The notes beneath the pieces are model-generated. The model did not search any database, had not been told where the DNA came from, and saw only the letters and a list, made by a program, of their open reading frames with translations. The translations under genes and the position numbers were made by a program. A stretch of DNA of 24,774 nucleotides, taken from the IMG/VR virus record IMGVR_UViG_2778261448_000010, positions 1 through 24,774 of that record. The stretch is one strand, 5' to 3'. Shown here in pieces: positions 1 through 24,774 of the stretch (positions within the stretch are counted from its first letter, which is position 1; each line of letters opens with the position of its first letter). This DNA comes from a virus. Lineage: Duplodnaviria; Heunggongvirae; Uroviricota; Caudoviricetes.

Positions 1-90
1 TCACTCTGCCAGATGGCGCAATGCCATCTGGTATCACTTAAAGGTATTAAAAACAACTTTTTGTCTTTTTACCTTCCCGTTTCGCTCAAG
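1..90. other. Bacterial chromosomal flank (B' side of the lambda attachment site)
   Basis: The sequence adjoining the core (reverse complement CTTGAGCGAAACGGGAAGGTAAAAAGACAA...) matches my recollection of the E. coli attB B' arm. No phage-like ORF is present; the minus-strand frame ending at 1-3 is only 8 codons. Confidence 0.6.
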
Positions 91-105
91 TTAGTATAAA
101 AAAGC
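91..105. other. attR: attR core (lambda-type common core, reverse complement GCTTTTTTATACTAA)
   Basis: The exact 15-bp lambda att common core is present as its reverse complement, with a lambda P-arm-like sequence on one side and attB-like sequence on the other (P-O-B' on the minus strand). Confidence 0.75.
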
Positions 106-250
106 TGAACCAGAAACAGAAAAAATCATTAATCTCAATCCATTACAATACATTTGGCTTAAAAAATAGACTGTATAATACTGCAAAACACAACATATCC
201 AGTCACTATGAATCAACTACTTAGATAGTATTAGTGACCTGTAACAGAGC
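106..250. other. attP P-arm remnant with Int arm-type/IHF/Xis binding region
   Basis: The reverse complement reads ...TCTGTTACAGGTCACTAATAC...CAGTCACTAT...GTTCAGC up to the core, closely resembling the lambda P arm including CAGTCACTAT-type arm sites. It is AT-rich. Confidence 0.65.
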
Positions 251-251
251 A

Positions 252-292
252 TTAGCGCAAGGTGATTTTTTGTCTTCTTGCGCTAATTTTTT
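252..292 (+). terminator. sib: sib/tI-like hairpin plus T-tract (lambda int retroregulator/terminator)
   Basis: Plus strand TTAGCGCAA-ggtgattttttgtcttc-TTGCGCTAA followed by TTTTTT. This is a perfect 9-bp inverted repeat with a U-tract, matching the lambda sib/tI sequence as I recall it, on the strand an int transcript would use. Confidence 0.7.
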
Positions 293-426
293 GTCATCAA
301 ACCTGTCGCACTCCAGAGAAGCACAAAGCCTTGCAATCCAGTGCAAAGCTTTGTGTGTCTCAGTTTTGTCTCATCAACTATAATATATTAATGGCATATG
401 ATTGATTATTAGAGAGTTACATTAAC

Positions 427-2559
427 TCACTTAAAAGGAGTGTTTATCCTAACAACTCTCAAATAAACATCTCTTATATTTTCACCTCCATTTGGCCTTA
501 AAACTGTTGCTGAAATAACTCCACTTTGTGAAGCAGATACTGTTGCGTTATATACTAATGAACTATTGAATTGTTGAGCGTGTATTTGCCTTGATGTTGT
601 TTCAATTTGCTCTCCGGCTCTCATCATAACTGCATGTTCTGAAAAACACCCGCCAGCACCAGTTGTTGTTGTCGCTGTAACCTCAACTCTATAGAAATAC
701 ATAGCAAGCGTACCTGAGTTTACTGAATTATTTGGAACTGGCACTTGTACGGTTATTGAGACTGGGCCGCTATCAACTCCTGTTGCCTGAGCACACCAGC
801 CAATTTCACCATTCTGAGATATTAATGTGAATATGCATCGATCTTTTGTCCCAGCGTTTACCTGATACGTTGTTGTATAGGTGGCACCATAGAAATGCTC
901 TACGGTTATGGCAGTACCGAAGTTCTCTCCCCAACCAGTCCATGAAGGCCAGATACTGGCATTGCTTTTAATGGCTACGCCATTATTGATGCACTTCAGA
1001 GACACTTTCCCATTATTACAAGAACTCAAGAGCACAGGGACTCCAGGAATGCTGTTCCTTAGTGTTATCTCAACATCCGGCTGCTCTGCGGTTACCAACA
1101 TTAGTGGCTCGACTGTTCTTGGAACCGTATTGAGCGGTATGTTAATCTCCATGTCGCGCACTCGCGTCCTTGTACCGCCACATAGAAATGCGCATACACC
1201 ACCTACATTAGCAGGAAGATAAAGTCGAACACCTTCAAAAGACAAATCAAAAACATCCGATTGAGAATTTGTGATGATTTGAATAAGGTGTATAGGGCCG
1301 TTAACGTTTTCTCCCGTAAAATTACTCTTACTGGTGATGTTTCTGTAAATACCACCTGTTCCTGATACTTTTGCCGCAAACACTGGTGTGTCCGTCATGG
1401 TGCAAACTAAACCATCAACAACACACCCTGTTGACCCCGTGAGTTGTAAAGTTACATTGCAGCCGCCGTATCTGTTAGATAGAAGATTTCCGAACTCACC
1501 ACAGTTTGTTATAGAACCACTAGTGTTATTGATATACATCAGGTGTGACGGACCATACGCACCGAAACTTTCGTCATGCCGCAATGTCCCATACACGTAC
1601 TCAATATTGCATCCTGCAAAGTTGTTAATAAGTGCGCATGAATAGTGTGTACAATAGATGTTAGAGAAGAGAGAGCCTCTAAAATCACCCTCATAACCAG
1701 AAACAAGGAAGTCGTAGCGATTATCGCTGGTTTCACCGACTGCCATCGCATTAATCAATTTGAAACGATACGCGTTTGAATTCATCCCGATAAAGCCACA
1801 GAACGCAGCTTCCCACGGGCGAGTAATTCCATAGCGAGTGGTTGTTGTGCCCCCCAAAGGATAGCCGCCTTTATAGACAGCATTAAATCCCATAATGGTC
1901 ACATCAGGATTCCTGTTCATGAAGACCAGAAATCCAGTTTTCTCATGAGTTATTTTAGCACCGTTAAAATCAATATATGCACCAGCGGGAGGAGTGATGA
2001 CATTTTCCTCATTCATCACCATACGATATGTGGAACCTCTCTTCATGAGGCATCTTCCAGTCATAATAGCATTAGTCACCGCCACTGTATCATCAGCTAC
2101 ACCATCTCCAATTGCTCCATATTGCTCTGGCGTTGCCCAATATGACAAACTATCCGCTACTGTACCAGCCAAGTATCCAATTTTAGTTGCACCATCTTCT
2201 TCAGACAGTTCACTTCGAAATTGATCAGGGTCGTACTTCAGCACATTCGGAAAATAGAACTGCTGCACACCGTACGCATCATAAACAGCCATAGAATGGC
2301 CTTGCACAGTTACGAACTTGGCAATCTGTCCGTTATATACAGGGTAACCAGCAGCGTTAATGATGATTGGTTGCGAAACAGGAACGTGAGAGCCGTCTTC
2401 GTTTTCCACATAAACCTGAATCTGGTTTTCAGGATGTACAGGGTCAGTGTCAATTTTTCCGATATAAATTTTGCCATTGGCTACGGCTTTAAAAGATCGC
2501 GCCATAGTGAAGAGTTGCGAAGGCATCGATACGATCACATTGGCTGTAATGTCTGTCAT
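427..2559 (-). CDS. Tailspike protein (P22 gp9-like head-binding domain, HK620-like length)
   Basis: The 710-aa ORF starts [13 protein letters not shown]...[19 protein letters not shown]...[12 protein letters not shown]...NVLKYDPDQ, matching the conserved N-terminal head-binding domain of P22 tailspike. The remainder differs from P22 gp9. 710 aa is the length I recall for the HK620 tailspike. RBS GGAG lies upstream of the ATG. Confidence 0.9.
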
Positions 2560-2615
2560 TTAATTTGCTCCAGATACAAGGAATCGCCGCAGCGTAGCTA
2601 CGGTGAATTTTGGGC

Positions 2616-2642
2616 ATAAAAAAACCCAGCCGAAGCTGGGTC
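2616..2642 (-). terminator. Rho-independent terminator between antirepressor-like gene and tailspike
   Basis: Perfect hairpin CCCAGC-cgaa-GCTGGG (2625-2640), followed on the minus strand by a 7-U tract (plus-strand AAAAAAA at 2618-2624). Confidence 0.7.
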
Positions 2643-2659
2643 GTTGCGTTGGTTATCTG

Positions 2660-3590
2660 TCAGTAGTTATGTACTGAAGGAGGCAATTCTTTATTCTTAA
2701 GTCTCATCCATGCGGAAAGATTCGTTGGTCCGTCTGGCTCATTAATATCAACATCTCGTGTGTGGTTTATTAAAACGTCTCTCGCCATTCCGATAACATA
2801 CGAGAATTCATGACCGTAGTCGTAGCATCTGCCGGAATAGTTCGATTGAATTTGTTTTAGCGCCGGATACAGTTCGCGGAATAATGCCTGTGAGCGGTTG
2901 GCATAATCCCATAACCATACAAGGCTGTTTGCTTCTTTTGCAGAAAGCTCGTTGGTTTTCTTCTCTTGTTTGCCAATGAACTCACCTTCAAGTGGAACTC
3001 GAGCTGCAAGTGACAGTGCTTCGGTAAACTGCTCCTCACTGATTTCTTTGTACGAACATCCAAAATGGGATTTCAGTGACGACCACATGGTGATCATCGC
3101 CTTAGCCTGTTTTTCTTTTGGCAGAGACTGACCGCGACTCATGACGAGTTGTTTAATGGCTTCCTGCTGTTCAGTGGTGATTTTACCCGGCAACGCCTTT
3201 TTAGCTTTGCGTGGGTTAACTACATGGCCTTTAGTCCAGTACTCATAGAGCACATCGTCACACTCTTCCTGATACTGGATTACATTGTCGCGGATTTCAG
3301 GACGGACTTTGTTAGGGCTGATGGTTTGCAGCCAACCTGCAAGTTTGCGAAGTGCCAAACAAATAATCTCACGGCACTGTTCATCACCAGGAAGCTGCAT
3401 TGTGATTTTCACAATGGAGGTTTTAAACCGTTGCTTTATTTTCGTAAACTGTGAAGCCCAATCCATACCCATGCCTATCAACGATAGGTTTCATTGGGGT
3501 GTACGGTTCACCGTTGTGATTGACGACATAAAGCTCTGCGCCGTGGAATGGCACGTTGATAGTAGATACTGCCGTTGCTATACTTTTCAT
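2660..3590 (-). pseudogene. Antirepressor-like gene (P22 Ant N-terminal domain family) disrupted by a 1-bp frameshift
   Basis: A 55-codon ORF from ATG 3588-3590 ([38 protein letters not shown]...) ends at stop 3423-3425. The 273-aa track ORF (2660-3481, TTG start) continues the same domain in another frame ([14 protein letters not shown]...LPGDEQ...RKLAGWL...[12 protein letters not shown]...[15 protein letters not shown]). Removing the minus-strand A at about 3476 would fuse them into ...[16 protein letters not shown]... Confidence 0.6.
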
Positions 3591-3678
3591 GTCAGTTTTT
3601 CCTCAAAATTTACTGACGATTTAAGCCCGAGCTACTCGCAATAGGTTGTTTGATGGGTAAATCATGATTACTCCTTAT

Positions 3679-3700
3679 AAAAAACCCACCTGACGGTGGG
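3679..3700. terminator. Bidirectional intrinsic terminator-like hairpin downstream of the lipoprotein gene
   Basis: Hairpin CCCACC-tgac-GGTGGG (3685-3700) is flanked by AAAAAA on one side and TTTCATTTCTT on the other, giving a U-tract on both strands. Confidence 0.65.
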
Positions 3701-3709
3701 TTTCATTTC

Positions 3710-4141
3710 TTAATCTTGCTTCGTGGAAGGTATAAGAGATGCATTTGCCTCTTTTGGCTTCAATGTATACATCCCACCATTAAATGGATCAACAGCAAGC
3801 CAACCGATTAACCCACCAAACACAAGGTTTCCACCAATATACCAACCATTAGCATTGGCTTTGATTGGCAGGGTAACTGGTTCGTACCCATCCTTCTCCA
3901 TAGTGATCTGGTAGCTCTTTTTGCCAAAATAACTACCATCTGACTTGGCAAGAGTTACTCCTTGCGGGGTCTTACCTTGCGCAACAATCACGCCTGATTC
4001 GTCTTTTACCTTAAAGCTCGCACCGGAAGGGTTGCTGTTCACTTGCACAAGTTGCGTTTCATCACCAACAATAGTTGCGCACCCAGATAACATCATAGCA
4101 CCAGCAACGACGCCAATAATCCTCTTCATATCAATTTCCAT
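3710..4141 (-). CDS. Predicted outer-membrane lipoprotein with PEGA-like domain (moron; possible superinfection exclusion)
   Basis: The ORF has signal peptide MKRIIGVVAGAMMLSGC with lipobox LSGC, and Ala follows the Cys. The likely true start is the second ATG at 4127-4129. The central segment resembles a PEGA-type beta domain (...GKTPQGVTL...SYQITMEKDGYEPVTLPI) and the C-terminus is Gly-rich (GWYIGGNLVFGGLIGW). It has its own downstream terminator. Confidence 0.75.
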   Translation of the reverse strand: MEIDMKRIIGVVAGAMMLSGCATIVGDETQLVQVNSNPSGASFKVKDESGVIVAQGKTPQGVTLAKSDGSYFGKKSYQITMEKDGYEPVTLPIKANANGWYIGGNLVFGGLIGWLAVDPFNGGMYTLKPKEANASLIPSTKQD

Positions 4142-4246
4142 ATTTAAAAAACCGGAAACATCCTAATGACAAACCATTCAAATGTGAAGTAGGCAAAAGA
4201 TGTTTACTTTTTTCATGGTATCCTGCACAAAACTAAGGAGGTTGGC

Positions 4247-4570
4247 GTGTATACAACAGTTATCGTGATAGCTATCGCACTCATTGTGGTTCAGTACCAA
4301 CTGGCATCTTTAAAACAAAAGATATCTGACCTCAAGACTGAGAACGAAGCACTTAAAAACTCAATAAAAGATGAGAAGAACAAACTATCATTCACTATAT
4401 CTGATATTGAGCAATCCATTGAAATTATTGAGAATAATATTAACAGACTAAAAAAAGAAGATATTCATGAAATCAATGACAATATCAAGGATTTGAAATC
4501 TTGGCTTAGGAATGTAGGACAAATCGCCACATCAACACGAGATAAGCTCAATCCATCCATGGATGATTAA
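4247..4570 (+). CDS. Small bitopic membrane protein with N-terminal TM helix and coiled coil (moron of unknown function)
   Basis: This is the only convincing plus-strand gene. GTG start is preceded by a strong SD TAAGGAGG (4234-4241) with 5-nt spacing. The hydrophobic N-terminus is YTTVIVIAIALIVVQY, followed by a K/E/N-rich heptad-like region. Composition is visibly AT-rich relative to flanking structural genes. Its stop TAA (4568-4570) abuts the gp16 stop (4571-4573). Confidence 0.7.
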   Translation: MYTTVIVIAIALIVVQYQLASLKQKISDLKTENEALKNSIKDEKNKLSFTISDIEQSIEIIENNINRLKKEDIHEINDNIKDLKSWLRNVGQIATSTRDKLNPSMDD

Positions 4571-6697
4571 TTACTCCTGTGCTATTCCGCTTAGCGACGC
4601 TACAATGCCAGCCCTCGCTAAGCGATTGAACTCTTCGTTTCCAACTGCATCACGTATTGCTTTTACGGCGGCTTTATTTGCCATAAATCTGCGTTCCGCT
4701 GCCGCTAATGCTTCTTTGCTTCCGCCTGTTCTTACTGCTTTAGTGGCTTCCTGAACTGCTTTCTCTATCGCATACCGACCACTACGTGTGGTGGCAATTT
4801 TAGATACAGCGCCTTTTAACCCAGCGCCAACTAAAGCACCTGCGGCAGCGCCTGCAATGCCTCCTCCAGCGCCACCAACAATGGCACCTGATGTTGAGTT
4901 GGCAATTGCATTTAACACTGTTGATGTGACGTTGGATAAACCAGCATCCAGATCGCGTAGTACATTGGCAGTTCTCCCTGTTCTTTCAATATACTGCTGA
5001 GGTTTCACTGCTGCTCTTGCAAGAGTGCCATACGCATCAGCAATTCTTCCAAGCTCTGAGGAATATCTGCTAATGGCTTTTACATTTTGTGGAGTGAGTA
5101 TCTCTGCGATATGGTTAATTCCTGCTGCATCAGCTTTGCCACCACGTACACCATGCGAGATGGCATCCTGCAACATTGATGATATAGCAGGAACACGCTC
5201 TGATTCTGGCAGCGCGCGGATCATAGAATGGAATCCAGCAGGACCATTAAGGCCTTTAGCTGACGATGATTGAAGAGATTTTACTCCATTCGTAATCAGT
5301 GCATCTGTTGCCAAATCACGCCCAAAGACAGACTCTGCACTCTCTTGTGCGGATAACCTCGCTTTAGACAGATCATTAGCTTTTTGCCAGTCATCAAGAA
5401 ATCCGCCGTTTTCCGCCATTGTGCGCATATCATCAGTAATTGCCCGGCGTATTTCCCCTGCTCTCCTTGCCGCATTTGCCTCTCCGCTACGCTTATATTT
5501 TTGCTCCGCATCAGCAAATTTCGCTCTCCATGCTTTCATGCCATCAAATGTTACTCCACCTTGATTGTTTGCCTGAACAAACTGTTTCATTTCAGGAGTA
5601 AGCGGTATGCCAGCAGATCGCTCTGCCTGAATAACGGCATTACCATTTAGCATTCTTGCTTTTTGATTTGGCATTGTTGACCGCACGTCATCCCATGCCG
5701 CGCGCTCGGCATCCTTCATCTGATCAAGATTTTGAAGAATCCTTTGTTTTATAGCCGCACTTTTTTCTGATGCCGTTCCAGATGCGGCCCCAAATTCATC
5801 AAGGTTTCGACTTAACTTTGATGATATTTCGTTAAATGCTGCCTGATGGGCGTCCTGAACAATTCCTGGTGTTGATGCCAATGCTCCTTCGGCTTGTGCA
5901 ATTCCACGACTTCCAGATCGCATTCCTGGTGTTAATGCGTTTATATCAATTCCAGCAGACTCAGCCGCTTTTGCTACATCTTCGGACACATTAGCGGCCT
6001 GACTGGCAATTGACTGACGCCCAGCACCTGACTTTGCCATCCTGGAAACATCATTAGCAGAATTCAGTGCTGCACCACCAAGAGCCTGTGAAACCCTTGG
6101 CGCAATAACGCGCCCAAAACCTGAAAGAACGCCTTGAGCGCCAATATTGATACCACCGTTAATGGCAGCATTTTGTGCAAAGTCGCCCTCCTGATTTGCA
6201 GCATCAGCAAGAGAACCTGCAATCATGTTTCCTGCGGAACCGATGTCTCCTGCGAGCTTTGCTGGCGCTCCAGCAGCTTTTGCCGCTGTGCCAATTGGCA
6301 GGAGATACCCACCAATTGTTTCACCAGCTTGCGCGTAAGGGTCTGTCGGTCTGTCTACTGGACGATAAACATCATCCAAAACCTTGGGGCCACCAAGCCC
6401 CTGACTGATTGCATTAATCAGACTTGCGCCACCCTGCAATACGTCAAATGGTATGTTTACCAGACCACGACCAGCCTGTTCTGCAATTTGCCCTGCACTT
6501 TGACCACCAGTGAGCCAATCGCCAGCTTTTTGCATCAATGATGGTTCTTCACGTGCTGGTTCATTGCTATCCTGGCTGACAGTTTGTTGCTGAACAGACT
6601 GTCCAGCAAAATACTCATCAATGGCAGATCCAATATCTTCCGTGCTCGTACCATCAGGGAAGGTAAATGTCTTACCGTTTGCAGTTACTTTCATCAT
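4571..6697 (-). CDS. Ejection (E) protein gp16-like
   Basis: The 708-aa ORF begins [33 protein letters not shown], matching the P22 gp16 N-terminus as I recall it. It sits after gp20 in the conserved order 7-20-16. Confidence 0.85.
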
Positions 6698-8100
6698 TCC
6701 ACCGTAAATTGAATGCCTGATTTTGAGGTATATGATCCAACCTGATTCCGTGGTTCTCCTGAAGGTATCGAATCTTGTGCTGGCGCTGCGTCAGTATTCA
6801 ATGACATATACCGCTTAACAGCACTCCCCAATGATTCACCTTTTTTAACATCCAACCCCAATATCTGACCGCCATTACGCGATTGTCCAGGGTTGCCATT
6901 CGCGCTCATCCACTCAGCTTTAAACTCATTAAACTGCGCGTTTCGTCGCTCAAGGTTTGCCATTGCATCAAGCCATCTTGCGACCGTCTCAGGGTTATCC
7001 ATGTCAGTTGGCGCACCCTGTCTAACGATCTCAACGTCTTTATCCGTTGCTGGGCCGGGAGGTAGGAATTTAAGAACCTGACTGTTAACAAGGGCATTTT
7101 GGCGAATGCGCAAATCACGCAATGTCGTATCGCTTCCGGTAAGTTTTGCGAACATGTTCTGTGCGTTACCGAACAAACCTGTCGTTGGTTTTTCTGCTCT
7201 GAACTGTTGAGCAAGCGCACTCATAGAATTGGCTGAGTTTGATGATGCTGTGGCATTGTTTACAGCCGTCTCGATGCCTTTTTCCATGTTTACTGACAGC
7301 TTAGGTGCTTCGCTAATCAACTGCTGAGCCTTTTCCTGCGCTTGCTGCATCTTAAACCCGAACTCTTGCTGATCCAGAGCCAAGCGTTGTGCTGCGATAT
7401 TGTGCCCAGTCATTGCTGACTGATAGGAAAGGTTTTGCCCTCTCGCCTGAAGTGCTTCTCCGGCCTGATTGCTGCGGATTGTCTCTGCCAGCCTGCCTCG
7501 GTCAATCTCACGACCAGCCATCTTGTCCTGAACATTGAAGTAGTCAATCGGACCAAGAGCAGCCATTCCAAGGTGATCAACAAACTCACCAAATCCTGAA
7601 GGGTTCTGCTGATACATCTGAGCAACACTGTTAGGGTCAACACCGACGCGAGTCAGTTCCTTGGCGTTGTTTTGCAGCCATGATTGCATTGCTTCTGGAG
7701 ACGATGACGCAAGGCGTGCGCCAGCCGCTAAGGTGCCGATAGAATTACGCTGGTCTTCATCAATGAATCCCATGCCTTTACGAACGGATTCAATCTGGTC
7801 TGGATATTGAGTAGCCAACTGACGCAAAGCACCGCGATCACCAGACGCATAAGCATTAGCGTATGCCTGCTGAAATTCTTTCTGCCGCTGAGCCTGCTTT
7901 TCCTGCTGAAACACCCCCGCAATACCTGAAAGGCCTTGCAAAGCAGTCAGCCCAACATTGTTAGCGCCTGAACGCTCAATATCATTGTTCTGCCTAATAA
8001 GTTGAAGCGTATTGCCGATGTCATTTACGCTCGGAGCGTTTGAGTTGACGCCGCCGATACCAGCCAACAATCCGCCGTTTGTTCCTTGCCAAGTAGCCAT
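6694..8100 (-). CDS. Ejection (E) protein gp20-like
   Basis: The 468-aa ORF ([17 protein letters not shown]...) has the size and position of P22 gp20; its start overlaps the gp16 region. Confidence 0.8.
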
Positions 8101-8109
8101 GATTACCCC

Positions 8110-8802
8110 TTAAAACAACGAGCCAAGCAATCCGATACCAGCACCAATGCCAGCGCCCCAAGGTGTTGATGTTCCCAAAAGGCTGGCAAGACCTGCACCG
8201 GCAATCGCACCAGACGTTCCGCCACTAATTGCAGTCTGAAGACTTGATGGTTTATTGGCATTAGCAGCGGCAAGAGCTGCGCTTTGCTGTGCAATGCTGC
8301 TCATGTTGTTGGCGTACGTCTGCCCGGCGTTTGCCTGACCTTGCAGCGCACCAAGCCCAACGTTTGCCAGATTGTTGTAATTGCTCATCTGGTTTGATAA
8401 CCAAGACTGACCGAGTGTCGGCGCGATCGTAGCCAGTTGATTGCTTATGGCTGTCGAACCAAGTCCGCCAGTCGCTTCCGCAGCAGCAAGACTCTGGTAA
8501 CGAGCCTGACCTGCAAGGTCTTTATACTGCTGAGAATTGTAATACTGATTAAGTGCCTGTCCCTGACCTTCTAAACTGGAAAGATTCTGAAGCTGGTTAA
8601 CATACTGCTCCGCAAGCGGCGTGAACGGAGCAAGGTTTTTCATGATCGTCTGCCACTGCTGATTTTGCAGGTCTGCGGCATACTTCTGAGCTTCTGCGGC
8701 ATACTTTGCGCTTTTATCAGAACTGCCACCTTTCCCGCCTTTTTCAGGGCAATAAGGTTCCTCGCCGCGCAGTTTTCTGCCCATCTTAAATGCATATAAC
8801 AT
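8110..8802 (-). CDS. Ejection (E) protein gp7-like
   Basis: The 230-aa ORF MLYAF.MGRKLRGEEP..PEKGGKGGSSDKSA.YAAEAQKYAADLQNQQWQTIMKNL... closely matches P22 gp7 (229 aa) as I recall it. Confidence 0.85.
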   Translation of the reverse strand: MLYAFKMGRKLRGEEPYCPEKGGKGGSSDKSAKYAAEAQKYAADLQNQQWQTIMKNLAPFTPLAEQYVNQLQNLSSLEGQGQALNQYYNSQQYKDLAGQARYQSLAAAEATGGLGSTAISNQLATIAPTLGQSWLSNQMSNYNNLANVGLGALQGQANAGQTYANNMSSIAQQSAALAAANANKPSSLQTAISGGTSGAIAGAGLASLLGTSTPWGAGIGAGIGLLGSLF

Positions 8803-8804
8803 GG

Positions 8805-9260
8805 CTATCTCCCGTGATTCAGGAAGTCGATTAGTTCTTCGCGTGTGGCGCTGTAAAACGTCACGTCATCCACGCCTTTAAAGTATTTCTTGATGGTTCC
8901 GACACGCTTAAGGCCAATCATTGCGCAGTAAATCTGCCCGTGGCGGAATTTGCGTGCGGCGAACGATGTGACGCACTGAACGGTGGTGTTAGTCAGAATG
9001 TATTTCCAGAACTCCAGCCCGATTTCCTTGCTGAATCCACGAATCTCTGGCAGGTACATGGCGTGGCAATCGAATGTCAGCGGCTGAATCTCCTGATAGT
9101 AAACAATGCCGCCGAACTGCCCGTGCACGTTCACCTCAAAGTAACGGCATTCAGGTTTGTAGTCGTATCCATCACCGTTGTTGCTCCCGGCAATAATGTC
9201 AGGGTGATTTCCGACTGCTTCTATCAGGTCGATGTTTCGCGTTGGTTTGAACTGAATCAT
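8805..9260 (-). CDS. gp14-like virion/DNA-ejection assembly protein
   Basis: The 151-aa ORF lies between tail needle and gp7, the position of P22 gene 14. Confidence 0.65.
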   Translation of the reverse strand: MIQFKPTRNIDLIEAVGNHPDIIAGSNNGDGYDYKPECRYFEVNVHGQFGGIVYYQEIQPLTFDCHAMYLPEIRGFSKEIGLEFWKYILTNTTVQCVTSFAARKFRHGQIYCAMIGLKRVGTIKKYFKGVDDVTFYSATREELIDFLNHGR

Positions 9261-10108
9261 TACTGCTCCGCGATTATCTTGATGGTTGTGGCAGTAAACG
9301 CCGCAACATTCGACTGAATGGTTAACGTGCTGCCATTTGTGGCAAGAAAGCCGTCTTTATCCACGCTGAAGAACGTAGCTAACAGGATGTTATCGGTTGT
9401 TGTCGCTGCATTACGACTGCTGACCAACGTGTCAGGAACAGAGCCGGAAAAGGTTAGCTGCATTGACCTGTTGGCGGTTCCGCTGGGCCACGTCCCGACG
9501 ATCGACAGCTTGAAGAACAAGGTTTTGTTCTCGTTGAACACAACCATCTTGTTGTTAACAGTGTCGAAGAATGGTGCCAACGAGCCGGATGACGGCGTGA
9601 GCGTTTTCAGCAGGCTAACAAGGTTGGTCGGCGCTGTCGGGATGGTTACAGATACGCCAGAGTAAACAACCTCTGACTTCTTGCGATTAGTGGCATACTC
9701 CAGAGCATCGATGCGCGTTTCATGGTCTGAAAGCGTGTTTTGAATGGCGATAACTTCATCAGTCAGATAATCAATATCGTTTTCTGCTGTCGTTAATCGT
9801 GAATCAAGGCCGACTATCGCCGCTTCTGCGTTAGTGATCCTTGTTTCGTGGTCCTGTATCTTCGCTTCAGCCGATGCCAGTCGAATTTCGTGATCGACCA
9901 GAATCACATCCTGCTCATCGTTCCTGACCTGTGCATCATAAGCGCCCTGTCCGGCCTCGTTGGCTTTGTTAGCCACGTTACCAACATCAGTTCCCTGTGC
10001 GATAACGTAAAGCAGATACGACTGCGAGAAGATATTACGCGGAAGGACTGATGTGTCGAGTCGTGTAGCCTGAATGATTACCGGCACATTAAGATTCGAA
10101 TCAGCCAT
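9260..10108 (-). CDS. Tail needle protein gp26-like with C-terminal knob extension
   Basis: The 282-aa ORF has an N-terminal coiled-coil heptad region ([50 protein letters not shown]) followed by a beta-rich C-terminal domain. It sits between gp10 and gp14. Length fits the Sf6-type knobbed needle rather than the 233-aa P22 needle. Confidence 0.8.
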
Positions 10109-11526
10109 TACTCAATCCTTATCTGGCAGCCAGACAGAGTGACAGGTGACTTAGTGATAACGCGCAATTTGAAGCCAATGTTTTTCCTGATGCGCCCTAC
10201 TTTCTTCCACAAAACGCGTTTGTCGTAAACGAACGGTTCATTCTGCTCAATCATCTGCTCACGCCCGTAATTGATGCCGTCAGTGGTTGCAGAGAGGAAC
10301 AGGCGGTCAGCGTACTGCGCAACGCCAGTTGAAGATTCAACTTCAAGGTCGAAAACTCTGGCGTTATCTGCTTTGAACAACGGAGTAAACAGCAGGTGTT
10401 CTTGTTGCTTGTCGTACTGGCTGCCGATATCGAACTGCAGTTTCCCGGTAACAGATTCCAGCTTATCGCCGCACGTTATCTGATTGCCTTCGTAAATGAA
10501 GTCGATAGCGCGGTACACATCGTCATACAGGCCTGTTTTCAACACACACCATTGCGGACCATTGGCGCTTGAAGATGCGTCGTACACGAGGACGTGACGT
10601 GGAAGATGGATAATCAGCAATTCATGAGCATCAAAGCGCAACGATTCCATCACGCCATCAGCCAGTTCATCAGCAGTGTAGGAGCGGAGGATTTTCTCAA
10701 TGCTCGCGCTGGCGATTGGTGACACCTGACCGGAGCCGATGATGTATACAGACGGCGCACCTGTTGCCGGATTGCTTATGAACGCATACGAATCAGCAAA
10801 CGGCGTTTTGCAGTAAGTCCCGGCGATGCCTTTTTGCACCATCAGTGATGGCTGTGCGACATACAAAGCGGCACCAACGGTGGTTGCGCCAGTCAGGGAG
10901 AAATATTCAATCGTCGATGAGCCAAAGCAAACGATGAAGTCTCGCCATGTACCTATGCCGATGATGCCGTCCGGCTGCGATTCTGCGCGATATTGTGCGC
11001 TGTAACGGTCAGGATGCGATTCGTCTTCAAGGTCAGTGATAAACCACGAATCAGTTCCGTCTTTTGACCACGCATAACGCCCACGTAAGCGTGTAATGTC
11101 GCGGACTGAGCCTAACTCATACTGCGTGAATCCGCTGTCTGTAGGCCAGTTTGAGACGGTTTTAACCGTGCCATCATAGCGATACTCAACCAGTTGACCA
11201 TTAACGCCTACAGCCTGAGATGTTCGACCATGCGCCATTGATACGCGACCACTTCCGGCGACGTCACCGACTTCGCTTTCGCCTTTGTAGAGCTTGCCGC
11301 CACACACACGATAGACAGCATTCTGCGCCATGTTGTACTCGACGCCGCGCGATACACCGTTCACATCAGAGCGTTTGGCAATGCCCGGGAATGAGCGAAG
11401 ATATCCGCTGCTGTTCAGGATTTCTTTGGGGGTTGCCAACATATTCACTGGCAGATAGTCGATATAGTCGGCGTTTCGAAAGTCTTTGCCGACACCTTTC
11501 ATAAGCGGAAGTTGCTGAATCGGCAT
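10108..11526 (-). CDS. Tail hub protein gp10-like
   Basis: The 472-aa [52 protein letters not shown]... is near-identical over the N-terminus to P22 gp10 (472 aa) as I recall it. Confidence 0.9.
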
Positions 11527-11535
11527 TTATTCACC

Positions 11536-11997
11536 TCACGTACTCGGATCATCTTTCTCGATGTAAAACCGATTCCACGTAAACGCGCTTTTGTTACCAC
11601 TACCGCGAGGCATGTCATTTCTCCGCTCAAGTGGTGGTATTTTGGTTAAACCGATACAGATTGTCTGATATGCACTGTCAGCAGCGGTAAGGAGAGCGTC
11701 TGACGGCTGAATGACGTTATCCATGCACACTTGCACAGCGAGTTTCAAAGCGACGCCATCATTTGCCCATGCAGGGATACCTGAATCATCGTCAGGTAAC
11801 GGCATGATGCCGTTTTCTGTATCAGCAAACTGATACCCAAGCTCGATACCTTTTGCCTGCCATGCTGCCATCATGTCTTCGAGGTCATTAATGGCATCTT
11901 CAATTGCCTGAGGGTCAGCATCTGTCAACGTGGCATTGGAATACAGCCCGGCTTTTCGTAAAGCCTTAAGAACGAGATCACCCTTCGTTTTCGCCAT
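11536..11997 (-). CDS. Tail adaptor/head-completion protein gp4-like
   Basis: The 153-aa ORF ..KTKGDLV.KALRK.G...ATLTD..PQ...DA.NDLEDMMAAW.. matches the P22 gp4 N-terminal pattern and sits immediately upstream of gp10. Confidence 0.8.
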   Translation of the reverse strand: MAKTKGDLVLKALRKAGLYSNATLTDADPQAIEDAINDLEDMMAAWQAKGIELGYQFADTENGIMPLPDDDSGIPAWANDGVALKLAVQVCMDNVIQPSDALLTAADSAYQTICIGLTKIPPLERRNDMPRGSGNKSAFTWNRFYIEKDDPST

Positions 11998-12166
11998 CTT
12001 CTTCCGCCTTAGCCACTTTTTGCTTCGTTGCGGTTTCTTCAGGAGTTTTTACCCAGCCTTTTTTCAGGTGAGATTTAACTTCTTCGTCATCAACAATGAT
12101 GTAATCGACAGCAAACTGACCACAGGTGATCATGTTGCCCGGCTTATAGAGCATTGTTCGTGCCAT
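11978..12166 (-). CDS. Small hypothetical protein between coat and gp4
   Basis: ATG at 12164-12166 (MARTMLYKPGNMITCGQFAVDYIIVDDEEV..., 62 aa) is preceded by GGGAGAAG and placed just after the coat terminator. The track's longer start (12202) would lie inside the terminator hairpin. Confidence 0.5.
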   Translation of the reverse strand: MARTMLYKPGNMITCGQFAVDYIIVDDEEVKSHLKKGWVKTPEETATKQKVAKAEEDGENEG

Positions 12167-12177
12167 TGTCTTCTCCC

Positions 12178-12203
12178 AATAAAAATGGGGCCGAAGCCCC
12201 ACC
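12178..12203 (-). terminator. Intrinsic terminator immediately downstream of the coat gene
   Basis: Hairpin GGGGC-cgaa-GCCCC (12187-12200) followed on the minus strand by a U-tract (plus-strand AAAAAT 12181-12186), starting 5 nt after the coat stop. Confidence 0.65.
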
Positions 12204-12207
12204 TAAA

Positions 12208-13461
12208 TTACTGCCCGGCAATAACGATGCCCGTATATTCAGGAACCAGTACAGAGCAACCGTACAGAGTGGTGAAACGCGCAGTGGTTACGCCTTTGAT
12301 GTGGTCGAAGGCGTAAGACATGATCAGCGTAGCGCCCTGCTCGGTGGTTGCTGTCATTACCTGTGGACCCTGACCAGTCGGGAACGCCAGTTTGCCGTAC
12401 ATCAGTTCAACAGAACCATCAGCCCAGAACAGGTTAGCCGGTGCGGCATTTTTGTTGAGAATGGTGATTGCTGCGCTACTTGCCGCATTAGCATCAACGT
12501 TTGCATATGGACGGCTGGCGACATCCGCGTTGTCAGGCGGCAGAATTTTCGGGGAGATAGTTACTGTCGTTCCGCTAACTGCCAGAACGCGGAATACCTG
12601 CGGCTGCCCGGTGGTATCTTTGGTGATCTGGTGTACGGAATTCACCCCTGCGATGGTAAACGCATCGCCAACCTGCAAACCTTCAGCAGATACCGTAATG
12701 GTCCCCTGTCGGTTATCCACTGGCATATCGTTAGCATCTTTCGCTTCAACCTTGTGCGCAGGTGCTGCTGCCAGCGTAATGGAAGTTGCTGTACCCTTCG
12801 GAACACGACCAGAAATATCGGTCTTGTAGCTATCGAAGGACGCAACCGGAGGGATCTGCGCTTTTTCGTATGCTGTCAGGGTTGCGCCCTGAGCATAGGC
12901 ACGGTGACCAAGCTCGCCAGCAAGGTCTTTGTAGTTGAAGGGGTTCCAGAAAGAGCGGCGGTTGATACCCTGTGGTACACCAATCGCCGTCATGGTGGCA
13001 TCAATACCTGCCGCACAGTTCCACAAATCACGGCCCTGTGAACCAGTGGTTGAGTCAGCCATCGTGATCACGTTAGTAGCACGCTGCGTAACCATGGAAA
13101 TCAGGTCAGAGTCAATCTGTGCAGCAAGGCGCATACCTGCGGCGCGACCAGCTTCAGTTTTATGCTCAGGGTCACGCATTTCACGCGCATCCAGAGTGTA
13201 CAGAATGTTTTTCGGCTCCTTGAACACAGAAGGAACAAGGCGCTGAACCAGTGCTGTTGGCGTTTTGCTGCTGAGATCTAGGCCTTCTTCAATGTTCATG
13301 TGGTAATGCTGCGGACGATACAGAACATCACCTGCTCGCTGCATTGCTGTATCACCGGGACGGAATTTTTTAGCGTTACGGGAAACTACGCAGGCGGCCT
13401 CAAAGCCTTCAACGTAGTTTTCGAACATGATTTCAAGGTCTTTTGCTAATTGGTTAGCCAT
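12208..13461 (-). CDS. Major capsid (coat) protein
   Basis: The 417-aa ORF follows the scaffold gene and is followed by a terminator, the position of P22 gene 5. The 295-aa plus-strand ORF overlapping it is judged spurious. Confidence 0.85.
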   Translation of the reverse strand: MANQLAKDLEIMFENYVEGFEAACVVSRNAKKFRPGDTAMQRAGDVLYRPQHYHMNIEEGLDLSSKTPTALVQRLVPSVFKEPKNILYTLDAREMRDPEHKTEAGRAAGMRLAAQIDSDLISMVTQRATNVITMADSTTGSQGRDLWNCAAGIDATMTAIGVPQGINRRSFWNPFNYKDLAGELGHRAYAQGATLTAYEKAQIPPVASFDSYKTDISGRVPKGTATSITLAAAPAHKVEAKDANDMPVDNRQGTITVSAEGLQVGDAFTIAGVNSVHQITKDTTGQPQVFRVLAVSGTTVTISPKILPPDNADVASRPYANVDANAASSAAITILNKNAAPANLFWADGSVELMYGKLAFPTGQGPQVMTATTEQGATLIMSYAFDHIKGVTTARFTTLYGCSVLVPEYTGIVIAGQ

Positions 13462-13479
13462 GCTTAATGCTCCGATAGG

Positions 13480-14373
13480 TTATTTTTTTGCCTTTTTAGC
13501 GGCGAAATACGGCGTCCAGTCACCAGTTTCCAGCGCCTTGGCTTTCAGTTTGTCGAGGTTATTGATTACTGCGCCGTTGCTCCCCTTAACTGTCGGGGTT
13601 GTGGCTGCCGTGGTTTTTGCTTTTGGCATGATTCTGGCCTTAGATTCGATACGTTCCAGCAGACGACCAATTGCTACGGGGTTGGTAGCTTCTGCCAGTT
13701 GCTTGCGCAGTTCAGCGTTGCGACCAAGCGCCAGAACAACGATTTCCGGCTTCTCTGACTCAAACAGGATCGCGTTTTGTGTCTCGATGGGGATTTCCTC
13801 GAGTACGGCCTGTTCTGCTTCCTGATAGCCAGGAACCTTGAGAGCCTTAACACGTTGCTGATATTTGGATAATCGCTCTTGATAAGCAGCATGAAGCTCC
13901 TGCTCCTTCTGCTTGCGAGCCATCTCCTGTTGCTGGTACTTTCCGTTATCCTCTGCCCACTTAGCCATGCGTTGCTGATAGATTTCTTCATCGAAACCGA
14001 TGTCCTCATCATCCAGTTTTGGCATTCGCGGTGGTTGAGTGATTACCGGCTGCTGCTCGACGGGTTTCTGAGACTGACGCATCAGCTCTTTCAGCTCACG
14101 GTCTTTCTCTTTAATCGTCTTGCGCAGGTGTTTTACCAGTCCATGCTCTGCGCCATCTTCGCTGGTTGGCGAATCCAGCTTTTCGTCACCAAAGTAGAAT
14201 TCCTGTTCTGATTCGTCGTCATCAGTTTCAGTAGCTTCCTCTGCATCATTGCCGGAGGACTCACTGCCATCTTCTGTTTCGACTTCTTCAGCCAGTTCGA
14301 CATCATCAGGAATCTGCTCTGACGCGTCGGTTTCGATTTCAACTTCTGGTGTGTTTTCTGCCATCTGGTCCAT
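13480..14373 (-). CDS. Scaffolding protein
   Basis: The 297-aa ORF has a highly acidic N-terminus, a K/E/Q-rich helical middle and a basic C-terminal tail (KAKALETGDWTPYFAAKKAKK). It lies between portal and coat. Confidence 0.8.
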   Translation of the reverse strand: MDQMAENTPEVEIETDASEQIPDDVELAEEVETEDGSESSGNDAEEATETDDDESEQEFYFGDEKLDSPTSEDGAEHGLVKHLRKTIKEKDRELKELMRQSQKPVEQQPVITQPPRMPKLDDEDIGFDEEIYQQRMAKWAEDNGKYQQQEMARKQKEQELHAAYQERLSKYQQRVKALKVPGYQEAEQAVLEEIPIETQNAILFESEKPEIVVLALGRNAELRKQLAEATNPVAIGRLLERIESKARIMPKAKTTAATTPTVKGSNGAVINNLDKLKAKALETGDWTPYFAAKKAKK

Positions 14374-14463
14374 TTGTTACCCCTGTTTACTCGATGTTCA
14401 GCCCATCGGAAGGCAATAGGGTGCCAGGCCTCATAAAGACAGCCATTGCACGTTATGGGTTAA

Positions 14464-16662
14464 TTACTGCTGTGGTTGTTGCTGAGTTGATTTTTGCAGG
14501 ATGCTGCTGATGTCCATGCGCTGCGCATGACCCTGTGCCTGACTTTTCAGGACAAGCTCTGCATCAGCACGGGCATTGTCTCCTTGCTGTTGCTGGAACT
14601 GTCCAAGCAGTTTCAGAGCCTCGCGGATATCAGATTTCTGCTGGCTATCGGCAGATGCGAGGATTTTCACAACGTTTGCCGCTGCAACCTGAGCATCAGT
14701 CTGTGCCTGGAATGCTTTAACCTGAATGGCTGCCTGTTCGTTCTGCGCTTTCTGCAATTCAGCCTGACCTGCAAGAAGCTGACCTTGCGCTGCAACCATA
14801 GCCGGATCTGGCTGACTGGCCTGTTGTTGTTTCGCCTGCTCAACCATCTGCTGTTCTTCTGGTGTTCTCGGCTTGATAACTCCAGACAGAAGCAACTGAT
14901 TGCGGTTGTATTCTTTAAGGTCGTCCATCCCTTCGCCGTCCATATTGTCGAGAATCATCGACGATACAAGGTCGTGCTTCGGCGTTCCTGGTGGGATAAG
15001 TGCCAGCATGGAAAGTAACGACTTAACCGTTGCGTCACGGCGAGTAGCGAACGACTGACCGACATCGACAGTCACTTCATAGTTACCCTGCGAAAGGTCG
15101 TTAAGCGCGATAACCTGCCCTGTCTGACGGTCAACCACTTCACCAGTCATCAGCGCCACGTCATCGCTGCCGTCCTCATTAACGATACGCATCGGCGTAT
15201 CACTGCCATAGACCTCACGCGCCATAGAAAGCCACACAACGCCAGCGCGACGCATGGATTTAGCCATGTTGTCCATGTAGATATAGGACTGCGTGTCCAT
15301 CCGGTTAAAAATGCTATCAACGGTATCGGTGGCGACGTTGCTCGGCATGTTCTCAAGCTGCGACGCACCTGTAATTTGCTGAATAGCCGTTCCGGTGTAC
15401 TGCAATAGCCCGGCAAGAGCTGGCGGCATTTGTGTCGGAGGTGTCCAGCCAGCAACCTGAGCTTCTGAAATGACTGTTCCGTTTTTGTCCTTCTTGCTGG
15501 TCATAGGAAGAACTGCAGGTCTTTTCTTATTCCTCTCTGCCCAGTGATTCATTAATGGGCCGGGAATGAAATCAACATCCACGATAGGAATGCCATCACC
15601 GCCAGCCTGAGTAGCGTTATCTGCAATCATGGAAACCATCAGGTTCTCAAGACGCTGTGCATCCATCGCTTTTGCAGCGTGGCCTTCGATTCGCTCCTGA
15701 TTATCAACAAATGAGCGACGCCCATATACCGGGATGAGAGGAATATGTTCACCCGGAATACGCTTCGGTTCTTCCAGCCATTCAGCGCCAGACAGAAGAC
15801 CGCAATAAACGCGGCGCTTCTTCACCGTTCGCTCGCCAATCAGTTCGAATGCACCATCGGTCAGCTCGTCGACAATATCTTTGATTTGCTCTTCATCATA
15901 GATTGCCGTTTCTCCGCTAACAGGGTTGCGCCACGCCGTGAGCTTCACCTTCTCTATGCGAACTTCGTAGTAGCGTCCAACATAGATGGCATCGGGCGTT
16001 GACCAGTCATATTGAGTACCAGTGTCATCACGAGAAAGACTTGCCGCGATGGAATCAGGGTATTCAGCCTCGAACGCTTTAGGGGTCATGGAGAACATTT
16101 CCATAGCCCACATAGCATCAGAGCGGTCATATTGCTTGCTGTCCTGATCGAAGAAGACGCATGTCGCTGGGTCGTAAACAGGAAGAAGGCTGATGCGTCG
16201 CTGATCGTTACTTGGGTCCATTTCATCTTCGTAATCGGCACACATGCGGAAACAACCGAATCCGCCCGTTACAGCATCATCAAATGCGTTATCACACGCT
16301 TCGCCACCGGATGTTTCCTGATAGTCAGCGCGGAATTTGCCGTTCATCTTTTCGGCTAACGCTTCCGATGCCTTATCGTCCTTCGGCCTGAATTTAACGC
16401 TGATGCGATTCTGTCGATACTCGCCAATGATGCGATCACATTCACGGGCAATCTTATTCAGTTCAAAGCGCGGATAATGCTCGAACCTGCCTTCATCAAA
16501 TGAGTAACCAGCATTTGTGCTGCCTTCCCACTGTGCGCCGGACACCCTGACGAAGCGTTGAGCTTCTATAATCTGCTCACGCATATCCTGCGTTGCTGAC
16601 CAGGCATTATCAAAGTTGCACAGCACCTTGCGATGCCAGTCAGTCATCTTTTTTTCTGCCAT
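14464..16662 (-). CDS. Portal protein
   Basis: The 732-aa ORF directly follows terminase large subunit. Its C-terminus is a Q/A-rich helical region (...DPAMVAAQGQLLAGQAELQKAQNEQ...) like the P22 portal barrel, and an internal segment RRVY...GEHIPLIPVYG resembles the P22 portal. Confidence 0.85.
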   Translation of the reverse strand: MAEKKMTDWHRKVLCNFDNAWSATQDMREQIIEAQRFVRVSGAQWEGSTNAGYSFDEGRFEHYPRFELNKIARECDRIIGEYRQNRISVKFRPKDDKASEALAEKMNGKFRADYQETSGGEACDNAFDDAVTGGFGCFRMCADYEDEMDPSNDQRRISLLPVYDPATCVFFDQDSKQYDRSDAMWAMEMFSMTPKAFEAEYPDSIAASLSRDDTGTQYDWSTPDAIYVGRYYEVRIEKVKLTAWRNPVSGETAIYDEEQIKDIVDELTDGAFELIGERTVKKRRVYCGLLSGAEWLEEPKRIPGEHIPLIPVYGRRSFVDNQERIEGHAAKAMDAQRLENLMVSMIADNATQAGGDGIPIVDVDFIPGPLMNHWAERNKKRPAVLPMTSKKDKNGTVISEAQVAGWTPPTQMPPALAGLLQYTGTAIQQITGASQLENMPSNVATDTVDSIFNRMDTQSYIYMDNMAKSMRRAGVVWLSMAREVYGSDTPMRIVNEDGSDDVALMTGEVVDRQTGQVIALNDLSQGNYEVTVDVGQSFATRRDATVKSLLSMLALIPPGTPKHDLVSSMILDNMDGEGMDDLKEYNRNQLLLSGVIKPRTPEEQQMVEQAKQQQASQPDPAMVAAQGQLLAGQAELQKAQNEQAAIQVKAFQAQTDAQVAAANVVKILASADSQQKSDIREALKLLGQFQQQQGDNARADAELVLKSQAQGHAQRMDISSILQKSTQQQPQQ

Positions 16663-16663
16663 A

Positions 16664-18079
16664 TCAACCTACACCACAAGGAATTGAGTAACTGGAATAG
16701 TCGGTTTGCGCAGCCGACTCCGGGCAATGCATACACATCATCAACGCATCAGCCAGGTTAGGAGATGGGATCCCGAGCTTTTGCTTCATTTCGACCTTAG
16801 TCATAAGCTCCAGCTTCCCGTTGTTATTGAATTTGCGCTGAATCTGCGTCAGTTCTGCAAACAGCTTCTCCAGCATCTTCTCGCCTATCGCTTCTTTGTC
16901 GAAACTCAGCATGTCGTCGGGGTCTGCATACTCACCGTGGGCAACCGCCCGATATGTCAGATACAGCCTGTCAGCCAGCGCGTAATAGAATTGCGCTCGC
17001 TTATTGCGGAATACATCGCCAATAGTGCGAACGTTGTCGCCCTGTACGACTTCATCAGCCCATGCTCCGGCCTGATACGGAGCATCTTCATCGAATGGCG
17101 ATTCGCTGCCCTTGAACATCGTGGCGGTGATTTTCTTGCCGGAGAACGCTTCCGTTGTCTGTCTGCGTAGCCCGGCACCAACACCATCACCATCCCACAG
17201 GTAATGGTCAGCACCGTCTTCAATCGCCAGCGAAGTTGCCCAGTCAGCACCTTCATTGATGTCCATCAGCAGACCTTCGGCAATGCGCTTAACAACCGAA
17301 CCGTGACGCGATGCATAACCTTTAGCATCTGGCCCTGTATCTGATGGGTCATGCGCAGAGACAACAGCGCCTTTCGCTTTCCATCCGAGTTTCTTGTGCG
17401 CATCGGTTGCAGCTTCAAGCCATTCTCGCTTGATGATTGCCATATCACTTGCGCTTACTGGCTCACCAAGCCAGATGTGACGATACAATGTCGGATTTCT
17501 GCGTTTGCACTCTTCCATCTCCAGACGGAGAACTTCAGGAAAATGCGGGTTGTCGGTGTAGTTCACCGTCAGCAGGCAAATATCATCGGGAGGATTTACG
17601 ACGAATCGCTGATAGGTATCGTCGAGGATGTTTTTCGGGTTAAAGCTCACCCATATTTCGGAAAATGGCTTGCGGATGGTTGGGATCAGGATATCCCATG
17701 ATTCCTTCGTTACCGCTTCCGCTTCCTCCACCCAGCAGATATCAATACCTTCTAGCGATTTAATCTTCGTCGGGTTGTTTTTGATGCCGTAGAACATGAA
17801 TTCAGCATTCGTTCCGAGATGACGAATCATGGAACGCTGAATTTCAAACTCAGCCGAATAGCCTTCCCGCTCTATGGTGTCTTCAAGCAACCGGATTACC
17901 GAATCGCTGATACTGTTTTGCAGTTCACGAGCGCAGAGAATACGCACAGGCTGCCGACGCGCCGCCTCAACAAGCAGCCTCGCAATTGCCCATGACTTAC
18001 CGCTACCTCGACCGCCTTTGGCGACTTTGTAGCGATGCGCCTCAATGAACGGTTCAAAGATAGGATTAATCGAGGTCAT
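16664..18079 (-). CDS. Terminase large subunit (Sf6 gp2-like)
   Basis: The 471-aa ORF carries a Walker A motif (VAKGGRGSGKSWA) and matches the Sf6 large terminase N-terminus as I recall it. Its start overlaps the small-subunit stop (ATGA). Confidence 0.9.
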   Translation of the reverse strand: MTSINPIFEPFIEAHRYKVAKGGRGSGKSWAIARLLVEAARRQPVRILCARELQNSISDSVIRLLEDTIEREGYSAEFEIQRSMIRHLGTNAEFMFYGIKNNPTKIKSLEGIDICWVEEAEAVTKESWDILIPTIRKPFSEIWVSFNPKNILDDTYQRFVVNPPDDICLLTVNYTDNPHFPEVLRLEMEECKRRNPTLYRHIWLGEPVSASDMAIIKREWLEAATDAHKKLGWKAKGAVVSAHDPSDTGPDAKGYASRHGSVVKRIAEGLLMDINEGADWATSLAIEDGADHYLWDGDGVGAGLRRQTTEAFSGKKITATMFKGSESPFDEDAPYQAGAWADEVVQGDNVRTIGDVFRNKRAQFYYALADRLYLTYRAVAHGEYADPDDMLSFDKEAIGEKMLEKLFAELTQIQRKFNNNGKLELMTKVEMKQKLGIPSPNLADALMMCMHCPESAAQTDYSSYSIPCGVG

Positions 18080-18501
18080 TTTCCGAACAGAGTGCTCATC
18101 GGTGATGTTTCAATCTGGATTGCGCCGCCGTCTTTGCCGACAAGCTCATTAGTTACCTTGTCGCCATACTTACGGGGATTCATTCTGGCCAGCGCCCATT
18201 TGCGGGTATCAACGCGAAGTCTTGCCTTTGCCACCTCGGCGGCATCAGGGATTACGTCGTCAGCAATTTCGAATATCTCTTCGAAAATAGAGTCGGCCCG
18301 AGTCTCTGTTGCCTTCGCGTACTGGTCACGAAACTCCTGATGTTCAGCCAGCCAGCGAAAAACTGATGTTTTGCTCGGCATTCCTGGGCGTTCGCAAACT
18401 TTGCGCAGACTCTCACCGGAGGAAAGCAATGCGCAAATGTCATTAGCCACCTCCGGCATATAATCAGAGGGGCGACCACCTTTCTTTTTCTCAGTCGCCA
18501 T
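18076..18501 (-). CDS. Terminase small subunit (Sf6 gp1-like)
   Basis: The 141-aa ORF MATEKKKGGRPSDYMPEVANDICALLSSGESLRKVCERPGMP...DTRKWALARMNPRKYGDKV... resembles the Sf6 small terminase and lies immediately upstream of the large subunit. Confidence 0.85.
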   Translation of the reverse strand: MATEKKKGGRPSDYMPEVANDICALLSSGESLRKVCERPGMPSKTSVFRWLAEHQEFRDQYAKATETRADSIFEEIFEIADDVIPDAAEVAKARLRVDTRKWALARMNPRKYGDKVTNELVGKDGGAIQIETSPMSTLFGK

Positions 18502-18580
18502 ATTGATTATTTCCCTTCTGCTTGCTTATCCCATTCATCGCGGAATTTGGATGGGTTGTCGAAACCTTGAGTTGCCATGT

Positions 18581-18823
18581 TTACGCTCCGGTAGTGAACA
18601 GGTCTAACGCTTCCTTCGATTTACGCACCGCTTCGATAGTTCGGGTCGTGATATCCGAATTAGCGCCGCCTGACTGGAAGTGAATTTTGAATAGCTCAAG
18701 CTTCAACTCGTCAGTGCCGATGAATTGAAATGCTTCTTCTGCGGCTGCGTTCTGGTTCATGACCAGTTTGTAAATCTCTAACTGGAATTTCTGTTCTTCA
18801 GTCATGGGAATAATCTCTGCCAT
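18581..18823 (-). CDS. Hypothetical small helical protein upstream of terminase
   Basis: The 80-aa ORF has an ATG start and is in the late orientation. No motif recognised. Confidence 0.4.
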   Translation of the reverse strand: MAEIIPMTEEQKFQLEIYKLVMNQNAAAEEAFQFIGTDELKLELFKIHFQSGGANSDITTRTIEAVRKSKEALDLFTTGA

Positions 18824-18924
18824 TGTTGGCTCCGTTTATCCGTTAAAAGGGATATCAGTTAAGTTATCCCGTGTAGGGTATAAGCCATTATCAAAGCCAC
18901 TCAGTAAGGAATGGCTTTTGTGAT

Positions 18925-18960
18925 GGCAATAAAAAAGGCCGCCTGAGCGACCTTTCATTT
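18925..18960. terminator. Terminator-like hairpin with flanking A/T tracts
   Basis: AAAAAAGGCCGCC-tga-GCGACC-TTTCATTTTT forms an imperfect stem with one wobble, and has T-rich runs on both strands. It lies just downstream of the DUF551-like ORF. Confidence 0.4.
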
Positions 18961-18970
18961 TTCATCCGTT

Positions 18971-19189
18971 TTAATCATCTGGGTAATTAAGCGGCATCCA
19001 GTGTGTAACCTTGCTTGCTCCTGAATCGATGAATGCCTTTGTTCTCTGCCAGTAAGAGCCCATACATGATAGTTTGAACACGTCACCAGTATCAGTAAGA
19101 GCTATAACCTCTTTAGACCACATCCCTTCTTTGCTTTCTGGTAGCCGGTGTTCAACATTGATCCATTGGTTTCCGTTATCATCCATCAC
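18971..19189 (-). CDS. DUF551-like small phage protein
   Basis: The 72-aa ORF ends ...THWMPLNYPDD, a pattern typical of DUF551 proteins. The ATG start is more likely at 19186 than the GTG at 19189. Confidence 0.5.
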   Translation of the reverse strand: MMDDNGNQWINVEHRLPESKEGMWSKEVIALTDTGDVFKLSCMGSYWQRTKAFIDSGASKVTHWMPLNYPDD

Positions 19190-19626
19190 AACCTCGTCTA
19201 GTTGTTCGCCATAGATTCAGTGGCAGGCGGTGACGAGTCCGCTTTTCGGGAGCTACCCTAGCCACTGCTTGATTCTATCCGATGTCTTTCCATCAGTCCG
19301 CCACCACAAAGAATCTTTTTTGCCATAAGGCAGGAGGTTCATCTTTCAGTGGCTGCCAGTGTTATTTCCCCACTTACTGGCTTGGGTTGCTTCGTGGTAC
19401 TGCCGTTAACTGGTTGCCCAGAATAAATTCCGGTTTCATTATCAAGCCCACCCGTAGATAGGCTTTGTAATGAACTGGCTCTTATCTCAACGCAGCCCCT
19501 TACCGCGCGCCAGATGCTCAATATCAAGCATCAGCAATGAGATGTTTAATCTGGATTCACTCCAGAAGTGATCACCACCCTGTCTACAGAGCCAGATGTG
19601 AAGGATGATGAGTAAAATTATCGCTA

Positions 19627-20064
19627 TCATAGAAGGCATTGCGTCCTGATGTATTCCTGCAAGTAGTTAACCTGCGCGGTTATCCTGTCGATTCCACTTC
19701 GGAGACGGTAATAATTGAGTTCAGCATCTGCTGTAAGTCTTGGGCTTTCTCCATCGCCCATGCTGCTGGCTCCGGTCGTTGACTTTGTACAGGTGGCGGC
19801 GACTTGCAGGCGCTTACGACCAGCAGAAACATCAGCACGGAGACTTTCGATAGTCGCGTTAGCATCAGCAAGCTCCTTTGTGTATCTGGCGTCGAGTTCT
19901 GCTACATCACGTTGACGCTTCTGCATGTCAGCGATGATGTACGTGGCCTTATCACGCTGCTCTTTGTAGGCGATTGCGTTATCACGGTAATGATTAACAG
20001 CCCATGACAGACAGACGATGATGCAAATAACCAGAGCGGAGATAATCGCGGTTACTCTGCTCAT
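19627..20064 (-). CDS. Rz: Rz i-spanin
   Basis: The 145-aa [40 protein letters not shown]... is near-identical to the lambda Rz N-terminus as I recall it. Its start overlaps the R stop (ATGA). Confidence 0.9.
19680..19871 (-). CDS. Rz1: Rz1 o-spanin lipoprotein embedded in Rz (+1 frame)
   Basis: The 63-aa ORF lies wholly inside Rz. It has a signal peptide with lipobox LVVSAC followed by a proline-rich segment, as in lambda Rz1. Confidence 0.8.
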
Positions 20065-20537
20065 ACCTCAATCTCTCTGACCGTTCCGCCAGCCTCTTTG
20101 AATTTTGCAATCAGGCTGTCAGCCTTATGCTCGAACTGGCCATAACCAGCGCCCGGCAGTGAAGCCCAGATATTGCTGCAACGGTCGATTGCCTGACGAA
20201 TATCACCGCGGTCAATCATCGGTAAAGCGCCACGTTCCTTAATCTGCTGCAATGCCACAGCGTCCTGGCTTTTCGGAGAGAAATCTTTCAGGACAAGCTG
20301 CTTACGATAGGCATCCCACCAACGGGAAAGAAGCTGATAACGTCCGGCGGCTGTTGATTTGAGTTTTGGGTTTAGCGTGACAAGTTTGCGAGGGTGATCG
20401 GAGTAATCAGTGAATAGCTCTCCGCCAACAATGACGTCATAACCATGATTTCTGGTTTTCTGTCGTCCGTTATCAGTTCCCTCTGACCACGCCAGCATAT
20501 CGAGGAACGCCTTACGTTGATTATTGATTTCCACCAT
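20061..20537 (-). CDS. R: Endolysin R (lambda-type lytic transglycosylase)
   Basis: The 158-aa [62 protein letters not shown]... is essentially identical to lambda R as I recall it. Confidence 0.95.
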
Positions 20538-20844
20538 CTTCTACTCCGGCTTTTTTAGCAGCGAAGCGTTTGATAAGCGAACCAATCGAGTCAGTACCGA
20601 TGTAGCCGATGAACACGCTCGTTATATAAGCGAGATTGCTACTTAGTCCGGCGAAGTCGAGAAGGTCACGAATGAACCAGGCGATAATGGCGCACATCGT
20701 TGCGTCGATTACTGTTTTTGTAAACGCACCGCCATTATATCTGCCGCGAAGGTACGCCATTGCAAACGCAAGGATTGCCCCGATGCCTTGTTCCTTTGCC
20801 GCGAGAATGGCGGCTAACAGGTCATGTTTTTCTGGCATCTTCAT
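20521..20844 (-). CDS. S: Holin S (lambda S107/S105 dual-start)
   Basis: The 107-aa [70 protein letters not shown]... matches lambda S, including the Met1-Lys2-Met3 dual start. RBS GGGGGTAAG lies upstream. Confidence 0.95.
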
Positions 20845-21392
20845 GTCTTACCCCCAGAAGGGGATCTGTTCAAATTAGGAATTATGGATATGGTCGCTTG
20901 AACAAATCCTGGTTACGGTTGATTTGTAACGGGTTTGTTCGTGACCGCATTCATGAGCAAATCATGCGTGGATTGCGCCAACAATACATGCCGCTCATAT
21001 CACGAAGCCCAGCCATTGATGCTGGGTTTTCTTTTTTAAAGCGCACTAGACCACCGTATCCACAGAGTGTCAGCAATGAGTTGGTTAGGTCTGGTTCTTG
21101 GTGGAAGTACGCTTTAAAAAATGGGCTGAGGGTTGTAGACCAAAATACTGAGGTAATGGTAATGGTGAAAAACGGTTTTGCTCTGGGTGGATTTGGCTGT
21201 GGTGGCCGGCGCTGATCTCCGGCTTGTATACAGGCACCTTGTTCTTCCGAAGCTCTCCTGCGCGCATCAGCCTGCGCATTCACCACACCGGAAAGAGCAC
21301 TCAGTTGTACCGGCCAGTTGTGCCACTAAGAAATGCTTTCGCAGACCGTTAAGCTCTTTGCCAGTTCTTTAATGCTCTTACCTGTTGTGCAA

Positions 21393-21436
21393 ACAAAAAA
21401 GCCACCGTTGCAACTTAAGAGTCACTAACGGCAGCT
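21393..21436 (-). terminator. tR'-like terminator of the short late-leader transcript
   Basis: On the minus strand a hairpin (AGCTGCCGTT...AACGGTGGCT, two mismatches) is followed by TTTTTTGTTTG, then by ...GCACAACAGGTAAGAGCATT, which resembles the lambda sequence just downstream of tR'. Confidence 0.55.
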
Positions 21437-21439
21437 TAC

Positions 21440-21476
21440 CCTCTAATTATGGCTAAATGGCTAACTGCATGTCAAG
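21440..21476 (-). promoter_or_regulatory. Putative late promoter P_R' overlapping the Q stop codon
   Basis: On the minus strand: TTGACA (21470-21475), an 18-bp spacer, then CATAAT (21446-21451). The Q stop TAG lies within the spacer. Confidence 0.5.
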
Positions 21477-21971
21477 GCTTTTAACAGCAACATGCTTAAC
21501 TTTCTCAACACGTTTACGCATTTTGAAAGCATTTTGCATTGGTTGGTACAAAACAAATAACGACGCTTTCAGGATGTCGTCAATTTCGTTTCTACAGGTT
21601 GCCAGTGAAGGTTTTCTCCATCCCTCGCCACCACGTCCACACATCTTGCGTGGCTTTGCAGTCGCGTGATAGTAGGATGCAATTGCTCGCTTAGATGAAC
21701 CATGAGCGTAGTAGCTGAGGAGGATGCCAAAGGCTTTCTTGTCAATGTACATGACGGAATCGACGACCTGAGAAATCAACATTCCATCATCATCATTGCA
21801 CATTGGCCTTGTCATAACTCTTCCCGGCTCTACGCTCTCCATGAACTTCGCTATTACGCTGCTCATACGCTTTTCCAGACGACCTGAATAAACCCATGCG
21901 CCCCACAGTTCAAGCCAGCCATTCAGCCACTCGTGCTGTTCTTTGGTGAGGTTTAGTTCTCTTATGCTCAT
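21453..21971 (-). CDS. Q: Late-gene antiterminator Q (phage 82/21-type family)
   Basis: The 172-aa ORF contains the motifs LELWGAW and RPMCNDDDGMLI, resembling Q-family antiterminators of lambdoid prophages. It lies immediately upstream of the late promoter and lysis genes. Confidence 0.7.
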   Translation of the reverse strand: MSIRELNLTKEQHEWLNGWLELWGAWVYSGRLEKRMSSVIAKFMESVEPGRVMTRPMCNDDDGMLISQVVDSVMYIDKKAFGILLSYYAHGSSKRAIASYYHATAKPRKMCGRGGEGWRKPSLATCRNEIDDILKASLFVLYQPMQNAFKMRKRVEKVKHVAVKSLDMQLAI

Positions 21972-22156
21972 CGTCTTCCTCTCTTGCCCTGTTTGACCAT
22001 CAGGACGCCGTTAACTATTACGTGACGCTCACCTTTGCTGTCTCGGTTGTACTTGAGCACTGTTCCTCTTGCACAGGAAAGCATCCTCGCCACTTCGGTC
22101 TGATTGCCTCGTGTCTGGATAAGAAGCTCTGGTATCGTTTGAATTGTGGCGTTCAT
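21968..22156 (-). CDS. ninH: NinH-like small DNA-binding protein
   Basis: The 62-aa ORF ...TIPELLIQTRGNQTEVARMLSCARGTVLKYNRDSKGERHVIVNGVLMV resembles lambda NinH. Confidence 0.7.
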   Translation of the reverse strand: MNATIQTIPELLIQTRGNQTEVARMLSCARGTVLKYNRDSKGERHVIVNGVLMVKQGKRGRR

Positions 22157-22515
22157 ACGTTCTCCATTTCGGTGATTTTTATTCCAAGCCTTCCACCTGG
22201 TACTTTCACACCACGAATTACGCGAATGTCATCGAATTGCTCGTCGTCTTCCGCAAATCCGGCGTGGATAAGGGAGTCGAGTAAACCTTTCAGGATGTTA
22301 TCGAGGTCGCGGCGGCGGGAGTCTGGAACGTCTGCGATGACTTTGATGCGGAGTCGTGATTTAGTGAAAATGTCTAACTTAAGTTGGCGGATGATTTTCT
22401 GAACGTCTTTTCGGTATTTCTGGCCTTTATCGCTGATGTAGTATTGGCTTCCCCGTCTTCGCCAGTAGGTGTTCACCGACGGCGGGTAAGGAAGCACAAA
22501 CTGATATTCGTTCAT
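22153..22515 (-). CDS. rusA: RusA-type Holliday junction resolvase
   Basis: The 120-aa ORF carries ...DVPDSRRRDLDNILKGLLDSL...GGRLGIKITEM, matching the RusA catalytic region. Confidence 0.85.
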   Translation of the reverse strand: MNEYQFVLPYPPSVNTYWRRRGSQYYISDKGQKYRKDVQKIIRQLKLDIFTKSRLRIKVIADVPDSRRRDLDNILKGLLDSLIHAGFAEDDEQFDDIRVIRGVKVPGGRLGIKITEMENV

Positions 22516-22802
22516 GACTTAATCTTCCCCTCCTTCAGCAGTATCGCCTGCGTCCTGATCACGCCTTCGAGGTGGTAAAGTCTGGCGTCTTTGTTGTCGA
22601 GGTTATGGGTGCGTCGGTCGATTTCATCGTGACACGCGCTACAAGCCCATGCGCCGATCAGATCGTCAGGCTTCATTCCCGTTCCGCAAATTCCAGCCAT
22701 CCGGTAATGTGCCAGAACTGTAGTTTCAGGATTGCCATTGCATACGCCGTAAATACGTACCTGGCATTCTCTGCCGCGCGCTTCTTTGCGTAGGTTAGCC
22801 AT
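22512..22802 (-). CDS. YbcO-like (DUF1364) putative metal-binding nuclease
   Basis: The 96-aa ORF MANLRKEARGRECQVRI.GVCNGNPETTVLAH.R..G.CGTG.KP.DL....ACSACHDEIDRRTH resembles E. coli DLP12 YbcO. Confidence 0.65.
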   Translation of the reverse strand: MANLRKEARGRECQVRIYGVCNGNPETTVLAHYRMAGICGTGMKPDDLIGAWACSACHDEIDRRTHNLDNKDARLYHLEGVIRTQAILLKEGKIKS

Positions 22803-23071
22803 TATGGTTCACTCCAGTAATTCTCAATTGCAGCAGCCATTCTCTGCATCCACTCAGCCAGCTTTAACGCGGCTTCTCTTTCAGAACCACATTTAGGGAA
22901 ATCCTTCATTTCCATGCTGGCCTTATATGTTCTGAATGCCAGGTCTCCGGTAATAATCAACTCCTGATCAAGCACCGAGCGTTTATTCCGGTGTTGAACG
23001 TAATAGACAGATTCAGTCCGCATTTCTTCTCTGTCTTTTTTGAAGGAAATAAGCTCAGAGAAATCACTCAT
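22802..23071 (-). CDS. Hypothetical nin-region protein
   Basis: The 89-aa ORF is translationally coupled to neighbours. No motif recognised. Confidence 0.45.
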   Translation of the reverse strand: MSDFSELISFKKDREEMRTESVYYVQHRNKRSVLDQELIITGDLAFRTYKASMEMKDFPKCGSEREAALKLAEWMQRMAAAIENYWSEP

Positions 23072-23240
23072 CGTCTTCTTCCTCGTACATTGAGCTATTC
23101 GGATCGCTCATCAGTTCTGCGCAGCAGTGCTCACACACGTGAACTTCCAGCACATGCAGCTTCTGACCGCAGTTAGCGCACGTTAAAGCCCGCTCGACGC
23201 TTTCTTTCTGGTATTGAAGAGATTGGGATGGGCTAAGCAT
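23064..23240 (-). CDS. NinF-like small zinc-ribbon protein
   Basis: Likely start at ATG 23238-23240 ([40 protein letters not shown]...), with CxxC...CxxCC and an acidic tail. It resembles a lambda nin small protein, which I take to be NinF. Confidence 0.55.
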   Translation of the reverse strand: MLSPSQSLQYQKESVERALTCANCGQKLHVLEVHVCEHCCAELMSDPNSSMYEEEDDE

Positions 23241-23640
23241 GGCTTTCACCATTAAAAAGTCGCTTGTAAGCATCAATGTCTCGTTTTGCTTCACCAAGCT
23301 TTCGTCTTAATTCCATGTTTTCTGATTCAAGCTTTTCCATGTCTTGTTGGTATCGATCGCGGTGTTCTTTCCATGCTTTTCGATACGCCTTCATGTATGT
23401 CGTATTGGACTTTCTCTTTGCCTGACGAACAGCGTGATGGTTTTCTACAAACCACTCAGGGTCGTTAAATGCTGCTCTGGCGCATGTATACCAATAATTT
23501 GCTGCCTCCCTGTTTAGCCAATAAATACTGATAAATGGCAACTGTATCGACACCATTTTTCGTTGAGACTCTTTCTCGCCAAACATGTGCCCTTTTTTGA
23601 TGCTAAGGCCAAATCCAGGTTGAATTAAAAGCATTGTCAT
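23233..23640 (-). CDS. Hypothetical nin-region protein (YbcN-like?)
   Basis: Likely start at ATG 23638-23640 ([24 protein letters not shown]...), which overlaps the upstream stop as ATGA. About 135 aa. Confidence 0.5.
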
Positions 23641-23813
23641 TTCCTCGCACGATGTCTTAGCCACCGGATATCCCACAGGTGAGCCGTGTAGTTGAAGGTT
23701 TTTACGTCAGATTCTTTTGGGATTGGCTTGCGTTTATTTCTGGAGCGTTTCGTTGGAAGGTATTTGCAGTTTTCACAGATTATGTCGGTGATACTTCGTC
23801 GCTGTCGTCTCAT
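23637..23813 (-). CDS. Small basic nin-region protein (NinD/NinE-like, CxxC)
   Basis: Likely start at ATG 23811-23813 ([30 protein letters not shown]...), overlapping the methyltransferase stop as ATGA. About 58 aa. Confidence 0.5.
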
Positions 23814-24337
23814 GCTGCCCTCCTGACGCCCTGCCCGATCGCCATCAATGCCGCTTTGGATACGGTAGTAAACATCCGTCGAGGACTGATGAACGGTCGC
23901 CAAATCAGCAGCATGGAACCTTTGCTGTTTCCCTTCTTCTCCAGCCCTGTCGATGGTTCGATAAAATTAATCCGTCCATCAGTGATAATGCGAACTTCGT
24001 CGACACTCTCCAGAGCCTTACTGAACCATCCGACTGACATATCCTCTGGCACAAGCATAACTACCGTCTGTCGCTGTTGTATGCACTGCTCAGCGGCTTT
24101 TTCCACCCACGGCCTGATATTGCTGTACGGTGGGTTATTCCAGATTGCACCGTGGCTTATCCACTCAGAATTTAGCGCGTCGTCGGCCTCAGTTAGCCAG
24201 TGAGCGCACAGAGCATTTTTGTCGCTCGCTGCCGAATCCAGCCAGAACCCAAACTCAATATCCAGTGCATCAAAAAGCCAAAGCGGCGTTTGCCAGCAGT
24301 CCTTATCGTGTGCTGGCGTATTTGATTTGATAGTCAT
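23810..24337 (-). CDS. Phage DNA N6-adenine methyltransferase (Dam-like, NPPY motif)
   Basis: The ORF contains the catalytic motif NPPY ([14 protein letters not shown]) and the N-terminal motif [13 protein letters not shown] typical of phage Dam-family methyltransferases. Likely start at ATG 24335-24337, overlapping the NinB stop as ATGA. Confidence 0.75.
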
Positions 24338-24774
24338 GCAGCCCGATCTCCCCATCTTGCTTTCCACTCCAGAGCCAGTCGCGCTTCGTCTGACCACTTA
24401 ACGCCATGTTCTGTACCGAATGCCTGTATAAGCTCTAATAGCTCCGCAAATTCGCTTACACGCATCCTGCTGGTTGACTGGCCTATTACCACAAAGCCAT
24501 TCCCGGCAAGGTTAGGAACAACGTCCTGCTGCTTTAATGCTGCGGTAAACACGCACTTCCAGCTTTCTGCATCCAGCCAGCGACCATGCCATTCAACCTG
24601 ACGAGAGACGTCACCAAGGCAAGCCCAAAGCTTTCGGTTTTGGTCTAAGCTGCGGTTGCGTTCCTGAATGGTTACTACGATTGGTTTGGTTGGGTCTGGA
24701 AGAATTTGCTGTACCGCGTGAATAGCGTTTTGCTGATGTGCTGGAGATCGAATTTCAAAGGTTAGTTTTTTCAT
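24334..24774 (-). CDS. ninB: NinB (Orf-family recombination mediator)
   Basis: The 146-aa ORF MKKLTFEIRSPAHQQNAIHAVQQILPDPTKPIVVTIQERNRSLDQNRKLWACLGDVS... is near-identical to lambda NinB as I recall it. Its ATG is the last three bases of the window. Confidence 0.9.
   Translation of the reverse strand: MKKLTFEIRSPAHQQNAIHAVQQILPDPTKPIVVTIQERNRSLDQNRKLWACLGDVSRQVEWHGRWLDAESWKCVFTAALKQQDVVPNLAGNGFVVIGQSTSRMRVSEFAELLELIQAFGTEHGVKWSDEARLALEWKARWGDRAA

Follow-up and report, generated by a model that had tools for sequence, protein, structure and literature searches.

A junction with the order P-O-B' is called attR in the standard nomenclature of bacteriophage lambda. In lambda lysogens of Escherichia coli K-12 this junction lies at the ybhC/ybhB site beside bio. 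The lambda attachment site (att-lambda) is a heavily used intergenic hotspot, and P22-like prophages have been found at five E. coli sites (PMC3603311). In the lambda excisive complex, IHF bound at H' of attL permits the C'-P'1 and B-P'2 bridges (PMC4880445). According to a passage in PMC5300877 that cites Schindler and Echols (1981), the sib/tI element destabilises int mRNA transcribed from pL on unintegrated phage DNA.

A P22-like virion module is combined with a lambda-type P arm in the phages JEP4 (MT740315) and Huey (PQ850609), in the prophage-derived record vB_EcoP-720R6 (ON470605, hereafter 720R6) and in the prophage of E. coli 702/18 (NZ_CP074701). A tailspike or tail-fiber gene adjoins the P arm in all of them. 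The Int protein of 702/18 is 99.4% identical to lambda Int, and those of JEP4, Huey and 720R6 are 98.9-99.2% identical. The 702/18 prophage runs from ybhC through the attL core, int, xis, a P22-like genome, the tail fiber gene and the attR core to ybhB. Its two cores are 41.7 kb apart, and its Xis is 98.6% identical to that of lambda. JEP4 has int on one side of the core and the tailspike gene on the other. A literature search on P22-like phages with an integrase at ybhC found nothing, and the genome announcement of Huey contains no statement on integration.

The 720R6 record opens with 7.6 kb of host DNA (ON470605.1, 1-7628; uvrB, bioD, bioC, bioF, bioB, bioA and ybhB), which precedes attR. 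This segment was considered as evidence of lateral or specialised transduction and rejected. The sole paper on such phages is an in-silico prophage study of clinical genomes. Since the record probably originates from that study, an over-extended record boundary is a more likely source of the host DNA than a transducing particle.

Phage CUS-3 integrates at argW. Among phage records, 64 encode a lambda-like Int at E <= 1e-100, and CUS-3 is not one of them. The HK022-type att/Int module is carried by HK022, mEp235 and the P22-like phage Gally, whose Int is 74.6% identical to lambda Int.

Here we describe a virus-derived stretch of 24,774 nucleotides (the window). Judging from sequence comparisons, its first 300 bases are very probably the attR (P-O-B') of a P22-like prophage (Lederbergvirus, CUS-3/Huey clade) that occupies the classical lambda site between ybhC and ybhB, beside the bio operon.

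Core and host side of the junction

The 15-bp lambda core GCTTTTTTATACTAA has a single exact copy in the window (Table 1), and none of 100 dinucleotide-preserving shuffles yielded a match with one mismatch allowed. On the minus strand, P-arm-like DNA is followed by the core and then by host-like DNA; it is this order, P-O-B', that gives the junction the label attR. The reverse complement of 1-105 is identical at 105 of 105 positions to E. coli K-12 MG1655 807328-807432, i.e., to the attB core and its B' side. We aligned seven sequences: the window attR, attR and attL of 702/18, attR of 720R6, attB of K-12, and attP of lambda and of JEP4. Homology to the P arm switches to host homology exactly at the core, which is the pattern expected from Int-mediated recombination.

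Both window ends lie at gene boundaries. At position 1 the sequence directly adjoins the ybhB stop codon, and at position 24774 the ninB ATG begins (minus strand). A search with the tailspike protein led to an NCBI draft contig of 55,453 bp (GCA_002518045.1, NOCY01000026.1), which is identical to window positions 1-12559. Past window position 1 the contig continues through ybhB, bioA, bioB, bioF, bioC, bioD and uvrB, a host flank that shares 98.5% identity with K-12. At the ninB side, by coordinate arithmetic, about 450 bp of contig follow the window. The continuation into ybhB-bio-uvrB, together with the K-12 identity, indicates that bases 1-90 are chromosomal.

These results bear out a sequence-only reading of the same DNA in every part that could be checked. 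That reading had recognised the exact lambda core on the reverse strand, with DNA like the lambda P arm, including arm-type Int sites, on one flank and DNA like the B' arm of E. coli attB on the other. It had also taken bases 1-90 to be chromosomal and had placed the right end of a prophage at the lambda attachment site. Comparison of 1-105 with K-12 and of 87-357 with lambda left its host and P-arm assignments standing.

Other look-ups concerned the far part of the window. The 147-aa ORF at 23233-23676 gave no match; the gene was probably called with another start. NinB occurred in 1685 of the collection's blocks; the 10 places listed among these were unrelated mosaic prophages and gave no information on the far end. 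No single complete RefSeq E. coli genome contained the whole window, the best coverage being 73%.

Table 1 Features of the attR region and the adjoining tailspike gene (window coordinates)
Feature	Position	Strand	Remarks
Host B' side of attB, ybhB-proximal part of the ybhC-ybhB intergenic region	1-90		K-12 identity
Host hairpin CCAGATGGC-GCAAT-GCCATCTGG	9-31		Inside host B' side
B' core-type half-site region ACTAACTTG	87-95		Motif position
Common core O GCTTTTTTATACTAA	91-105	-	Predicted strand-exchange site; exact match to lambda/attB
7-bp overlap TTTATAC	94-100		Within core; motif position
C core-type half-site CAGCTTTTT	99-107		Identical to lambda
H2-equivalent IHF site TCTCAATCCATTA	133-145	+	1 mismatch to consensus WATCAANNNNTTR
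X2 / Fis-site equivalent	157-177	-	A-tract kept; 4 positions differ from lambda
X1 Xis-binding site TATGTTGTGTTTT	185-197	-	Identical to lambda
P2 arm-type Int site (lambda "int 2" region)	196-215	-	19/20; arm consensus CAGTCACTAT intact at 200-209, plus strand
H1 IHF site AATCAACTACTTA	211-223	+	Perfect consensus, identical to lambda H1
P1 arm-type Int site CTGTTACAGGTCACTAATAC (lambda "int 1" region)	228-247	-	20/20 identical to lambda
Lambda tI terminator / sib retroregulator hairpin	244-294	+	Stem 251-287, U-run 287-292; just outside P1
Rest of lambda b-region homology, then mosaic joint with spacer downstream of the tailspike gene	295-426
Tailspike gene, 710 aa	427-2559	-	Stop codon at 427; Pfam Head_binding E = 5.8e-66

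P arm and tI/sib hairpin

Bases 87-357, reverse-complemented, match lambda 27473-27742, the P arm with tI/sib, at 249/273 positions (91.2%). Homology to lambda stops at 357, and homology to HK106 and JEP4 at about 374. In comparison with the attR of K-12 lambda lysogens, the core, the B' host arm, the ybhC/ybhB site beside bio and the sites P1, H1 and X1 are the same, whereas the segment with X2, Fis and H2 (about 119-177) has diverged. Beyond the b-region stub lambda has its ea/b-region and J-side genes, whereas the window has a P22-type tailspike gene past about 357. The X2/Fis equivalent was assigned by its position relative to lambda on the site map of PMC4880445; most of its differences from lambda are common to the isolated phage JEP4. 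IHF, Xis, Fis and Int are predicted to bind at these P-arm sites, and the junction is predicted to be active in recombination.

The departure of the H2 equivalent from the IHF consensus WATCAANNNNTTR is an A-to-C substitution at window position 134, which is position 2 of the consensus. H2 reads TATCAATATATTA in lambda. In the nearest P-arm alleles, those of ATCC 8739 and FDAARGOS_1288, it reads TATCAATCC(A/C)TTA, a perfect consensus. The substitution (A134C) is absent from these two closest alleles, from lambda and from three other aligned P arms, and it is present in every examined copy of the block formed by the tailspike gene and attR. It is the only oddity of this attR.

The tI/sib hairpin lies within the 91.2%-identical block and differs from that of lambda by one inserted A. 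Its predicted RNA fold has an energy of -24.6 kcal/mol (z = -4.39), and none of 200 shuffles was as stable. A scan of 1-700 for consensus terminators found nothing; the hairpin, whose stem is interrupted, was recovered by folding. Its orientation, on the strand read from int, is such that it would stop transcripts coming from the core/ybhB side. In the prophage it probably stops read-through from ybhB. As the retroregulator of lambda int, the element would be detached from int in the prophage and sit at attR. Because integration separates sib from int, we propose that int mRNA of an induced prophage would escape sib-dependent decay.

Virion module and the tailspike-att block

Beyond the att region the window holds a complete-looking P22-like late region together with lysis and nin genes. 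The P22-type set was recognised by the Pfam families P22_CoatProtein, P22_Tail-4, Phage_stabilise, Phage_tail_NK, P22_gp7, Inj_translocase, Phage_P22_gp16 and Head_binding, and the P22 head-binding domain forms the N-terminus (residues 1-113) of the tailspike. The genes include those for the tailspike, the antirepressor, the ejection proteins gp16, gp20 and gp7, gp14, gp26, gp10, gp4, coat, scaffold, portal and terminase. The lysis and nin part includes holin, lysozyme, Rz, Q, ninH, rusA and ninB.

An Rfam int-alpA RNA motif (RF02996) was also detected at 19206-19268 on the minus strand; it scored 45.1 bits, above the gathering score of 35.8. The motif, which directly precedes a 72-aa DUF551 ORF (18971-19189, also minus strand), has the lysis genes on one side and the DUF2560 and small-terminase genes on the other.

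The closest sequenced phage overall is CUS-3 (CP000711), which covers 70% of the window (2216-24774) at 94.9% nucleotide identity. The shared part comprises the head-binding part of the tailspike and the ejection, head, terminase, lysis and nin genes, whereas the receptor domain of the tailspike and the att region differ. The end of CUS-3 homology at 2216, within the tailspike gene and directly past its head-binding domain, marks the receptor domain and the att region as a separate mosaic block. JEP4, Huey, 720R6 and 702/18 share 50-71% of the window length at about 94-96% identity. Of these, 702/18 and 720R6 have the same ybhC/ybhB site and the same attR core as the window. All four differ from the window in the receptor-binding domain of the tailspike and in the immI region; in their P arms, sib and the b-region stub are set apart by an additional segment of about 100 bp, and the H2 sites match the consensus. 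The HK022-type module has an arm architecture homologous to that of the window. The match between Gally and the window extends from 159 onward, i.e., over the outer P arm and sib, and the lambda core at 91-105 is thus outside it.

The 2133-nt tailspike gene has no mismatches across four contigs, and the 426-nt attR region has none across five. In the contigs with identical tailspike and attR, the upstream prophage regions (immI, ejection proteins) differ, and the host flanks differ by 0-1.9%. This suggests that the tailspike-att block is exchanged, or is spreading, as a unit. The identity of attR amid varied host flanks and prophage backbones also argues that the A134C allele is compatible with spread, and it is what a mobile, functional att module would lead one to expect.

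Distribution of the lambda-type core and P arm

A lambda-type core with a P arm was found in 1988 of 5426 complete E. coli genomes. In 1263 of these genomes at least 80% of window positions 1-420 is matched, i.e., attR is present in the same place. The P-arm allele occurs with 98% identity in different settings. In ATCC 8739 (NC_010468.1, 6001-12170) it lies beside a lambda-like remnant disrupted by IS1. In FDAARGOS_1288 (NZ_CP070007.1, 6001-12170) it lies beside the gtrABC genes of O-antigen modification and SfV-like myovirus genes for baseplate and tail fibers. As the same allele thus adjoins DNA of siphovirus, podovirus and SfV-like myovirus type, the lambda att cassette is common to three tail morphotypes.

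A degenerate P-O-B' copy was observed in PPompW_132418 (LC567822.1, 6392-6669), with 81% identity to window positions 16-301. Its core has a 1-nt deletion and its B' side an 8-nt deletion, while the sib hairpin is kept. The copy is located in lambdoid prophages integrated at ompW, with a J-like host-specificity tail gene on one side and espO, nleG and espM, which encode T3SS effectors, on the other. Its sequence and position suggest a fossil left by an aberrant, lambda-bio-like excision before the effector cargo was acquired.

The sequence-only reading had also seen a mosaic arrangement here, a P22-like virion module paired with lambda-type integration specificity. The pairing itself is real, as the Pfam set, the identity to CUS-3 and the P arm all indicate. 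It is not unusual: this combination is already known from isolated P22-like phages in GenBank, in which a lambda int-attP cassette lies beside the tailspike gene, and from many genomes.

Alternative origins of the junction

An origin of the core and the arm-like motifs by chance in AT-rich intergenic DNA can be dismissed. The region is indeed AT-rich, which is all that speaks for chance, but no shuffle reproduced the core, 270 bases match lambda at 91%, and 105 bases match K-12 at 100%. It is also very improbable that the window comes from a phage genome with acquired host DNA, namely a specialised transducing (lambda-bio-like) derivative that carries P-O-B' and bio-side DNA. Phage DN1, the best phage match for 1-357, does have an annotated attR and a transduced bio locus, and degenerate P-O-B' relics are present within the PPompW lambdoid prophages. 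However, at least 9.5 kb of host DNA, from ybhB to beyond uvrB, was read beside the junction in the matching contig, whose 55 kb consist of about 30 kb on the host side and 25 kb of prophage by coordinate arithmetic. A P22-type head holds roughly 43 kb, and a contig longer than this capacity argues against a transducing derivative. The near-identity of the host flank to K-12 and the undegraded B' side, identical at all 105 positions compared, count against it as well.

Another possibility is that the attR is genuine but the prophage is grounded, either through loss or rearrangement of its int/attL end or because the A-to-C change in H2 weakens bending by IHF and makes excision poor. We consider such a defect unlikely. 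It would fit the position of the int/attL end, which is outside the window and, by coordinate arithmetic, off its contig, and it would fit an H2 that is off consensus at 134, unlike the perfect sites of the closest alleles. The same site also harbors degraded remnants whose P arm is 98% identical, such as the one in ATCC 8739 with its IS1 insertions. On the other hand, the virion, lysis and nin ORFs of the 24.7-kb window are all full length and collinear with those of the isolated phage CUS-3. The identical attR allele, H2 variant included, recurs across the differing host flanks and different backbones, which suggests that the allele is still mobile or at any rate not decaying. Moreover, a single consensus mismatch alone does not predict loss of IHF binding. 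We therefore favor the attR of a P22-like prophage at the lambda site.

Discussion

The preferred reading, an attR of a P22-like prophage between ybhC and ybhB, draws on sequence identity, site conservation and genomic context observed in the window and the matching contig. That a lambda-type P arm accompanies a P22-type virion module implies a lambda int/att cassette, and we infer that int, xis and attL are present in this genome. The attL (B-O-P') would be expected to show the sequence GCTTTTTTATACTAAGTTGG after ybhC.

The junction would have originated when a lambda-type Int recombined attP (P-O-P'), flanked by int and the tailspike gene, with attB (B-O-B'). Exchange inside the 15-bp core, at the 7-bp overlap TTTATAC, would have joined the P arm to the host B' side. 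Upon induction attR would serve as one of the two excision substrates. IHF at H2 would bend the P arm, and three Xis molecules at X1, X1.5 and X2, aided by Fis, would bend it again. The second bend would allow the Int subunit bound at B' to bridge to P2. The attR complex would then synapse with attL, with strand exchange across TTTATAC.

The H2 variant gives room for a further idea, which is pure speculation and in our view very unlikely to be true: A134C may weaken or delay excision and thus constitute a "slow-excision" variant that boosts mobilisation of host genes from the lambda site. If so, late excision of a headful-packaging P22-like prophage whose late genes face attR would favor packaging in situ, and packaging in situ would amount to lateral transduction of the adjacent ybhB-bio-uvrB region. 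A passage of bioRxiv 10.64898/2026.05.19.726188 that cites Fillol-Salom et al. 2021 reports lateral transduction by P22 and by E. coli members of this phage clade.

For annotation, the right boundary of the prophage is fixed to the base by the core, and the host locus is att-lambda beside ybhB/bio. The locus opens no new question; it is another instance of lambdoid phages exchanging their integration cassettes as modules.

Follow-up and report, generated by a model that had tools for sequence, protein, structure and literature searches.

What are the two long inverted repeats that stand side by side next to the attachment site of this virus, and do they make up one regulatory element or two? 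The question arises at the beginning of IMG/VR record IMGVR_UViG_2778261448_000010, of which positions 1 to 24,774 were analysed (the window). The first-pass annotation had seen in the first repeat (hairpin 1) the sib/tI retroregulator of phage lambda, stranded at attR, and had listed just downstream a second repeat (hairpin 2) of unknown role. In this study, we identify hairpin 1, from its sequence, as the lambda sib/tI site, an element of known biology, and we propose that hairpin 2 is a separate, shared element of about 55 bp which is a putative terminator or insulator. For these two assignments taken jointly we put the probability at roughly 0.8. The features of the locus are compiled in Table 1.

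Table 1. Features at the attachment-site end of the window
Feature	Position	Strand	Basis
Host E. coli DNA, bio-side B' flank of att-lambda, directly 3' of ybhB	1..90	+	match to E. coli GB089
Host hairpin CCAGATGGC-5 nt-GCCATCTGG	9-31	+	inverted-repeat search
att core (O) TTAGTATAAAAAAGC, reverse complement of lambda GCTTTTTTATACTAA; prophage-host junction of attR	91..105	-	15/15 identical to lambda core 27724-27738
Lambda-type P arm	106..246	+	alignment with lambda, 434, HK97, HK106
Int arm sites annotated in lambda as 'int 2' / 'int 1'	~195-214 / 227-246		lambda feature table
Extended sib stem: lower stem ACAGAGCA 244-251 with UUUUUUGU 287-294	244..294	+	inverted-repeat search and folding
Predicted intrinsic terminator tI: G+C-rich stem of 10 bp (252-261 paired with 277-286), loop of 15 nt that includes a small inner stem, T6 287-292	252..292	+	sequence, folding, lambda comparison
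Hairpin 2: loop of 6 nt on a core stem (321-335 paired with 342-356, C.A mismatch at one pair), extended weakly on the outside by GAGA/UCUC	316..361	+	inverted-repeat search, folding
Conserved element of ~55 bp, AGCACAAAGCCTTGCAAnCCnnTGCAAAGCTTTGTGTGTCnCnnTTTTGTCTCA, including T-tract 363-366 and direct repeat GTCTCA-N5-GTCTCA 356-372	320..373	+	alignment of 99 copies, 209 phage records
CII-box consensus match TTGC-N6-TTGC, TTGCACTGGATTGC, then third repeat TTGT 326-323; directed toward attR and host	333..346	-	motif scan
Convergent P22-type tailspike gene, 710 aa, last prophage gene; 3' end toward hairpin 2	427..2559	-	ORF list and Pfam

Concerning the setting, window 1-90 is E. coli DNA right after ybhB: the match to E. 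coli GB089 begins one base past the annotated ybhB CDS, and bioA-ybhB is directed into the prophage. For this reason the junction within 1-105 is assigned to attR (POB') of a P22-like prophage inserted at att-lambda. A blastn search of 91-430 against phage records showed that lambda (NC_001416 27473-27738) covers window 91-357 at 91% identity; HK106, HK629/630, 434, HK97 and others also matched. With the lambda locus oriented so that int lies on the plus strand, the match is plus to plus, and the plus strand of the window is thus the int-sense strand and corresponds to the lambda int coding strand, as the first-pass annotation had maintained. The identity to lambda differs from segment to segment. 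The core-proximal part of the P arm (106-190) is identical in 67 of 86 positions (78%), the P2-P1 part (191-243) in 51 of 53 and the segment 301-357, which includes hairpin 2, in 56 of 57; window 358-420 is unrelated to lambda. At attR the integration module of lambda type is represented by the half without int, which occupies window 91-373. Beyond hairpin 2 lambda carries ea59, whereas in the window the convergent tailspike gene is found, whose residues 1-113 correspond to the Pfam family Head_binding (PF09008, E = 5.8e-66). Since a tailspike with a P22 head-binding domain is the first gene beside the lambda-type att, a P22-like virion module is joined here to an integration module of lambda type.

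The far end of the prophage was read from a sibling prophage of E. coli GB089, which is 97% identical. Its order is ybhC, attL, int and xis, its Int is identical to lambda Int in 351 of 356 residues (99%), and cII and N genes are also present. The CII boxes at pI (TTGCGTGTAATTGC) and pRE (TTGCGTTTGTTTGC) are identical to those of lambda, and a further CII-type box lies inside a Q-like gene. The 24.7-kb window itself contains neither int nor pI, N or nutL; what is said on the function of its sib/tI site rests on the sibling genome and on lambda genetics. The claim that the site lies at attR and is kept apart from int by the prophage agrees with these data: host DNA follows ybhB, int is missing from the window and the int gene of the sibling is located at the opposite end.

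Hairpin 1 is composed of the arms TTAGCGCAA (252-260) and TTGCGCTAA (278-286), separated by a spacer of 17 nt (261-277) and followed by TTTTTT (287-292), just as first described. The perfect stem has 10 bp (252-261 with 277-286), six of them G-C, and forms part of an imperfect inverted repeat of 18 nt (244-261 and 277-294). Over positions 244-300 the window and lambda sib/tI agree in 56 of 57 alignment columns, the sole difference being one extra T in the loop (T6 in the window, T5 in lambda). The proposed alignment with lambda hereby yields a clear identity, and the claimed match to the sib RNase III site and the tI terminator holds. Like its lambda counterpart (lambda ~27,530-27,585, distal to attP), the site begins about 150 nt from the att core on the same side and on the int-sense strand, and it has the upper hairpin, the U6 run and a lower stem that forms upon read-through only. 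When the RNA stops within the U-run (241-289), only the upper hairpin forms (-19.2 kcal/mol), whereas read-through RNA (241-297) forms the full stem with six extra pairs (244-249 with 289-294), C250.U288 remaining unpaired; lambda sib/tI RNA folds identically in both forms. Folding had been suggested as a check and gave stable structures for both hairpins on the plus strand, namely -24.2 kcal/mol for hairpin 1 (region 241-297) and -24.9 kcal/mol for hairpin 2 (region 312-372), each with z = -5.7 and with none of 200 shuffles as good. Phages O276, 434 and HK97 bear the annotation 'terminator tI' or 'sib retroregulation site' at the corresponding position. Among 127 sib copies in viral contigs the T-run of the loop varies, giving a pattern length of 37-40 nt, and the variant of the window is found in 21 of the 127. 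Both hairpins are present in the genomes of free phages such as lambda, HK106, HK629 and 434, which speaks against the objection that they might be missing from the excised phage. Judged by these alignments, hairpin 1 and hairpin 2 are homologous to lambda and not chance repeats. No evidence at odds with the homology of hairpin 1 to lambda sib/tI was found. The copy in the window belongs to the prophage of a P22-like podovirus, as compared to the lambda-type siphovirus in which the site is known.

The sib mechanism was reportedly established in lambda by Schindler and Echols in 1981, Guarneros et al. in 1982 and Schmeissner et al. in 1984. In lambda the read-through sib stem is the form that serves as RNase III substrate and the tI-terminated form is stable; point mutations in sib alone abolish retroregulation. 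From the near-identity to lambda we infer that the same mechanism may operate in this prophage. In the circular phage, int transcripts started at the CII-dependent pI would end at tI with a stable 3' hairpin, and Int would be made. Transcripts from pL, antiterminated by N, would pass the U-run of tI, and the extra 3' bases of the read-through RNA would complete the longer sib stem, which RNase III would cleave; 3' exonucleases would then degrade the RNA back into int and keep Int below Xis. Integration would split attP and leave sib at attR, a whole prophage away from int, and therefore pL transcripts formed on induction would be expected to yield Int as well as Xis. Being stranded does not mean being idle, as both hairpins at attR face host transcription from bioA-ybhB. 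In the lysogen tI and hairpin 2 face outward and would stop bioA-ybhB read-through from running antisense into the prophage. Retroregulation by sib has been described in general terms (PMC5300877, PMC2951348).

Hairpin 2 follows at 321-357. Its repeat, described at first as an inverted repeat of about 15 bp with the loop atccag, is formed by GCACAAAGCCTTGCA (321-335), the loop (336-341) and TGCAAAGCTTTGTGTG (342-357); apart from the one C.A mismatch that description is correct, and the arms can be extended to 20 nt (316-335 and 342-361) with 85% complementarity. The tail past the stem reads AGTTTTGTC on the plus strand and GAGTGCGAC on the minus strand. After the extended stem the plus strand continues with AG-UUUU-GU, five T in 9 nt, which is a short tract located 2-7 nt beyond the firmly paired stem. 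A U-tract of just four U at this offset weakens the case for a terminator. No second copy of hairpin 2 was found elsewhere in the window. The hairpin 2 of lambda itself is without the T-tract, carries a stem-weakening T-to-C change and folds with -15.6 kcal/mol (z = -2.3). The loss of the T-tract and the weak stem may be the reason why hairpin 2 went unremarked in lambda, which evidently manages without a T-tracted form.

The second hairpin is a real repeat, and to its description as one of unknown role we add that it is a widely conserved and separately mobile element. Window 301-375 matches 209 phage records by blastn, and these differ in their integrases and att sites. Carriers include P22, L, ST64T, BTP1, epsilon34, SfV, SfII, SfI, Sf101, phage 21, 434, HK106, HK633 and mEp and Stx phages. 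Across P22, L, ST64T, epsilon34, SfV/SfII/SfI/Sf101, 21, 434, HK106, the Stx phages and the E. coli K-12 prophage CPS-53, hairpin 2 has the same core, stem and T-tract, the same strand relative to int and a site past attP or int. In the window and in lambda it comes after sib/tI; most other phages have no sib. Sib copies have hairpin 2 within 400 nt in 66 of 127 cases and lack it in 61, and most copies of hairpin 2 are without sib; the two occur independently, and hairpin 2 is not part of sib. In the alignment of the window with lambda, 434, HK97 and HK106, hairpin 2 is found in lambda and HK106, is displaced by an insert in 434 and is absent from HK97, where homology ends after the T-run of tI.

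The position of hairpin 2 is constant. In epsilon34, L and 21 it is located just past attP on the side opposite int, in argW-type prophages between the int stop codon and the convergent tailspike gene, and in CPS-53 between intS and yfdG. Wherever int was detectable it was on the same strand as hairpin 2. It lay immediately upstream of the hairpin in 23 copies; in four others, which we read as small prophages, it was 7-10 kb downstream. In 17 of 17 cases gtrA follows 110-550 nt downstream on the same strand. This arrangement of many phages differs from that of the window, where the next gene is convergent. L019 has two copies on the same strand, between which lies a cargo block of 4.5 kb.

A pattern scan of viral contigs returned 119 loci with 99 distinct copies of 90 nt, and these define the conservation of the element. 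The stem is retained in all lineages, and in the 99 copies its columns 14-28/35-49 are paired to more than 90% everywhere except at pair 20-43 (87%) and at the C.A position. Ten copies carry a double-sided stem change from CG to UA, and variants of the left arm change via G.U-compatible steps. The right arm and the tail (GCTTTGTGTGTCTCAGTTTTGTCTCA, with GTCTCA-N5-GTCTCA) are better conserved than the left arm. T57, T58 and T60 are kept in at least 90% of the copies, and within the 3' tail no part is better conserved than the T-tract. Flanking DNA is unrelated from copy to copy; at least seven unrelated sequences adjoin the element on its left and many on its right. The sequence of hairpin 2 is conserved and not its structure alone; a plain terminator does not need such conservation, an observation that counts against this function. 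An argument for the transcribed strand based on G.U pairs was withdrawn, as the underlying values (96.6% paired on the plus and 88.5% on the minus strand) had used 14 stem pairs only. In 82 of 99 copies the pair left out, columns 23-40, reads C.A on the plus strand and hence U.G on the minus strand. With all pairs counted, about 91% (plus) and 89% (minus) are paired, with no strand preference. Folds of single sequences are likewise similar for both strands, except in phage 21, where the plus strand is clearly better. Pairing being about equal on both strands, it cannot identify the transcribed strand.

Hairpin 2 is most likely an intrinsic (factor-independent) terminator or an insulator acting in the int sense. 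This reading is favoured because the stem is conserved together with the T-tract downstream, because the tail of the plus strand in the window differs as described from that of the minus strand, and because the annotators of epsilon34 and L independently labelled hairpin 2 a terminator. Hairpin 2 would close the int/att transcription unit and shield what follows; in many phages this is a conversion cassette, gtr or another, and in the window the convergent tailspike gene, which approaches with its 3' end. In the P22, L and 21 types, where an A-tract precedes the stem, termination may occur in both directions. Known parallels are the bidirectional intrinsic terminators found between convergent genes: hairpin 2 is likewise a long hairpin between read-in from int or the host and the tailspike gene, and the P22/L and 21 types share with them the A-tract upstream and the T-tract downstream. 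In contrast, the minus-strand tail of the window has one T in 9, so that hairpin 2 would be unidirectional at best here. At the K-12 copy (~2,467,770) no 3' ends are given in the Term-seq supplements of PMC7815308 and PMC12207403, which is weak evidence, intS being poorly expressed. A simple terminator scan, which allows loops of 3-8 nt only, reported neither hairpin; this limit and what appears to be a need for uninterrupted stems probably account for the miss.

A rival reading of hairpin 2 is a CII-activated promoter, the fourth member of the pRE/pI/paQ class, which would fire on the minus strand toward sib, att and int and whose product would be antisense to int transcripts at their 3' end. 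The box is perfect (TTGC-N6-TTGC at 346-333, minus strand), a third repeat TTGT follows 10 bp on, and lambda has the same box in its hairpin 2. Curators marked 'CII binding sites' at hairpin 2 in epsilon34, 434 and 21, putative CII sites at this place are mentioned in the epsilon34 paper (PMC2629481), and an old GenBank record puts a 162-nt 'antisense RNA' on the minus strand in lambda DE3/DN1. The origin of this DN1 / BL21(DE3) annotation could not be traced, however, RefSeq annotates nothing there, and no RNA at hairpin 2 is listed in RefSeq and Rfam. With lambda pRE, pI and paQ hairpin 2 shares the direct repeat TTGC-N6-TTGC but not a -10-like hexamer at the fixed spacing: exactly 13 nt after the second TTGC, pI, pRE and paQ of GB089 have TGTACT, AAGTAT and TAGTAT, whereas hairpin 2 has TCTCTG, without A at position 2 and without T at position 6, and the flank expected to hold the -10 differs between copies. 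Nor is the strand conserved, since copies of the phage 21 type have the perfect box on the int-sense strand and TCGC-N6-TTGC on the opposite one. The window contains four box matches compared to 2.4 expected, a number reached in 22 of 100 shuffles. The orientation is also without regulatory sense, as an RNA antisense to int would oppose the integration-promoting role of CII. The box seems to arise incidentally from two self-complementary hexamers (TTGCAA) 10 bp apart. For want of a -10 at the pI/pRE/paQ spacing and of a consistent strand, a CII-dependent promoter at hairpin 2 was rejected as very improbable. The prophage sRNA svsR (PMC12803456) was considered as a relative and is unrelated, being located at the 3' end of cI.

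Two further readings of hairpin 2 were considered. Hairpin 2 might be a second RNase III-sensitive retroregulatory site, the equivalent of sib in lambdoid phages that have none (P22, L, epsilon34, 21), placed across attP from int and uncoupled from it by integration. These four phages indeed have the order int, attP and hairpin 2, all on the int strand as is sib, the stem is long (14-20 bp), and the upstream A5 of the P22/L type pairs with the downstream U5 only in read-through RNA, in the manner of sib. An upstream A-tract is equally expected of a bidirectional terminator, though. In argW-type prophages and in CPS-53, moreover, hairpin 2 comes right after int with no att between, and integration therefore cannot uncouple it there; and in lambda hairpin 2 does not suffice, given the effect of the sib mutations. 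We regard such a role as quite improbable. Improbable, too, is that hairpin 2 has no role at the transcript level and is either a DNA-level site, for instance a palindrome or direct repeat bound by a protein, or a 'linker' for homologous recombination by which cargo cassettes beside att are swapped, its similarity reflecting recombination history. Some 55 bp conserved to 85-98% between unrelated flanks is the pattern of lambdoid mosaic boundaries, and the bracketed cargo in L019, the higher conservation of the right arm and tail and the equally good pairing of both strands would fit this as well. What a fixed protein site explains less well than an RNA stem is that changes of the left arm (CACAAA, CATGCAAA, CATGTAAA) stay pairable via G.U and via the CG-to-UA double change. 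It is also the T-tract that is the best-conserved part of the tail. Relative to int and gtrA, moreover, hairpin 2 keeps its strand and position in 44 of 44 scorable cases, which a neutral linker would not need. A terminator can double as a recombination junction, and the readings are compatible; neither the RNase III site nor the DNA-level junction excludes a terminator role for hairpin 2.

A broader proposal unites these elements. Hairpin 2 could be the ancestral int-distal control element of enterobacterial lambdoid phages, a terminator that turns into an entry site for RNase III or exonucleases in antiterminated read-through RNA and would take the place of sib in phages related to P22, L, epsilon34 and 21 as well as in these four, while also acting as an insulator and recombination junction for O-antigen-conversion and other cargo; the sib of lambda would then be a lineage-specific addition which let the hairpin 2 of lambda decay. 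We offer this as a speculation with little probability. In sum, hairpin 1 belongs to the lambda sib/tI family by every feature that the sequence allows to be checked. The element family of hairpin 2 has been sequenced before and annotated here and there, and its behaviour resembles above all that of an intrinsic terminator placed where two modules meet. Nothing categorically new is claimed hereby; the modest new point is the breadth, the fixed orientation and the fixed position of the element.

The sib/tI site is a textbook element in the expected place, and it precisely marks attR, the orientation of the prophage and the presence of a lambda-type integration module in a P22-like phage. Hairpin 2 is the more useful result. 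What looks in the lambda b region like an anonymous inverted repeat turns out to be an element of about 55 bp found in hundreds of phages and prophages of the lambdoid group, whose integrases differ. It always borders the int/att unit on the outside, and gtr operons subject to phase variation often follow it directly downstream. Should hairpin 2 be a terminator or insulator, it would define where int transcripts end in phages for which this has never been mapped, and it would explain how conversion cassettes are shielded from read-through. Its breadth and its fixed orientation and position pose a simple experimental question that is easily tested.

Searches beyond the phage records added little. 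Rfam cmscan (E <= 1) of window 1-3000 and of the lambda and 434 loci gave no match; at the HK106 locus its only hit was a sub-threshold match to CssrB, which lies about 84 nt past the end of the homology with the window and is not relevant. A full-text literature search for the hairpin 2 sequence returned unrelated primer matches only. In a scan of genome contigs (596 Gb) most of the 120 returned loci look like chance matches, and therefore no taxonomic range of hairpin 2 is drawn from it; six of them are true copies and belong to Citrobacter and E. coli.

The hairpin-2 element, a conserved stretch of about 55 bp that follows the sib/tI site in the window, is also carried by the cryptic prophage CPS-53/KplE1 of Escherichia coli K-12, where it lies between the stop codon of intS and yfdG (gtrA), and the model strain is therefore a ready test bed. 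Hairpin 2 of lambda itself is a decayed copy. Its left arm carries a T-to-C change, the homology stops short of the T-tract, and its folding energy is -15.6 kcal/mol (z = -2.3), as compared to -24.9 kcal/mol (z = -5.7) in the window. In modules of the phage 434 type, found in 26 of the 127 sib-bearing loci, an insert of about 100 bp with an annotated 49-codon ORF separates sib from hairpin 2. On the core-proximal side, the P arm (window 106-190) shows just 78% identity to lambda, whereas the adjoining stretch comprising P2-P1, sib and hairpin 2 (window 191-357) reaches approximately 98%. Phages 434, HK97 and HK106 are likewise divergent in this core-proximal part.

A direct repeat with 11-bp spacing, GTCTCA-N5-GTCTCA (window 356-372), lies within the element's conserved tail, and its second unit is retained in many hairpin-2 copies. 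From hairpin 2 to the tailspike stop codon, the window holds two A+T-rich imperfect palindromes without homology to lambda. Paired copies of the element occur as well. In locus L019, same-strand copies flank a cargo block of 4.5 kb on both sides, which encodes a GNAT acetyltransferase, an HTH regulator, a GIY-YIG protein and an Oac-like acyltransferase; a convergent tail-fibre-assembly gene adjoins the second copy. Locus L045 likewise has two copies.

The positions of these and the following features are listed in the table.

Coordinates of hairpin-2 copies and neighbouring features
Feature	Locus	Position	Remarks
Hairpin-2 element, K-12	L130	2225-2279	NC_000913.3 ~2,467,724-2,467,778
Hairpin 2, lambda	L001	1729-1766	lambda ~27,473-27,510
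Insert region, phage 434	L002	1692-1861	
A+T-rich imperfect palindromes	window	373-406 and 406-436	
Paired hairpin-2 copies	L019	619-675 and 5131-5187	same strand
Annotated antisense RNA, lambda DE3/DN1	L005	1406-1567	- strand; GenBank annotation
Intervals compared for HNH ORF	window; L007 (GB089 sibling)	~2560-2660; 5660-6290	
Host hairpin	window	9-31	CCAGATGGC-gcaat-GCCATCTGG; directly past ybhB stop

GenBank records of lambda DE3 and phage DN1 annotate an "antisense RNA" of 162 nt on the lambda r strand, which crosses hairpin 2 and extends as far as the A-run of sib. At this site, RefSeq holds no annotation and Rfam gave no match.

Between the tailspike and antirepressor genes, the sibling prophage of E. 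coli GB089 has an additional HNH-endonuclease ORF, which is absent from the window. At the host end, the hairpin past ybhB has no T-run 3' of it, and tI would be the first T-run hairpin seen downstream of ybhB in the lysogen.

What the first reader, a model, noticed from the sequence alone, without database searches (positions are those of the whole stretch)
3590..4570. Variable moron locus at the sieA/immI-equivalent hotspot between ejection genes and tailspike
Between gp16 and the tailspike, where P22 carries sieA and the immI antirepressor module, this prophage has two small envelope-targeted genes in divergent orientation. One is an outer-membrane lipoprotein with a PEGA-like domain and its own terminator. 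The other is an AT-rich, GTG-initiated 107-aa protein with one N-terminal TM helix and a long coiled coil. Neither looks like a virion component, and both look built for expression from the prophage. This is the classic position for superinfection-exclusion or other host-protective cargo, and I do not recognise either protein as a characterised exclusion factor. It is the best candidate in the window for an undescribed phage-defence or exclusion function.
Basis: partly seen in the sequence, partly recalled or inferred. Interest (0 to 1): 0.7.

Follow-up and report, generated by a model that had tools for sequence, protein, structure and literature searches.

The report
Two envelope morons in P22-like prophage
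Between the DNA-ejection genes and the tailspike of this P22-like prophage sit two small, independently acquired membrane-protein genes that are already present, without a known function, in phages ε34, HK620 and CUS-3; they are reasonable but untested candidates for blocking infection by rival phages.

Summary
Window 3710-4129 (-) encodes a 139-aa lipoprotein with a transthyretin/PEGA-like β-sandwich and its own terminator. Window 4247-4570 (+) encodes an AT-rich, GTG-started, 107-aa protein with one transmembrane segment and a coiled coil.

The locus is not new. It is 96% identical to Salmonella phage ε34 genes 15 and 14. The 107-aa gene is hkcB of HK620 and CUS-3. The slot is the "ant moron" described in 2008. 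The window also keeps a broken ant gene whose regulators arc and mnt are deleted.

The two genes are separate cassettes, adjacent in only 10 of 5,426 E. coli genomes.
- hkcB occupies the place and orientation of P22 sieA. It abuts or nearly abuts the gene 16 stop in all 14 loci examined. In relatives it ends operons headed by mnt or an S24 repressor, which argues for expression in the lysogen.
- The lipoprotein belongs to a large, mostly chromosomal proteobacterial family. One branch recurs as a moron inside siphovirus tail operons.

Neither matches a characterised exclusion or defence family. Superinfection exclusion is the best-supported guess (about 0.4) but is only inferred. Moderate interest: new members of a known kind.

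The parts
3710..4129 (-). Lipoprotein gene (139 aa from the M5 start; an alternative upstream ATG lies at 4141). Signal peptide with lipobox LSGC (Cys17), a transthyretin/PEGA-like β-sandwich (about residues 25-93 plus 121-131), and a hydrophobic glycine-zipper helix (residues 95-113). Equivalent to ε34 gene 15 and to phrog_6823.
3679..3703 (-). Intrinsic terminator of the lipoprotein cassette: stem 3685-3690/3695-3700, loop TGAC, and a T6 run on the - strand. It reads more weakly on the + strand, where it ends mnt in ε34.
4160..4188 (-). σ70-like promoter candidate for the lipoprotein gene (TTCACA-17-TAGGAT, 9 of 12 matches). This is a weak consensus match only.
4199..4246 (+). Conserved 5' edge of the hkcB cassette. 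It holds an extended -10-like TGGTATCCT (4216-4224), a Shine-Dalgarno AAGGAGG (4235-4241), and on the - strand the remnant start of hkcC (MKKVNI, 4199-4216).
4247..4570 (+). hkcB: a 107-aa, GTG-started, AT-rich gene for a single-pass membrane protein with a long coiled coil and a conserved C-terminal motif (EDIH..D.I..LK.WL.NVG.IATSTRDK.NPS). Equivalent to ε34 gene 14 and to phrog_5962. Its stop codon abuts the stop codon of gene 16.
4588..4624 (+). Conserved 9-10-bp inverted repeat inside the last codons of gene 16, 18 nt downstream of the hkcB stop. It is not followed by a U-run. It could mark the 3' end or stabilise the hkcB transcript.
4571..6697 (-). Gene 16 homologue (708-aa ejection / DNA transfer protein). 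It is convergent with hkcB and is the proposed target or partner.
2660..3590 (-). Degraded ant (antirepressor), split into two ORFs by a frameshift near 3470-3476. Its regulators arc and mnt are deleted; the junction lies at 3604-3643.

Best explanation
The region is the 'ant moron' of a P22-like prophage and holds two unrelated, independently acquired accessory cassettes.

(1) hkcB is the positional counterpart of P22 sieA.
- Shown: it lies immediately after gene 16 and convergent with it, so it is antisense to the late operon.
- Shown: it has its own conserved -10-like element, strong Shine-Dalgarno sequence and GTG start.
- Inferred: it is made in the lysogen as a single-pass inner-membrane protein. 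The coiled coil probably faces the cytoplasm (positive-inside rule), and the conserved C-terminal motif is a binding surface.
- Inferred mechanism: like SieA, it interferes at the inner membrane with the gp16/gp20 DNA-delivery conduit of incoming P22-like phages.

(2) The lipoprotein is a classical moron, with a promoter-like site, a gene and a terminator inside the late operon.
- Shown: it was captured from a large cellular family of envelope lipoproteins.
- Inferred: it sits at the outer membrane. Residue +2 after the lipid-modified Cys is Ala, and one relative is fused to an OmpA-like barrel.
- Inferred mechanism: it alters the envelope so that incoming phages fail after adsorption, in the manner of Cor, Llp or Ltp.

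Shown overall: anatomy, homology, independence of the two genes, purifying selection and genomic contexts. Inferred overall: expression state, localisation and the exclusion function.
For: hkcB:
- It has the same position and orientation as sieA in P22, where sieA has its own annotated promoter.
- The hkcB stop directly abuts the gene 16 stop (0-nt gap) in 13 of the 14 loci examined, which span 48-100% HkcB identity; the gap is 4 nt in L106.
- In Klebsiella aerogenes, Citrobacter freundii and CUS-3 it is the last gene of a same-strand cluster headed by mnt. In L089 the same mnt-headed genes lie on the hkcB strand, but two opposite-strand genes, including the lipoprotein, separate them from hkcB. 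In L106 it directly follows an HTH + Peptidase_S24 repressor. These are lysogen-type transcription units.
- dN/dS is 0.1-0.3.
- The hydrophobic N-terminal segment is conserved (Q16 invariant) and so is the C-terminal motif.
- In 14 aligned homologues there are no K/R residues before the hydrophobic segment and 3-5 in the 15 residues after it.
- The window has its own holin, endolysin and Rz, so hkcB is not the phage's spanin.

Lipoprotein:
- It has a terminator and a promoter-like site.
- Close relatives (66-79% identity) are inserted in siphovirus tail operons: between T and the tape measure in E. coli and Proteus, where the Proteus copy has a promoter-like site and flanking terminators, and between I and J or next to the tape measure in other Enterobacterales.
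- A distant member follows the repressor gene in Caulobacter phage DMCA.
- The same slot in other P22-like prophages carries other lipoproteins and transmembrane/coiled-coil proteins.
- Exclusion lipoproteins are typically encoded next to receptor-binding genes (PMC11990801).
Against: - There is no experimental or transcriptomic evidence for either gene, here or in the papers found.
- Neither protein resembles SieA, Cor or any PADLOC model in sequence.
- HkcB has one transmembrane segment, whereas SieA has several predicted ones.
- The lipoprotein gene is co-oriented with the late operon, so it could equally be expressed late in lytic growth.
- Most members of the lipoprotein family are chromosomal and not phage-associated: 74 of 80 species loci lack tail genes nearby, and synteny is conserved in Erwinia/Pantoea, Photorhabdus and Lonsdalea. 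That points to a housekeeping envelope role that need not concern phages.
- The promoter calls are weak consensus matches, no more frequent than in shuffled sequence.
Confidence: 0.4

Rival explanations
1. Both are host-fitness morons rather than phage-exclusion genes. They would be envelope proteins that improve survival of the lysogen (serum or stress resistance, outer-membrane integrity, adhesion), as Bor and Lom do for λ.
For: - The lipoprotein family is overwhelmingly chromosomal and conserved in synteny across Proteobacteria, so it has a cellular envelope function.
- Siphovirus prophages that carry it also carry a porin moron in the tail operon.
- It has no similarity to known exclusion proteins.
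Against: - hkcB is restricted to P22-like prophages (41 clusters, all in Enterobacteriaceae).
- hkcB is rigidly tied to gene 16. That is hard to explain for a general host-fitness gene.
- The phage-borne lipoprotein clade is always next to DNA-delivery or tail genes.
Confidence: 0.3
2. The active product of the hkcB unit is partly or wholly RNA. The transcript has no terminator before gene 16, so it runs antisense into the 3' end of gene 16 and silences that gene in superinfecting relatives. The asRNA STnc6030 does this in the P22-like prophage BTP1.
For: - There is no canonical terminator after hkcB. The only feature is a conserved hairpin inside gene 16.
- The 3' third of hkcB and the 3' end of gene 16 form one conserved DNA block, even against HK620.
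- BTP1 STnc6030 is expressed from the prophage, is antisense to the 3' end of the injection gene, excludes BTP1, and has escape SNPs in a 36-bp stretch at that 3' end (PMC7067206).
Against: - hkcB is clearly under protein-level purifying selection, with conserved length, Shine-Dalgarno sequence and motifs.
- The hairpin shows only one compensatory change.
- Rfam finds nothing here.
- An RNA role would be additional to the protein, not a replacement for it.
Confidence: 0.15
3. HkcB serves the phage's own life cycle, for example by modulating its own DNA ejection through gp16, lysis timing, or host cell division as an FtsB/DivIC-like transmembrane coiled-coil mimic. It would then not protect the lysogen.
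For: - hkcB has strict physical linkage to gene 16.
- There are weak DivIC, FtsL and Rz-like profile hits over the transmembrane segment and the start of the coiled coil.
- The hydrophobic segment has an invariant Gln16. FtsB also has a functionally important Gln in its transmembrane helix (my own knowledge, not tested here).
Against: - All those hits are below the family cut-offs and are typical of coiled-coil noise.
- Many viable P22-like phages lack hkcB, including P22 and Gally.
- The gene is antisense to the late operon and sits in mnt or repressor operons in relatives.
- The window has a complete lysis cassette.
Confidence: 0.1

Closest known systems
ε34 genes 14 and 15, HK620/CUS-3 hkcB, and the 'ant moron' of P22-like phages (Villafane et al. 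2008, PMC2629481)
   Same: - The DNA is 96% identical over both genes.
- The proteins are 99.1% and 97.8% identical.
- The slot, orientation and terminator are the same.
   Different: The window has lost arc and mnt and has a frameshifted ant, whereas ε34 and E. coli H5 keep an intact immI region.
P22 SieA (inner-membrane superinfection exclusion protein, PMC10883804)
   Same: - The gene sits immediately downstream of gene 16 and convergent with it, and it has its own expression signals.
- It encodes a small membrane protein.
- The slot is polymorphic among P22-like phages.
   Different: - There is no sequence similarity.
- HkcB has one transmembrane segment plus a coiled coil, whereas SieA is multi-pass.
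- The HkcB phenotype is unknown.
Cor (φ80/N15/HK022), Llp (T5) and Ltp (TP-J34) exclusion lipoproteins
   Same: They are small phage-encoded lipoproteins encoded beside the host-recognition or DNA-delivery genes and are expressed independently of those genes.
   Different: - Only the signal peptide matches the Cor profile (E 0.004, residues 5-24).
- The fold differs: a transthyretin/PEGA-like sandwich plus a glycine-zipper helix.
- The target is unknown.
- The family is mostly chromosomal.
BTP1 STnc6030 antisense RNA (PMC7067206)
   Same: It is a leftward unit between the tailspike and the injection gene of a P22-like prophage that reaches the 3' end of the injection gene. Expression from the prophage is shown for BTP1 and inferred here.
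   Different: - The authors found no ORF longer than 60 aa in STnc6030, whereas hkcB is a conserved protein gene.
- There is no sequence relationship: BTP1 is not among the hkcB hits.
λ Bor and Lom, and the Lc porin (fitness or conversion morons in late operons)
   Same: They are envelope proteins inserted as promoter-gene-terminator units in late or tail operons.
   Different: They belong to different protein families, and no phenotype is known here.

Membership tests
SieA (phrog_7745) | Sequence homology to P22, HS1 or type C SieA | tested here: not met
   HkcB hits phrog_5962, not phrog_7745. blastp of HkcB against P22 SieA gives no hit at 1e-3.
SieA (phrog_7745) | Gene lies between gene 16 and gene 9, adjacent to and convergent with gene 16 | tested here: met
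   Window 4570/4571. The same junction is found in 14 loci (0-nt gap in 13, 4 nt in L106). P22 sieA lies 22 nt from gene 16 on the opposite strand.
SieA (phrog_7745) | [quoted passage not shown] | not testable with these tools
   HkcB has one hydrophobic segment. Any exclusion phenotype needs plating and DNA-entry assays.
Bacterial lipoprotein | Signal peptide ending in a lipobox [LVI][ASTVI][GAS]C | tested here: met
   The sequence is MKRIIGVVAGAMMLSG-C17. Cys17 is invariant in 37 of 37 homologues, and residue +2 is an invariant Ala.
PEGA domain (PF08308) | Score above the Pfam gathering threshold | tested here: not met
   17.5 bits against a cut-off of 20.8, E 0.004.
Transthyretin / CarboxypepD_reg-like β-sandwich fold | Structural similarity of the predicted domain | tested here: met
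Cor superinfection exclusion (phrog_1119) | Profile match beyond the signal peptide | tested here: not met
   E 0.0036, covering residues 5-24 only.
Moron (independently expressed insert in a late operon) | Present or absent between genes that are adjacent in related phages | tested here: met
   The slot content differs in P22, ε34, HK620, CUS-3, SEN22, Gally and several prophages. In E. coli genomes the counts are 123, 72 and 10.
Moron (independently expressed insert in a late operon) | Own promoter and terminator | tested here: inconclusive
   The lipoprotein terminator is clear. The promoter candidates are weak (9 of 12 matches, or a -10-like element only) and no more frequent than in shuffles. 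No terminator was found for hkcB.
Moron (independently expressed insert in a late operon) | Expression from the repressed prophage | not testable with these tools
   Only context is available: hkcB lies in mnt- or repressor-headed clusters in relatives.
Rz-like i-spanin | Significant profile match and a role in the lysis cassette with an o-spanin partner | tested here: not met
   PHROG Rz hits have E of 1e-3 to 2e-3 only. The window has a separate Rz (phrog_13, E 3e-72), endolysin and holin.
DivIC / FtsB / FtsL | Score above the Pfam or NCBIfam cut-off | tested here: not met
   DivIC scores 21.5 against 28.9 bits. FtsL scores 15-16 bits against 42-55.
Known anti-phage defence systems (PADLOC-DB 2.0) | Match to any model | tested here: not met
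   The lipoprotein has no hits. HkcB has only coiled-coil noise, with E of 6e-4 or worse against SMC-like models.

The most novel reading that the evidence does not exclude
HkcB defines a new family of single-pass inner-membrane superinfection-exclusion proteins that takes the place of SieA in P22-like phages with the long (about 680-720-aa) gp16. It would act on the C-terminal part of gp16 as the conduit inserts into the inner membrane. Separately, the lipoprotein clade would be an exclusion factor shared by podovirus and siphovirus prophages that blocks formation of the trans-envelope DNA conduit (ejection proteins or tape measure) rather than a specific receptor.
Probability: 0.25. Interest if true: 0.6.

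Novelty: new member of a known kind. Interest (0 to 1): 0.4.

Why it matters
Only about a third of sequenced P22-like phages carry sieA (22 of 66, PMC10883804). What the others carry in that slot is unknown.

If HkcB, and the other small envelope proteins found there, are functional replacements for SieA, they would offer several things:
- independent probes of how the gp7/gp20/gp16 conduit crosses the envelope;
- an explanation for the fast evolution of gene 16;
- additions to the short list of injection-blocking exclusion proteins.

The lipoprotein clade is common: close alleles occur in 123 of 5,426 complete E. coli genomes, and further alleles sit in siphovirus prophages of E. coli and Proteus. 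A phenotype would therefore annotate many 'hypothetical' prophage genes at once.

If neither gene affects phage plating, the locus is simply another set of lysogenic-conversion genes of unknown benefit.

Tried and rejected
- PADLOC, NCBIfam and Pfam gave only sub-threshold or coiled-coil-noise hits.
- Rfam found nothing meaningful in 2400-5400.
- PDB sequence searches with both family profiles returned only generic β-sandwich or designed coiled-coil matches.
- Foldseek against the PDB gave no hit at E <= 0.001. BFVD gave one unnamed viral homologue. The afdb50 library was unavailable.
- A scan of one genome per species found no hkcB, which fits its narrow distribution.
- I tested whether HkcB divergence tracks gp16 divergence. 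Spearman ρ was 0.36 for the full protein and 0.58 for the C-terminal 150 aa. The pairs are not independent and the genes are physically linked, so I do not count this as evidence of co-evolution. L089 in fact combines a 60%-identical HkcB with a 91%-identical gp16.
- The idea that the two genes form one system is rejected. The lipoprotein is 98% identical in L089 next to a 60%-identical HkcB. Each gene also occurs without the other in most phages and genomes.
- 'Junk ORF' is rejected for hkcB (dN/dS 0.1-0.3). For the lipoprotein, 3,658 family clusters and invariant motifs argue against it.
- The spanin reading is rejected.
Full report
**What is there**

The window is the late region of a P22-like prophage. 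On the - strand it reads, from high to low coordinates:
- a Q-like antiterminator, then holin, endolysin and Rz, followed by the head genes;
- the ejection genes 7, 20 and 16 (8110-8802, 6694-8100, 4571-6697);
- the finding's region;
- an Ant-like gene (2660-3590);
- a tailspike with the P22 head-binding domain (427-2559).

Inside the finding's coordinates there are two ORFs.

ORF 1 is 3710-4141 (-).
- Homologues and the ε34 annotation show it starts at M5, giving 3710-4129 and 139 aa.
- It encodes a lipoprotein: MKRIIGVVAGAMMLSG-C17-ATIVGD.
- Cys17 and Ala18 are invariant in 37 homologues.

ORF 2 is 4247-4570 (+).
- It starts with GTG, 5 nt after AAGGAGG.
- It is 107 aa and 33% GC, against 48% for the window.
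- Residues 1-22 are uncharged and hydrophobic. AF2 predicts one continuous helix over residues 2-101.

The two genes diverge across a 117-bp spacer (4130-4246). The lipoprotein gene ends in a good intrinsic terminator on its own strand, with stem 3685-3700 followed by T6.

**It is a known locus**

The block 3679-4800 is 96% identical to Salmonella phage ε34, where the genes are 15 (lipoprotein) and 14. The 107-aa gene is hkcB of HK620 and CUS-3.

Villafane et al. (PMC2629481) named the interval between genes 16 and 9 the "ant moron". They reported ten types in sixteen genomes and listed ε34 genes 14 and 15 as of unknown function.

I found no paper that characterises either protein.

**The immI region is degraded, not absent**

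- Ant is split into two ORFs. Pfam P22_AR_N positions 2-31 fall in one frame and 29-114 in another, with the shift near 3470-3476.
- Compared with E. coli H5, which has the full ε34-like arrangement, 541 bp carrying arc and mnt are replaced by 72 bp.
- Compared with E. coli ETEC1721, 1,088 bp carrying arc, mnt and a clpP-like gene are replaced by 40 bp.
- In P22, loss of mnt derepresses ant (established knowledge). An inactivated ant therefore fits a prophage that has lost mnt.

**The two genes are independent cassettes**

- The lipoprotein occurs with a different partner (phrog_6067, itself a lipoprotein) in phages Gally and vB_EcoP-720R6.
- hkcB occurs with hkcC in HK620, with other genes in SEN22 and CUS-3, and with further partners in prophages.
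- In L089 a 98%-identical lipoprotein sits next to an HkcB that is only 60% identical.
- Among 5,426 complete E. coli genomes, 123 carry a close lipoprotein allele and 72 a close hkcB allele (155 counting divergent alleles). Only 10 carry both side by side.
- The conserved 5' edge of the hkcB cassette still contains the first six codons of hkcC on the other strand. This suggests the lipoprotein cassette replaced hkcC.

**hkcB**

- The family is small: 41 clusters at 90% identity among 5.8 billion. All are 101-111 aa, and all named sources are Enterobacteriaceae.
- It is under purifying selection, with dN/dS of 0.1-0.3.
- The hydrophobic segment and its invariant Gln16 are conserved, and so is the C-terminal motif EDIH..D.I..LK.WL.NVG.IATSTRDK.NPS. 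The central coiled coil is variable.
- In all 14 loci I could inspect, hkcB lies next to the gene 16 stop and is convergent with gene 16. The two stops directly abut in 13 loci and are 4 nt apart in L106. These loci span 48-100% HkcB identity.
- This is the position and orientation of sieA in P22, where sieA has its own annotated promoter. None of the inspected phages and prophages that carry hkcB has sieA.
- Upstream, the sequence CATGGTATCCTGC.CAAAACTAAGGAGGTTGGYGTG is conserved. It contains an extended -10-like TGGTATCCT.
- In Klebsiella aerogenes, Citrobacter freundii and CUS-3, hkcB is the last gene of a same-strand cluster that begins with mnt. In L106 it directly follows an HTH + Peptidase_S24 repressor. 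Mnt and CI-type repressors are made in the lysogen, so this is the best available evidence that hkcB is a lysogen-expressed gene.
- In 14 aligned homologues there is no Lys or Arg before the hydrophobic segment and there are 3-5 in the 15 residues after it. By the positive-inside rule this predicts an N-out, C-in orientation with the coiled coil in the cytoplasm. That is an inference.
- All profile hits (DivIC, FtsL, Rz-like, SMC-like) are below the family cut-offs and look like coiled-coil noise.

**Lipoprotein**

- The AF2 model has mean pLDDT 77 and a core near 95. It shows a β-sandwich (residues 25-93), a low-confidence hydrophobic glycine-zipper helix (95-113, GWYIGGNLVFGGLIGWLAV), and two strands (121-131) that rejoin the sandwich.
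- The family is very large: 3,658 clusters at 50% identity with E <= 1e-3. It spans Gamma-, Beta- and Zetaproteobacteria and beyond. One relative is fused to an OmpA-like barrel.
- In most species the gene is chromosomal. Synteny is conserved next to mmuM and speG-like genes in Erwinia/Pantoea, between rimJ and murJ in Photorhabdus, and next to a lipid A acyltransferase in Lonsdalea.
- The closest relatives of the window's protein (66-79% identity) are phage-borne.
  - They lie between tail genes I and J, or next to the tape measure, in lambda-like prophages of Pseudescherichia, Phytobacter, Pantoea and others.
  - They lie between the tail chaperone T and the tape measure in E. coli and Proteus prophages. 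The Proteus copy has a promoter-like site and flanking terminators.
- A distant member (phrog_6823, E 6e-21) follows the repressor gene in Caulobacter phage DMCA.
- One clade of a cellular envelope lipoprotein has therefore been captured repeatedly as a moron beside the DNA-delivery genes of unrelated virion modules.

**Mechanism**

What is shown is the anatomy, the homology, the independent assortment, the selection and the contexts. What is inferred is the function.

The best-supported reading, at about 0.4, has two parts.
- HkcB is a SieA-like inner-membrane factor acting on the gp16/gp20 conduit. SieA escape mutants map to the gp16 and gp20 C-termini (PMC10883804).
- The lipoprotein is an envelope-level exclusion factor in the manner of Cor, Llp or Ltp.

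The main rival, at about 0.3, is that these are host-fitness conversion genes. The mostly chromosomal lipoprotein family supports that view.

A second rival concerns RNA.
- hkcB has no terminator before gene 16. The only feature is a conserved hairpin at 4588-4624.
- Its transcript should therefore be antisense to the 3' end of gene 16.
- That is the geometry of BTP1's exclusion asRNA STnc6030, whose escape SNPs lie in the 3' end of the injection gene (PMC7067206).
- A protein is clearly encoded here, so any RNA effect would be additional.

A role in lysis is excluded by the separate, complete lysis cassette.

**Verdict**

- The hotspot and the two genes are already in the literature and databases as unknowns.
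- The exclusion idea is reasonable and is now better framed. hkcB is a positional allele of sieA that is tied to gene 16 and embedded in lysogeny operons. The lipoprotein is a moron shared across virion morphotypes.
- The function remains untested.
- Interest is 0.4. Novelty: new members of a known kind.

Noticed in passing
window 2660-3643: The antirepressor gene ant is split by a frameshift near 3470-3476. Its regulators are deleted: arc and mnt relative to E. coli H5, and arc, mnt and a clpP-like gene relative to ETEC1721. The deletion junction lies at 3604-3643. This looks like decay of immI in which loss of mnt was tolerated because ant is inactive, or the reverse.
   Followed up: partly
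window 4199-4216 (- strand): A remnant of the hkcC start (MKKVNI...) is embedded in the conserved 5' edge of the hkcB cassette. This suggests the lipoprotein cassette displaced hkcC. In HK620 the intact hkcC start sits at the same place.
   Followed up: partly
window 4588-4624: A 9-10-bp inverted repeat (GCTTAGCGA...TCGCTAAGC) lies inside the last 18 codons of gene 16. It is present in 11 of 11 hkcB-bearing loci, with one compensatory double change in L106. It has no U-tract, so it is not a canonical terminator, and its function is unknown.
   Followed up: partly
L104 2982-4324; L105 3047-4324; L089 1165-2137; L002 (CUS-3) 2419-4340: There is a recurrent same-strand cluster of mnt, phrog_4231 (about 90 aa), phrog_3556/6136 (138-148 aa, with a coiled coil and a C-terminal transmembrane segment) and hkcB, with overlapping stops and starts. 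It may be a multi-gene lysogen-expressed envelope module. All members are of unknown function.
   Followed up: partly
L092 4645-4977; L093 3182-3667; L091 4514-4918; L004 2881-3396: Other cargo in the same slot is also envelope-targeted. It includes a second transmembrane/coiled-coil protein (phrog_8100), a 161-171-aa lipoprotein family (phrog_6067) and an unrelated 134-aa lipoprotein.
   Followed up: partly
L095, L097, L098 (E. coli siphovirus prophages), about 10261-11424: A porin gene (Porin_1/Porin_4) is inserted between tail genes M and L in the same prophages that carry the lipoprotein moron between T and the tape measure. These prophages thus have two envelope morons in one tail operon.
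   Followed up: no
L002 (CUS-3) 4341-6500 vs L003 (HK620) 4123-6291: My global alignment of the annotated gene 16 products of CUS-3 and HK620 gives 78% identity (92% over the N-terminal 300 aa, 66% over the C-terminal 150 aa). PMC10883804 states 26%. The discrepancy is unexplained.
   Followed up: no
window 3644-3707: The terminator region downstream of the lipoprotein gene is 98-100% identical to the region at the 3' end of clpP-like genes in many E. coli prophages, including siphovirus prophages with an mnt/ant module in the tail operon (one search hits H88-H96; L096). It may act as a shared recombination boundary for these morons.
   Followed up: no

Follow-up and report, generated by a model that had tools for sequence, protein, structure and literature searches.

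A plus-strand ORF abutting gene 16 in an E. coli P22-like prophage corresponds to hkcB, a cargo gene with a possible role in interference with superinfecting phages

The window analysed here, a stretch of 24,774 nucleotides comprising positions 1 to 24,774 of IMG/VR record IMGVR_UViG_2778261448_000010, carries a plus-strand ORF (4247-4570) whose stop codon directly abuts that of a gene 16 homologue on the opposite strand. By homology, this ORF is the already named gene hkcB of P22-like phages. Its setting further identifies it as a cargo ('moron') gene of the ant moron, flanked by gene 16 and the tailspike gene in a P22-like (Lederbergvirus) prophage of E. coli. The features of the locus are as follows.

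427 to 2559, minus strand: tailspike gene (PF09008 Head_binding, E = 5.8e-66)
3710 to 4141, minus strand: divergent lipoprotein-type moron gene, by its matches a homologue of epsilon34 gp15 (PHROG 6823)
4178 to 4216, minus strand: relic of the hkcC 5′ end, read from the sequence (it starts MKKVNI and then diverges, stopping after 12 codons)
4200 to 4250, plus strand: portable leader/junction, which by identity also lies upstream of sieA and further P22-like cargo genes
4216 to 4224, plus strand: TGGTATCCT, candidate extended -10 for hkcB, read from the sequence
4234 to 4241, plus strand: Shine-Dalgarno sequence TAAGGAGG, 5 nt before the GTG
4247 to 4570, plus strand: hkcB CDS, 107 aa, GTG start, TAA stop (PHROG 5962, alignment, dN/dS, AF2, PGAP CDS WP_000288816.1)
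4568 to 4573, spanning both genes: stop/stop junction TAATTA, in which the hkcB TAA (4568-4570) runs straight into TTA (4571-4573), the gene 16 TAA read on the other strand
4571 to 6697, minus strand: gene 16 homologue, ejection/DNA transfer protein of 708 aa, CUS-3/HK620 type (PF26808 on homologues)
4571 to 4795, minus strand: coding region of the gp16 C-terminal domain (…SGRYAIEKA…AAAERRF…), found with hkcB in every locus examined
4588 to 4624, inside the gene 16 3′ end: perfect 10-bp inverted repeat with a 17-nt loop, without a U-tract (z = -3.5)

The window protein matches PHROG 5962 over its full length (residues 1-107 against profile positions 3-109 of 109, E = 1.4e-58), and the same CDS is annotated by PGAP (WP_000288816.1) and in three phage records. 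Judged by these matches, the plus-strand ORF is not a new observation: hkcB is annotated in HK620 (NP_112088), CUS-3 (ABQ88389) and epsilon34 (gene 14, encoding gp14; YP_002533473). In alignment A1, window HkcB shares 100% identity with the epsilon34 protein, 98% with that of CUS-3 and 51% with that of HK620 (99.1%, 97.2% and 56.5%, respectively, by tblastn), and the three phage copies match window hkcB in length, position, orientation and stop-to-stop junction with gene 16. The upstream neighbour differs among them, being an epsilon34-type lipoprotein gene in the window, hkcC in HK620 and co-oriented ORFs in CUS-3. A gene named as an hkcB homologue was also placed within the ant moron by Villafane 2008 (PMC2629481), where a moron denotes an operon insert with independent expression. 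The database records and papers that we found assign no function to hkcB, and literature searches with hkcB, its accessions and PHROG 5962 turned up only the epsilon34 genome paper and no experimental or transcript evidence on the gene. The name hkcB was not recognised in the first-pass annotation.

To judge from its substitution pattern, hkcB is a genuine protein-coding gene under purifying selection. Pairwise dN/dS between diverged copies ranges from 0.09 to 0.42, and substitutions pile up at codon position 3 (for example, 32/14/51). The gene has been conserved across more than 70 loci, and at least 90 of 5426 complete E. coli genomes carry a near-full-length copy. The coordinates, the GTG start, the TAAGGAGG Shine-Dalgarno sequence and the TAATTA junction had all been read correctly in the first-pass annotation. 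That annotation had also named, as one finding that would overturn its reading, an artefact of a longer minus-strand gene, and this is not borne out, no minus-strand ORF longer than 40 aa overlapping hkcB. The broader reading in which the ORF is a chance or shadow ORF, or such an artefact, and there is no gene at all could draw on the many long plus-strand shadow ORFs of the window, but its probability is negligible. The Shine-Dalgarno sequence is strong, dN/dS is far below 1, the end codon of gene 16 is identical in all homologues, and the conservation pattern across the loci compared already refutes it. The description of hkcB as the only credible plus-strand gene likewise stands: the sole other plus-strand ORF with a family match (23679-24203, phrog_37455) overlaps in antisense a phage gene for a full-length N6-adenine methyltransferase (TIGR01712, 23810-24397, minus strand), most likely as a shadow ORF.

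The sequence immediately upstream places hkcB in a known variable slot. TAAGGAGG (TAAGGGGG in CUS-3) is present in all seven loci of alignment A2, and a Shine-Dalgarno-like match precedes hkcB in 57 of 62 IMG/VR loci. Window positions 4200-4250 are 96-98% identical to ST160, SE1 and As3, and homology to the sieA-type phages stops just past the start codon. In As3, and at 94% in E. coli FDAARGOS_1251, the same leader precedes sieA; in E. coli ETEC1749 it precedes a 122-aa ORF. Because this leader of about 50 nt is shared at 94-98% identity, Shine-Dalgarno sequence included, we interpret hkcB and sieA as alternative cassettes in one slot. The contents of the slot vary: gene 16 is followed directly by the tailspike gene in Huey, P22-type phages carry sieA, and ETEC1749 carries the 122-aa ORF. 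Type-A sieA occurs in none of the 62 hkcB loci. On the divergent side, the hkcC relic marks the breakpoint at which the lipoprotein cassette replaced hkcC, and the lipoprotein gene is furnished with a promoter-like site (4188-4160, minus strand) and a hairpin terminator (3682-3703).

The possible extended -10 that had been proposed for hkcB, TGGTATCCT, is conserved in 47 of the 62 loci across at least six upstream contexts. Its role as a promoter does not follow from this conservation, because the TATCCT within it doubles as the complement of the AGGA Shine-Dalgarno sequence of the divergent hkcC (ATG read as CAT at 4214-4216; reverse complement GCAGGATACCATG). A promoter scan, which needs a -35, returned no sigma-70 match for hkcB.

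At its 3′ end, hkcB converges on gene 16 in every locus examined (more than 60). No nucleotide separates the two stops in 59 of 60 IMG/VR loci, the same TAATTA-type junction recurs in eight of eight phage and prophage loci, and the two most distant relatives show a spacing of 3-4 nt. A single type of gp16 C-terminal domain stands beside hkcB in all 60 loci, and the hkcB family is restricted to P22-like prophages, only beside this one gp16 type. Since no nucleotide separates the two genes, this linkage can be explained by physical adjacency alone. Their head-on arrangement is the normal layout of the region in P22-like phages. The product of gene 16, gp16, is a membrane-penetrating ejection protein.

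The remark that no terminator lies between the two genes is trivially true, with 0 nt between their stops, and a scan of the plus strand at 4571-5000 returned no intrinsic terminator. The inverted repeat at 4588-4624 is possibly an RNA 3′-end or processing element that is not specific to hkcB. It was rejected as a conserved hkcB terminator: a U-tract and compensatory changes are both lacking, Huey has the repeat without having hkcB, and HK620, SEN22 and L013 have lost it. The hairpin is also found in L014, with a different sequence. Downstream of hkcB, the composition of the plus strand has C in excess of G.

Because the tailspike gene lies downstream on the late strand (427-2559, minus), late transcription must cross hkcB antisense, as the first-pass annotation had proposed, and such crossing is an established feature of the P22 immI/'ant moron' region (Villafane 2008, PMC2629481). 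Its companion claim, that the hkcB transcript runs antisense into gene 16, is equally sound: with 0 nt between the stops, this is unavoidable for any putative hkcB transcript. The mutually exclusive lysogenic and lytic expression that the first-pass annotation derived from this layout is conjectural for hkcB. Transcription of P22 sieA is reported to be low in the lysogen and up-regulated on induction (Leavitt 2024, PMC10883804), a pattern that, by analogy, does not fit strict lysogenic/lytic exclusivity for the slot. Regulation of hkcB may also differ between phages, the gene following co-oriented genes in CUS-3-type and L013-type contexts.

A transcript of this kind raises the alternative that the hkcB RNA is itself the functional product, a cis-antisense RNA that would destabilise the late mRNA of incoming or induced phages with the same gene 16 end, the protein being secondary. 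A precedent exists in STnc6030 of the P22-like prophage BTP1, a lysogen-expressed RNA antisense to the tailspike 5′ end and to the gene 16 homologue's 3′ end, which excludes BTP1 and is escaped by SNPs that fall in a 36-bp stretch at that homologue's 3′ end (Owen 2020, PMC7067206). The constant 0-nt spacing in 59 of 60 loci and the stable hairpin located 17 nt beyond the stop of hkcB (z = -3.5) are in keeping with an RNA function, as is a pS of 0.34, 0.34 and 0.55 in the last 20 gene 16 codons against about 0.75 elsewhere. However, the low pS relative to HK620 carries on within hkcB and has the appearance of a common mosaic segment, and the hairpin occurs in Huey without hkcB and disappears from HK620, SEN22 and L013 without compensatory changes. 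An RNA product alone would also leave the protein-level purifying selection and the conserved transmembrane and C-terminal motifs unexplained, and we consider this alternative improbable.

The base composition of hkcB bears on the age of the association. The gene is indeed AT-rich (GC 0.33 versus 0.48 for the window), but the proposal that this reflects recent horizontal acquisition fails when GC and codon usage are compared with the flank, GC3 being 0.34 in hkcB versus 0.32 in gene 16. The deficit is confined to codon positions 1 and 2 (GC2 0.24), and the low GC results from the K/N/I/E/D-rich composition of the coiled coil. Identity within the family has fallen to about 50% and dS is saturated, while position and stop-to-stop junction have been kept; this deep divergence at an unchanged position and junction indicates that the association of hkcB with the locus is old.

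HkcB possesses only one hydrophobic segment (residues 1-22), with an N-terminal transmembrane helix at approximately residues 3-19, followed by a body formed of a long helix or coiled coil. AF2 models the protein as a single helix spanning residues 2-101 (pLDDT 80). In the alignment, the transmembrane and C-terminal blocks are conserved, the latter with the motif WxxNVGxIAxSTRDK starting at W86. No member of the family has K or R before the transmembrane helix and each has about three directly after it, so that, by the positive-inside rule of thumb, the most likely topology is N-terminus out with a cytoplasmic coiled coil.

Profile searches of Pfam, NCBIfam, PADLOC and the PDB with HkcB gave generic coiled-coil matches only, those among the PADLOC defence models being of coiled-coil type at E of at least 6e-4 (SMC-like JetC, LmuB and PbeC). 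A profile search of 1.84 billion representatives revealed no informative distant relatives; it returned a few small proteins with a transmembrane helix and coiled coil in the same genomic context, and HkcB itself forms only a handful of 50% clusters there. Genome contigs scanned for hkcB yielded nothing, and the IMG/VR scan took their place. BLASTP against all window proteins showed no mimicry of the phage's own proteins.

Two candidate identities were rejected. As an Rz-type i-spanin, HkcB has only PHROG matches at E of about 1e-3, lies outside the lysis cassette and is on the strand opposite the late operon. As FtsB/DivIC, it scores 21.5 bits against PF04977 where the cut-off is 28.9, and FtsB was not retrieved from the PDB.

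The same similarities underlie two alternative functions. The weak matches to Rz-like spanins and the reported up-regulation of P22 sieA on induction would accord with a role in the phage lytic cycle (injection, lysis timing or tailspike dosage), in which the convergent promoter would mainly interfere with tailspike read-through. This is very unlikely: the window carries its own lambda-like Rz within the lysis cassette (19627-20064), hkcB is oriented against the late operon, and Huey, Dewey, Louie and phiSG1 are viable with the same gp16 type and without any moron. A pure interference role, moreover, would not conserve the protein. Alternatively, HkcB could be a lysogenic-conversion protein aimed at the host envelope, for example a divisome mimic of FtsB/FtsL/DivIC type. 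HkcB resembles FtsB and DivIC in size and architecture (short N-tail, transmembrane helix, coiled coil), sub-threshold matches to PF04977 DivIC are in register (residues 7-45 versus profile positions 7-45) in eight of 17 family members, NCBIfam FtsL_Actino also matches below threshold, and the gene is oriented as prophage-expressed cargo of the region. Nevertheless, all of these matches fall under curated cut-offs amid generic coiled-coil matches, the PDB profile search did not retrieve FtsB, and N-tails lacking positive charge suggest a topology opposite to that of FtsB. Restriction of the family to P22-like prophages beside one gp16 type points to a phage-specific role, and a host-envelope target thus appears unlikely, if less so than an RNA product.

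Our best explanation, advanced tentatively and by analogy with SieA, is that HkcB is made by the prophage, sits in the inner membrane and hinders related P22-like phages from injecting their DNA. We infer that the prophage would express hkcB independently of the late operon and in the opposite direction, and that HkcB would insert into the inner membrane. There it could impede DNA delivery from superinfecting P22-like phages equipped with a CUS-3/HK620-type gp16/gp20 conduit, acting as a functional analogue of SieA and not as a homologue; sequence and profile searches showed no similarity of HkcB to SieA or any defence family. In the lysogen, the hkcB transcript would continue, no longer translated, along the C-rich antisense strand of gene 16, probably until Rho-dependent termination. 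During lytic growth, antiterminated late transcription antisense through hkcB should damp its expression.

A more ambitious form of this proposal, which we hold as speculative, would make HkcB an unrecognised, non-SieA class of superinfection exclusion: a single-pass coiled-coil blocker of the CUS-3/HK620-type ejection conduit, whose mRNA might add a second, antisense layer against the gene 16 3′ end. If so, one gene would combine protein and antisense-RNA functions. As found, hkcB is an ordinary gene that had been annotated before, within a variable region of P22-like phages that is well described. It merits a small note and is a good candidate for testing because it is common, occupies the sieA slot behind the leader of that one characterised exclusion gene, and is inseparable from one gp16 type. 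It thereby lends itself to an inexpensive and specific test for a second mechanism of injection blocking, and a hybrid-phage toolkit already exists (Leavitt 2024, PMC10883804).

Comparison with known systems places these proposals in context. Like STnc6030, the putative hkcB transcript lies on the strand opposite the late operon and overlaps the gene 16 homologue's 3′ end in antisense. STnc6030, by contrast, starts inside the tailspike gene and reportedly contains no ORF longer than 60 aa, whereas hkcB is an ORF of 107 aa under purifying selection and is thus not non-coding; the C-terminus of BTP1 gp16 also differs.

T4 Imm and Sp and HK97 gp15 are small inner-membrane proteins of a resident phage that act against DNA entry. 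They are not known to share homology or architecture with HkcB and are conceptual analogues only.

The closest comparison is with SieA of P22, whose promoter, PsieA, was reportedly defined by Hofer in 1995. HkcB was rejected as a member of the SieA family (PHROG 7745, types A to C): the two show no sequence or profile similarity, and phrog_7745 is absent from the HkcB matches, yet it matches As3 SieA at 9e-109. SieA proteins have three to four transmembrane helices, 162-200 aa and the motif FxRYPxEAxxFNK, which is present in As3 SieA, whereas HkcB combines a single transmembrane helix with a coiled coil and lacks the motif. The 199-aa ORF upstream of hkcB in CUS-3 was likewise rejected as a SieA, having neither similarity nor motif. 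The gap to gene 16 is 22 nt for sieA versus 0 nt for hkcB, and the gp16 C-terminus of sieA-carrying phages differs from that beside hkcB. The genetic targets of SieA are the C-terminal parts of gp16 and gp20. SieA and HkcB are nevertheless alike in setting: both are small membrane proteins encoded in a region of prophage-expressed immunity genes, and their genes occupy the same slot, adjoining the gene 16 3′ end and convergent on gene 16.

The window covers the late-operon half of a P22-like (Lederbergvirus) prophage from E. coli, and every late gene lies on the minus strand. CUS-3 is the closest phage overall (70% coverage, 95% identity), while epsilon34 is the closest around the plus-strand gene hkcB (96% identity over 3679-4800). 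The genes flanking hkcB are listed below; the remaining virion genes and the terminase, lysis and Q-like genes lie upstream of gene 20 on the late strand, at higher window coordinates.

427-2559, minus strand, tailspike gene
2660-3590, minus strand, ant
3710-4141, minus strand, lipoprotein gene of the epsilon34 gp15 type (PHROG 6823)
4571-6697, minus strand, gene 16
6694-8100, minus strand, gene 20

The reality of hkcB is near certain and its coding status secure. The ORF stands as the first-pass annotation described it: it runs from a GTG at 4247 to a TAA at 4568-4570 (107 aa), its Shine-Dalgarno sequence TAAGGAGG occupies 4234-4241, 5 nt from the GTG, and its TAA abuts the complement of the gene 16 stop to give TAATTA. 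HK620 and CUS-3 carry this CDS under the name hkcB and epsilon34 carries it as gene 14, while PGAP lists it on E. coli chromosomes as a 107-aa hypothetical protein; its product matches PHROG 5962 (function unknown) from end to end (E=1.4e-58). Between diverged copies (51-74% protein identity), dN/dS is 0.09-0.42, substitutions concentrate at codon position 3, and no overlapping minus-strand ORF longer than 40 aa was found across hkcB; an artefact or chance ORF is excluded. The description of hkcB as the only credible plus-strand gene also holds. The sole other plus-strand ORF with a family match, 23679-24203, matches phrog_37455 over its full length (E=2.5e-118) but is most plausibly a shadow ORF, with a complete phage N6-adenine methyltransferase gene antisense to it (23810-24397, minus strand; TIGR01712, E=4.8e-79). 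The family phrog_37455 itself probably derives from shadow ORFs that were miscalled.

In the epsilon34 genome paper, an hkcB homologue is assigned to the ant moron, the variable region that separates gene 16 from the tailspike gene, and its function is given as unknown (PMC2629481); full-text searches by gene name, accessions and PHROG returned nothing further on HkcB function. Elsewhere in this region of the window, ant is divided into two ORFs, 3423-3590 (55 aa, N-terminal part) and 2660-3481 (273 aa, the rest of P22_AR_N plus P22_AR_C). PGAP annotates ant as two CDSs in E. coli ETEC1749 as well (comparison locus L081, 1249-1422 and 486-1223); the split may represent a pseudogene created by a frameshift, or else a variant common to both. 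In contrast to epsilon34, P22 and the majority of hkcB loci, the window lacks arc and mnt between ant and the lipoprotein gene (3590-3710), where only a promoter-like site (3556-3584, plus strand) and a hairpin terminator (3682-3703) were found; 57 of 62 IMG/VR hkcB loci carry mnt. A functional ant would be without its usual repressors. The lipoprotein gene encodes a signal peptide and Cys, with a weak PEGA-domain match, and has its own promoter-like site (4188-4160) and terminator (3682-3703). As such it forms a classic, self-contained moron, one that took the place of hkcC, the divergent neighbour of hkcB in HK620.

HkcB is predicted to form one continuous helix over residues 2-101 (AlphaFold2, 14-sequence alignment, mean pLDDT 80). 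Its only strongly hydrophobic stretch is residues 1-22, a transmembrane segment conserved across the family with Q16 and Q18 nearly invariant; K, E, N, D and I abound in the remainder. The C-terminus carries a conserved block, W86-x2-N-V-G-x-I-A-x-S-T-R-D-K-x-N-P-S, and the mid-helix varies between members. K and R are absent ahead of the transmembrane helix in every member (some have E there), whereas each has about three in the 15 residues following it; under the positive-inside rule, a cytoplasmic coiled coil is the likelier arrangement. Profile searches of Pfam, NCBIfam, PADLOC and PDB returned only coiled-coil noise below curated cut-offs. Among these, a DivIC/FtsB-like in-register match (21.5 bits, cut-off 28.9) was rejected as unspecific: it recurs in 8 of 17 members, and FtsB was not retrieved from the PDB. 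A role directed at the host membrane, with an FtsB/FtsL-like architecture, is a less likely possibility.

An exhaustive profile search of 1.84 billion representatives yielded only a handful of clusters, and the most distant placeable relatives, P0022 and P0024, occupy the same convergent position. The IMG/VR loci (L017-L078) contain two main HkcB types with a mutual identity of about 50%, the CUS-3/epsilon34 type (26 loci) and the HK620 type (36 loci), both of them conserved at the ends and variable along the central helix. Recent horizontal acquisition had been proposed from the AT-richness of hkcB (GC 0.33, window 0.48). This reading is not supported, given deep family divergence at a fixed position and a GC3 (0.34) in line with gene 16 (0.32) and the tailspike gene (0.37). 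Because the shortfall sits at codon positions 1 and 2 (GC2 0.24), the low GC follows from the amino acids that make up a coiled coil.

The stop-to-stop junction is not peculiar to the window. The two stops are separated by 0 nt (TAATTA or TAACTA) in all eight phage and prophage loci first examined and in 59 of 60 IMG/VR loci, with a spacing of 3-4 nt in the two most distant relatives. Moreover, hkcB occurs only beside gp16, the ejection protein, with one type of C-terminal domain (…SGRYAIEKA…AAAERRF…), a pattern that holds for 60/60 IMG/VR loci, for each of the five sequenced hkcB phages and for the distant relatives; the gp16 C-terminus of sieA-type phages is unrelated. The same gp16 type is found without any moron in Huey, Dewey, Louie, CurroJimenez and phiSG1, and hkcB is therefore dispensable for lytic growth. 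A role for HkcB in the phage's own lytic cycle is an unlikely possibility. Separately, gp16 of CUS-3 (L002 3341-5500) and HK620 (L003 3123-5291) is 77% identical by BLASTP, differing mostly around residues 590-650. This appears inconsistent with the 26% given by Leavitt 2024 (PMC10883804) in arguing that the partial SieA escape of HK620 resides in gp16.

Upstream, the hkcB leader (about 50 nt, window 4200-4250) is 96-98% identical to the stretch directly preceding sieA, the superinfection-exclusion gene, in P22-type Salmonella phages; against that of sieA-carrying E. coli prophages, the identity is 94%. In sieA-type phages homology with the window ends just past the start codon, so that hkcB and sieA represent alternative cassettes sharing a single portable leader; type-A sieA is absent from all 62 hkcB loci. 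The slot behaves as a hotspot of exchangeable cargo. In ETEC1749 (L081 2501-4400), the leader is followed by a 122-aa ORF, further genes including one for a Panacea-domain protein, and gene 16; in SE1 (L004 2517-2891), it precedes an unannotated stretch. Single-copy sieA with 85 bp of upstream DNA suffices for exclusion (Leavitt 2024, PMC10883804), a result consistent with a promoter in or near the leader. The candidate promoter sequence TGGTATCCT, at 4216-4224 upstream of hkcB, recurs in 47 of 62 loci across at least six upstream contexts, although a consensus scan called no promoter there. Its conservation cannot be credited to an hkcB promoter alone, because TATCCT is also the complement of the hkcC AGGA Shine-Dalgarno; the hkcC ATG reads as CAT at 4214-4216, and six hkcC codons survive in the window before the epsilon34-type lipoprotein cassette.

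Collectively, hkcB is a conserved gene for a small single-pass helical protein that opposes the late operon, occupies the slot and follows the leader of sieA, and lies stop-to-stop with one gene 16 type. In P22, this region encodes prophage-expressed immunity functions (mnt, sieA), and antiterminated late transcription traverses it to the tailspike gene (PMC2629481). We tentatively propose, giving the package as a whole somewhat less than even odds, that HkcB would be produced in the lysogen, insert into the inner membrane and hinder DNA delivery by related phages with a CUS-3/HK620-type conduit, and that during lytic growth antisense late transcription would damp its expression. The exclusion function is the weak step. 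The hkcB transcript would run on, untranslated, into the gene 16 antisense strand, whose C-rich, G-poor composition (C/G per 100 nt 31/19, 29/18 and 35/21) favours Rho-dependent termination.

That transcript might instead act itself, as an antisense RNA on the gene 16 3′ end. A direct precedent at the same position is STnc6030 of the P22-like prophage BTP1, which is expressed in the lysogen antisense to the 3′ end of the gene 16 homologue and excludes BTP1, with escape SNPs confined to a 36-bp stretch of the same 3′ end (PMC7067206). The 0-nt junction fits such a role, as does the lower synonymous divergence of the last 20 gene 16 codons (pS 0.34, 0.34 and 0.55 versus about 0.75). Against this unlikely role, hkcB is clearly under protein-level selection, and the hairpin at 4588-4624 is neither hkcB-specific nor maintained by compensation. 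In a comparison that took in loci L007 and L010, this stable hairpin, within those 20 codons, recurs in Huey (L011), which lacks hkcB; it has a different sequence and pairing register in the distant relative L014 (z=-5.2) and is lost in HK620, SEN22 and L013. It may be an RNA processing or 3′-end element of the late or antisense transcript.

Our analysis adds the leader common with sieA, the universal 0-nt junction, the absolute tie to one gp16 C-terminal type and the reassessed AT-richness. As a candidate for a second mechanism of exclusion among P22-like phages, hkcB is good and inexpensive, though nothing here would surprise a specialist. The initial observation was correct and the geometry is real, but it is the normal, already published ant moron organization of P22-like phages, and the gene was already named.

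Follow-up and report, generated by a model that had tools for sequence, protein, structure and literature searches.

A longer gp16 and a knobbed tail needle in a P22-like genome-delivery block: very probably catalogued alleles of two mosaic genes

The window analysed here, i.e. the whole 24,774-nucleotide stretch of the Caudoviricetes record IMGVR_UViG_2778261448_000010, carries at positions 4571-10108 what is very probably the standard genome-delivery block of a P22-like (Lederbergvirus) phage or prophage, with protein lengths that correspond to catalogued alleles of genes 16 and 26. The genes of this block, together with the adjoining gene 10, are the following:

4571-6697, minus strand, gp16 homologue, 708 aa (ORF)
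6694-8100, minus strand, gp20 homologue, 468 aa (ORF, PF16928, phrog_917)
8110-8802, minus strand, gp7 homologue, 230 aa (ORF, PF25688)
8805-9260, minus strand, gp14 homologue, 151 aa (ORF, PF11039)
9260-10108, minus strand, tail needle gp26, 282 aa (ORF, PF16532)
10108-11526, minus strand, gp10 homologue, 472 aa (ORF, PF11134)

Every gene of the block is matched by a Pfam and/or PHROG profile, and neighbouring genes overlap in ATGA- or TAATG-type junctions, as they do in P22. Within 4571-10108, promoter and terminator scans gave matches not above those in shuffled controls, and an Rfam search gave none. The P22 proteins (NC_002371.2) have 609 (gp16), 233 (gp26), 229 (gp7), 471 (gp20) and 472 residues (gp10), and these lengths and the ORFs of the window confirm the figures with which the original prediction had worked, i.e. 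708 versus 609 aa for the gp16-like protein and 282 versus 233 aa for the needle. That prediction also held that gp7, gp20 and gp10 match P22 in both length and sequence, which is true of gp10 (93% identity) and gp7 (82%) but for gp20 applies to length only (468 versus 471 residues), its overall identity to P22 being 35% and almost nil beyond residue ~240. The gp7 (PF25688, P22_gp7, E=3e-133) and gp14 homologues (PF11039, E=3e-53; 91% identical to P22) are 98% and 97% identical, respectively, to their Sf6 counterparts. In gp20, the Inj_translocase family PF16928 spans residues 10-225 and phrog_917 residues 1-468; up to residue ~200 the protein shows about 97% identity to Sf6 gp12, the stretch ~240-455 has no match in any of six reference phages and the last 14 residues match the P22/epsilon34 tail, with phage N7 as the best overall phage match (75% identity). 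Judged by these stretches, the gene 20 homologue is itself a mosaic.

Gene 16 is the last gene of the gene 7-gene 20-gene 16 cluster, and its start overlaps the gene 20 stop. At this gp20/gp16 junction P22 reads GGTGGAATAATGAAA and the window GGTGGAATGATGAAA, and the P22-equivalent start of gp16 is therefore the second ATG at 6694, which gives 707 aa. This additional in-frame ATG, one codon 5' of the P22-equivalent start, is what could be cited for the view that gp16 and the needle differ in length only through annotation errors, with wrongly placed starts or stops. It accounts for one residue only, however, and the overlaps with neighbouring genes are those of P22. Moreover, in the alignments run as a check for mis-called starts, both proteins are matched over their full extent by homologues of equal length: at the N-terminus, gp16 can be aligned with P22 gp16 from the very beginning (29 identities in 32 aligned positions within residues 1-33), at the C-terminus it aligns with epsilon34, CUS-3 and HK620 gp16 to the last residue, and the needle is collinear and gap-free with Sf6 gp9 from M1 to Q282. 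The lengths are thus real, and an artefact can practically be discounted.

As to its family, gp16 is matched by phrog_770 ('DNA transfer protein') over residues 1-667 (profile ~1-667/668, E=6.6e-232) and by P22 gp16 in BLASTP (E=6e-81); overall identity is 97.9% to epsilon34 (708/708 residues), 96% to CUS-3, 73% to HK620 and 35% to P22. No Pfam or NCBIfam family was matched, i.e. also no SLT (lytic transglycosylase) domain by Pfam, such as was found only in the gp16 of phage Dewey. Solved structures yielded no true match; weak, coiled-coil-like hits to coronavirus S2 (E=0.0016) were taken as compositional. Along the protein, the following segments can be distinguished:

6599-6697, minus strand, N-terminal module of the P22/epsilon34 type, residues 1-33 (alignment)
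6296-6547, minus strand, conserved core, residues 51-134 (alignment)
6248-6295, minus strand, 16-aa Ala/Gly-rich segment, residues 135-150 (gap in pairwise and multiple alignments)
4709-6088, minus strand, divergent C-terminal body of the epsilon34/CUS-3 type, residues 204-663 (alignment)
4829-4885, minus strand, Gly/Ala-rich hydrophobic segment, residues 605-623 (hydropathy)
4574-4708, minus strand, C-terminal tail, residues 664-708 (missing from P22 and Sf6 gp16)

The N-terminal module is identical to epsilon34 at 32 of 33 positions but to CUS-3 and HK620 at only 8 of 33, as these two carry a different module, MAKAWKDV.... The core is nearly invariant (79/84 identical to P22, 82/84 to HK620, 81/84 to CUS-3 and 81/84 to epsilon34); a 19-residue hydrophobic stretch lies within it. 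The Ala/Gly-rich segment that follows is found in epsilon34, CUS-3, HK620 and Dewey and not in P22. In the body, identity drops to 97/460 (~21%) for P22, with many small indels, as against 459/460 for CUS-3, 456/460 for epsilon34 and 311/460 for HK620. The hydrophobic segment at residues 605-623 has the top Kyte-Doolittle score of the protein (1.63 in a 19-residue window; 0.73 for the aligned P22 segment). Pairwise, P22 gp16 stops at window residue ~666, and the tail beyond this point is identical at 45/45 positions in epsilon34, 44/45 in CUS-3 and 41/45 in HK620, the body of which is ~68% identical.

Where, then, do the 99 extra residues sit? They consist of the 16-aa insert, a 21-aa insert, small C-terminal indels and a conserved tail of 42-45 aa. 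The pairwise alignment with P22 contains 14 window-specific gaps (1, 16, 21, 1, 2, 3, 2, 3, 7, 2, 6, 5, 4 and 42 aa) and 5 P22-specific gaps at a background identity of ~21%, and this scatter rules out a single insertion module. Instead of discrete inserted segments, as had been envisaged, gp16 is a divergent allele with dispersed indels and a C-terminal tail. By its sequence, it is the epsilon34/CUS-3 allele, being at least 95% identical to it over the variable C-terminal ~500 residues and of the same length class. Nor is its length lineage-specific: the 35 family representatives with 550 aa or more range from 565 to 953 aa (median 703), the median of the best 80 IMG/VR relatives is 708 aa, and published values for P22-like phages are 609, 665, 719, 722 and 708 aa (PMC8954989, Table 1). 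P22 is the short outlier of the gp16 family, and the form in the window is not 'extended'. Of 5426 complete E. coli genomes, 111 contain at least 80% of the length of the allele, and proteins at least 95% identical occur in the Salmonella phages epsilon34 and SEN22 as well as in the E. coli phages CUS-3, Dewey and Louie. A scan of GTDB representatives, which with one genome per species is uninformative on host range, gave one locus, in Tatumella terrea (58% identity).

The gene of the tail needle lies between gene 10 upstream (PF11134) and gene 14 downstream (PF11039), with overlapping stop and start codons, and encodes three parts:

9902-10108, minus strand, needle N-terminal domain, residues 1-69 (69/69 identical to Sf6 gp9; PDB 8EAP)
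9692-9901, minus strand, putative coiled-coil shaft variant, residues 70-139 (33/70, i.e. 47%, identical to Sf6)
9263-9691, minus strand, Sf6-type knob, residues 140-282 (PF16532, PDB 3RWN, 4K6B)

In the N-terminal domain P22, HK620, Dewey and Sf6 agree in most alignment columns, the shaft segment is of equal length in the window, P22 and Sf6, and PDB gp26 entries match residues 1-139. The expectation of a C-terminal knob of the Sf6 type was borne out: PF16532 spans residues 109-282 (E=2.2e-106), structure matches are PDB 3RWN (E=9.4e-88) and PDB 4K6B (E=3e-87), and 138 of 143 residues of the 140-282 stretch (96.5%) are identical to Sf6 gp9 (PDB 3RWN). This identity to a crystallised knob suggests the same trimeric, TNF-like fold. 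All four residues listed as binding L-glutamate in the Sf6 knob (PMC3741392, Table 2) are kept, i.e. E146, K200, S248 and D250. The knob is not an addition to the P22 needle, as the notion of an extra segment would have it, but replaces the P22 tip domain. It is also widespread and not lineage-specific, its DNA occurring in 819 of 5426 complete E. coli genomes, and 69 of 164 P22-like genomes were reported to have Sf6-type knobs, with differences of at most 4.9% (PMC3741392, section 5).

The role of these proteins can be sketched by analogy with work on P22 and Sf6. The needle N-terminus would plug the tail channel, and the knob would meet the outer membrane before the rest of the needle and tune ejection kinetics there; once the needle is released, gp7, gp20 and gp16 would exit the capsid and form a trans-envelope conduit, with gp16 presumably placed at the inner membrane. 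P22 gp16 is a virion component that is ejected ahead of the DNA, associates with the inner membrane and is needed for DNA entry (PMC10883804, sections 15 and 19); for gp16 of the window, hydropathy gives hints of such a behaviour.

At the DNA level, comparison with reference loci resolves the region into two blocks of different affinity:

3676-6732, no strand assigned, epsilon34-like DNA block, 96.6% identity (blastn against reference loci)
7451-11536, no strand assigned, Sf6-like DNA block, 93.4% identity (blastn against reference loci)

The former holds a lipoprotein-like gene (98% identical to epsilon34 gp15), an hkcB-like gene, gene 16 and the last ~35 nt of gene 20, the latter the 5' half of gene 20 together with genes 7, 14, 26 and 10, and between them 6733-7450 has no blastn match to any of six references. 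Neither the complete E. coli genomes nor the phage collection contains the whole 5.5-kb region as a single high-identity piece, which reflects mosaicism rather than novelty, as the gp16/gp20/knob combination of the window recurs in one IMG/VR locus (L011). When allele assortment was counted over the best 80 IMG/VR relatives, loci with an epsilon34/CUS-3-type gp16 had 17 knob needles versus 21 P22-type tips, and loci with an HK620-like gp16 had 17 versus 18. Needle tip type and gp16 type thus assort independently. The epsilon34/CUS-3 allele of gene 16 resides inside the 3-kb epsilon34-like block and the Sf6-type allele of gene 26, in which a probably TNF-like trimeric knob takes the place of the P22 tip, inside the 4-kb Sf6-like block, both very probably being exchanged by recombination at conserved flanks. 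The gp16 and needle lengths very probably depart from those of P22 because, in two highly mosaic genes, the window has other alleles that are already catalogued, and none of the observations speaks against this reading; the longer gp16 and the knobbed needle are common, already described and swappable P22-like versions, i.e. ordinary.

Could the extra gp16 residues and the knob nevertheless be host-envelope adaptation modules specific to the host of this lineage, as was originally proposed? Both proteins do work at the envelope, K+ is released at a different rate when the needle tip is changed (PMC3741392, abstract), and in a 2013 survey Sf6-type knobs were confined to Escherichia and Shigella phages, with none among 48 Salmonella P22-like phages, and its authors suggest a possible evolutionary disadvantage of knobs in Salmonella (PMC3741392, section 7). 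Yet gp16 is nearly identical in the Salmonella and E. coli phages named above, its difference from P22 is dispersed divergence with no module, and its type assorts independently of the knob. Furthermore, P22 hybrids with the ejection proteins of CUS-3, HK620, Sf6 or L reach normal titres on Salmonella (PMC10883804, Table 4), an Sf6 or HS1 knob leaves the infection of Salmonella by P22 normal (PMC3741392, Table 3), and such normal infection argues against adaptation to the host envelope. This proposal is largely refuted already at the genus level, and we regard it as very unlikely.

Somewhat less doubtful, but still improbable, is that the C-terminal diversity of gp16 and gp20 is maintained not by envelope differences but by an arms race with SieA-like superinfection-exclusion proteins of the inner membrane. 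P22 mutations that escape SieA map to the C-terminal part of gp16 (G532W, P546S) and to gp20, and HK620 ejection proteins escape SieA in part (PMC10883804). The two gp16 sites correspond to G574 of the window, which is invariant in 7/7 sequences, and to N600, beside the hydrophobic segment 605-623 that starts 5 residues later, and two small membrane/lipoprotein genes at the sieA position share the epsilon34-like block with gene 16. On the other hand, SieA of either type, A or B, completely excludes the CUS-3 ejection set, with a gp16 96% identical to that of the window (PMC10883804, Table 4), exclusion is called robust to ejection-protein diversity by that study's authors (PMC10883804), and of the best 80 IMG/VR loci only about half have hkcB and ~12 the lipoprotein gene, so that their linkage to gene 16 is inconsistent. 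A looser and rather unlikely idea is that the hkcB-like and lipoprotein genes that travel with gene 16 in the epsilon34-like block are exclusion genes at the sieA locus.

A further regularity concerns the gp20/gp16 border. In the best 80 IMG/VR loci, the three main types of gp20 tail and the three types of gp16 N-module are always paired in the same way (FTVE-MKVTANG, LWGD-MAKAWKD and NKYLGGQ-MAYSREQ), with the P22/epsilon34-type module always accompanied by a gp20 tail ending in FTVE, whereas the gp20 and gp16 bodies that flank this junction recombine freely. Compatibility between gp16 and gp20 was found genetically by Leavitt et al. 2024. It is conceivable, though rather unlikely, that the C-terminal ~15 residues of gp20 and the N-terminal ~35-45 of gp16 are a co-inherited pair in physical contact that sets this compatibility. 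The linkage as such is a small, testable lead on gp20-gp16 recognition. As a discovery, the alleles themselves carry little weight, the knob having been crystallised and functionally tested, gp16 variation being tabulated in reviews and the exact allele combination of the window already being present in public viral contigs. They do provide a worked example of P22 as an atypically short member of the gp16 family, and the independent reassortment of ejection-protein and needle alleles speaks against taking lengths that differ from P22 as a sign of host adaptation.

Among known needles, Sf6 gp9 (NP_958185.1; 282 aa) has the same length as that of the window and identical residues 1-69 but differs in the shaft, residues 70-139 of the window needle being a different variant; the knob also matches that of prophage HS1 (PDB 4K6B). 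P22 gp26 (PDB 2POH/3C9I) has the N-terminal plug and helical shaft in common with it (~60% identity over residues 1-137), whereas its tip domain (P22 residues 141-233) is swapped in the window for an unrelated 143-aa knob.

For gp16, the closest counterpart is epsilon34 gp13 (YP_002533472.1, 'DNA transfer protein'), also of 708 aa, and CUS-3 gp16 (ABQ88390.1, 719 aa) shows its 96% identity over residues 25-708 but has the alternative N-terminal module. Both phages resemble the window in having gene 16 after gene 20 and an hkcB-like gene directly downstream on the opposite strand, but their needles are of the 233-aa P22 type, while the window combines a knobbed needle with a different gp20 allele. 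P22 gp16 (YP_063718.1) has in common with the window the gene position, the N-module, the core, the G532-equivalent glycine and the PHROG family, but the segments of 16 and 21 aa and the tail of 42-45 aa are missing from it, and its Gly/Ala hydrophobic segment is weaker. Finally, the 875-aa gp16 of Escherichia phage Dewey has a body that is 97% identical to that of the window from residue ~31 on, preceded, unlike in the window, by an SLT domain (PF01464, E=2.8e-25), and such a transglycosylase-bearing gp16 is analogous to T7 gp16 with its N-terminal lytic domain.

The window is the late (virion) operon, on the - strand, of a P22-like phage or prophage of the genus Lederbergvirus, with the following gene order around the ejection proteins and the tail needle:

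4571-6697, - strand: gene 16, 708 aa
6694-8100, - strand: gene 20, 468 aa
8110-8802, - strand: gene 7, 230 aa
8805-9260, - strand: gene 14, 151 aa
9260-10108, - strand: tail needle gene 26, 282 aa
10108-11526, - strand: gene 10, 472 aa, directly upstream of the stretch under study (4571-10108)

Pfam recognizes gp20 (PF16928), gp7 (PF25688), gp14 (PF11039), gp10 (PF11134) and the needle (PF16532, 'Sf6-type phage tail needle knob', E=2.2e-106), and nothing in gp16; among PHROGs, gp20 is assigned to phrog_917, and gp16 matches phrog_770 'DNA transfer protein' end to end (E=6.6e-232, residues 1-667 against positions 1-666 of the 668 in the profile).

An important question is whether the length differences from P22 are real and, if so, what they represent. 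The P22 lengths given in the original prediction, i.e. 609 aa for gp16 and 233 aa for gp26, are correct in NC_002371.2 (where gp7, gp20 and gp10 have 229, 471 and 472 aa, respectively). Mis-called starts were checked, and the differences are no annotation artefact: the gp16 N-terminus aligns with that of P22 and its C-terminus with those of epsilon34, CUS-3 and HK620 to the last residue, and needle and Sf6 gp9 are collinear across all 282 residues. The supposed match of gp7, gp20 and gp10 to P22 in both length and sequence holds for gp10 (93%) and gp7 (82%), but for gp20 in length only, as its sequence is 35% identical overall, with next to no identity past residue ~240.

Describing gp16 as 'extended' is not correct. 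With 708 aa, gp16 is not unusual; rather, P22 is a short outlier. The gp13 protein of Salmonella phage epsilon34 has equal length and 97.9% identity over 708/708 residues, E. coli phage CUS-3 gp16 (719 aa) is 96% identical and the body of Escherichia phage Dewey gp16 (875 aa) 97% identical, with identity falling to 73% for HK620 (722 aa), 35% for P22 and 21% for Sf6 (665 aa). A published table lists gp16 lengths of 609, 665, 719, 722 and 708 aa (PMC8954989 Table 1). In the best 80 of 351 confirmed IMG/VR relatives, the gp16 ORF has a median length of 708 aa and, apart from a truncated copy and an 875-aa form carrying an SLT domain, stays within 689-722 aa. When 1.84 billion cluster representatives were searched exhaustively with HMMER, only 104 relatives emerged; 35 of these have at least 550 aa (565-953 aa, median 703), some of them matching the N-terminal module only and being best taken as gp16-position proteins of other types. 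Nor are these features 'lineage-specific'. Among 5426 complete E. coli genomes, 111 contain the gp16 allele over at least 80% of its length (best matches ~97% identical) and 819 carry knob-encoding DNA, under the RefSeq name 'tail needle knob protein'. The gp16 and needle variation seen here is already described.

Segments of gp16 in comparison with P22 gp16
Residues 1-33: identical at 29/32 aligned positions
Residues 51-134 (core): 79/84 identical
Residues 135-150: 16 aa without P22 counterpart
Residues 151-203: 27/53 identical
Residues 204-663: 97/460 identical, with short insertions as well as deletions, roughly a dozen in all
Residues 204-224: 21-aa stretch specific to the window in this comparison
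Last 42-45 residues: without P22 counterpart

By this breakdown, the 99-residue difference is the summed divergence of two alleles plus a C-terminal tail, and not the inserted module that had been envisaged. Between the epsilon34 and HK620 types, the tail is conserved at 41/45 positions versus 311/460 in the rest of the variable region, which suggests that it is under functional constraint.

In the needle, the predicted Sf6-type C-terminal knob is indeed present. In comparison with Sf6 gp9, residues 1-69 are identical, the coiled-coil shaft (70-139) belongs to another variant, with only 33/70 identities, and the knob (140-282) is identical at 138/143 positions, retaining the four L-glutamate ligands (E146, K200, S248 and D250) and matching the knob crystal structures 3RWN (Sf6) and 4K6B (HS1) at E~1e-87. 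In comparison with P22 gp26, the tip (residues 141-233) is swapped for the knob, i.e. this is a domain replacement rather than an addition. The 34 knobs among the best 80 IMG/VR loci are 95.8-97.9% identical to that of the window, and Leavitt et al. (2013) found knobbed needles in 69/164 P22-like genomes, all within 4.9% of one another (PMC3741392). Salmonella phages S9-5 (MW722521.1) and vB_SalP_ABTNLsp11242 (MW790496.1) show ~60% identity to the needle over residues 1-267, knob region included, so Salmonella phages may have knob-type needles of a more divergent kind, in contrast to the 2013 survey.

At the DNA level, the region is a mosaic. Positions 3676-6732 form a single block with 96.6% identity to epsilon34, which takes in a lipoprotein-like and an hkcB-like gene together with gene 16 and the final ~35 nt of gene 20, and 7451-11536 a single block with 93.4% identity to Sf6, beginning in the 5' half of gene 20 and extending through gene 10. 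The intervening 6733-7450, encoding the C-terminal half of gp20 (residues ~217-455), has no match in P22, epsilon34, CUS-3, HK620, Sf6 or Dewey. The closest gp20 of an isolated phage, N7, is just 75% identical over the whole protein; the C-terminal type itself is found, at 98-100% identity, in IMG/VR contigs and E. coli prophages. Among the best 80 IMG/VR loci, needle tips and gp16 types assort independently (17 knob versus 21 P22-type tips with epsilon34/CUS-3-type gp16, 17 versus 18 with HK620-like gp16). At least five gp20 C-terminal types are paired with the same gp16 body, and the window's own allele combination is also found in IMG/VR locus L011.

Whereas the bodies of gp20 and gp16 recombine freely to both sides of the junction (window 6599-6740), the final gp20 residues and the first ~35 of gp16 are paired by type, with no exception in 80 IMG/VR loci (L008-L087):

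gp20 tail FTVE with gp16 module MKVTANG: 22 loci
gp20 tail LWGD with gp16 module MAKAWKD: 31 loci
gp20 tail (I/S)NKYLGGQ with gp16 module MAYSREQLMTAL: 22 loci

This co-occurrence could reflect plain linkage or a gp16-gp20 compatibility determinant, as implied by Sf6/P22 single-gene swaps (PMC10883804); it is also consistent with direct gp20-gp16 contact, without proving it. These matched types are the only lead worth noting. The junction itself reads GGTGGAATAATGAAA in P22 versus GGTGGAATGATGAAA in the window, where a single substitution (A to G) changes the stop codon from TAA to TGA and introduces an additional upstream ATG; therefore, the homologous gp16 start is the second ATG (6694), giving 707 aa.

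By analogy to P22 and Sf6, the needle would plug the tail, its tip reaching the outer membrane first and modulating the rate of DNA release (PMC3741392), and gp7, gp20 and gp16 would then be ejected to form a conduit across the envelope, in which gp16 would lie at the inner membrane (PMC10883804, sections 15 and 19). The original prediction took the differences in gp16 and needle as host-envelope adaptation. The 2013 survey, in which Salmonella P22-like phages had no knobs (PMC3741392), is a residual argument for this. At the genus level, however, host adaptation is contradicted by near-identical gp16 in phages of Salmonella (epsilon34, SEN22) and of E. coli (CUS-3, Dewey, Louie), by normal growth on Salmonella of P22 hybrids with CUS-3, HK620, Sf6 or L ejection proteins (PMC10883804 Table 4) and by normal Salmonella infection by P22 with Sf6 or HS1 knobs (PMC3741392 Table 3).

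For the C-terminal regions of gp16 and gp20, exclusion of superinfecting phages at the inner membrane would be a more plausible selective force. Mutations by which P22 gp16 escapes the exclusion protein SieA arise at G532 and P546 (PMC10883804), corresponding to G574 in the window, invariant in 7/7 sequences, and to N600; both lie close to, and N600 five residues ahead of, the top hydrophobic stretch of gp16 (Gly/Ala-rich segment 605-623, Kyte-Doolittle 1.63 versus 0.73 for the aligned P22 segment). Against exclusion speaks that the CUS-3 ejection set, with a gp16 96% identical to that of the window, is fully SieA-sensitive (PMC10883804 Table 4). We also observed that CUS-3 gp16 (L001 3001-5160) and HK620 gp16 (L006 2229-4397) are 77% identical (559/726, BLASTP, GenBank sequences), whereas PMC10883804 (section 20) gives 'only 26% identical' as the basis for ascribing HK620's partial SieA escape to gp16. 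This ascription may still be tenable, but the deposited sequences leave far fewer candidate differences than 26% would imply.

Further features of the window are:

427-2559, - strand: tailspike, 710 aa, N-terminal head-binding domain PF09008
2660-3481, - strand: Ant-like antirepressor ORF (PF10547/PF10548), TTG start, without the initial ~28 positions of P22_AR_N
3710-4141, - strand: lipoprotein-like ORF, signal MKRIIGVVAGAMMLSGC, 98% identical to epsilon34 gp15, phrog_6823 (unknown function), weak PEGA match
4247-4570, + strand: hkcB-like ORF, hydrophobic N-terminus, matches of coiled-coil-like type, directly adjoining the stop codon of gene 16
19206-19268, - strand: int-alpA sRNA match (Rfam RF02996, 45.1 bits versus gathering score 35.8), upstream of the terminase genes

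Only the tailspike head-binding domain was matched in 50,697 phage records or PDB, with tblastn alignments ending by residue ~222; the receptor-binding part (~223-710) has no match in these records (tblastn E<=1e-5) or PDB (phmmer E<=0.01). The antirepressor ORF, past whose end lies a terminator-like hairpin (2642-2623), may be a 5'-truncated remnant. The lipoprotein-like and hkcB-like genes hold the position of sieA in P22 and are candidates for prophage-expressed envelope or exclusion functions; P22 SieA itself gave no tblastn match in any of the 80 related loci searched.

Finally, in Dewey gp16 (L003 2988-5615, 875 aa) and in locus L018, the short N-terminal module of the same gp16 body is replaced by an SLT lytic transglycosylase domain (PF01464, E=2.8e-25 in Dewey), which the gp16 of the window lacks. 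This Dewey-type arrangement parallels T7 gp16 with its N-terminal lytic domain.

Follow-up and report, generated by a model that had tools for sequence, protein, structure and literature searches.

A structurally conserved, putatively leaky terminator and a small phrog_1175 gene between the coat and gp4 genes of a CUS-3-type P22-like prophage

Directly past the coat gene of a P22-like prophage segment lies a GC-rich hairpin with a U-tract, followed by a small open reading frame (ORF) that runs into the start of the homologue of P22 gene 4. Both the hairpin and the ORF are real, far beyond what chance would produce. They belong to a module known in all P22-like phages, in which a terminator termed 't coat' closes the terminase-portal-scaffold-coat block and is followed by a small non-essential gene and then by gp4. 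It is likely, in our judgement, that the present locus is the CUS-3-type copy of this module, with a leaky terminator that would favour scaffold and coat mRNA, and with an ORF that would be translated and probably coupled to gp4. As a discovery the locus carries little weight: the post-coat terminator and the small gene are already known and annotated in the P22, Sf6 and g341c reference records, and the idea of attenuation is already in print as a hypothesis (for phage L, and in the Sf6 and g341c records). A terminator-like hairpin that is conserved in structure across very distant phages with P22-type heads is nevertheless a good case for the tuning of capsid-to-tail stoichiometry in Q-antiterminated operons.

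Genomic context of the post-coat locus

The window, by which we mean the whole 24,774-nt stretch of DNA analysed here, is a CUS-3/Sf101/Huey/Kapi1-type segment of a P22-like (Lederbergvirus) prophage. Over 501 bases around the hairpin and the small ORF, 11 deposited phages are 98.0-99.8% identical to it, and Kapi1 is 98.8% identical at the post-coat locus. A 311-base version of the locus was found in 428 of 5,426 complete E. coli genomes (~8%), nearly always in the chromosome. All the relevant genes (coat, hairpin, small ORF and gp4 homologue) are carried by the minus strand (Table 1), on which the order is Q-like antiterminator, lysis genes, small and large terminase, portal, scaffold, coat, and then the hairpin and the small ORF. 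On the 3' side of the small ORF follow, in this order, homologues of P22 gp4, gp10, gp26, gp14, gp7, gp20 and gp16, beyond which lie an ant-type region and then the tailspike gene. The coat locus is labelled 'major head protein' or 'P22 phage major capsid protein family' in Sf101, CUS-3, Huey and E. coli prophages; PF11651 was found at a locus related to the coat gene, and PF11650 at one related to the gp4 homologue. Two antisense ORFs on the plus strand (11930..12316 and 12154..13041) were taken as shadows of the minus-strand genes.

Some features of the window lie apart from this locus. The tail-needle (gp26) homologue, at 9260..10108 on the minus strand, has 282 aa, which is the length of the Sf6 gene, and the needle of the otherwise near-identical Sf101 has 212 aa, an instance of mosaicism within the tail genes. 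The sole Rfam match at gathering score in the window is an int-alpA RNA (RF02996, 45.1 bits, E=1.7e-6) at 19206..19268 on the minus strand, within the 1.1 kb that separate the Rz-like spanin gene from the gene for the small terminase. ARAGORN found no tRNA genes in the whole window, and the Kapi1 (PMC12922286) and BTP1 (PMC7067206) reports describe tRNA genes in the late regions of those phages.

Table 1. Features of the post-coat locus and of late-operon control (window coordinates)
Feature	Position	Strand	Basis or remark
Q-like late antiterminator gene, head of the late operon	21453..21971	-	phrog_943, E=1.8e-93
PR'-like promoter (TTGACA-18-CATAAT) and tR'-like long hairpin followed by UUUUUUGUUU	21385..21475	-	by eye; fold
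Coat (major capsid) gene, 417 aa	12208..13461	-	ORF list; stop TAA 12210..12208
Putative terminator hairpin UGGGGC-UUCG-GCCCCA, 6 perfect pairs and UUCG tetraloop	12186..12201	-	sequence, folds, scan, covariation
U-tract UUUUUAUU, 7 U of 8	12178..12185	-	sequence; starts at first base past the stem
Shine-Dalgarno-like GGGAGA	12172..12177	-	sequence; 5-6 nt 5' of the small-ORF ATG
62-aa ORF, homologue of P22 orf69 (phrog_1175)	11978..12166	-	ATG 12166, TGA 11980..11978
gp4 homologue (head-tail adaptor, 'packaged DNA stabilization')	11536..11997	-	ORF list, annotations, tblastn to P22 gene 4
Strong predicted terminator, rule matched on both strands	3684..3701	.	strict scan; further down the late operon
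Strong predicted sense-strand terminator	2624..2641	-	strict scan; between the ant-like gene (2660..3481) and the tailspike gene

Structure of the hairpin and comparison with chance

Read along the minus strand, the coat stop codon is followed by the spacer UUUAGG (12207..12202), the 5' arm UGGGGC (12201..12196), the UUCG loop (12195..12192) and the 3' arm GCCCCA (12191..12186). Five of the six stem pairs are GC, and the stem can be extended by an A-U and two successive G-U pairs to 12204..12183. The first-pass annotation had placed a GC-rich hairpin with a U-tract directly past the coat gene, at 12178..12203, and on this the sequence, the folds and our strict scan agree. It had also put the stem 5 nt after the coat stop, which is right as to the position just past the stop and wrong as to the distance: the perfect stem begins at 6 nt, or at 3 nt if the extra two G-U and one A-U pairs are counted. 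On the opposite (plus) strand the hairpin is followed by ACCTAAAT, with no T-tract, so that the terminator is not symmetrical. RNAfold gave -11.2 kcal/mol for the core hairpin and -13.8 kcal/mol for the extended one, and in a fold of the 81-nt context the hairpin is dominant (z = -3.35). With a GC-rich stem, a short loop and a U-tract, in sense orientation and past the end of a gene, it has the sequence features expected of an intrinsic terminator.

We applied a strict rule, by which all 6 bp of the stem had to pair perfectly with no fewer than 4 of them GC, the loop had to measure 3-8 nt, and 6 or more of the 8 bases that follow had to be T. Both strands of the 24.8-kb window then yielded 5 sites (7 overlapping hits), the post-coat hairpin among them, whereas 100 dinucleotide shuffles averaged 0.25 hits. 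Three of these sites lie on the late-operon strand, namely the post-coat hairpin and those at 3701..3684 and 2641..2624. A generic terminator scan of window positions 8000..18000 did not list the post-coat hairpin, the best terminator in those 10 kb, a false negative that arose because greedy G-U extension of the stem takes three U residues, whereupon the T-count rule fails; the false negatives of that scan are hairpins with a G- or A-rich 5' flank. Rfam gave no match at the post-coat hairpin.

Conservation of the hairpin among phages with P22-type heads

The comparison was extended to the coat-to-gp4 region of a panel of 15 P22-type head modules, assembled by tblastn against a phage collection and from annotated regions. 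The panel consisted of the window, Sf101, P22, Sf6, g341c, IME10, Proteus V3, Kosakonia Kc166B, Sortsne, Lumpael, Sodalis phiSG1, APSE-1 (Hamiltonella), Pseudomonas AH02, Vibrio 1.275.O and Ralstonia RSK1. All 15 carry a GC-rich hairpin and a T-rich run directly 5' of the ORF slot that precedes gp4, the T-rich run being weakest in phiSG1. A match to the perfect-stem rule was found 5-22 nt past the coat stop in 11 of the 15, often as the sole sense-strand match in ~5 kb; RSK1 also matches the rule, but past its extra gene, and in phiSG1, APSE-1, Sortsne and Vibrio 1.275.O the hairpin departs from it by a wobble pair, a bulge or a shortened T-run. Stem sequences vary across the panel (among them UGGGGC, AGGGGC, GGGAGC, GGGGCC, GGGCGC, GGCCUCGC and GCCGCCC), with hairpin free energies from -9.3 to -16.2 kcal/mol.

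In an alignment of 8 relatives, 48 of 48 cells were paired and compensatory double changes were apparent in 2 of the 6 pairs, the closing pair being U-A, A-U or G-C and the fourth G-C or A-U. No compensatory change occurred in any of the slid registers of this alignment, and its covariation score was reached by none of 500 shuffles, a test to which we attach modest weight because it comprises only 8 sequences. Among 80 near-identical relatives (35 unique sequences), retrieved from viral contigs by way of the gp4 homologue, the stem was intact in 34 of the 35 unique sequences; these loci are 99% identical in gp4 and reflect polymorphism, not diversity. Across distant phages with P22-type heads, the hairpin is kept by structure rather than by sequence. 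That the T-rich run is kept together with the stem in nearly all lineages argues for selection for termination, beyond selection for a stable hairpin.

Two variants of the layout were seen in the panel. In Sortsne, Lumpael and Kc166B, a spacer of ~45-60 nt past the terminator (~1575..1613, ~1615..1664 and ~1725..1770 of the respective extracted regions) contains a shared GGCTTATACT motif, in Kc166B in the form TATATACT, which may be a promoter at which transcription starts anew past the terminator; the window has no such spacer. In RSK1 (1198..1953 of the extracted region), the capsid gene is separated from the hairpin by an extra gene of 229 aa (ORF5) without a PHROG match, and the hairpin (GCCGCCC-UUCG-GGGCGGC with a U-tract) stands directly before the phrog_1175 ORF (ORF6). 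The RSK1 layout would be compatible with a terminator that follows the last shell gene, if ORF5 were a decoration protein, and equally compatible with a terminator that travels with the small ORF.

The small ORF and its overlap with gp4

The stretch from the U-tract to the ATG at 12166 reads GGGAGAAGACA, and the aligned relatives have GGAG or GAGG at the Shine-Dalgarno position. A GTG at 12202, within the hairpin, would give an alternative start (74 aa) but was dropped because the N-termini of the family align to ATG 12166. It can be read directly from the sequence that, as had been noted at first pass, the 62-aa ORF has its own Shine-Dalgarno motif and overlaps the gp4 start, the overlap with the ATG of the gp4 homologue (11997) being exactly 20 nt. 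The same arrangement, overlap or abutment, occurs in every panel phage with an annotated ORF in the slot, among them P22 (17 nt), Proteus V3, Kc166B, g341c, Vibrio 1.275.O, AH02, Sortsne, Lumpael and RSK1. A ribosome-binding site of its own, together with the overlap, suggests translational coupling of gp4 to the ORF, and from the geometry of the 20-nt overlap we consider that gp4 translation is probably coupled in this way.

The first-pass annotation had taken the small ORF to be absent from the canonical P22 gene order. This proved mistaken, as P22 has orf69 at the same place and the two proteins are homologous (BLASTP E=4e-7; hhalign of a 30-member family alignment against orf69, 97.4% probability, E=1.1e-11). 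The 62-aa protein matches phrog_1175 ('unknown function') over residues 2-56 (E=9.2e-29), and P22 orf69 (E=4.5e-31) and RSK1 ORF6 fall in the same PHROG. A homologue search had been proposed as a check, and the ORF proved conserved: phmmer, run exhaustively against 1.84 billion representative proteins, gave 35 clusters at E<=1e-3. A word-indexed protein search returned close relatives only, and Pfam and NCBIfam have no family for the protein. The small ORF is under purifying selection and evolves as a protein-coding gene: when its 40 N-terminal codons were compared with those of three diverged relatives, dN/dS was 0.18, 0.26 and 0.32. It is a real, conserved phrog_1175 gene, and not a novelty.

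Members of the family share an N-terminal module of ~45 residues, MLYKxGxxIxCGxxxxDYIIVDxxxVxxxLxxGWxKTPxE, in which M5, G37 and W38 are invariant among 30 sequences. The AF2 model of the 62-aa protein (pLDDT ~90 over residues 1-40) confidently predicts this domain to be a novel alpha/beta mini-fold. Past the module, the tail is variable, acidic and lysine-rich in the family, disordered and charged in the window protein, and the gp4 start that it overlaps constrains its final residues. The tails of several relatives contain RGRP, KKPGPKPK or GRKPK, with one weak PF02178 match (E=0.015); the AT-hook core R-G-R-P is absent from the short tail of the window protein, TKQKVAKAEEDGENEG. Sf101 gp06 is labelled as a virion structural protein in RefSeq NC_027398 alone, GenBank and the other records having 'hypothetical'. 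In the phage L virion mass spectrometry study (PMC8022706), orf186 is not among the proteins named in the text, and our literature search found no functional report on P22 orf69 or Sf6 gp6.

Variation and annotation at the slot were also recorded. The protein of the common E. coli variant P0008, compared with that of the window (1801..1870 of the extracted variant region against window 12166..12100), differs in the first ~20 residues (MSQIMLYKPGSMITCGPHSL vs MARTMLYKPGNMITCGQFAV) and is identical thereafter; confinement of the difference to the N-terminus suggests a recombination junction inside the small ORF. The ORF is unannotated in IME10 (~1945.. of the extracted region; MTHMIFRHGDMKKWKG...) and in APSE-1 (~2016.. 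of the extracted region; MERKSVFAWSDNAAGYVQAVI..., Sf6-gene-6-like), the APSE-1 record having the antisense ORFs P25 and P26 in its place.

A chance hairpin next to a spurious, functionless ORF would account for the small size of both and for the lack of a Pfam or NCBIfam family. This explanation is already refuted by the conservation data and retains practically no probability, given the shuffles, the covariation, the presence of the hairpin in 15 of 15 lineages, the phrog_1175 membership, the 35 clusters, the dN/dS values below 0.35 and the confidently predicted fold. A more elaborate explanation is that a single conserved regulatory cassette comprises the hairpin, the ribosome-binding site and the phrog_1175 ORF together with the gp4 start, in place of a terminator that simply comes after the coat gene. 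The protein of the cassette would regulate the dosage or assembly of head completion; it might, for instance, set the synthesis of gp4 by translational coupling, or bind DNA or RNA as packaging gives way to completion. We entertain this because the RSK1 hairpin adjoins the phrog_1175 ORF despite the extra gene, and because of the mini-fold and the AT-hook-like tails of relatives, and regard it as quite improbable.

Late transcription and the role of the hairpin

Late control in the window is lambdoid in layout, in that a PR'-like promoter, assigned by eye, and a tR'-like hairpin come after the Q gene. Lambdoid Q proteins render RNA polymerase resistant to terminators. A consensus scan of the minus strand found no promoter-like sites from 12178 to 11200. 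Of the two other strong terminators on the late-operon strand, the one at 3684..3701 follows a 143-aa phrog_6823 ORF, and late transcripts would have to read through both to reach the essential tailspike gene. From a Q-antiterminated operon, the lack of a promoter found downstream and the essential nature of gp4, gp10, gp26 and the ejection genes, we infer that the post-coat terminator is leaky; with a Q-type antiterminator driving the late operon, termination at the hairpin would be partial only.

In the model that we propose, Q-modified RNA polymerase would carry late transcription and read through the post-coat terminator most of the time in lytic growth. The scaffold and coat mRNA would gain a stable hairpin as its 3' end, most likely by partial termination and/or by protection against 3' exonucleases after cleavage, and messages for the high-copy shell proteins would stay more abundant than messages encoding the low-copy adaptor, needle and ejection proteins. 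Transcription without Q would be stopped fully at the hairpin. The small ORF has a ribosome-binding site of its own, 11 nt past the U-tract, which would probably serve for its translation. Modest termination, 3' stabilisation and a stop for non-Q transcripts would plausibly not be mutually exclusive. It is reasonable to read the hairpin as a putative terminator that lowers the expression of the genes for head completion, tail and ejection. The same terminator appears in the phage L paper, which states that for such intra-operon terminators the 'roles are not known' and offers either partial termination or the stopping of transcription without gp23/gp24 antitermination (PMC8022706). In the accessible literature we found no 3'-end mapping or termination assay for any P22-like phage.

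Expression data from a close relative are consistent with a difference across the hairpin. According to the Kapi1 lysogen RNA-seq report, scaffold and capsid rank among the four phage genes with the highest expression and lead the late genes (PMC12922286). Induction of these lysogens was spontaneous, and the data do not distinguish termination from a difference in mRNA stability; the levels fit an asymmetry between the upstream and downstream sides of the hairpin. In BTP1, dRNA-seq placed four promoters in the capsid gene cluster (PMC7067206), and promoters of this type could be another source of high scaffold and coat transcripts.

Given that Q-modified polymerase resists intrinsic terminators and that two more strong terminators precede the tailspike gene, attenuation in lytic growth may be small. 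The hairpin might then be a pure element of RNA stability, in which case Q-modified polymerase would ignore the terminator, the hairpin would block PNPase and RNase II after endonucleolytic cleavage downstream, and scaffold and coat mRNA would outlive the distal part of the transcript. Such a role would accord with the presence of a Q antiterminator and a tR', with strong terminators before the essential tailspike gene that need readthrough anyway, with the stable UUCG-capped GC stem, which is typical of 3' protective hairpins, and with the high scaffold and capsid levels in Kapi1 (PMC12922286). An exonuclease barrier needs no U-tract, yet the T-rich run is present in nearly all 15 lineages, and we judge a role in stability alone to be unlikely.

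The hairpin is also a strong canonical terminator, as predicted, for unmodified RNA polymerase. It could act as an insulator, silent for Q-modified polymerase and fully stopping transcripts from internal or spurious promoters that are not antiterminated; it would thereby either close a nested scaffold-coat unit or keep the tail and ejection genes silent in the lysogen. Against this, a consensus scan of the minus strand from 18000 to 12200 found no sigma-70-like promoter, and the same hairpin is present in Sortsne and Lumpael, which belong to other genera and which we take to be virulent, so that silencing in a lysogen would be irrelevant there. The four capsid-cluster promoters of BTP1 keep the nested-unit model alive (PMC7067206), and we regard insulation as possible, if rather doubtful. 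The leaky terminator favouring scaffold and coat mRNA is the explanation that we prefer. The phrog_1175 protein that accompanies it is widespread and under purifying selection.

Comparison with annotated counterparts and other phages

The synteny of coat gene, hairpin, small ORF and gp4 is identical in the window, P22, Sf6, g341c, Sf101 and CUS-3, and the 62-aa ORF itself has been called in Sf101, CUS-3 and PGAP-annotated E. coli prophages. In the P22 record (NC_002371), a stem_loop at 6102..6119, described as 'putative; similar in location to stem-loops in phage HK97 and phage lambda', lies 5 nt past gene 5. Next comes orf69 (6135..6344), whose overlap with gene 4 (6328..) is 17 nt. P22 and the window thus share the succession of coat stop, 5-6 nt, xGGGGC-tetraloop-GCCCCx, U-tract, ribosome-binding site and small ORF over gene 4. 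They differ in the closing pair (U-A in the window, A-U in P22) and in the loop (UUCG in the window, UGCG in P22). The two homologous proteins are 26% identical, that of the window having 62 aa and orf69 having 69 aa, and the basic stretch KPRKGRKPK of orf69 is missing from the window protein. According to PMC2629481, orf69 goes back to Eppler et al. 1991, which is cited there, and is non-essential.

The Sf6 record (NC_005344) has 't coat' at 6147..6173, a 'stem-loop that is likely to be a transcription terminator', of the same position and architecture as in the window, and gene 6 (61 aa), whose overlap with the gp4 homologue is 26 nt. We considered whether the window ORF might be homologous to Sf6 gene 6, annotated as 'similar to HK620 hkbT', and rejected this (hhalign E=0.68); Sf6 gene 6 matches only phrog_3251 and is a positional analogue only. 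By eye, the APSE-1 ORF in the same slot is apparently not detectably homologous either. In g341c, a 'Rho-independent terminator' is annotated past the coat gene and is followed by gene 6. Gene 6 of epsilon34, gene 6 of g341c and orf186 of phage L agree with the small ORF of the window in the position of the hairpin and have a homologous N-terminal MLYKxG domain. Unlike the window protein, their products have 186 aa and an inserted WDGH domain (PF25311, E=1.7e-40), from which it follows that the small-ORF slot tolerates domain insertions. In these epsilon34/L-type homologues, such as g341c gene 6 (1648..2208 of the extracted region), the WDGH insert lies between the N-terminal module and the basic tail.

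Outside the P22-like phages, lambda and HK97 have stem-loops after their major head genes, a likeness that we take from the note in the P22 record, and their late operons are likewise Q-antiterminated; their head genes are unrelated in sequence to those of the window. In phage T7, the leaky intrinsic terminator T-phi follows the major capsid gene 10. Inefficient terminators are used in T7 to balance gene expression (PMC9163698). The post-coat terminator would resemble T-phi in logic only, as a terminator placed past the most-needed capsid gene, with no relation in sequence, and in T7 this logic operates with a phage-encoded RNA polymerase and without Q-type antitermination, unlike in the window.

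Follow-up and report, generated by a model that had tools for sequence, protein, structure and literature searches.

A predicted translational leader RNA of the int-alpA family at the head of a moron-like DUF551 cassette in a P22/Sf6-like prophage

The interval between Rz and a DUF551 gene in the late region of a P22/Sf6-like prophage appears, on the basis of comparative sequence analysis, to be composed of three parts, all on the minus strand: a small ORF of the gp65 type at the Rz end, a conserved spacer, and the 5' end of an inserted cassette. The DNA under study (the window) is 24,774 nucleotides long, and the interval, positions 19190-19626, had been described in an initial annotation as a region without a convincing ORF, holding perhaps a decayed cargo gene, a small RNA or regulatory DNA. 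The cassette begins with a structured RNA of the int-alpA family, and the best reading would be that this RNA acts in cis as the translational leader of a moron-like cassette and is not what remains of a decayed gene. This reading and the division into three parts, taken jointly, are considered reasonably probable. Among the possibilities first raised, a regulatory RNA gains ground from the int-alpA match ahead of the DUF551 gene, while the decayed gene loses it, no remnant having been found. The apparent coding gap of the window would then disappear, and the DUF551 gene would become part of a self-contained inserted unit. The inverted repeat noticed in the initial annotation would be an RNA leader read from the minus strand, neither a terminator nor a pseudogene.

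All genes around the interval are transcribed from the minus strand. Upstream lie the genes for holin (20844-20521), endolysin (20537-20061) and Rz (20064-19627), with Rz1 embedded at 19871-19680. Downstream follow the DUF551 ORF, which is the cargo of the cassette (18971-19186; 71 aa; PF04448, 9.4e-10; WP_000342560.1), DUF2560 (18823-18581), and the small (18501-18076) and large (18079-16664) terminase genes. Across the interval, a 751-nt query finds a match of 100% identity in a prophage of E. coli GB089 (NZ_CP013663.1). DUF551 is an uncharacterised portable domain, which also occurs in Ea22 variants of Stx phages and in YfdS (PMC10834534).

The nested inverted repeat is present exactly where the initial annotation had placed it, reading on the plus strand CAGTGGC (19218-19224), GCGG (19227-19230), a loop (19231-19238), CCGC (19239-19242) and GCCACTG (19261-19267), and it is far beyond chance. 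A covariance-model scan, which had been suggested as a check, assigns it to a known family: the sole Rfam match above threshold in the whole window is int-alpA (RF02996), on the minus strand at 19206-19268, with 45.1 bits against a gathering threshold of 35.8 (E = 1.7e-6, full model 1-71). Our own covariance model gives the same motif 65.7 bits. It is a three-stem junction. P1 pairs 19268-19261 with 19224-19217 (GCAGUGGC with GCCACUG), P2 is the hairpin GGG-UAGCU-CCC (19258-19248), and P3 (19242-19227) has the form GCGG-ACUCGUCA-CCGC and presents the loop X, ACUCGUCA, at 19238-19231. The conserved junction strands CUAG, CGAAAAG and CCUG are all present in the window. Minimum-energy folding of the leader recovers P1 to P3. 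The stability of P1 does not significantly exceed that of shuffled sequence (z = -0.86 for the single-sequence fold), and the support for the motif therefore comes from comparison and not from thermodynamics. A hammerhead-like reading of the three-way junction was rejected on inspection, the order of the conserved junction strands being different.

The int-alpA family is named for its genomic association with integrase or alpA genes. Weinberg et al. 2017 reportedly included it among their 224 candidate structured RNAs. The name was not found in the main text of PMC5737381, and a literature search, with the original supplement outside it, yielded no functional study of int-alpA and, in one other paper, only a listing in a genome scan. 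It is thus an orphan Rfam family with no mechanism assigned in the literature found, and the comparative data give a concrete and cheaply testable model for it. Judged by sequence and predicted structure, the window motif is a new member of this described family and is not new in kind. Its neighbours in the window are Rz and the gp65-type ORF upstream and DUF551 downstream, not integrase or alpA. The association with these two genes is a contextual tendency of RF02996 and not a structural criterion.

Relatives were collected with the pattern CGAAAAGCGG-N(2-18)-CCGCCUG, which occurs at 120 or more viral-contig loci at least, and were retained when NUAG stood at the right distance and at least five in-register P1 pairs could be formed. 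This selection rule holds for 77 of the 123 pattern matches in viral contigs, which reduce to 58 non-redundant instances. It holds for 4 of 121 pattern matches in bacterial genomes, a set made up mostly of chance matches, corresponding to a false-positive rate of about 3%; the bacterial scan served as this control and was not used for taxonomy or int/alpA context. When diverse relatives were scanned again with Rfam, 12 out of 12 were RF02996 above threshold. Across 37 distinct relatives, pairing cells reach 86.4%, as compared with 64% in shuffles and 33-50% in slid controls, and covariation is 0.492 as compared with 0.116 in shuffles (0/500); in both figures the inner five pairs of P1 are enforced by the selection rule, while selection made no use of P2 and the outer P1 pairs.

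What the motif accompanies seems to be a start codon and not a particular gene. A co-oriented ORF lies next to it in 57 of the 58 instances, with P1 and the start codon separated by a median of 31 nt (interquartile range 30-39). The cargos form 37 clusters of unrelated families, among them several HNH endonucleases, a ParB_N-Dam protein, DUF1376, DUF6387, a SAM methyltransferase, Rha and DUF551, and many further cargos are small proteins without a Pfam match. Integrase and AlpA were absent among the 20 cluster representatives that were scanned. The window motif is situated 20 nt ahead of the DUF551 start codon, and in each related locus the Rfam motif likewise ends 20 nt before a start codon. 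The gene behind it is DUF551 in three E. coli prophages, two of which have Rha or GIY-YIG genes further upstream; in E. coli EC01307 it is a non-homologous ORF of 80 aa, and in Salmonella phage BIS08P22 one of 89 aa. The homology between cassettes spans the ATG and ends beyond it. More diverged copies of the leader (79-86% identity) occur in Enterobacter phage Tyrion, Pantoea phage PA-1, a Klebsiella phage and a Pseudomonas phage, where they lie within structural operons. In Tyrion, PA-1 and the Pseudomonas phage the sequence shows a co-oriented ORF directly behind the leader; for the Klebsiella phage such an ORF is given in the annotation of the record. The 125-aa ORF of Tyrion begins right behind the leader, and its annotated start at locus position 2719 therefore seems too late.

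The loop of P3 gives a further clue. Throughout the family, X is complementary to two sites: site A, 3-18 nt after P1, and site B, which overlaps the Shine-Dalgarno sequence. The window has site A as UGGCGA (19206-19211, minus strand; duplex -7.1 kcal/mol), a potential pseudoknot partner or decoy, and site B as GACGAG (19198-19193; X-B duplex -10.5 kcal/mol). The Rfam model RF02996 reaches into site A. A predicted hairpin P4, ACAACU-AGACGA-GGUUGU (19188-19205, minus strand), would display in its loop site B and the Shine-Dalgarno sequence GAGG (19195-19192), directly followed by the ATG at 19186. Such an arrangement is only moderately enriched: 30 of 56 leaders (54%) have a small hairpin with the Shine-Dalgarno zone in its loop, as do 31% of shuffles. 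At least 5 bp can be formed at A in 50 of 57 leaders, at B in 50 of 57 and at both in 44, and the assigned B site ends 2-13 nt ahead of the start codon.

The sequences of X, A and B vary between lineages, yet they change in step. Enteric phages have X UCGUCA with A UGACGA and B GACGA, the Pseudomonas phage has ACCUCA with UGAGG and GAGGU, and other lineages combine UGCCUUG with CAAGGCA and AAGGCA, or UCCGCA with UGCGGA and GCGGA. Over 33 unique loops, 10.18 nt are paired between a loop and its own leader, against 6.12 +/- 0.58 with permuted partners (0/10000). The two sites taken separately give 4.97 versus 3.13 in the A window and 5.16 versus 3.75 in the B window (own versus permuted, 0/20000 each); since the relatives are not independent, these permutation counts should not be read as true probabilities. 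Part of the complementarity between loop and B arises from pyrimidine-rich loops that fit any Shine-Dalgarno sequence, for which the permutation against the Shine-Dalgarno zones of other leaders controls.

On the basis of these observations it is possible to propose how the element may work. The int-alpA RNA would be a cis-acting 5' leader and not a free small RNA, with its three-stem junction presenting the P3 loop (ACUCGUCA) as an anti-Shine-Dalgarno element. The two pairings of the loop are predicted to be mutually exclusive, because both use overlapping nucleotides of X. When paired with site A (UGGCGA, just 3' of P1), the loop would form a pseudoknot and the ribosome-binding site would be left free; when paired with site B (GACGAG, overlapping GAGG in the P4 loop), it would block initiation of DUF551 translation. 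The invariant nucleotides of the junction (CUAG, CGAAAAG, CCUG) are a likely sensor or effector-binding site, and the balance may be set by a signal, be it a protein, a ligand or temperature. The leader RNA thus probably controls translation of DUF551, and a mechanism of translational control is well supported by the comparison.

It could further be imagined that int-alpA in general is not an sRNA but the sensor domain of a portable expression cassette that is widespread in phages, its loop toggling between decoy and Shine-Dalgarno sequence and so gating whatever cargo is placed behind it. This extension is put forward tentatively, as a possibility against which the odds still lie. If true, the gated cargos would comprise small ORFs, DUF551, HNH endonucleases, methyltransferases, Rha and integrase or AlpA, in phages of Proteobacteria, Bacteroidota and Acidobacteriota. 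The three-way junction would be riboswitch-like or protein-responsive, with the invariant nucleotides binding a signal of the state of host or phage.

A -10-like hexamer, TAGAAT (19272-19277, minus strand), ends 3 nt 5' of P1 and is the candidate promoter of the cassette. It was not flagged by a sigma-70 consensus scan, and no convincing -35 was found for it. Of 52 unique upstream sequences, 17 have a TATAAT-like hexamer (at least 5/6) that ends 8-15 nt 5' of the UAG; the adjacent 8-nt bin holds 5 such sequences, and most others hold 0-2. A strong -10-like hexamer occurs in only about a third of the relatives. Transcription from TAGAAT may be envisaged in the window, and for the family as a whole a start inside or at the foot of P1 seems likely.

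Such a start would also suit a trans-acting sRNA, that is, an independent RNA of about 65 nt whose P3 loop pairs with the ribosome-binding sites of mRNAs elsewhere. Rfam types RF02996 as 'Gene; sRNA', and some relatives (for example the loci L024 and L127) have a U-rich, terminator-like tract after P1. In the window, however, P1 is followed by AAUCUAUGG, without a U run. In nearly all instances a co-oriented ORF follows the motif directly and within a narrow range of distances, and the loop fits the Shine-Dalgarno sequence of its own gene better than those of other cassettes. Moreover, several contigs contain tandem cassettes, each with its own motif, and tandem copies in one contig differ in their loops. 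The absence of a U tract in the window, the constant placement ahead of ORFs and the fit, specific to each lineage, between the loop and its own Shine-Dalgarno sequence disfavour action in trans, which is regarded as unlikely.

The cis-acting leader finds its place at the head of a discrete insertion. Comparison of this slot among relatives, as had been recommended for prophages, shows that the cassette is absent from ST64T and epsilon34 and that its cargo is swapped in E. coli 13KWH46. The alignment shows that ST64T and epsilon34 are without positions 19279-18928, ...GGAAAGACAUCG being joined straight to the region upstream of DUF2560, so that GACATCG abuts that region. The insertion (18928-19279, minus strand) is 352 nt long and its first letters are GAUAGAAUC. 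It comprises, in order, the -10-like TAGAAT, the int-alpA motif, the Shine-Dalgarno hairpin, the DUF551 ORF and an intrinsic terminator, and can be described as a moron-like cassette of leader RNA, ORF and terminator. The terminator, GGUCGC-UCAG-GCGGCC followed by U6 (18931-18952, minus strand; -18.1 kcal/mol, z = -3.98), forms the 3' end of the cassette, and its stem recurs with variable loops behind unrelated cargos. It was found by folding and was not flagged by a simple consensus terminator scan. As consensus scans missed both TAGAAT and this clear terminator, folding and comparative position were relied on instead. The GC content of the cassette is 45.7% versus 48-51%, a contrast that is small and is not counted as evidence. 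Judged by these alignments, the DUF551 gene and the RNA are one inserted cassette, so that the 'gap' should not be counted as a feature apart from the 'DUF551 gene'.

In 13KWH46, a 96-nt leader that is 100% identical to that of the window and an identical terminator and flank enclose two unrelated small ORFs. Unrelated accessory genes are thus swapped behind one conserved leader and terminator, which bears on prophage regulation and on the shuffling of morons, and possibly of homing endonucleases and lysogeny genes. The same pattern could be taken to mean that the leader and terminator are boundary or recombination sites at the DNA level, maybe as folded single-stranded DNA like integron attC, without a function as RNA. 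Homology between cassettes ends at the start codon, also in 13KWH46, and returns at the terminator, with different ORFs in between, and mosaic joints are found on both sides of the motif. Also in favour of this view, the method of Weinberg et al. finds ssDNA motifs such as attC as well (PMC5737381). However, the motif always has the orientation of the cargo ORF, and the complementarity of the loop to the Shine-Dalgarno sequence and the changes in step would have no role in a DNA site. There is no integrase adjacent in the window, and ordinary homologous recombination at conserved functional flanks accounts for the mosaicism. A purely DNA-level role is therefore held to be very doubtful.

It is highly improbable that the element terminates or attenuates transcription of the late operon, or that GCGG-loop-CCGC-TTTT forms a terminator on the plus strand. 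The initial annotation had read a hairpin with a T run on the plus strand, the records of epsilon34 and phage L annotate terminators nearby, and a terminator-like site is present on the plus strand at 19316-19337. This reading fails because the covariance-model match is confined to the minus strand and the stem on the plus strand has just 4 bp, which was moreover unflagged in the scan. A conserved junction and covarying P1 and P2 are not features of terminators, and the cassette already has a strong one at 18952-18931.

Upstream of the cassette, the leader is preceded by sequence that is shared with P22-like phages. Sf6, CUS-3 and epsilon34 match the window from Rz onward and ST64T aligns from the end of Rz; the homology is 96-98% from Rz to about 19281-19276, after which the sequences diverge. 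The match to P22 is limited to the last ~70 nt (19345-19276). Between the small ORF and the cassette lies a conserved non-coding spacer of ~207 nt (19280-19486, minus strand), with 96-98% identity to Sf6, epsilon34 and ST64T over its full extent and with 3' ~70 nt that also match P22 and CUS-3. Its fold (-67.2 kcal/mol, z = -3.71 versus shuffles) is more stable than that of shuffled sequence. The spacer is nearly identical across phages and thus offers no covariation to score. It contains a UACG-capped hairpin (19465-19444) and then GATAAT (19443-19438), which is uncertain as a promoter because it is paired with CAUUAC in a predicted long hairpin. A Proteo-phage-1 match in Rfam at 19351-19386 was discarded as chance (16.8 bits versus a gathering threshold of 42, E = 4.1).

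The initial annotation was right that there is no long ORF in the interval. It did, however, overlook a 50-codon, ATG-initiated ORF (19487-19639, minus strand), whose start lies just outside the interval and which overlaps the stop of Rz by 13 nt. Its annotated homologues are gene 65 in Sf6 and gene 67 in epsilon34; in the GB089 prophage it is annotated as WP_001139680.1, and in a PHROGs search it matches phrog_11822 at 3.9e-38. Its alignment is free of stop codons in 42 of 44 phage records, these being the records with a match that covers at least 80% of it. The homologues in the 44 records are all at least 92% identical and show 5 synonymous versus 8 non-synonymous substitutions, being too alike for this count to have the power to prove coding. 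This ORF covers a third of the interval and is best regarded as an annotated, putative small gene. The two frames first mentioned also exist: a 62-codon TTG ORF (19339-19527, minus strand) and a Cys-containing plus-strand frame of 59 codons (19282-19461). Neither has a match in Pfam or PHROGs, and inspection of the 59-aa frame revealed no hydrophobic signal peptide before the cysteines.

The spacer also contains an ATG at 19326. In ST64T and phage L it is annotated as the start of orf118, but in the window it opens a frame of only 22 codons, because the cassette splits this ATG from DUF2560. The start of DUF2560 in epsilon34 and GB089 is an internal ATG and not the orf118 start. The 5' extension of orf118 is probably an annotation artefact and non-coding, since epsilon34 and GB089, like the window, begin DUF2560 at the internal ATG, and the interval would therefore not be a decayed gene. 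The search for gene remnants that had been called for found none; what looks like one at 19326 would more simply be a shared non-coding leader split by the DUF551 cassette. That the interval is the remnant of a longer ORF, such as a 5'-extended DUF551, an orf118-type or a bor-like gene, as the ATG at 19326 and the longer DUF551 protein of Tyrion might hint, is hardly credible, since no remnant was found: no Pfam or PHROG family matches the 62-aa, 59-aa and 29-aa frames, the region is not degraded but shares 96-98% identity with intact phages, the longer ORF of Tyrion begins after the motif and does not run through it, and the orf118 extension is probably an artefact.

The predicted leader and its cassette share features with several known systems. 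The likeness to lambda bor that the initial annotation had drawn holds by position only: in a lambdoid late region, the cassette takes the accessory slot that follows Rz. However, bor is a lipoprotein gene on the opposite strand, whereas the cargo of the window is co-oriented and the opposite strand holds no supported ORF and nothing bor-like.

The moron concept comes from HK97 and HK022 (PMC3594210), and an 'ant moron' is known in P22-like phages (PMC2629481). As in phage morons, the cassette is extra DNA that separates genes lying side by side in relatives; it is equipped with a terminator of its own and a candidate promoter, carries a cargo with no relation to lysis or assembly, and has a slightly reduced GC content. 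It differs in that its 5' end is a conserved structured RNA common to unrelated cargos, and in that its promoter is putative. The ant moron is tailspike-proximal, whereas the cassette of the window occupies the slot between Rz and the terminase genes.

With int-alpA as defined in Rfam the window copy shares sequence and secondary structure above the curated threshold, the three-stem junction with CUAG, CGAAAAG and CCUG, and the association with phages. It differs in being placed in a P22-like late region before DUF551, without an adjacent integrase or alpA, and its context points to a cis-acting leader, while the Rfam label is sRNA.

The C4 antisense RNA of the immI region of P1 and P7 is excised by RNase P and acts on icd/ant. 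In C4, as is predicted here, loops of a leader RNA are complementary to repeated sites in the same transcript, one of them over a downstream ribosome-binding site. There is, however, no similarity in sequence or structure between C4 and the window motif, excision by RNase P is a feature of C4, and no match to C4 (RF01695) was obtained in the window at the gathering threshold or at E <= 10.

The preQ1-II and SAM-II riboswitches are pseudoknots that sequester the Shine-Dalgarno sequence, and Shine-Dalgarno hairpins control homing endonuclease genes of phage T4. Alternative pairing of the Shine-Dalgarno sequence is predicted here as well, the conserved junction is aptamer-like, and HNH genes are among the int-alpA cargos. 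The architecture of int-alpA, a three-way junction with a loop decoy and a Shine-Dalgarno sequence in a hairpin loop, matches none of these. With translational riboregulators in general, the leader of the window would have in common predicted, mutually exclusive pairings that include the Shine-Dalgarno sequence.

In E. coli 13KWH46 (L261, 901-1370) and in two further comparison loci, L009 and L004, unrelated ORFs replace one another, while the leader in front of them and the terminator behind them are identical; the cassette is therefore a unit of conserved ends and variable content. The stems of the cassette terminators are conserved, while their 4-nt loops differ by cassette (UCAG, UUAG, UAAG and UACG). 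Furthermore, cassettes led by the int-alpA motif occur as tandem pairs in L029, L047, L067, L115, L122, L061, L098 and L024, with a spacing of about 500-600 nt (341 nt in L024). Their cargos include HNH-type endonucleases, and the P3 loop of the motif differs from copy to copy in these arrays. In the decayed prophage of E. coli GPEC1240 (L260, 489-985), a deletion fuses a truncated Rz straight to a point midway along the leader region, and the downstream DUF2560 and gp4 genes are likewise truncated.

The intrinsic terminator of the window's own cassette (18931-18952, minus strand) has the textbook form of a 6-bp GC-rich stem, a 4-nt loop and U6; it was missed by the consensus terminator scan. 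It is placed midway through the late operon, with the lysis genes on one side and the terminase genes on the other, and Q-type antitermination is presumably needed for read-through. A terminator-like hairpin with a T run is present on the opposite, plus strand at 19316-19337. At the homologous place, the phage L record carries an annotated terminator in the minus orientation.

The conserved spacer preceding the cassette (19280-19486, minus strand) has a strong predicted fold (z = -3.71) and contains a UACG-capped hairpin (19465-19444, minus strand) that is followed by GAUAAU. A second "hairpin + UGAUAAUG" element, resembling that of the spacer, is located 3' of the DUF551 terminator (GAGUGGCUUUGAUAAUGG), near 18885-18925 on the minus strand. 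Comparable hairpin elements are found in viral contigs 3' of the terminators of other cassettes and immediately 5' of the next int-alpA motif, for example, in L017, L028 and L123. Candidate readings of this recurring hairpin and UGAUAAUG-type element are a promoter and an RNA element.

In one viral contig, L024 (8795-8937; grouped with L036 and L192), an int-alpA motif begins 3 nt past a tRNA gene within a tRNA cluster. Processing of the tRNA 3' end could there create a 5' end that falls exactly at P1. The same contig has a type II hammerhead ribozyme, and L036, another contig with int-alpA, has a Proteo-phage-1 RNA.

The invariant UAG of the int-alpA CUAG junction (19258-19260, minus strand) is an in-frame stop for the 22-codon frame that starts at ATG 19326. 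This may be a coincidence, or a device that halts translation arriving from upstream when it reaches the base of the structure. In ST64T (L010, 1520-1876) and phage L (L258, 920-1276), the start of orf118 is annotated at the position of this ATG. The first approximately 38 codons of orf118 lie inside the conserved non-coding spacer, and in the window they are split off by the DUF551 cassette; orf118 looks like a DUF2560 gene over-extended at its 5' end. In the Enterobacter phage Tyrion (L011, 2584-2961), the DUF551 gene gp03 is annotated with a start at 2719. Its true start is probably 2584, directly 3' of the int-alpA leader, giving a 125-aa protein, the N-terminal half of which is similar to the 58-aa stand-alone cargo of another cassette (L086).

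Follow-up and report, generated by a model that had tools for sequence, protein, structure and literature searches.

A mosaic lambdoid lysis cassette, probably of the Sf6/CUS-3 type, in a P22-like prophage of E. coli

The lysis genes S, R, Rz and Rz1 that lie on the minus strand at 19627-20844 of the window (the whole stretch of 24,774 nucleotides that was analysed) most probably represent a standard late-operon lysis module of a P22-like (Lederbergvirus) E. coli prophage, of the type known from Sf6 and CUS-3. On the basis of the sequence comparisons below, we put the probability of this reading at roughly 0.9. We are similarly confident that the cassette has been pieced together from modules circulating across the lambdoid phage pool. 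Its S and R genes are lambda-type, and the distal part of Rz together with Rz1 is P22/HK97-type. This arrangement is a known and very frequent one, and what the window carries is an ordinary, previously described lambdoid lysis cassette. The mosaic was mapped with 50-nt identity bins against lambda, P22, Sf6, HK620 and CUS-3, and with base-level alignments at the joints. The features to which the text refers are the following.

19487-19639, minus strand: 50-aa ORF, homologue of Sf6 gene 65 (98% nucleotide identity to that gene)
19627-20844, minus strand: lysis cassette S-R-Rz-Rz1, four full-length ORFs
19627-20064, minus strand: Rz i-spanin, 145 aa (Pfam PF03245, E 3.3e-36, 124.7 bits)
19680-19865, minus strand: Rz1 o-spanin lipoprotein, 61 aa from ATG, in the +1 frame within Rz (PF06085, E 2.2e-20, 72.5 bits)
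~19945-19995, minus strand: mosaic joint inside Rz (multiple alignment of six phages)
20061-20537, minus strand: R endolysin, a lambda-type lytic transglycosylase of 158 aa (match to PDB 1AM7)
20521-20844, minus strand: S holin/antiholin, 107 aa (Pfam PF05106, E 2.4e-30)
20844 and 20838, minus strand: start codons of S107 and of S105 (Met3), respectively
20850-20865, minus strand: predicted hairpin resembling the sdi of lambda, immediately 5' of the S starts; stem of 6 bp (UCCCCU/GGGGGU), loop of 4 nt
20866-21389, minus strand: Q-S spacer of the HK620 type (50-nt identity bins)
21395-21448, minus strand: qut and the leader terminator tR', both of the phage 21/Sf6 type and placed solely through homology with annotated Sf6 features
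21446-21475, minus strand: pR' late promoter, TTGACA-18-CATAAT, overlapping the 3' end of Q (11/12 consensus match)
21453-21971, minus strand: Q late antiterminator of the phage 21/Sf6 type, 172 aa (Pfam PF06530, E 1.1e-25)

Holin, endolysin and the sequence leading up to them

With 105 bits against PF05106, where the cutoff is 23.8, the product of S belongs to the holin family. The gene matches lambda S at 321 of 324 nt (99.1%) and 106 of 107 aa, and HK620 S at 322 of 324 nt. Compared with the S genes of Sf6 and CUS-3, however, all 324 nt are identical, so that there are 0 differences to these phages against 3 to lambda. The P22 holin (gene 13) is 88.9% identical at the amino acid level. R likewise stands close to lambda R, with 455 of 477 nt (95.4%) and 155 of 158 aa in common. 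A first-pass annotation had read all four lysis proteins as lambda's own, nearly residue for residue. For S and R this description is accurate, but it breaks down for Rz (57.8% aa identity over its whole length) and for Rz1 (36.9%). The gene-structural details that it had pointed out are all in place: S has the dual start Met1-Lys2-Met3 (its translation opens with MKMPEK, encoded by ATGAAGATG), S and R overlap by 17 nt, and R and Rz overlap by 4 nt in an ATGA. The one amino acid change between the S proteins of the window and of lambda replaces Arg105 with Gly, leaving one positive charge fewer in the cytoplasmic tail; Gly105 is common to the window, Sf6 and CUS-3, whereas lambda has Arg105. 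The cytoplasmic tail of lambda S modulates lysis timing, and a small shift in that timing is a possible effect of the substitution.

The predicted hairpin upstream of S occupies the same position as the sdi hairpin of lambda, which has a loop of 5 nt instead of 4, and its folding energy is similar (-10.1 versus -9.9 kcal/mol in lambda), although these energies are indistinguishable from that of shuffled sequence, the z-scores being non-significant at such short length. It is within the loop of this hairpin that the sequence switches from the HK620 type to the type common to the other phages. Close identity to lambda sets in ~12-25 nt 5' of the S start codon, where the Q-S spacer approaches S, while the 100 nt 5' of S are HK620-type, with an identity to lambda of just 76-82%. 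The segment that runs from this point, ~12-25 nt before the S start, to codon 39 of Rz is common to all lambda-type cassettes.

Along its full length (residues 1-158 on 1-158), R aligns with the lambda lysozyme of PDB 1AM7 (E 4.5e-104); a Pfam search of the protein gave no match at E 0.01 or better. Residue 19 is a Glu, the catalytic residue in lambda R. Identity to the R genes of Sf6 and CUS-3 amounts to 96.0% and 96.9% of nucleotides, and the HK620 protein shares 157 of 158 aa. The best phage record for R reaches 97.4%, with none at 99% or above.

Upstream of the cassette, the first-pass annotation had assigned Q, like the morphogenesis genes, to other lambdoid lineages, and this is borne out. 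Q is 98.5% identical in nucleotides to Sf6 gene 59, which is annotated as 'similar to phage 21 Q', and has no similarity to lambda; the structural genes are nearest to those of CUS-3 and other Lederbergvirus phages. The annotated pR' of Sf6 aligns to the promoter site at 96.7% identity, its qut falls on 21400-21448 (98%) and its tR' on 21395-21436 (100%). A T-run follows the tR' hairpin in the sequence. A simple terminator scan called no minus-strand terminator in the leader, and the positions given here rest on the annotated homologues in Sf6 and HK620. The block from 21971 to ~21390, comprising Q, pR', qut and tR', is 94-100% identical to the 21/Sf6/CUS-3 type in 50-nt bins. At ~21389/21390 it joins the HK620-type spacer, which agrees with HK620 at 98-100% in the majority of 50-nt bins and at 92% in one, and resembles lambda, Sf6 and CUS-3 weakly or not at all. 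A homologue of the terminator annotated as 'tQ' in HK620 lies within this spacer, at 21116-21138. ARAGORN detected no tRNA genes in the spacer of the kind found there in Sf6 and phage 21. An Rfam search over 18500-22000 gave no match within the cassette or leader, its sole match being an int-alpA RNA downstream. A 64-aa ORF at 21085-21279 was considered as a homologue of lambda orf-64 and rejected (E 5.8, no Pfam match); we treat it as a chance ORF.

The joint inside Rz and what lies downstream

Rz has the properties of a lambda-family i-spanin, namely similarity to PF03245, an N-terminal anchor and a periplasmic coiled-coil domain, yet it is not nearly identical to lambda Rz, and as a whole it is closer to the Rz of P22 (89.7% aa). 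The reason becomes apparent when the protein is divided. Codons 1-39 agree with lambda at 37 of 39 aa and 106 of 117 nt, against 31 of 39 aa for P22. From codon 40 to the end (40-145), identity to lambda is 45.2% aa and to HK620 41%, versus 93.4% to P22 gp15. Judged from these alignments, Rz is a natural chimera, in which the anchor and the start of coiled coil 1 are lambda/HK620/Sf6-like and the rest is P22 gene 15-like. Sf6 and CUS-3 carry the same form, each being 96.1% identical in nucleotides to Rz of the window.

At the joint, a stretch that is conserved in all six phages is followed by a point from which lambda and HK620 part from the window, P22, Sf6 and CUS-3; here, lambda and HK620 also have an insertion of 21 nt. 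Further on, from ~19664, HK620 is again identical to the window, through the final ~37 nt of Rz and into the next ORF, and similarity to P22 ends at ~19636. The joint inside Rz is where the 'bsq7 boundary sequence' of Sf6 falls (19949-19995), and 'bsq4' of CUS-3 maps to 21389-21452, at the upstream joint. The concept of a boundary sequence is taken from feature notes in the GenBank records of these two phages, and the coincidence of positions means that both joints had been recognised earlier. The view that the cassette lies in a mosaic region with sharp joints is well founded, and similarity to lambda is limited to 19816-20961 and absent from the immediate flanks. As to where the joints are, the left one had rightly been placed in the Q-S spacer, where it falls at the S-proximal end, but the right one lies inside Rz and not downstream of it as had been supposed.

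Why would a junction at this position be tolerated? In lambda Rz, an artificial anchor can stand in for the membrane anchor (residues 1-24), missense changes are tolerated at the periphery of coiled coil 1, and the mutation-sensitive part comprises residues 57-88 (Cahill 2017, PMC5295617). These data fit a tolerated junction at codon 39-40, since a junction there would swap the interacting unit as a whole. To that unit would belong the part of coiled coil 1 that is sensitive to mutation, the Rz1-carrying linker, coiled coil 2 and the C-terminus, with the anchor alone staying behind. All of the i-spanins concerned (lambda, P22, Sf6, CUS-3, HK620) form one 'Lambda' family, while the o-spanins are split into HK97 (P22, Sf6 and CUS-3, but also HK97 and epsilon34), Lambda (Rz1 of lambda, 21 and Stx phages) and HK620 families (Kongari 2018, PMC6139136).

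Rz1 of the window belongs to the HK97 family by its similarity, its lipobox Cys (VSAC, Cys20), its proline-rich mature part and its embedding in the +1 frame, the start being offset from that of Rz by 199 nt, or 1 modulo 3. It is identical to P22 Rz1 at 58 of 61 aa, to that of Sf6 at 60 of 61 and to that of CUS-3 at 59 of 61. With lambda Rz1 it shares just 24 of 65 aligned positions, which places it outside the 'Lambda' o-spanin family. As both the periplasmic domains of Rz and the embedded Rz1 are P22/HK97-type, the interacting parts of the spanin remain a matched pair.

Directly behind Rz, and overlapping its end by 13 nt, is the ORF homologous to Sf6 gene 65, which has no Pfam match. In epsilon34, mEp043 and Sf101, a homologue is annotated in this same position behind Rz, suggesting that this ORF travels with the P22-type Rz/Rz1 in several phages. 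The remainder of the window agrees with a Lederbergvirus late operon: CUS-3 covers 70% of it at 94.9% identity and is collinear over 2216-24774, HK620, Sf6, Sf101 and others match as well, and the records of CUS-3, HK620 and Sf6 are classified as Lederbergvirus.

Low diversity of S beside R

Nucleotide diversity in S and its leader is about sevenfold below that in the adjacent R. The comparison covers 12 phages with a lambda-type S (the window, lambda, HK620, Sf6, CUS-3, HK022, HK75, mEp043, HK140, Sf101, mEp234 and Gally), a sample that is small and non-independent, as several of these phages stem from the same collections. Outside its overlap with R, S has 5 segregating sites in 307 nt and a mean pairwise divergence of 0.6%. 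R has 65 such sites in 477 nt, with a mean of 4.2% and a minimum of 2.3%, and 51 of its 60 variable codons vary synonymously only. The rise in diversity is sharp, and takes place ~30 nt beyond the stop codon of S. On the other side, the ~130 nt before S come in two discrete types ~20% apart, of which one is found in the window and HK620 and the other, with little variation within it, in the ten remaining phages. For the pair of window and lambda, the difference between S and R gives p = 0.001 in Fisher's test. In a broader set of 148 phage records, S is at least 99% identical in 97, 95-99% in 4 and 90-95% in 47. A second allele class of S, represented by P22 and epsilon34, stands ~9% away, with few intermediates.

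How, then, could such a pattern have come about? Compatible with our preferred reading of the cassette, and to be added to it at most tentatively, is the proposal that S and its ~130-nt leader are a separately moving segment, which was recently swept by recombination through the lambdoid phages of E. coli. The near-identity of S to lambda would then be recent but pool-wide instead of specific to lambda, a possibility that we likewise consider rather unlikely. The step in diversity between S and R, the test on the window-lambda pair and the distribution of S over the records all speak in its favour. A sweep should, however, carry along flanks of variable length, and the position of the step does not vary among the 12 phages, in a sample with the shortcomings given above. 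Moreover, synonymous constraint, arising from an mRNA structure that governs translation of S or from an antisense element, could give the same pattern. That a second allele class exists ~9% away does imply that synonymous sites of S can change. The more general claim, that S and the ~130 nt before it form an island of low diversity owing either to a recent allele sweep in the E. coli lambdoid pool or to an unrecognised constraint on synonymous sites through mRNA structure or antisense function, is in our estimate doubtful. A literature search found no earlier reports of low diversity in S, although such reports may exist outside the papers searched. This contrast between S and R is the one loose end of this analysis and merits a look at population scale; little else in it matters as discovery.

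Function, origin and comparison with named phages

The near-identity of the gene products to characterised proteins suggests how the cassette would work. The phage 21-type Q would modify RNA polymerase at pR'/qut and thereby cause read-through of the leader terminators. Translation of S from two starts would yield the antiholin S107 and the holin S105, in a ratio set by the predicted upstream hairpin, after which the holin would permeabilise the inner membrane at a programmed time. This would allow the soluble R transglycosylase to reach and cut the cell wall, and the Rz/Rz1 spanin complex would then disrupt the outer membrane. Because the window is the end of a prophage in an E. coli chromosome, and many E. 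coli prophages are defective, one might ask whether the cassette is instead a decaying, non-functional remnant. We regard this as very improbable, given that the start signals and overlaps of the four full-length lysis ORFs are intact, that R retains its catalytic Glu19 and Rz1 its lipobox Cys, that R differs from its relatives by 12-20 synonymous versus 2-4 non-synonymous changes, and that the terminase, portal, coat and tail genes near the cassette are intact ORFs in an order collinear with CUS-3.

The resemblance of S and R to lambda, which the first-pass annotation had taken as a sign of recent exchange, most likely reflects a widely shared allele class and not a recent transfer from lambda. 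Besides S being identical to that of Sf6 and CUS-3, the distance between R and lambda R (22 nt differences, 19 of which are synonymous) is an ordinary between-phage distance: any two of the window, lambda, Sf6, HK620 and CUS-3 differ by 15-24 nt in R. Against the whole lambda genome, the window shows five similar patches, of which those in ninB, ninE and ninF are 96.1-97.6% identical. Identity to lambda is no higher in R than in these patches, and only S exceeds them. Measured against the refuting outcome that the first-pass annotation had itself named, an identity to lambda no higher in the block than in the flanking genes, its reading therefore fails for R and stands for S. That lambda, or a phage very closely related to it, recently donated the whole S-R-Rz-Rz1 block, the joints then lying in the Q-S spacer and beyond the end of Rz, is hardly credible, for although S and R are close to lambda and the immediate flanks are not, the similarity stops inside Rz (distal Rz 45%, Rz1 37% aa), the 100 nt before S are HK620-type, S is nearer to Sf6 and CUS-3, and R and the nin patches are as stated.

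The shared-allele reading is in keeping with the prevalence of these sequences. For the 2.1-kb region there are 371 matching phage records; of 5426 complete E. coli genomes, 4953 contain a match, with roughly 10,000 matching places among them. Among the matches listed, no exact copy was found in either the phage records or the genomes, the best being 97.3% over 78% of the region in phages, and 96-98% over 92-95% in genomes. The P22-type distal Rz with Rz1 occurs in 190 phage records, often with S and R of the lambda type next to it; among these are HK75, mEp043, HK140, Sf101, mEp234, Gally and epsilon34, the last with a P22-type S. At equal or higher identity, the cassette is found in the P22-like phages Sf6, CUS-3, Sf101 and Gally. 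It is present in the siphoviruses HK75, mEp043, HK140 and mEp234 as well. In the E. coli/Shigella branch, P22-like genomes as a rule carry S and R of the lambda type (HK620, Sf6, CUS-3, Sf101, Gally), and holin and lysin types are interchangeable among P22-like phages (epsilon34 genome paper, PMC2629481).

These findings confirm the textbook picture of lambdoid phages exchanging lysis genes both as modules and as segments smaller than a gene. The joints fall where function tolerates them, in this case just past the anchor of Rz, so that its periplasmic domain is kept together with the embedded Rz1. As a practical lesson, a cassette that looked like lambda's by eye proves to be lambda-type in half only.

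Of the named systems, Sf6 (genes 60-64) and CUS-3 (S, R, Rz, Rz1) come closest, as they share with the window the four genes, their overlaps and the chimeric form of Rz, along with a 21-type Q and a gene 65-like ORF after Rz. They differ in the 130 nt before S, which are lambda-type in both phages and HK620-type in the window, and the Q-S spacer of Sf6 carries a tRNA-Asn and a tRNA-Thr where the window has no tRNA. HK620 shares S, R, the Q-S spacer from 21389, the final ~37 nt of Rz and the downstream region with the window, but it has a lambda-type Q, a third type of distal Rz and an Rz1 of the HK620 o-spanin family, and the window differs from it in all three. Lambda has the dual start of S, the 17-nt and ATGA overlaps and the embedding of Rz1 in the +1 frame in common with the window, where a hairpin is predicted at the position of lambda's. 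However, the Rz of the window is 8 residues shorter than lambda's, its Rz1 belongs to a different o-spanin family and is without the second Cys (C29) and the penta-proline run of lambda Rz1, and the S leader, Q and downstream region of lambda (where bor is located) are unrelated. In P22, Rz is also 145 aa long and differs from that of the window over the first ~35 nt, whereas the endolysin gp19 is of an unrelated lysozyme type, its 17% identity to R of the window reflecting a forced alignment. P22 gene 13 is a homologous holin that forms a separate allele class of S, ~9-12% divergent from S of the window. The combination of S, R, chimeric Rz and Rz1 seen in the window is thus that of Sf6, CUS-3, HK75 and others, and of epsilon34 with a P22-type S.

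Low diversity in S and its leader

Across 12 lambdoid phages, among them lambda and the phage of the window, the holin region stands out as an island of very low diversity that comprises S together with about 130 nt of upstream leader (window 20521-20975), as compared to the endolysin gene R (20061-20520). Only 5 segregating sites are present in 307 nt of S, versus 65 in 477 nt of R, and the step up in diversity lies some 30 nt beyond the S stop codon. In the same 12 phages the S leader occurs as two discrete types, and the point at which one type switches to the other is the loop of the predicted, sdi-like hairpin that precedes S (20850-20865).

Terminators in the late leader and patches in the nin region

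Further upstream, a single late leader was observed to carry homologues of two different annotated terminators:

21395-21436, minus strand: homologue of the phage 21/Sf6 tR' terminator
21116-21138, minus strand: homologue of the HK620 'tQ' terminator

This pairing is a by-product of the joint at ~21389, where the phage 21/Sf6-type block of Q, pR', qut and tR' borders the HK620-type Q-S spacer. A hairpin followed by a T-run is also found at 21004-21030, in plus-strand orientation, antisense to the late operon.

Three segments of the nin region are 96-98% identical to lambda versus 91-95% to P22, and are more small patches from the common lambdoid pool within the same window:

23069-23206: ninF segment
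23640-23806: ninE segment
24334-24774: ninB segment

The left end and the attachment site

The P-arm of lambda attP (lambda 27473-27742) matches window 87-357 with 90.8% identity, and this similarity ends at the attP core. Furthermore, 5421 of 5426 E. coli genomes match window 1-430 in part or whole. Together, these matches suggest that positions 1 to ~86 are host chromosome, in which case the window would represent the end of a P22-like prophage residing at the lambda attachment site.

Elements between the lysis and terminase genes

Within the late operon, with the lysis genes on one side and those for terminase on the other, a match to a known RNA family was found, just upstream of a small ORF:

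19206-19268, minus strand: int-alpA RNA (Rfam RF02996; 45.1 bits, gathering score 35.8, E 2.4e-07)
18971-19189: 72-aa DUF551 ORF
19487-19639, minus strand: 50-aa ORF, 98% nucleotide identity to Sf6 gene 65

By identity comparison, the RNA stretch has no counterpart in lambda, P22, Sf6, HK620 or CUS-3. The 50-aa ORF, which has a 13-nt overlap with the stop-codon end of Rz and is hydrophobic in its N-terminal half, matched no family in a Pfam search. Annotated homologues of it are located directly 3' of the same chimeric Rz type (lambda-like codons 1-39, then P22 gene 15-like) in epsilon34, mEp043 and Sf101.

Follow-up and report, generated by a model that had tools for sequence, protein, structure and literature searches.

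What does a strong transcription terminator do when it faces against the operon in whose leader it lies? The window, that is, the whole stretch of DNA that was analysed (24,774 nt, 24.8 kb), belongs to a lambdoid, P22-like (HK620-like) phage, and all of its credible genes are located on the minus strand. The spacer between the antiterminator gene Q and the holin gene S contains a hairpin followed by a T-run, which an earlier note had described as a strong plus-strand intrinsic terminator oriented against late transcription. The gene context on which that description was based, a Q-S spacer with the late operon on the minus strand, is right, considering both the PHROG match of Q and the presence of a lambda-type S and of R and Rz. 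The following features surround the spacer:

19627-20064, minus strand: Rz, which follows S
20061-20537, minus strand: R, which follows S
20521-20844, minus strand: S, a lambda-type holin with an MKM dual start
21389-21437, minus strand: late-strand terminator tR', a stem with UUUUUUGUUUG (-21.5 kcal/mol, z = -2.9)
21446-21475, minus strand: pR'-like late promoter, TTGACA-18 nt-CATAAT, with 11 of 12 consensus matches
21453-21971, minus strand: Q antiterminator of the 172-aa Q type (PHROG 'anti-termination protein Q-like', 1.8e-93)

The tR' terminator stands immediately downstream of the pR'-like promoter, and this promoter block is annotated as 'bsq4' beside the same Q type in phage CUS-3. The spacer is 608 bp long, is 98.5% identical to those of HK620 and HK633 over 545 nt and is matched in some part by 854 of 5426 complete E. 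coli genomes; among the matches listed, no annotation was found under the spacer in these genomes. The statement that it holds no credible ORF was borne out by the comparison with PHROG, where no family was found for the spacer ORFs, and by the RefSeq/GenBank records of near-identical spacers, which carry no CDS there. A protein-coding reading of the ORFs at 20951-21286 (minus), 21085-21279 (minus) and 20760-21215 (plus), none of which has a PHROG family, was rejected, and it is also ruled out by indels between homologues that are not multiples of three. A tRNA search found no tRNAs.

On the plus strand the terminator region reads CACGAAG from 21001, CCCAGC from 21008, CATTGAT from 21014, GCTGGG from 21021 and TTTTCTTTTTT from 21027 to 21037, and it is composed of three elements:

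21001-21007, plus strand: invariant CACGAAG, unpaired in the fold of the plus strand; TTCGTG at 20938-20943 is complementary to it, and lambda diverges at this point
21004-21030, plus strand: terminator hairpin with the core CCCAGC (21008-21013)/GCTGGG (21021-21026) and the loop CATTGAT
21027-21037, plus strand: U-tract TTTTCTTTTTT, whose first four T overlap the extended stem

The 6-bp core contains five G/C pairs and extends to 10 pairs around a loop of 7 nt, and in the tract UUUUCUUUUUU 10 of the 11 positions are U on the plus strand. A terminator scan, the kind of prediction that had been proposed as a check, called the hairpin with its extended stem (21004-21030) as the best plus-strand site. 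The plus-strand RNA of the hairpin folds with -14.4 kcal/mol (z = -3.4) and its complement folds more weakly (-11.3, z = -2.3), because the GAAG/UUUU(C) extension of the stem pairs only on the plus strand. On the minus (late) strand the hairpin is followed by CUUCGUGA, and the terminator signal is therefore unidirectional. Considering that a loose terminator scan of the window was not enriched (7 sites vs 7.2 expected), strict criteria were applied: the stem had to be a perfect 6 bp with five or more G/C, the loop had to measure 3-8 nt, and TTTT had to follow the stem at once, with nine or more T in 11. Under these criteria the hairpin is the only match on either strand of the 24.8-kb window, and no match appeared in 300 dinucleotide-preserving shuffles. 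Sequence, scan, strict criteria and fold confirm the signature of a strong plus-strand intrinsic terminator at 21008-21037; its orientation against late transcription is supported by the U-tract and the stem extension, each present on one strand, and is strengthened by the comparative data. As a prediction from sequence, the signature of an intrinsic terminator is complete in stem, in U-tract and in its more-than-chance occurrence.

The hairpin forms the distal end of a conserved non-coding block of about 190 nt, which in lambdoid and P22-like phages adjoins holin genes on their upstream side. The 188 nt adjoining S (20858-21045) match 112 phage records, among them HK022, Sf101, mEp234, epsilon34 and ST104, and 241 of 5426 E. 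coli genomes; E. coli HS, O26:H11 11368 and DH5alpha are among the strains with a genome match to the block. Lambda and Sf6 match this segment over the first 104 nt only. P22 also has a copy of the block, and so does HK620. About 90 unique copies were gathered from viral contigs and reference phages, and what a pattern search of contigs with GAACAAAN{18,46}TTTGTTCGTGA brought up was confined to chance matches from taxa that are not related. On the plus strand the block consists, in order, of the sdi-type hairpin, GGATYTGYTC, about 28 variable nt, GAACAAATCC, an apical hairpin, GGRTTTGTTC, a middle hairpin with compensatory changes, the invariant CACGAAG and the terminator. The structured elements of the block and of the adjoining leader segment are as follows:

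20851-20871, minus strand: sdi-type stem-loop CCCC UUCU GGGGG, which sequesters the S Shine-Dalgarno sequence, with segment A' (GAACAGAUCC)
20900-20940, plus strand: 5' stem-loop, in which the base GAACAAATCC/GGGTTTGTTC is invariant and the apical part varies yet stays paired
20952-20998, plus strand: middle stem-loop from the fold, CATGAGC...GCTCAT enclosing GCGTGGATTG...CAATACATGC, with compensatory changes at three pairs
21038-21115, minus strand: conserved leader segment P0, homologous to the P22E region, with a closing helix formed by AAAGCGCAC (21038-46) and GTACGCTTT (21107-15)

At least four different holin 5' ends are found downstream of the block, which always adjoins the sdi/Shine-Dalgarno hairpin of several unrelated holin types. 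In lambda, sdi regulates the dual start of S. The only prior label that was found for the block is in the GenBank record of CUS-3 (CP000711), where 241 bp upstream of S are named 'bsq3; boundary sequence' and overlap the match to the window spacer.

Among copies of the terminator type the stem is either CCCAGC/GCTGGG or, through a paired loss of 1 nt, CCAGC/GCTGG (about 10 diverged variants), and the loops are of at least seven different sequences. Every terminator-type variant has at least four T directly after the stem, within a T-rich stretch of 9-11 nt whose interruptions fall at varying positions, and the terminator scan, run on HK022 and on P22, independently picks out the corresponding site in both. 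The stem pairs are invariant and never covary, so that they are uninformative either way. In the block as a whole, changes on both sides were observed in 5 of 32 consensus pairs, located in the middle hairpin and a flanking helix, and the other strand folds about equally well. Homology continues for about 85 nt past the T-run at lower identity, which means that the T-run is not a border of a module.

If the terminator faces left, where would the transcript that it stops come from? The earlier note had placed the source on the lysis-gene side, and this part of its interpretation was not supported, as upstream, in R, S and Rz, the plus strand has neither a gene nor a consensus promoter; the orientation-specific terminator signature itself was supported. 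The conserved unit looks self-contained, with a promoter-like element about 137 nt upstream of the terminator, inside the S leader:

20866-20894, plus strand: weak sigma-70 promoter-like element with -35 CTGTTC (20866-71), a 17-nt spacer and -10 TATGGT (20889-94)

The predicted start lies at about 20900-20901, 5 nt after the -10, at the G that opens GAACAAATCC. The element is weak (three of six and four of six matches) and below the threshold of the scan, and no consensus promoter was called on the plus strand for the predicted antisense unit. The PasA locus, which has been validated by experiment, came out of the same scan without a consensus promoter as well, so that a negative result carries little weight. 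Inspection by eye for other sigma-70 hexamers or for motifs of sigma-E, sigma-32 and sigma-54 gave nothing convincing, as did an attempt to place a short AsxR-like unit with its start within the middle hairpin.

In non-lambda copies the element recurs as [C/T]TGT[T/C]C, 17 nt, nAT(g/a)(g/t)T, 5 nt and the G of GAACAAATCC. This geometry, together with A2, T3 and T6 of the -10, is kept in 11 of 13 unique non-lambda upstream sequences, P22 included, and copies differ from one another in the 3' half of the spacer and in the 5 nt that follow the -10. P22 itself has TTGTTC, 17 nt and GATATT, with 6 of the 17 spacer bases in common with the window. In lambda-type 5' regions the spacer is longer by an insertion of 4 nt, and the -10 reads GATTAC. 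The unique sequences are distributed between the two kinds of 5' region as follows:

Promoter-type 5' regions: no terminator 0, 6-bp stem 22, 5-bp stem 2, broken 0
Lambda-type and other copies without the -10 pattern: no terminator (lambda tail) 41, 6-bp stem 3, 5-bp stem 16, broken about 5

These counts are of unique sequences which are linked and phylogenetically non-independent, and it is only suggestive that the state of the terminator tracks the promoter type and that promoter and terminator appear to have been lost together. Copies of the HK022 type, in which the terminator is kept and the promoter geometry is absent, count against an antisense unit. Conservation of the -35 could also be explained by its part in an alternative RNA pairing.

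Taken together, our preferred reading, to which we give a probability of roughly 40%, is that the terminator ends a self-contained antisense transcription unit within the holin leader. From the observed terminator signature, conservation, promoter-like geometry and plus-strand fold we infer that an RNA is produced and that it has a role. The weak sigma-70-like promoter (-35 at 20866-71, -10 at 20889-94) would drive leftward, anti-late transcription that starts near 20900, at the foot of the 5' stem-loop (20900-20940); the transcript would continue through the second stem-loop (20952-20998) and the single-stranded UCACGAAG into the terminator (21004-21037). Hairpin and U-tract would act as a working Rho-independent terminator for leftward transcription and set the 3' end of the unit. 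The product, a prediction from sequence and fold, would be an RNA of about 137 nt (20900-21037), whose perfect complement is the stretch of the late mRNA leader at -56 to -193, counted from the start codon of S. Its pairing with pR' read-through or late transcripts may lead to cleavage of the duplex, or may shift the choice between alternative leader pairings beside the sdi/Shine-Dalgarno hairpin; in both cases the expression of the holin would be damped or timed. Alternatively, it could be a trans-acting sRNA of the Hfq type, like its positional analogues AsxR, AgvB, PasA and PasC. A more far-reaching version, which we consider rather doubtful, is that the holin leaders of lambdoid and P22-like phages, the model phages P22 and HK620 among them, contain an unrecognised and widely conserved antisense RNA gene of about 137 nt with a weak promoter of its own, two stem-loops and a Rho-independent terminator. 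Its RNA would pair with the leader, or shift the alternative pairings of the leader beside the sdi/Shine-Dalgarno hairpin, and in this way guard lysogens against leaky holin expression or tune lysis timing; lambda would have lost the gene.

The opposite strand has to be considered as well. On the one hand, folding of 20880-21040 gives -58.1 for the plus strand (z = -4.4) vs -43.9 for the minus strand (z = -2.35), and the z-score of the plus strand is the better one in 11 of 12 diverse variants. On the other hand, RNAalifold consensus folds are alike on the two strands (-64 vs -71), with the minus strand slightly better. The closing helix of P0 (21038-46 with 21107-15) covaries, and most of its wobble pairs, as read by eye from the alignment, belong to the sense strand; in the A'-B pairing all changes are compatible with the sense strand, and the other helices are mixed. 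Assignment of the strand from wobble pairs was rejected as decisive, since in the A' arm chance alone would produce this pattern with 8 of the 10 possible transitions. The leader also shows a three-way complementarity on the sense strand (20862-20871 with 20900-20909 and 20931-20940), in which GGAUUUGUUC (20900-20909) can pair either upstream with GAACAAACCC, forming the long hairpin, or downstream with GAACAGAUCC, overlapping the 5' arm of the sdi/Shine-Dalgarno hairpin. These alternatives are conserved in lambda too, and they could constitute a conformational switch in the holin 5' UTR.

An RNA of the sense strand is known from P22. P22E (BK000583 37964-38064; 701-801 of locus L362) is abundant in P22-infected cells and starts just after t-late (PMC13397905), and its 3' end lies inside the loop of the P22 copy of the hairpin. 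The same study lists ten P22 RNAs, none of them antisense at the holin-leader block (PMC13397905). P22E resembles the element described here in covering the homologous leader segment and in ending within the hairpin loop; it differs in belonging to the sense (late) strand and in lying on the Q side of the hairpin. The suggestion that the complement of the terminator forms a structured element in the late leader has thus gained some direct support, in that a sense RNA ends in the hairpin. The distance from the 3' end of P22E to gene 13 is 48 nt according to PMC13397905 and 180 nt in BK000583, where gene 13 starts at 981 of L362.

Three other explanations compete with the antisense unit. The hairpin may be a conserved structure of a functional late-mRNA leader, which controls the processing, stability or translation of the holin message, and the plus-strand T-run would then be the mere complement of an A-rich linker, AAAAAAGAAAA (A-R-N-type), between two helices. 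We regard this as possible, although somewhat unlikely. That P22E runs to the hairpin loop suggests processing of the leader there, and the wobbles of the P0 helix and of A'-B, while compatible with pairing in the sense RNA, turn into C.A or A.C mismatches when read on the plus strand; the extension of homology beyond the T-run, the constant position beside the sdi/Shine-Dalgarno hairpin of unrelated holins, the lambda-type middle hairpin, which is a terminator-like element in the sense direction, and the slightly better minus-strand consensus fold point the same way. However, the GAAG/UUUU extension and the unbroken run of at least four T after the stem make sense on the plus strand only, the plus-strand z-scores are better in 11 of 12 variants, the argument from wobbles is weakened by the chance pattern in the A' arm, and lambda manages without the hairpin. 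Either strand may be the functional one, and both RNAs may matter.

The same terminator signature and conservation would be expected of an insulator which has no dedicated RNA and which stops pervasive or spurious antisense transcription from the lysis and structural region before it enters tR', pR' and Q, in keeping with the earlier note. The HK022-type copies, with a terminator and no promoter-like geometry, fit such a role, as does the convergence of tR' and the terminator, which are about 100 nt apart in the short spacers of HK022 and P22. It is nevertheless improbable in our view: all credible genes of the window are on the minus strand and no plus-strand consensus promoter was found in R, S or Rz, so that an insulator would have little to stop, and both the structured, conserved 137 nt upstream and the fixed promoter-like geometry would be left unexplained. 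Untranslated antisense RNA is, moreover, usually handled by Rho anyway. It has been proposed that short conserved sequences at mosaic junctions serve as recombination sites (PMC3029335), and the block could be without present function, either as the relic terminator of a lost cargo ('moron') gene or as a boundary sequence that links the Q and lysis modules in homologous recombination. The 'boundary sequence' label on the 241 bp upstream of S in CUS-3, the mosaic breakpoints exactly at CACGAAG (lambda vs others) and the occurrence of antisense cargo genes in the Q-S spacer, such as nmpC in DLP12, agree with this. Yet an intact stem with variable loop, paired indel and U-tract across about 10 diverged variants is unlike a relic, neither the nmpC/ipeX terminator region nor the loci of PasA and PasC showed similarity, and a recombination linker requires sequence identity, not changes that preserve a hairpin. 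We give this explanation little chance.

How does the predicted antisense RNA relate to those already described in Q-S spacers? AsxR and AgvB are anti-sRNAs of EHEC lambdoid prophages, which have Rho-independent terminators and are located in the spacer downstream of pR', where they belong to convergent sRNA pairs; for AsxR, a position 3' of pR' and antisense to the late (Stx2) transcript is described (PMC4104026). AsxR and AgvB (RF02703/RF02702) are 51-60 nt long and lie beside cargo genes, whereas the predicted unit is about 137 nt, has two internal stem-loops and is situated in the holin leader. Neither family has a match in the window at the gathering score, nor any match in 20700-21600 at E <= 10. 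Over the spacer no Rfam family was found at the gathering score or at E <= 10; the only nearby match, at E = 5, was isrJ, and it covered the terminator only. In the comparison of Q-S spacers that had been suggested earlier, lambda is without the terminator and the EHEC RNAs are analogues by position that do not match in sequence.

PasA and PasC are Hfq-bound sRNAs of EPEC prophages in antisense orientation, and a holin gene comes right after the PasA locus (PMC8550237 table S6); the holin/lysozyme operon is typically found directly beside pasA and pasC (bioRxiv 10.64898/2026.05.13.724894). PasA occupies 743499 to 743415 on the minus strand and is flanked by an esterase gene and a holin gene, both of which are encoded on the plus strand. 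Like PasA, the element of the window is upstream of a holin on the opposite strand (56-193 nt from S), and PasA and PasC share with it an intergenic location, an orientation against the flanking late genes and, at the end, a GC stem (GCCAGC...GCTGGC in PasA and PasC) with a U-tract. PasA differs in being about 214 bp from the holin start and beside a sialate esterase gene, and its expression and Hfq binding are experimental, whereas the RNA proposed here is read from sequence. Blastn with word size 7 against the E2348/69 PasA and PasC loci (L005, L006) gave only chance matches of 10-19 nt (E >= 0.2), and no significant match was obtained against MG1655 573500-578500 (nmpC/IpeX, DLP12). Considering that there is neither an Rfam match nor similarity to PasA, PasC or IpeX, the element is a positional and architectural analogue and not a member of these families.

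The late leader of lambda is alike in the 5' and middle stem-loops and the sdi, which have their homologues at lambda 45,000-45,186 (the first 104 nt are about 72% identical), and in the arrangement of pR' and tR'. It differs in that it diverges right after CACGAAG and has no reverse terminator, and in the 4-nt spacer insertion with GATTAC in place of nATnnT. The bsq3 segment of CUS-3 (CP000711) is the same 241-bp block, next to a lambda-type S and the same 172-aa Q type, but its annotation names a recombination linker only and mentions no terminator, promoter or RNA. Transcriptomics of BTP1 was uninformative, as the late operon of that phage comes right after two central tRNA genes and STnc6030 is antisense to the tailspike gene (PMC7067206).

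Control of the holin sets the timing of lysis, which is among the best-studied fitness traits of phages, and the S leader of lambda is known for sdi and the dual start, not for an antisense partner. If the predicted RNA is real, it would be an overlooked regulator of lysis or a new prophage sRNA in P22, HK022, HK620 and hundreds of E. coli prophages, and it would join AsxR, AgvB and PasA/PasC, which already mark the Q-S spacer as a hotspot for such genes. If it is the sense leader that functions, the block would be a conserved structured holin 5' UTR with alternative pairings, and this is likewise undescribed.

Several further features of the leader and the spacer were observed. The complement of the lambda-type middle hairpin, GGCAGGAGG...CCTCCTGCC followed by GUUUUG, is a terminator-like element in the sense direction with a perfect GC-rich stem of 10-12 bp; it lies about 80 nt before S (L003 2106-2141; L127, lambda ~45,090-45,125), and the record of phage MG40 annotates it as a terminator. 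HK620 has an annotated late terminator 'tQ' (GGGCU...AGCCC then AUUUUUU; L002 2772-2798), which corresponds to 21116-21142 on the minus strand of the window. One stem base differs in the window counterpart (GGTCT vs AGCCC), and the stem of the tQ equivalent is therefore weaker there. A long inverted repeat, GGAAAGAGCAC ... ATGCTCTTACC, is located at about 21302-21385 on the S side of tR' and is common to lambda, HK620 and other spacers.

The spacer is itself mosaic, with a junction at the common AATGCTCTTACCTGTTGTG (about 21385-21452 in the window; compared in L002, L004 and L363). Up to AATGCTCTTACCTGTTGTG it is HK620-like, and beyond it come the tR'/pR' block and the 172-aa Q of the CUS-3 type; HK620 instead has a 207-aa Q of the lambda type. 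E. coli Z1323CEC0018 carries the HK620-specific segment together with the tR' block of the window, in a spacer that is about 260 bp longer (868 vs 608 bp).

Outside the spacer, the int-alpA RNA (Rfam RF02996) has a match at 19206-19268 on the minus strand, with 45.1 bits vs a gathering score of 35.8 (E = 1.7e-6), in the non-coding stretch from Rz to the small ORFs that lie ahead of the terminase small subunit on its upstream side. Descriptions of this motif normally place it beside integrase or alpA genes, and its location here, between Rz and the terminase side, therefore looks unusual.

Follow-up and report, generated by a model that had tools for sequence, protein, structure and literature searches.

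The window, by which we mean the whole 24,774-nt stretch of DNA analysed, carries on its minus strand a Q antiterminator gene followed by holin, endolysin and Rz genes. The Q ORF (21971-21453, minus strand) encodes a 172-aa protein of the Q21 family, matching PF06530 at 1.1e-25, and NinH and RusA are encoded upstream of it. Downstream, on the same strand, lie the lambda-type holin S (20521-20844; PF05106), which is the first late gene and is located ~595 nt downstream of the predicted transcription start, an ORF for the endolysin R (20061-20537) that follows S, and one for Rz (19627-20064) that follows R. HK75 and HK620 have homologues of S and R under the annotations holin and lysozyme. With NinH and RusA upstream and S, R and Rz downstream, the region past Q is where a lambdoid late promoter is canonically found.

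At the 3′ end of the Q gene, we detected a putative sigma-70-type promoter that aligns with pR′ of phage 21. Its -35 hexamer, TTGACA (21475-21470, minus strand), coincides with the annotated phage 21 pR′ -35 and lies inside the pR′ span annotated in HK75 and Sf6. The -10 hexamer, CATAAT (21451-21446, minus strand), is placed relative to the Q-binding element (QBE) and the sigma-dependent pause element (SDPE) in the same way as the annotated phage 21 -10, AACACT. The 18-bp spacer between both hexamers includes the Q stop codon TAG (21455-21453, minus strand), and the last Q codons overlap the -35 element and the QBE. The spacer also contains a perfect direct repeat, TTAGCCAT TTAGCCAT, with an 8-bp period and in the same register as the two subsites of phage 21. 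The predicted upstream Q-binding subsite, QBEu (AGTTAGCC; 21466-21459, minus strand), aligns with phage 21 QBEu ATTGAGCA, and the predicted downstream subsite, QBEd (ATTTAGCC; 21458-21451, minus strand), is the counterpart of phage 21 QBEd AATGAGCA; it contains the Q stop and overlaps the first -10 base. Alignment to the annotated phage 21 start (position 2031 of our locus L005) predicts transcription from G 21439 (+1, minus strand), 7 nt past the -10. The -10-like SDPE, TAAGCT, occupies 21438-21433 (+2 to +7), the 35-nt tR′ hairpin GCTGCCGTTAGTGACTCTTAAGTTGCAACGGTGGC occupies 21435-21401 (+5 to +39), with its 5′ arm overlapping the SDPE, and the T tract TTTTTTGTTT occupies 21391-21400 (+40 to +49), all on the minus strand; in the latter, TTTTTT at 21400-21395 (+40 to +45) is followed by GTTT.

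A sequence-only reading of the window had proposed a minus-strand TTGACA-18-CATAAT promoter straddling the Q stop, a hairpin and U-tract starting a few nucleotides past the start site, a leader of about 45 nt, much shorter than the lambda 6S RNA, and lambda tR′-like sequence downstream. These proposals were borne out: TAG falls inside the spacer, the hairpin begins at ~+5 and six T’s come after it, the leader is ~45 nt compared with ~190 nt in lambda, and the first 21 nt past the T tract (TGCACAACAGGTAAGAGCATT) agree fully with the DNA following lambda tR′ and with that of HK75. The proposal that Q acts at an early promoter-proximal pause is likewise supported by the putative pause element at +2 to +7, which is identical to the annotated phage 21 SDPE. 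Two parts had gone unmentioned, the QBE repeat and TAAGCT, and these are the parts that would make the cassette responsive to Q.

The same reading had described Q as “82/21-type”, of which the 21-type half stands and the 82-type half does not. Compared with the solved Q21 (PDB 6jnx/6p18), the window Q gave an E-value of ~1e-91 and ~85% identity overall; residues 3-94 align without a mismatch, and the divergence extends from residue 95 on, including the substitutions H95R and R128N. Lambda Q, Q82 and Q21 constitute three families unrelated in sequence (Yin et al., bioRxiv 10.1101/651190). In Pfam, the window Q matched only PF06530 and DUF1133, with no match to the lambda Q family (PF03589) or to the Q82 family. 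An 82-type Q was rejected on this basis, and the label should read 21-type rather than 82/21-type. Within Q, on the antisense (plus) strand, TTGCGTGGCTTTGC (21646-21659) fits the pattern TTGYN6TTGY and is followed by GATAGT; this site is homologous to the CII-binding site and the paQ antisense promoter annotated within phage 21 Q.

In phage 21, two Q21 protomers bind a direct-repeat QBE located between the -35 and -10 elements, and a -10-like pause element is present; the Q21 torus blocks hairpins, 21tR′ being the test terminator (Yin et al., bioRxiv 10.1101/651190; Shi et al., PMC6606751). The phage 21 record OL657228 annotates the -35, both QBE subsites, the -10, the start, the SDPE and a terminator from +3 to +50, with Yin et al. 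2019 and Guo et al. 1991 as its sources. The phage 21 terminator and pause assignments used here rest on that annotation and on Yin and Shi 2019; phage 21 is not mentioned in Bird et al. 2016 (PMC5001585). Alignment with the phage 21 late promoter region, a check suggested along with the sequence-only reading, recovered the same order and spacing of the -35, the two 8-bp-period subsites, the -10, the start, TAAGCT, and the hairpin with its T tract. From +2 to +45, a segment covering the SDPE, the hairpin and the T tract, both phages are identical base for base, and therefore the pause and termination behaviour of the window leader should match that of phage 21. The two loci differ in other respects. 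Phage 21 has the -10 AACACT with a 17-bp spacer, whereas the window has CATAAT with 18 bp. The window Q carries 10 extra C-terminal residues, and thus its stop lies inside the QBE, while that of phage 21 Q lies upstream of the -35. Finally, tRNA-Asn/Thr genes come after the terminator in phage 21, in contrast to the lambda-like DNA of the window.

HK75, Sf6, L and ST64T share the Q subtype of the window, with Q proteins 98–99% identical to the window Q (98% for phage L), and they show essentially no differences from the window in the promoter, the repeat, the SDPE or the terminator. The HK75 and Sf6 annotations describe pR′ as “nearly identical to phage 21 late promoter” and tR′ as “similar to phage 21 late terminator”. 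Like the window, HK75 has lambda-like sequence after the T tract, whereas Sf6 and L have tRNA genes after tR′. The lambda pR′-qut-6S-tR′ region is organized by the same logic: the promoter is constitutive and has a Q site in its spacer, the early pause depends on sigma, and a terminator precedes the late genes. It shares with the window homologous S, R and Rz genes as well as the sequence just past tR′ (TGCACAACAGGTAAGAGCATT). However, lambda Q belongs to the unrelated PF03589 family, the lambda leader reaches ~190 nt (6S RNA; last -10 base at 44580, T tract at 44774-44779), and its terminator does not overlap the pause element. The window has neither a PF03589 Q nor a ~190-nt leader, and only its DNA past tR′ is lambda-like.

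When folded, the leader formed a stem of 15 bp that contains a single bulged A and is capped by a CUUA loop, with a free energy of ~-17.4 kcal/mol; the 61-nt hairpin context reached -21.3 kcal/mol (z = -2.7 vs dinucleotide shuffles). A simple terminator scan with a loop limit of 3–8 nt did not report this hairpin, because the long bulged stem falls outside its loop and stem rules. With the start taken from phage 21 at G 21439, RNA release is predicted around +44 to +47, yielding a terminated leader of ~45 nt. Among 12 diverged relatives with the hairpin-at-+5 architecture, compensatory double changes were found in 5 of the 15 pairs of the RNAalifold stem.

To place this leader within the family, we considered 62 loci, comprising 56 Q21-family loci from species-representative genomes, 5 phage relatives and phage 21. 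The sequence TAnnnT followed by GCC is conserved across them, in both of the leader classes that can be distinguished. Class A, with 18 loci including the window and phage 21, has a long hairpin extending from +4/+5 to +38/+41 and a leader of ~45 nt, and the T tract comes directly after the hairpin in all 18. Most of the remaining loci belong to class B, with a compact GC-rich terminator at ~+34 to +73, and in nine non-class-A loci no terminator was detected within +95. Several class B loci (within L087-L146) retain a GCCGTAAGTG..TCTTAGG segment without a T tract. The idea that a hairpin so near +1 is unusual or new was rejected, as the phage 21 arrangement is identical and 18 of the 62 family loci share it; a terminator stem close to +1 that overlaps the pause element is a regular, previously annotated variant of the Q21 family.

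Other roles can be envisaged for this short RNA. By analogy with StxS, which derives from the pR′ of a Shiga-toxin phage, the ~45-nt leader might also act in trans as a small RNA in lysogens. The pR′-tR′ RNA of Stx phages has such a role, and phage 21 has been noted to make a short late-promoter RNA (Sy et al., PMC7547250); moreover, the leader sequence is extremely conserved and widespread. Against this, the Rfam search (1.6 kb, E up to 1) returned no family for the leader, only a sub-threshold rydB fragment elsewhere, and the leader is almost wholly one closed hairpin with little single-stranded seed, while the pause and terminator functions already explain the conservation. We consider an additional regulatory role of this kind unlikely and speculative, and it would supplement the terminator function rather than replace it. 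Even less probable is that the +5 to +39 hairpin serves mainly as a 5′ leader structure modulating RNA stability or pausing, with the Q-controlled terminator located further downstream. HK620 does annotate a late terminator, ‘tQ’, in the homologous spacer, at the equivalent of window 21142-21116 (minus strand), and most Q21-family members (class B) keep the TAnnnTGCC start but terminate at ~+34 to +73. Nevertheless, the hairpin and its six T’s share every base with the phage 21 element whose terminator annotation comes from experimental work, and a phage 21 fragment (-148 to +214) containing 21tR′ was the terminator template in read-through assays (Shi et al., PMC6606751). The hairpin is also annotated as a terminator in HK75 (Tr′) and in Sf6 (tR′), and the T tract accompanies it throughout class A. 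The hairpin is thus best read as the terminator tR′.

As for the promoter, TTGACA-18 bp-CATAAT matches 11 of the 12 positions of the sigma-70 consensus and is the sole such match on either strand of the 24.8-kb window. At least one match of 11/12 arises, however, in ~31% of first-order Markov resamples of the window, and the hexamer match alone is weak evidence; the case for the promoter rests on position, conservation and homology. Relatives from Pantoea, Yersinia, Edwardsiella and Providencia retain both hexamers, at the Q stop and at conserved distances from the QBE repeat and the SDPE. A chance match in the 3′ end of the Q coding sequence, with late transcription starting elsewhere, would fit that resampling frequency in composition-matched sequences of equal size, but it can practically be set aside, given that the arrangement persists from E. 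coli to Providencia, also where the flanking DNA has diverged, and that the hexamers align with the annotated phage 21 promoter.

The window and phage 21 differ in their QBE sequence. The core hexamer is TTAGCC in both subsites of the window vs TGAGCA in both subsites of phage 21, so that 2 of the 6 positions differ per subsite. In the phage 21 complex, H95, A124, R127 and R128 are positioned to read bases of the direct TGAGCA repeats (Shi et al., PMC6606751). The window Q carries R95 and N128 along with TTAGCC, and phage 21 Q carries H95 and R128 along with TGAGCA. The phage L genome paper (PMC8022706) described AATTATCC/ATTTAGCC as the likely QBE of the L protein and expected its specificity to be different from that of Q21. 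At position 21465 (minus strand), just outside the core hexamer, the window has a G in QBEu (CAGTTAGCC), vs an A (CAATTAGCC or CAATTATCC) in all the relatives examined that carry this type of Q, namely the IMG/VR loci, HK75, Sf6 and phage L. The Q codon is CAG in the window and CAA in these relatives, a synonymous difference.

For each of the 62 loci, we read the residues aligned to Q21 positions 95, 124 and 128 and the repeat located upstream of the -10-like pause element. In HK639-type loci and a few others, the hexamer register was set by reading the repeat itself, with a shift of 1–2 nt. At hexamer position 2, a T accompanies N128 in 15 of 15 loci and K128 in the single locus that has it, while a G accompanies R128 in 45 of 46, the ambiguous case (L131) being an Arsenophonus MAG whose repeat is degenerate (TGGACA/TAGCCA) and which lacks a clear pause element. 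At hexamer position 6, R95 occurs with C in 22 of 23 loci, and the non-arginine residues H, Y, L and I at position 95 occur with A in 39 of 39; these counts are not phylogenetically independent, as the 62 loci correspond to 44 clusters at 90% identity. The exception for R95, L095 from Shimwellia pseudoproteus, has TGAGCA repeats in a promoter otherwise like that of phage 21. R124 accompanies TGGACA-type sites in Q21-family loci, and all four hexamer combinations, TTAGCC, TTAGCA, TGAGCC and TGAGCA, are found among the 62 loci. Such a modular residue–base pattern would be hard to explain unless the repeat were the Q target, and we take the repeat as the Q site because its positions 2 and 6 covary with Q residues 128 and 95. 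From this covariation, we infer that the window Q binds the TTAGCC repeat, and that it would recognize TTAGCC and not TGAGCA because R95 and N128 replace H95 and R128.

These data can be generalized, with somewhat better than even confidence, into a modular code for the Q21 family, in which residue 128 would read hexamer position 2, with arginine paired to G and asparagine or lysine to T. In this code, position 6 would be read by residue 95, arginine pairing with C and histidine, tyrosine, leucine or isoleucine with A, and R124 would be associated with TGGACA-type sites; the Qs of the window and of phage 21 would then be mutually non-cross-reacting. If the code holds, the window Q should prefer its own site AGTTAGCCATTTAGCC and Q21 should prefer ATTGAGCAAATGAGCA, and a double swap should exchange their specificities, such that two substitutions could reprogram Q. 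The late switches of the window and of phage 21 would not cross-react despite having an identical pause element and terminator, and co-resident prophages could control their late operons separately. Only the family-wide code would be new, since a different specificity for the Q subtype of the window had already been suggested in the phage L paper. The covariation is a testable by-product of this analysis and could guide the specificity engineering of Q21-type antiterminators.

Taken as a whole, the element is, with a high degree of confidence, the cassette that controls the late genes in a lambdoid phage or prophage of the phage 21 type, with the promoter, the Q site, the pause signal and the terminator all contained in ~85 bases past Q. 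We infer the start site, the pause, the termination efficiency and the dependence on Q from sequence comparison. In the mechanism that we propose, sigma-70 RNA polymerase would initiate at pR′ near G 21439, probably constitutively, and sigma region 2 would re-bind TAAGCT (+2 to +7), making the polymerase pause within the first 14–20 nt. Without Q, the polymerase would escape, transcribe the hairpin and the T tract and release the ~45-nt RNA, so the lysis and morphogenesis genes would remain off. As Q accumulates from the early rightward operon, two protomers would bind AGTTAGCC/ATTTAGCC, exposed in the spacer by promoter escape. The upstream protomer would then form a torus in the RNA exit channel, through which the 5′ end of the RNA would thread. 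In the Q-modified polymerase, the torus would keep hairpins from forming in the channel, and therefore tR′ and later terminators would be ignored, allowing read-through into S, R, Rz and the remaining late genes.

The cassette is not new: several phage records annotate it, and it represents a late switch of the Q21 type. For the annotation of this phage or prophage, its value is that it marks the start of the late operon and assigns the late switch to the phage L/Sf6/HK75 subtype of the Q21 family, with a leader in the compact ~45-nt form and a pause element that belongs to the terminator stem. It is widespread: at ≥80% coverage, it was found in 619 of 5426 complete E. coli genomes (~11%), and it is present in ~100 phage records from Escherichia, Salmonella and Shigella. 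In IMG/VR, at least 597 stretches encode a relative of the window Q; the best 80 of them have a Q ≥98% identical to it, and the cassette is conserved in these 80 retrieved loci.

The surroundings of the cassette are mosaic. Within the 80 IMG/VR loci, this promoter and QBE occur in combination with each of the two leader classes and each of two downstream sequences, as the T tract of the relatives is followed by lambda-like TGCACAACAGG... or by a tRNA-Asn gene. In phage 21, Sf6 and L, the tRNA-Asn gene begins one base past the terminator; no tRNA genes were found in the 24,774-nt window. Since the same promoter and QBE occur with varied leader and downstream sequences, recombination joints would be placed immediately past CATAAT and inside the T tract. 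The apparent joints in the window are at 21445-21446 and 21391-21400 (minus strand). Ahead of S, 545 bp of spacer are shared with HK620 and HK633 at 98.5% identity. On the plus strand of this HK620/HK633-like region, which separates tR′ from S, a hairpin resembling a terminator, with a T run (GAAGCCCAGCC..GCTGGGTTTTCTTTTTT), was observed at 21004-21030; it opposes the late operon.

In 14 of the 80 IMG/VR loci with the same Q, promoter and QBE (L019 at 2020-2790, L026, L029, L037 and ten others), an ORF for a 170-aa endonuclease with HNH_3 and AP2 domains comes after the -10. The ORF (2214-2726 in L019) is flanked on one side by the -10 and on the other by a second TAAGCT with the 21-type hairpin. 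These loci have a different first leader, ATTCACA TATGCT ... AAGCCCACC..GTGGGTTTTTTT, and the arrangement looks like the insertion of a homing endonuclease into the late leader.
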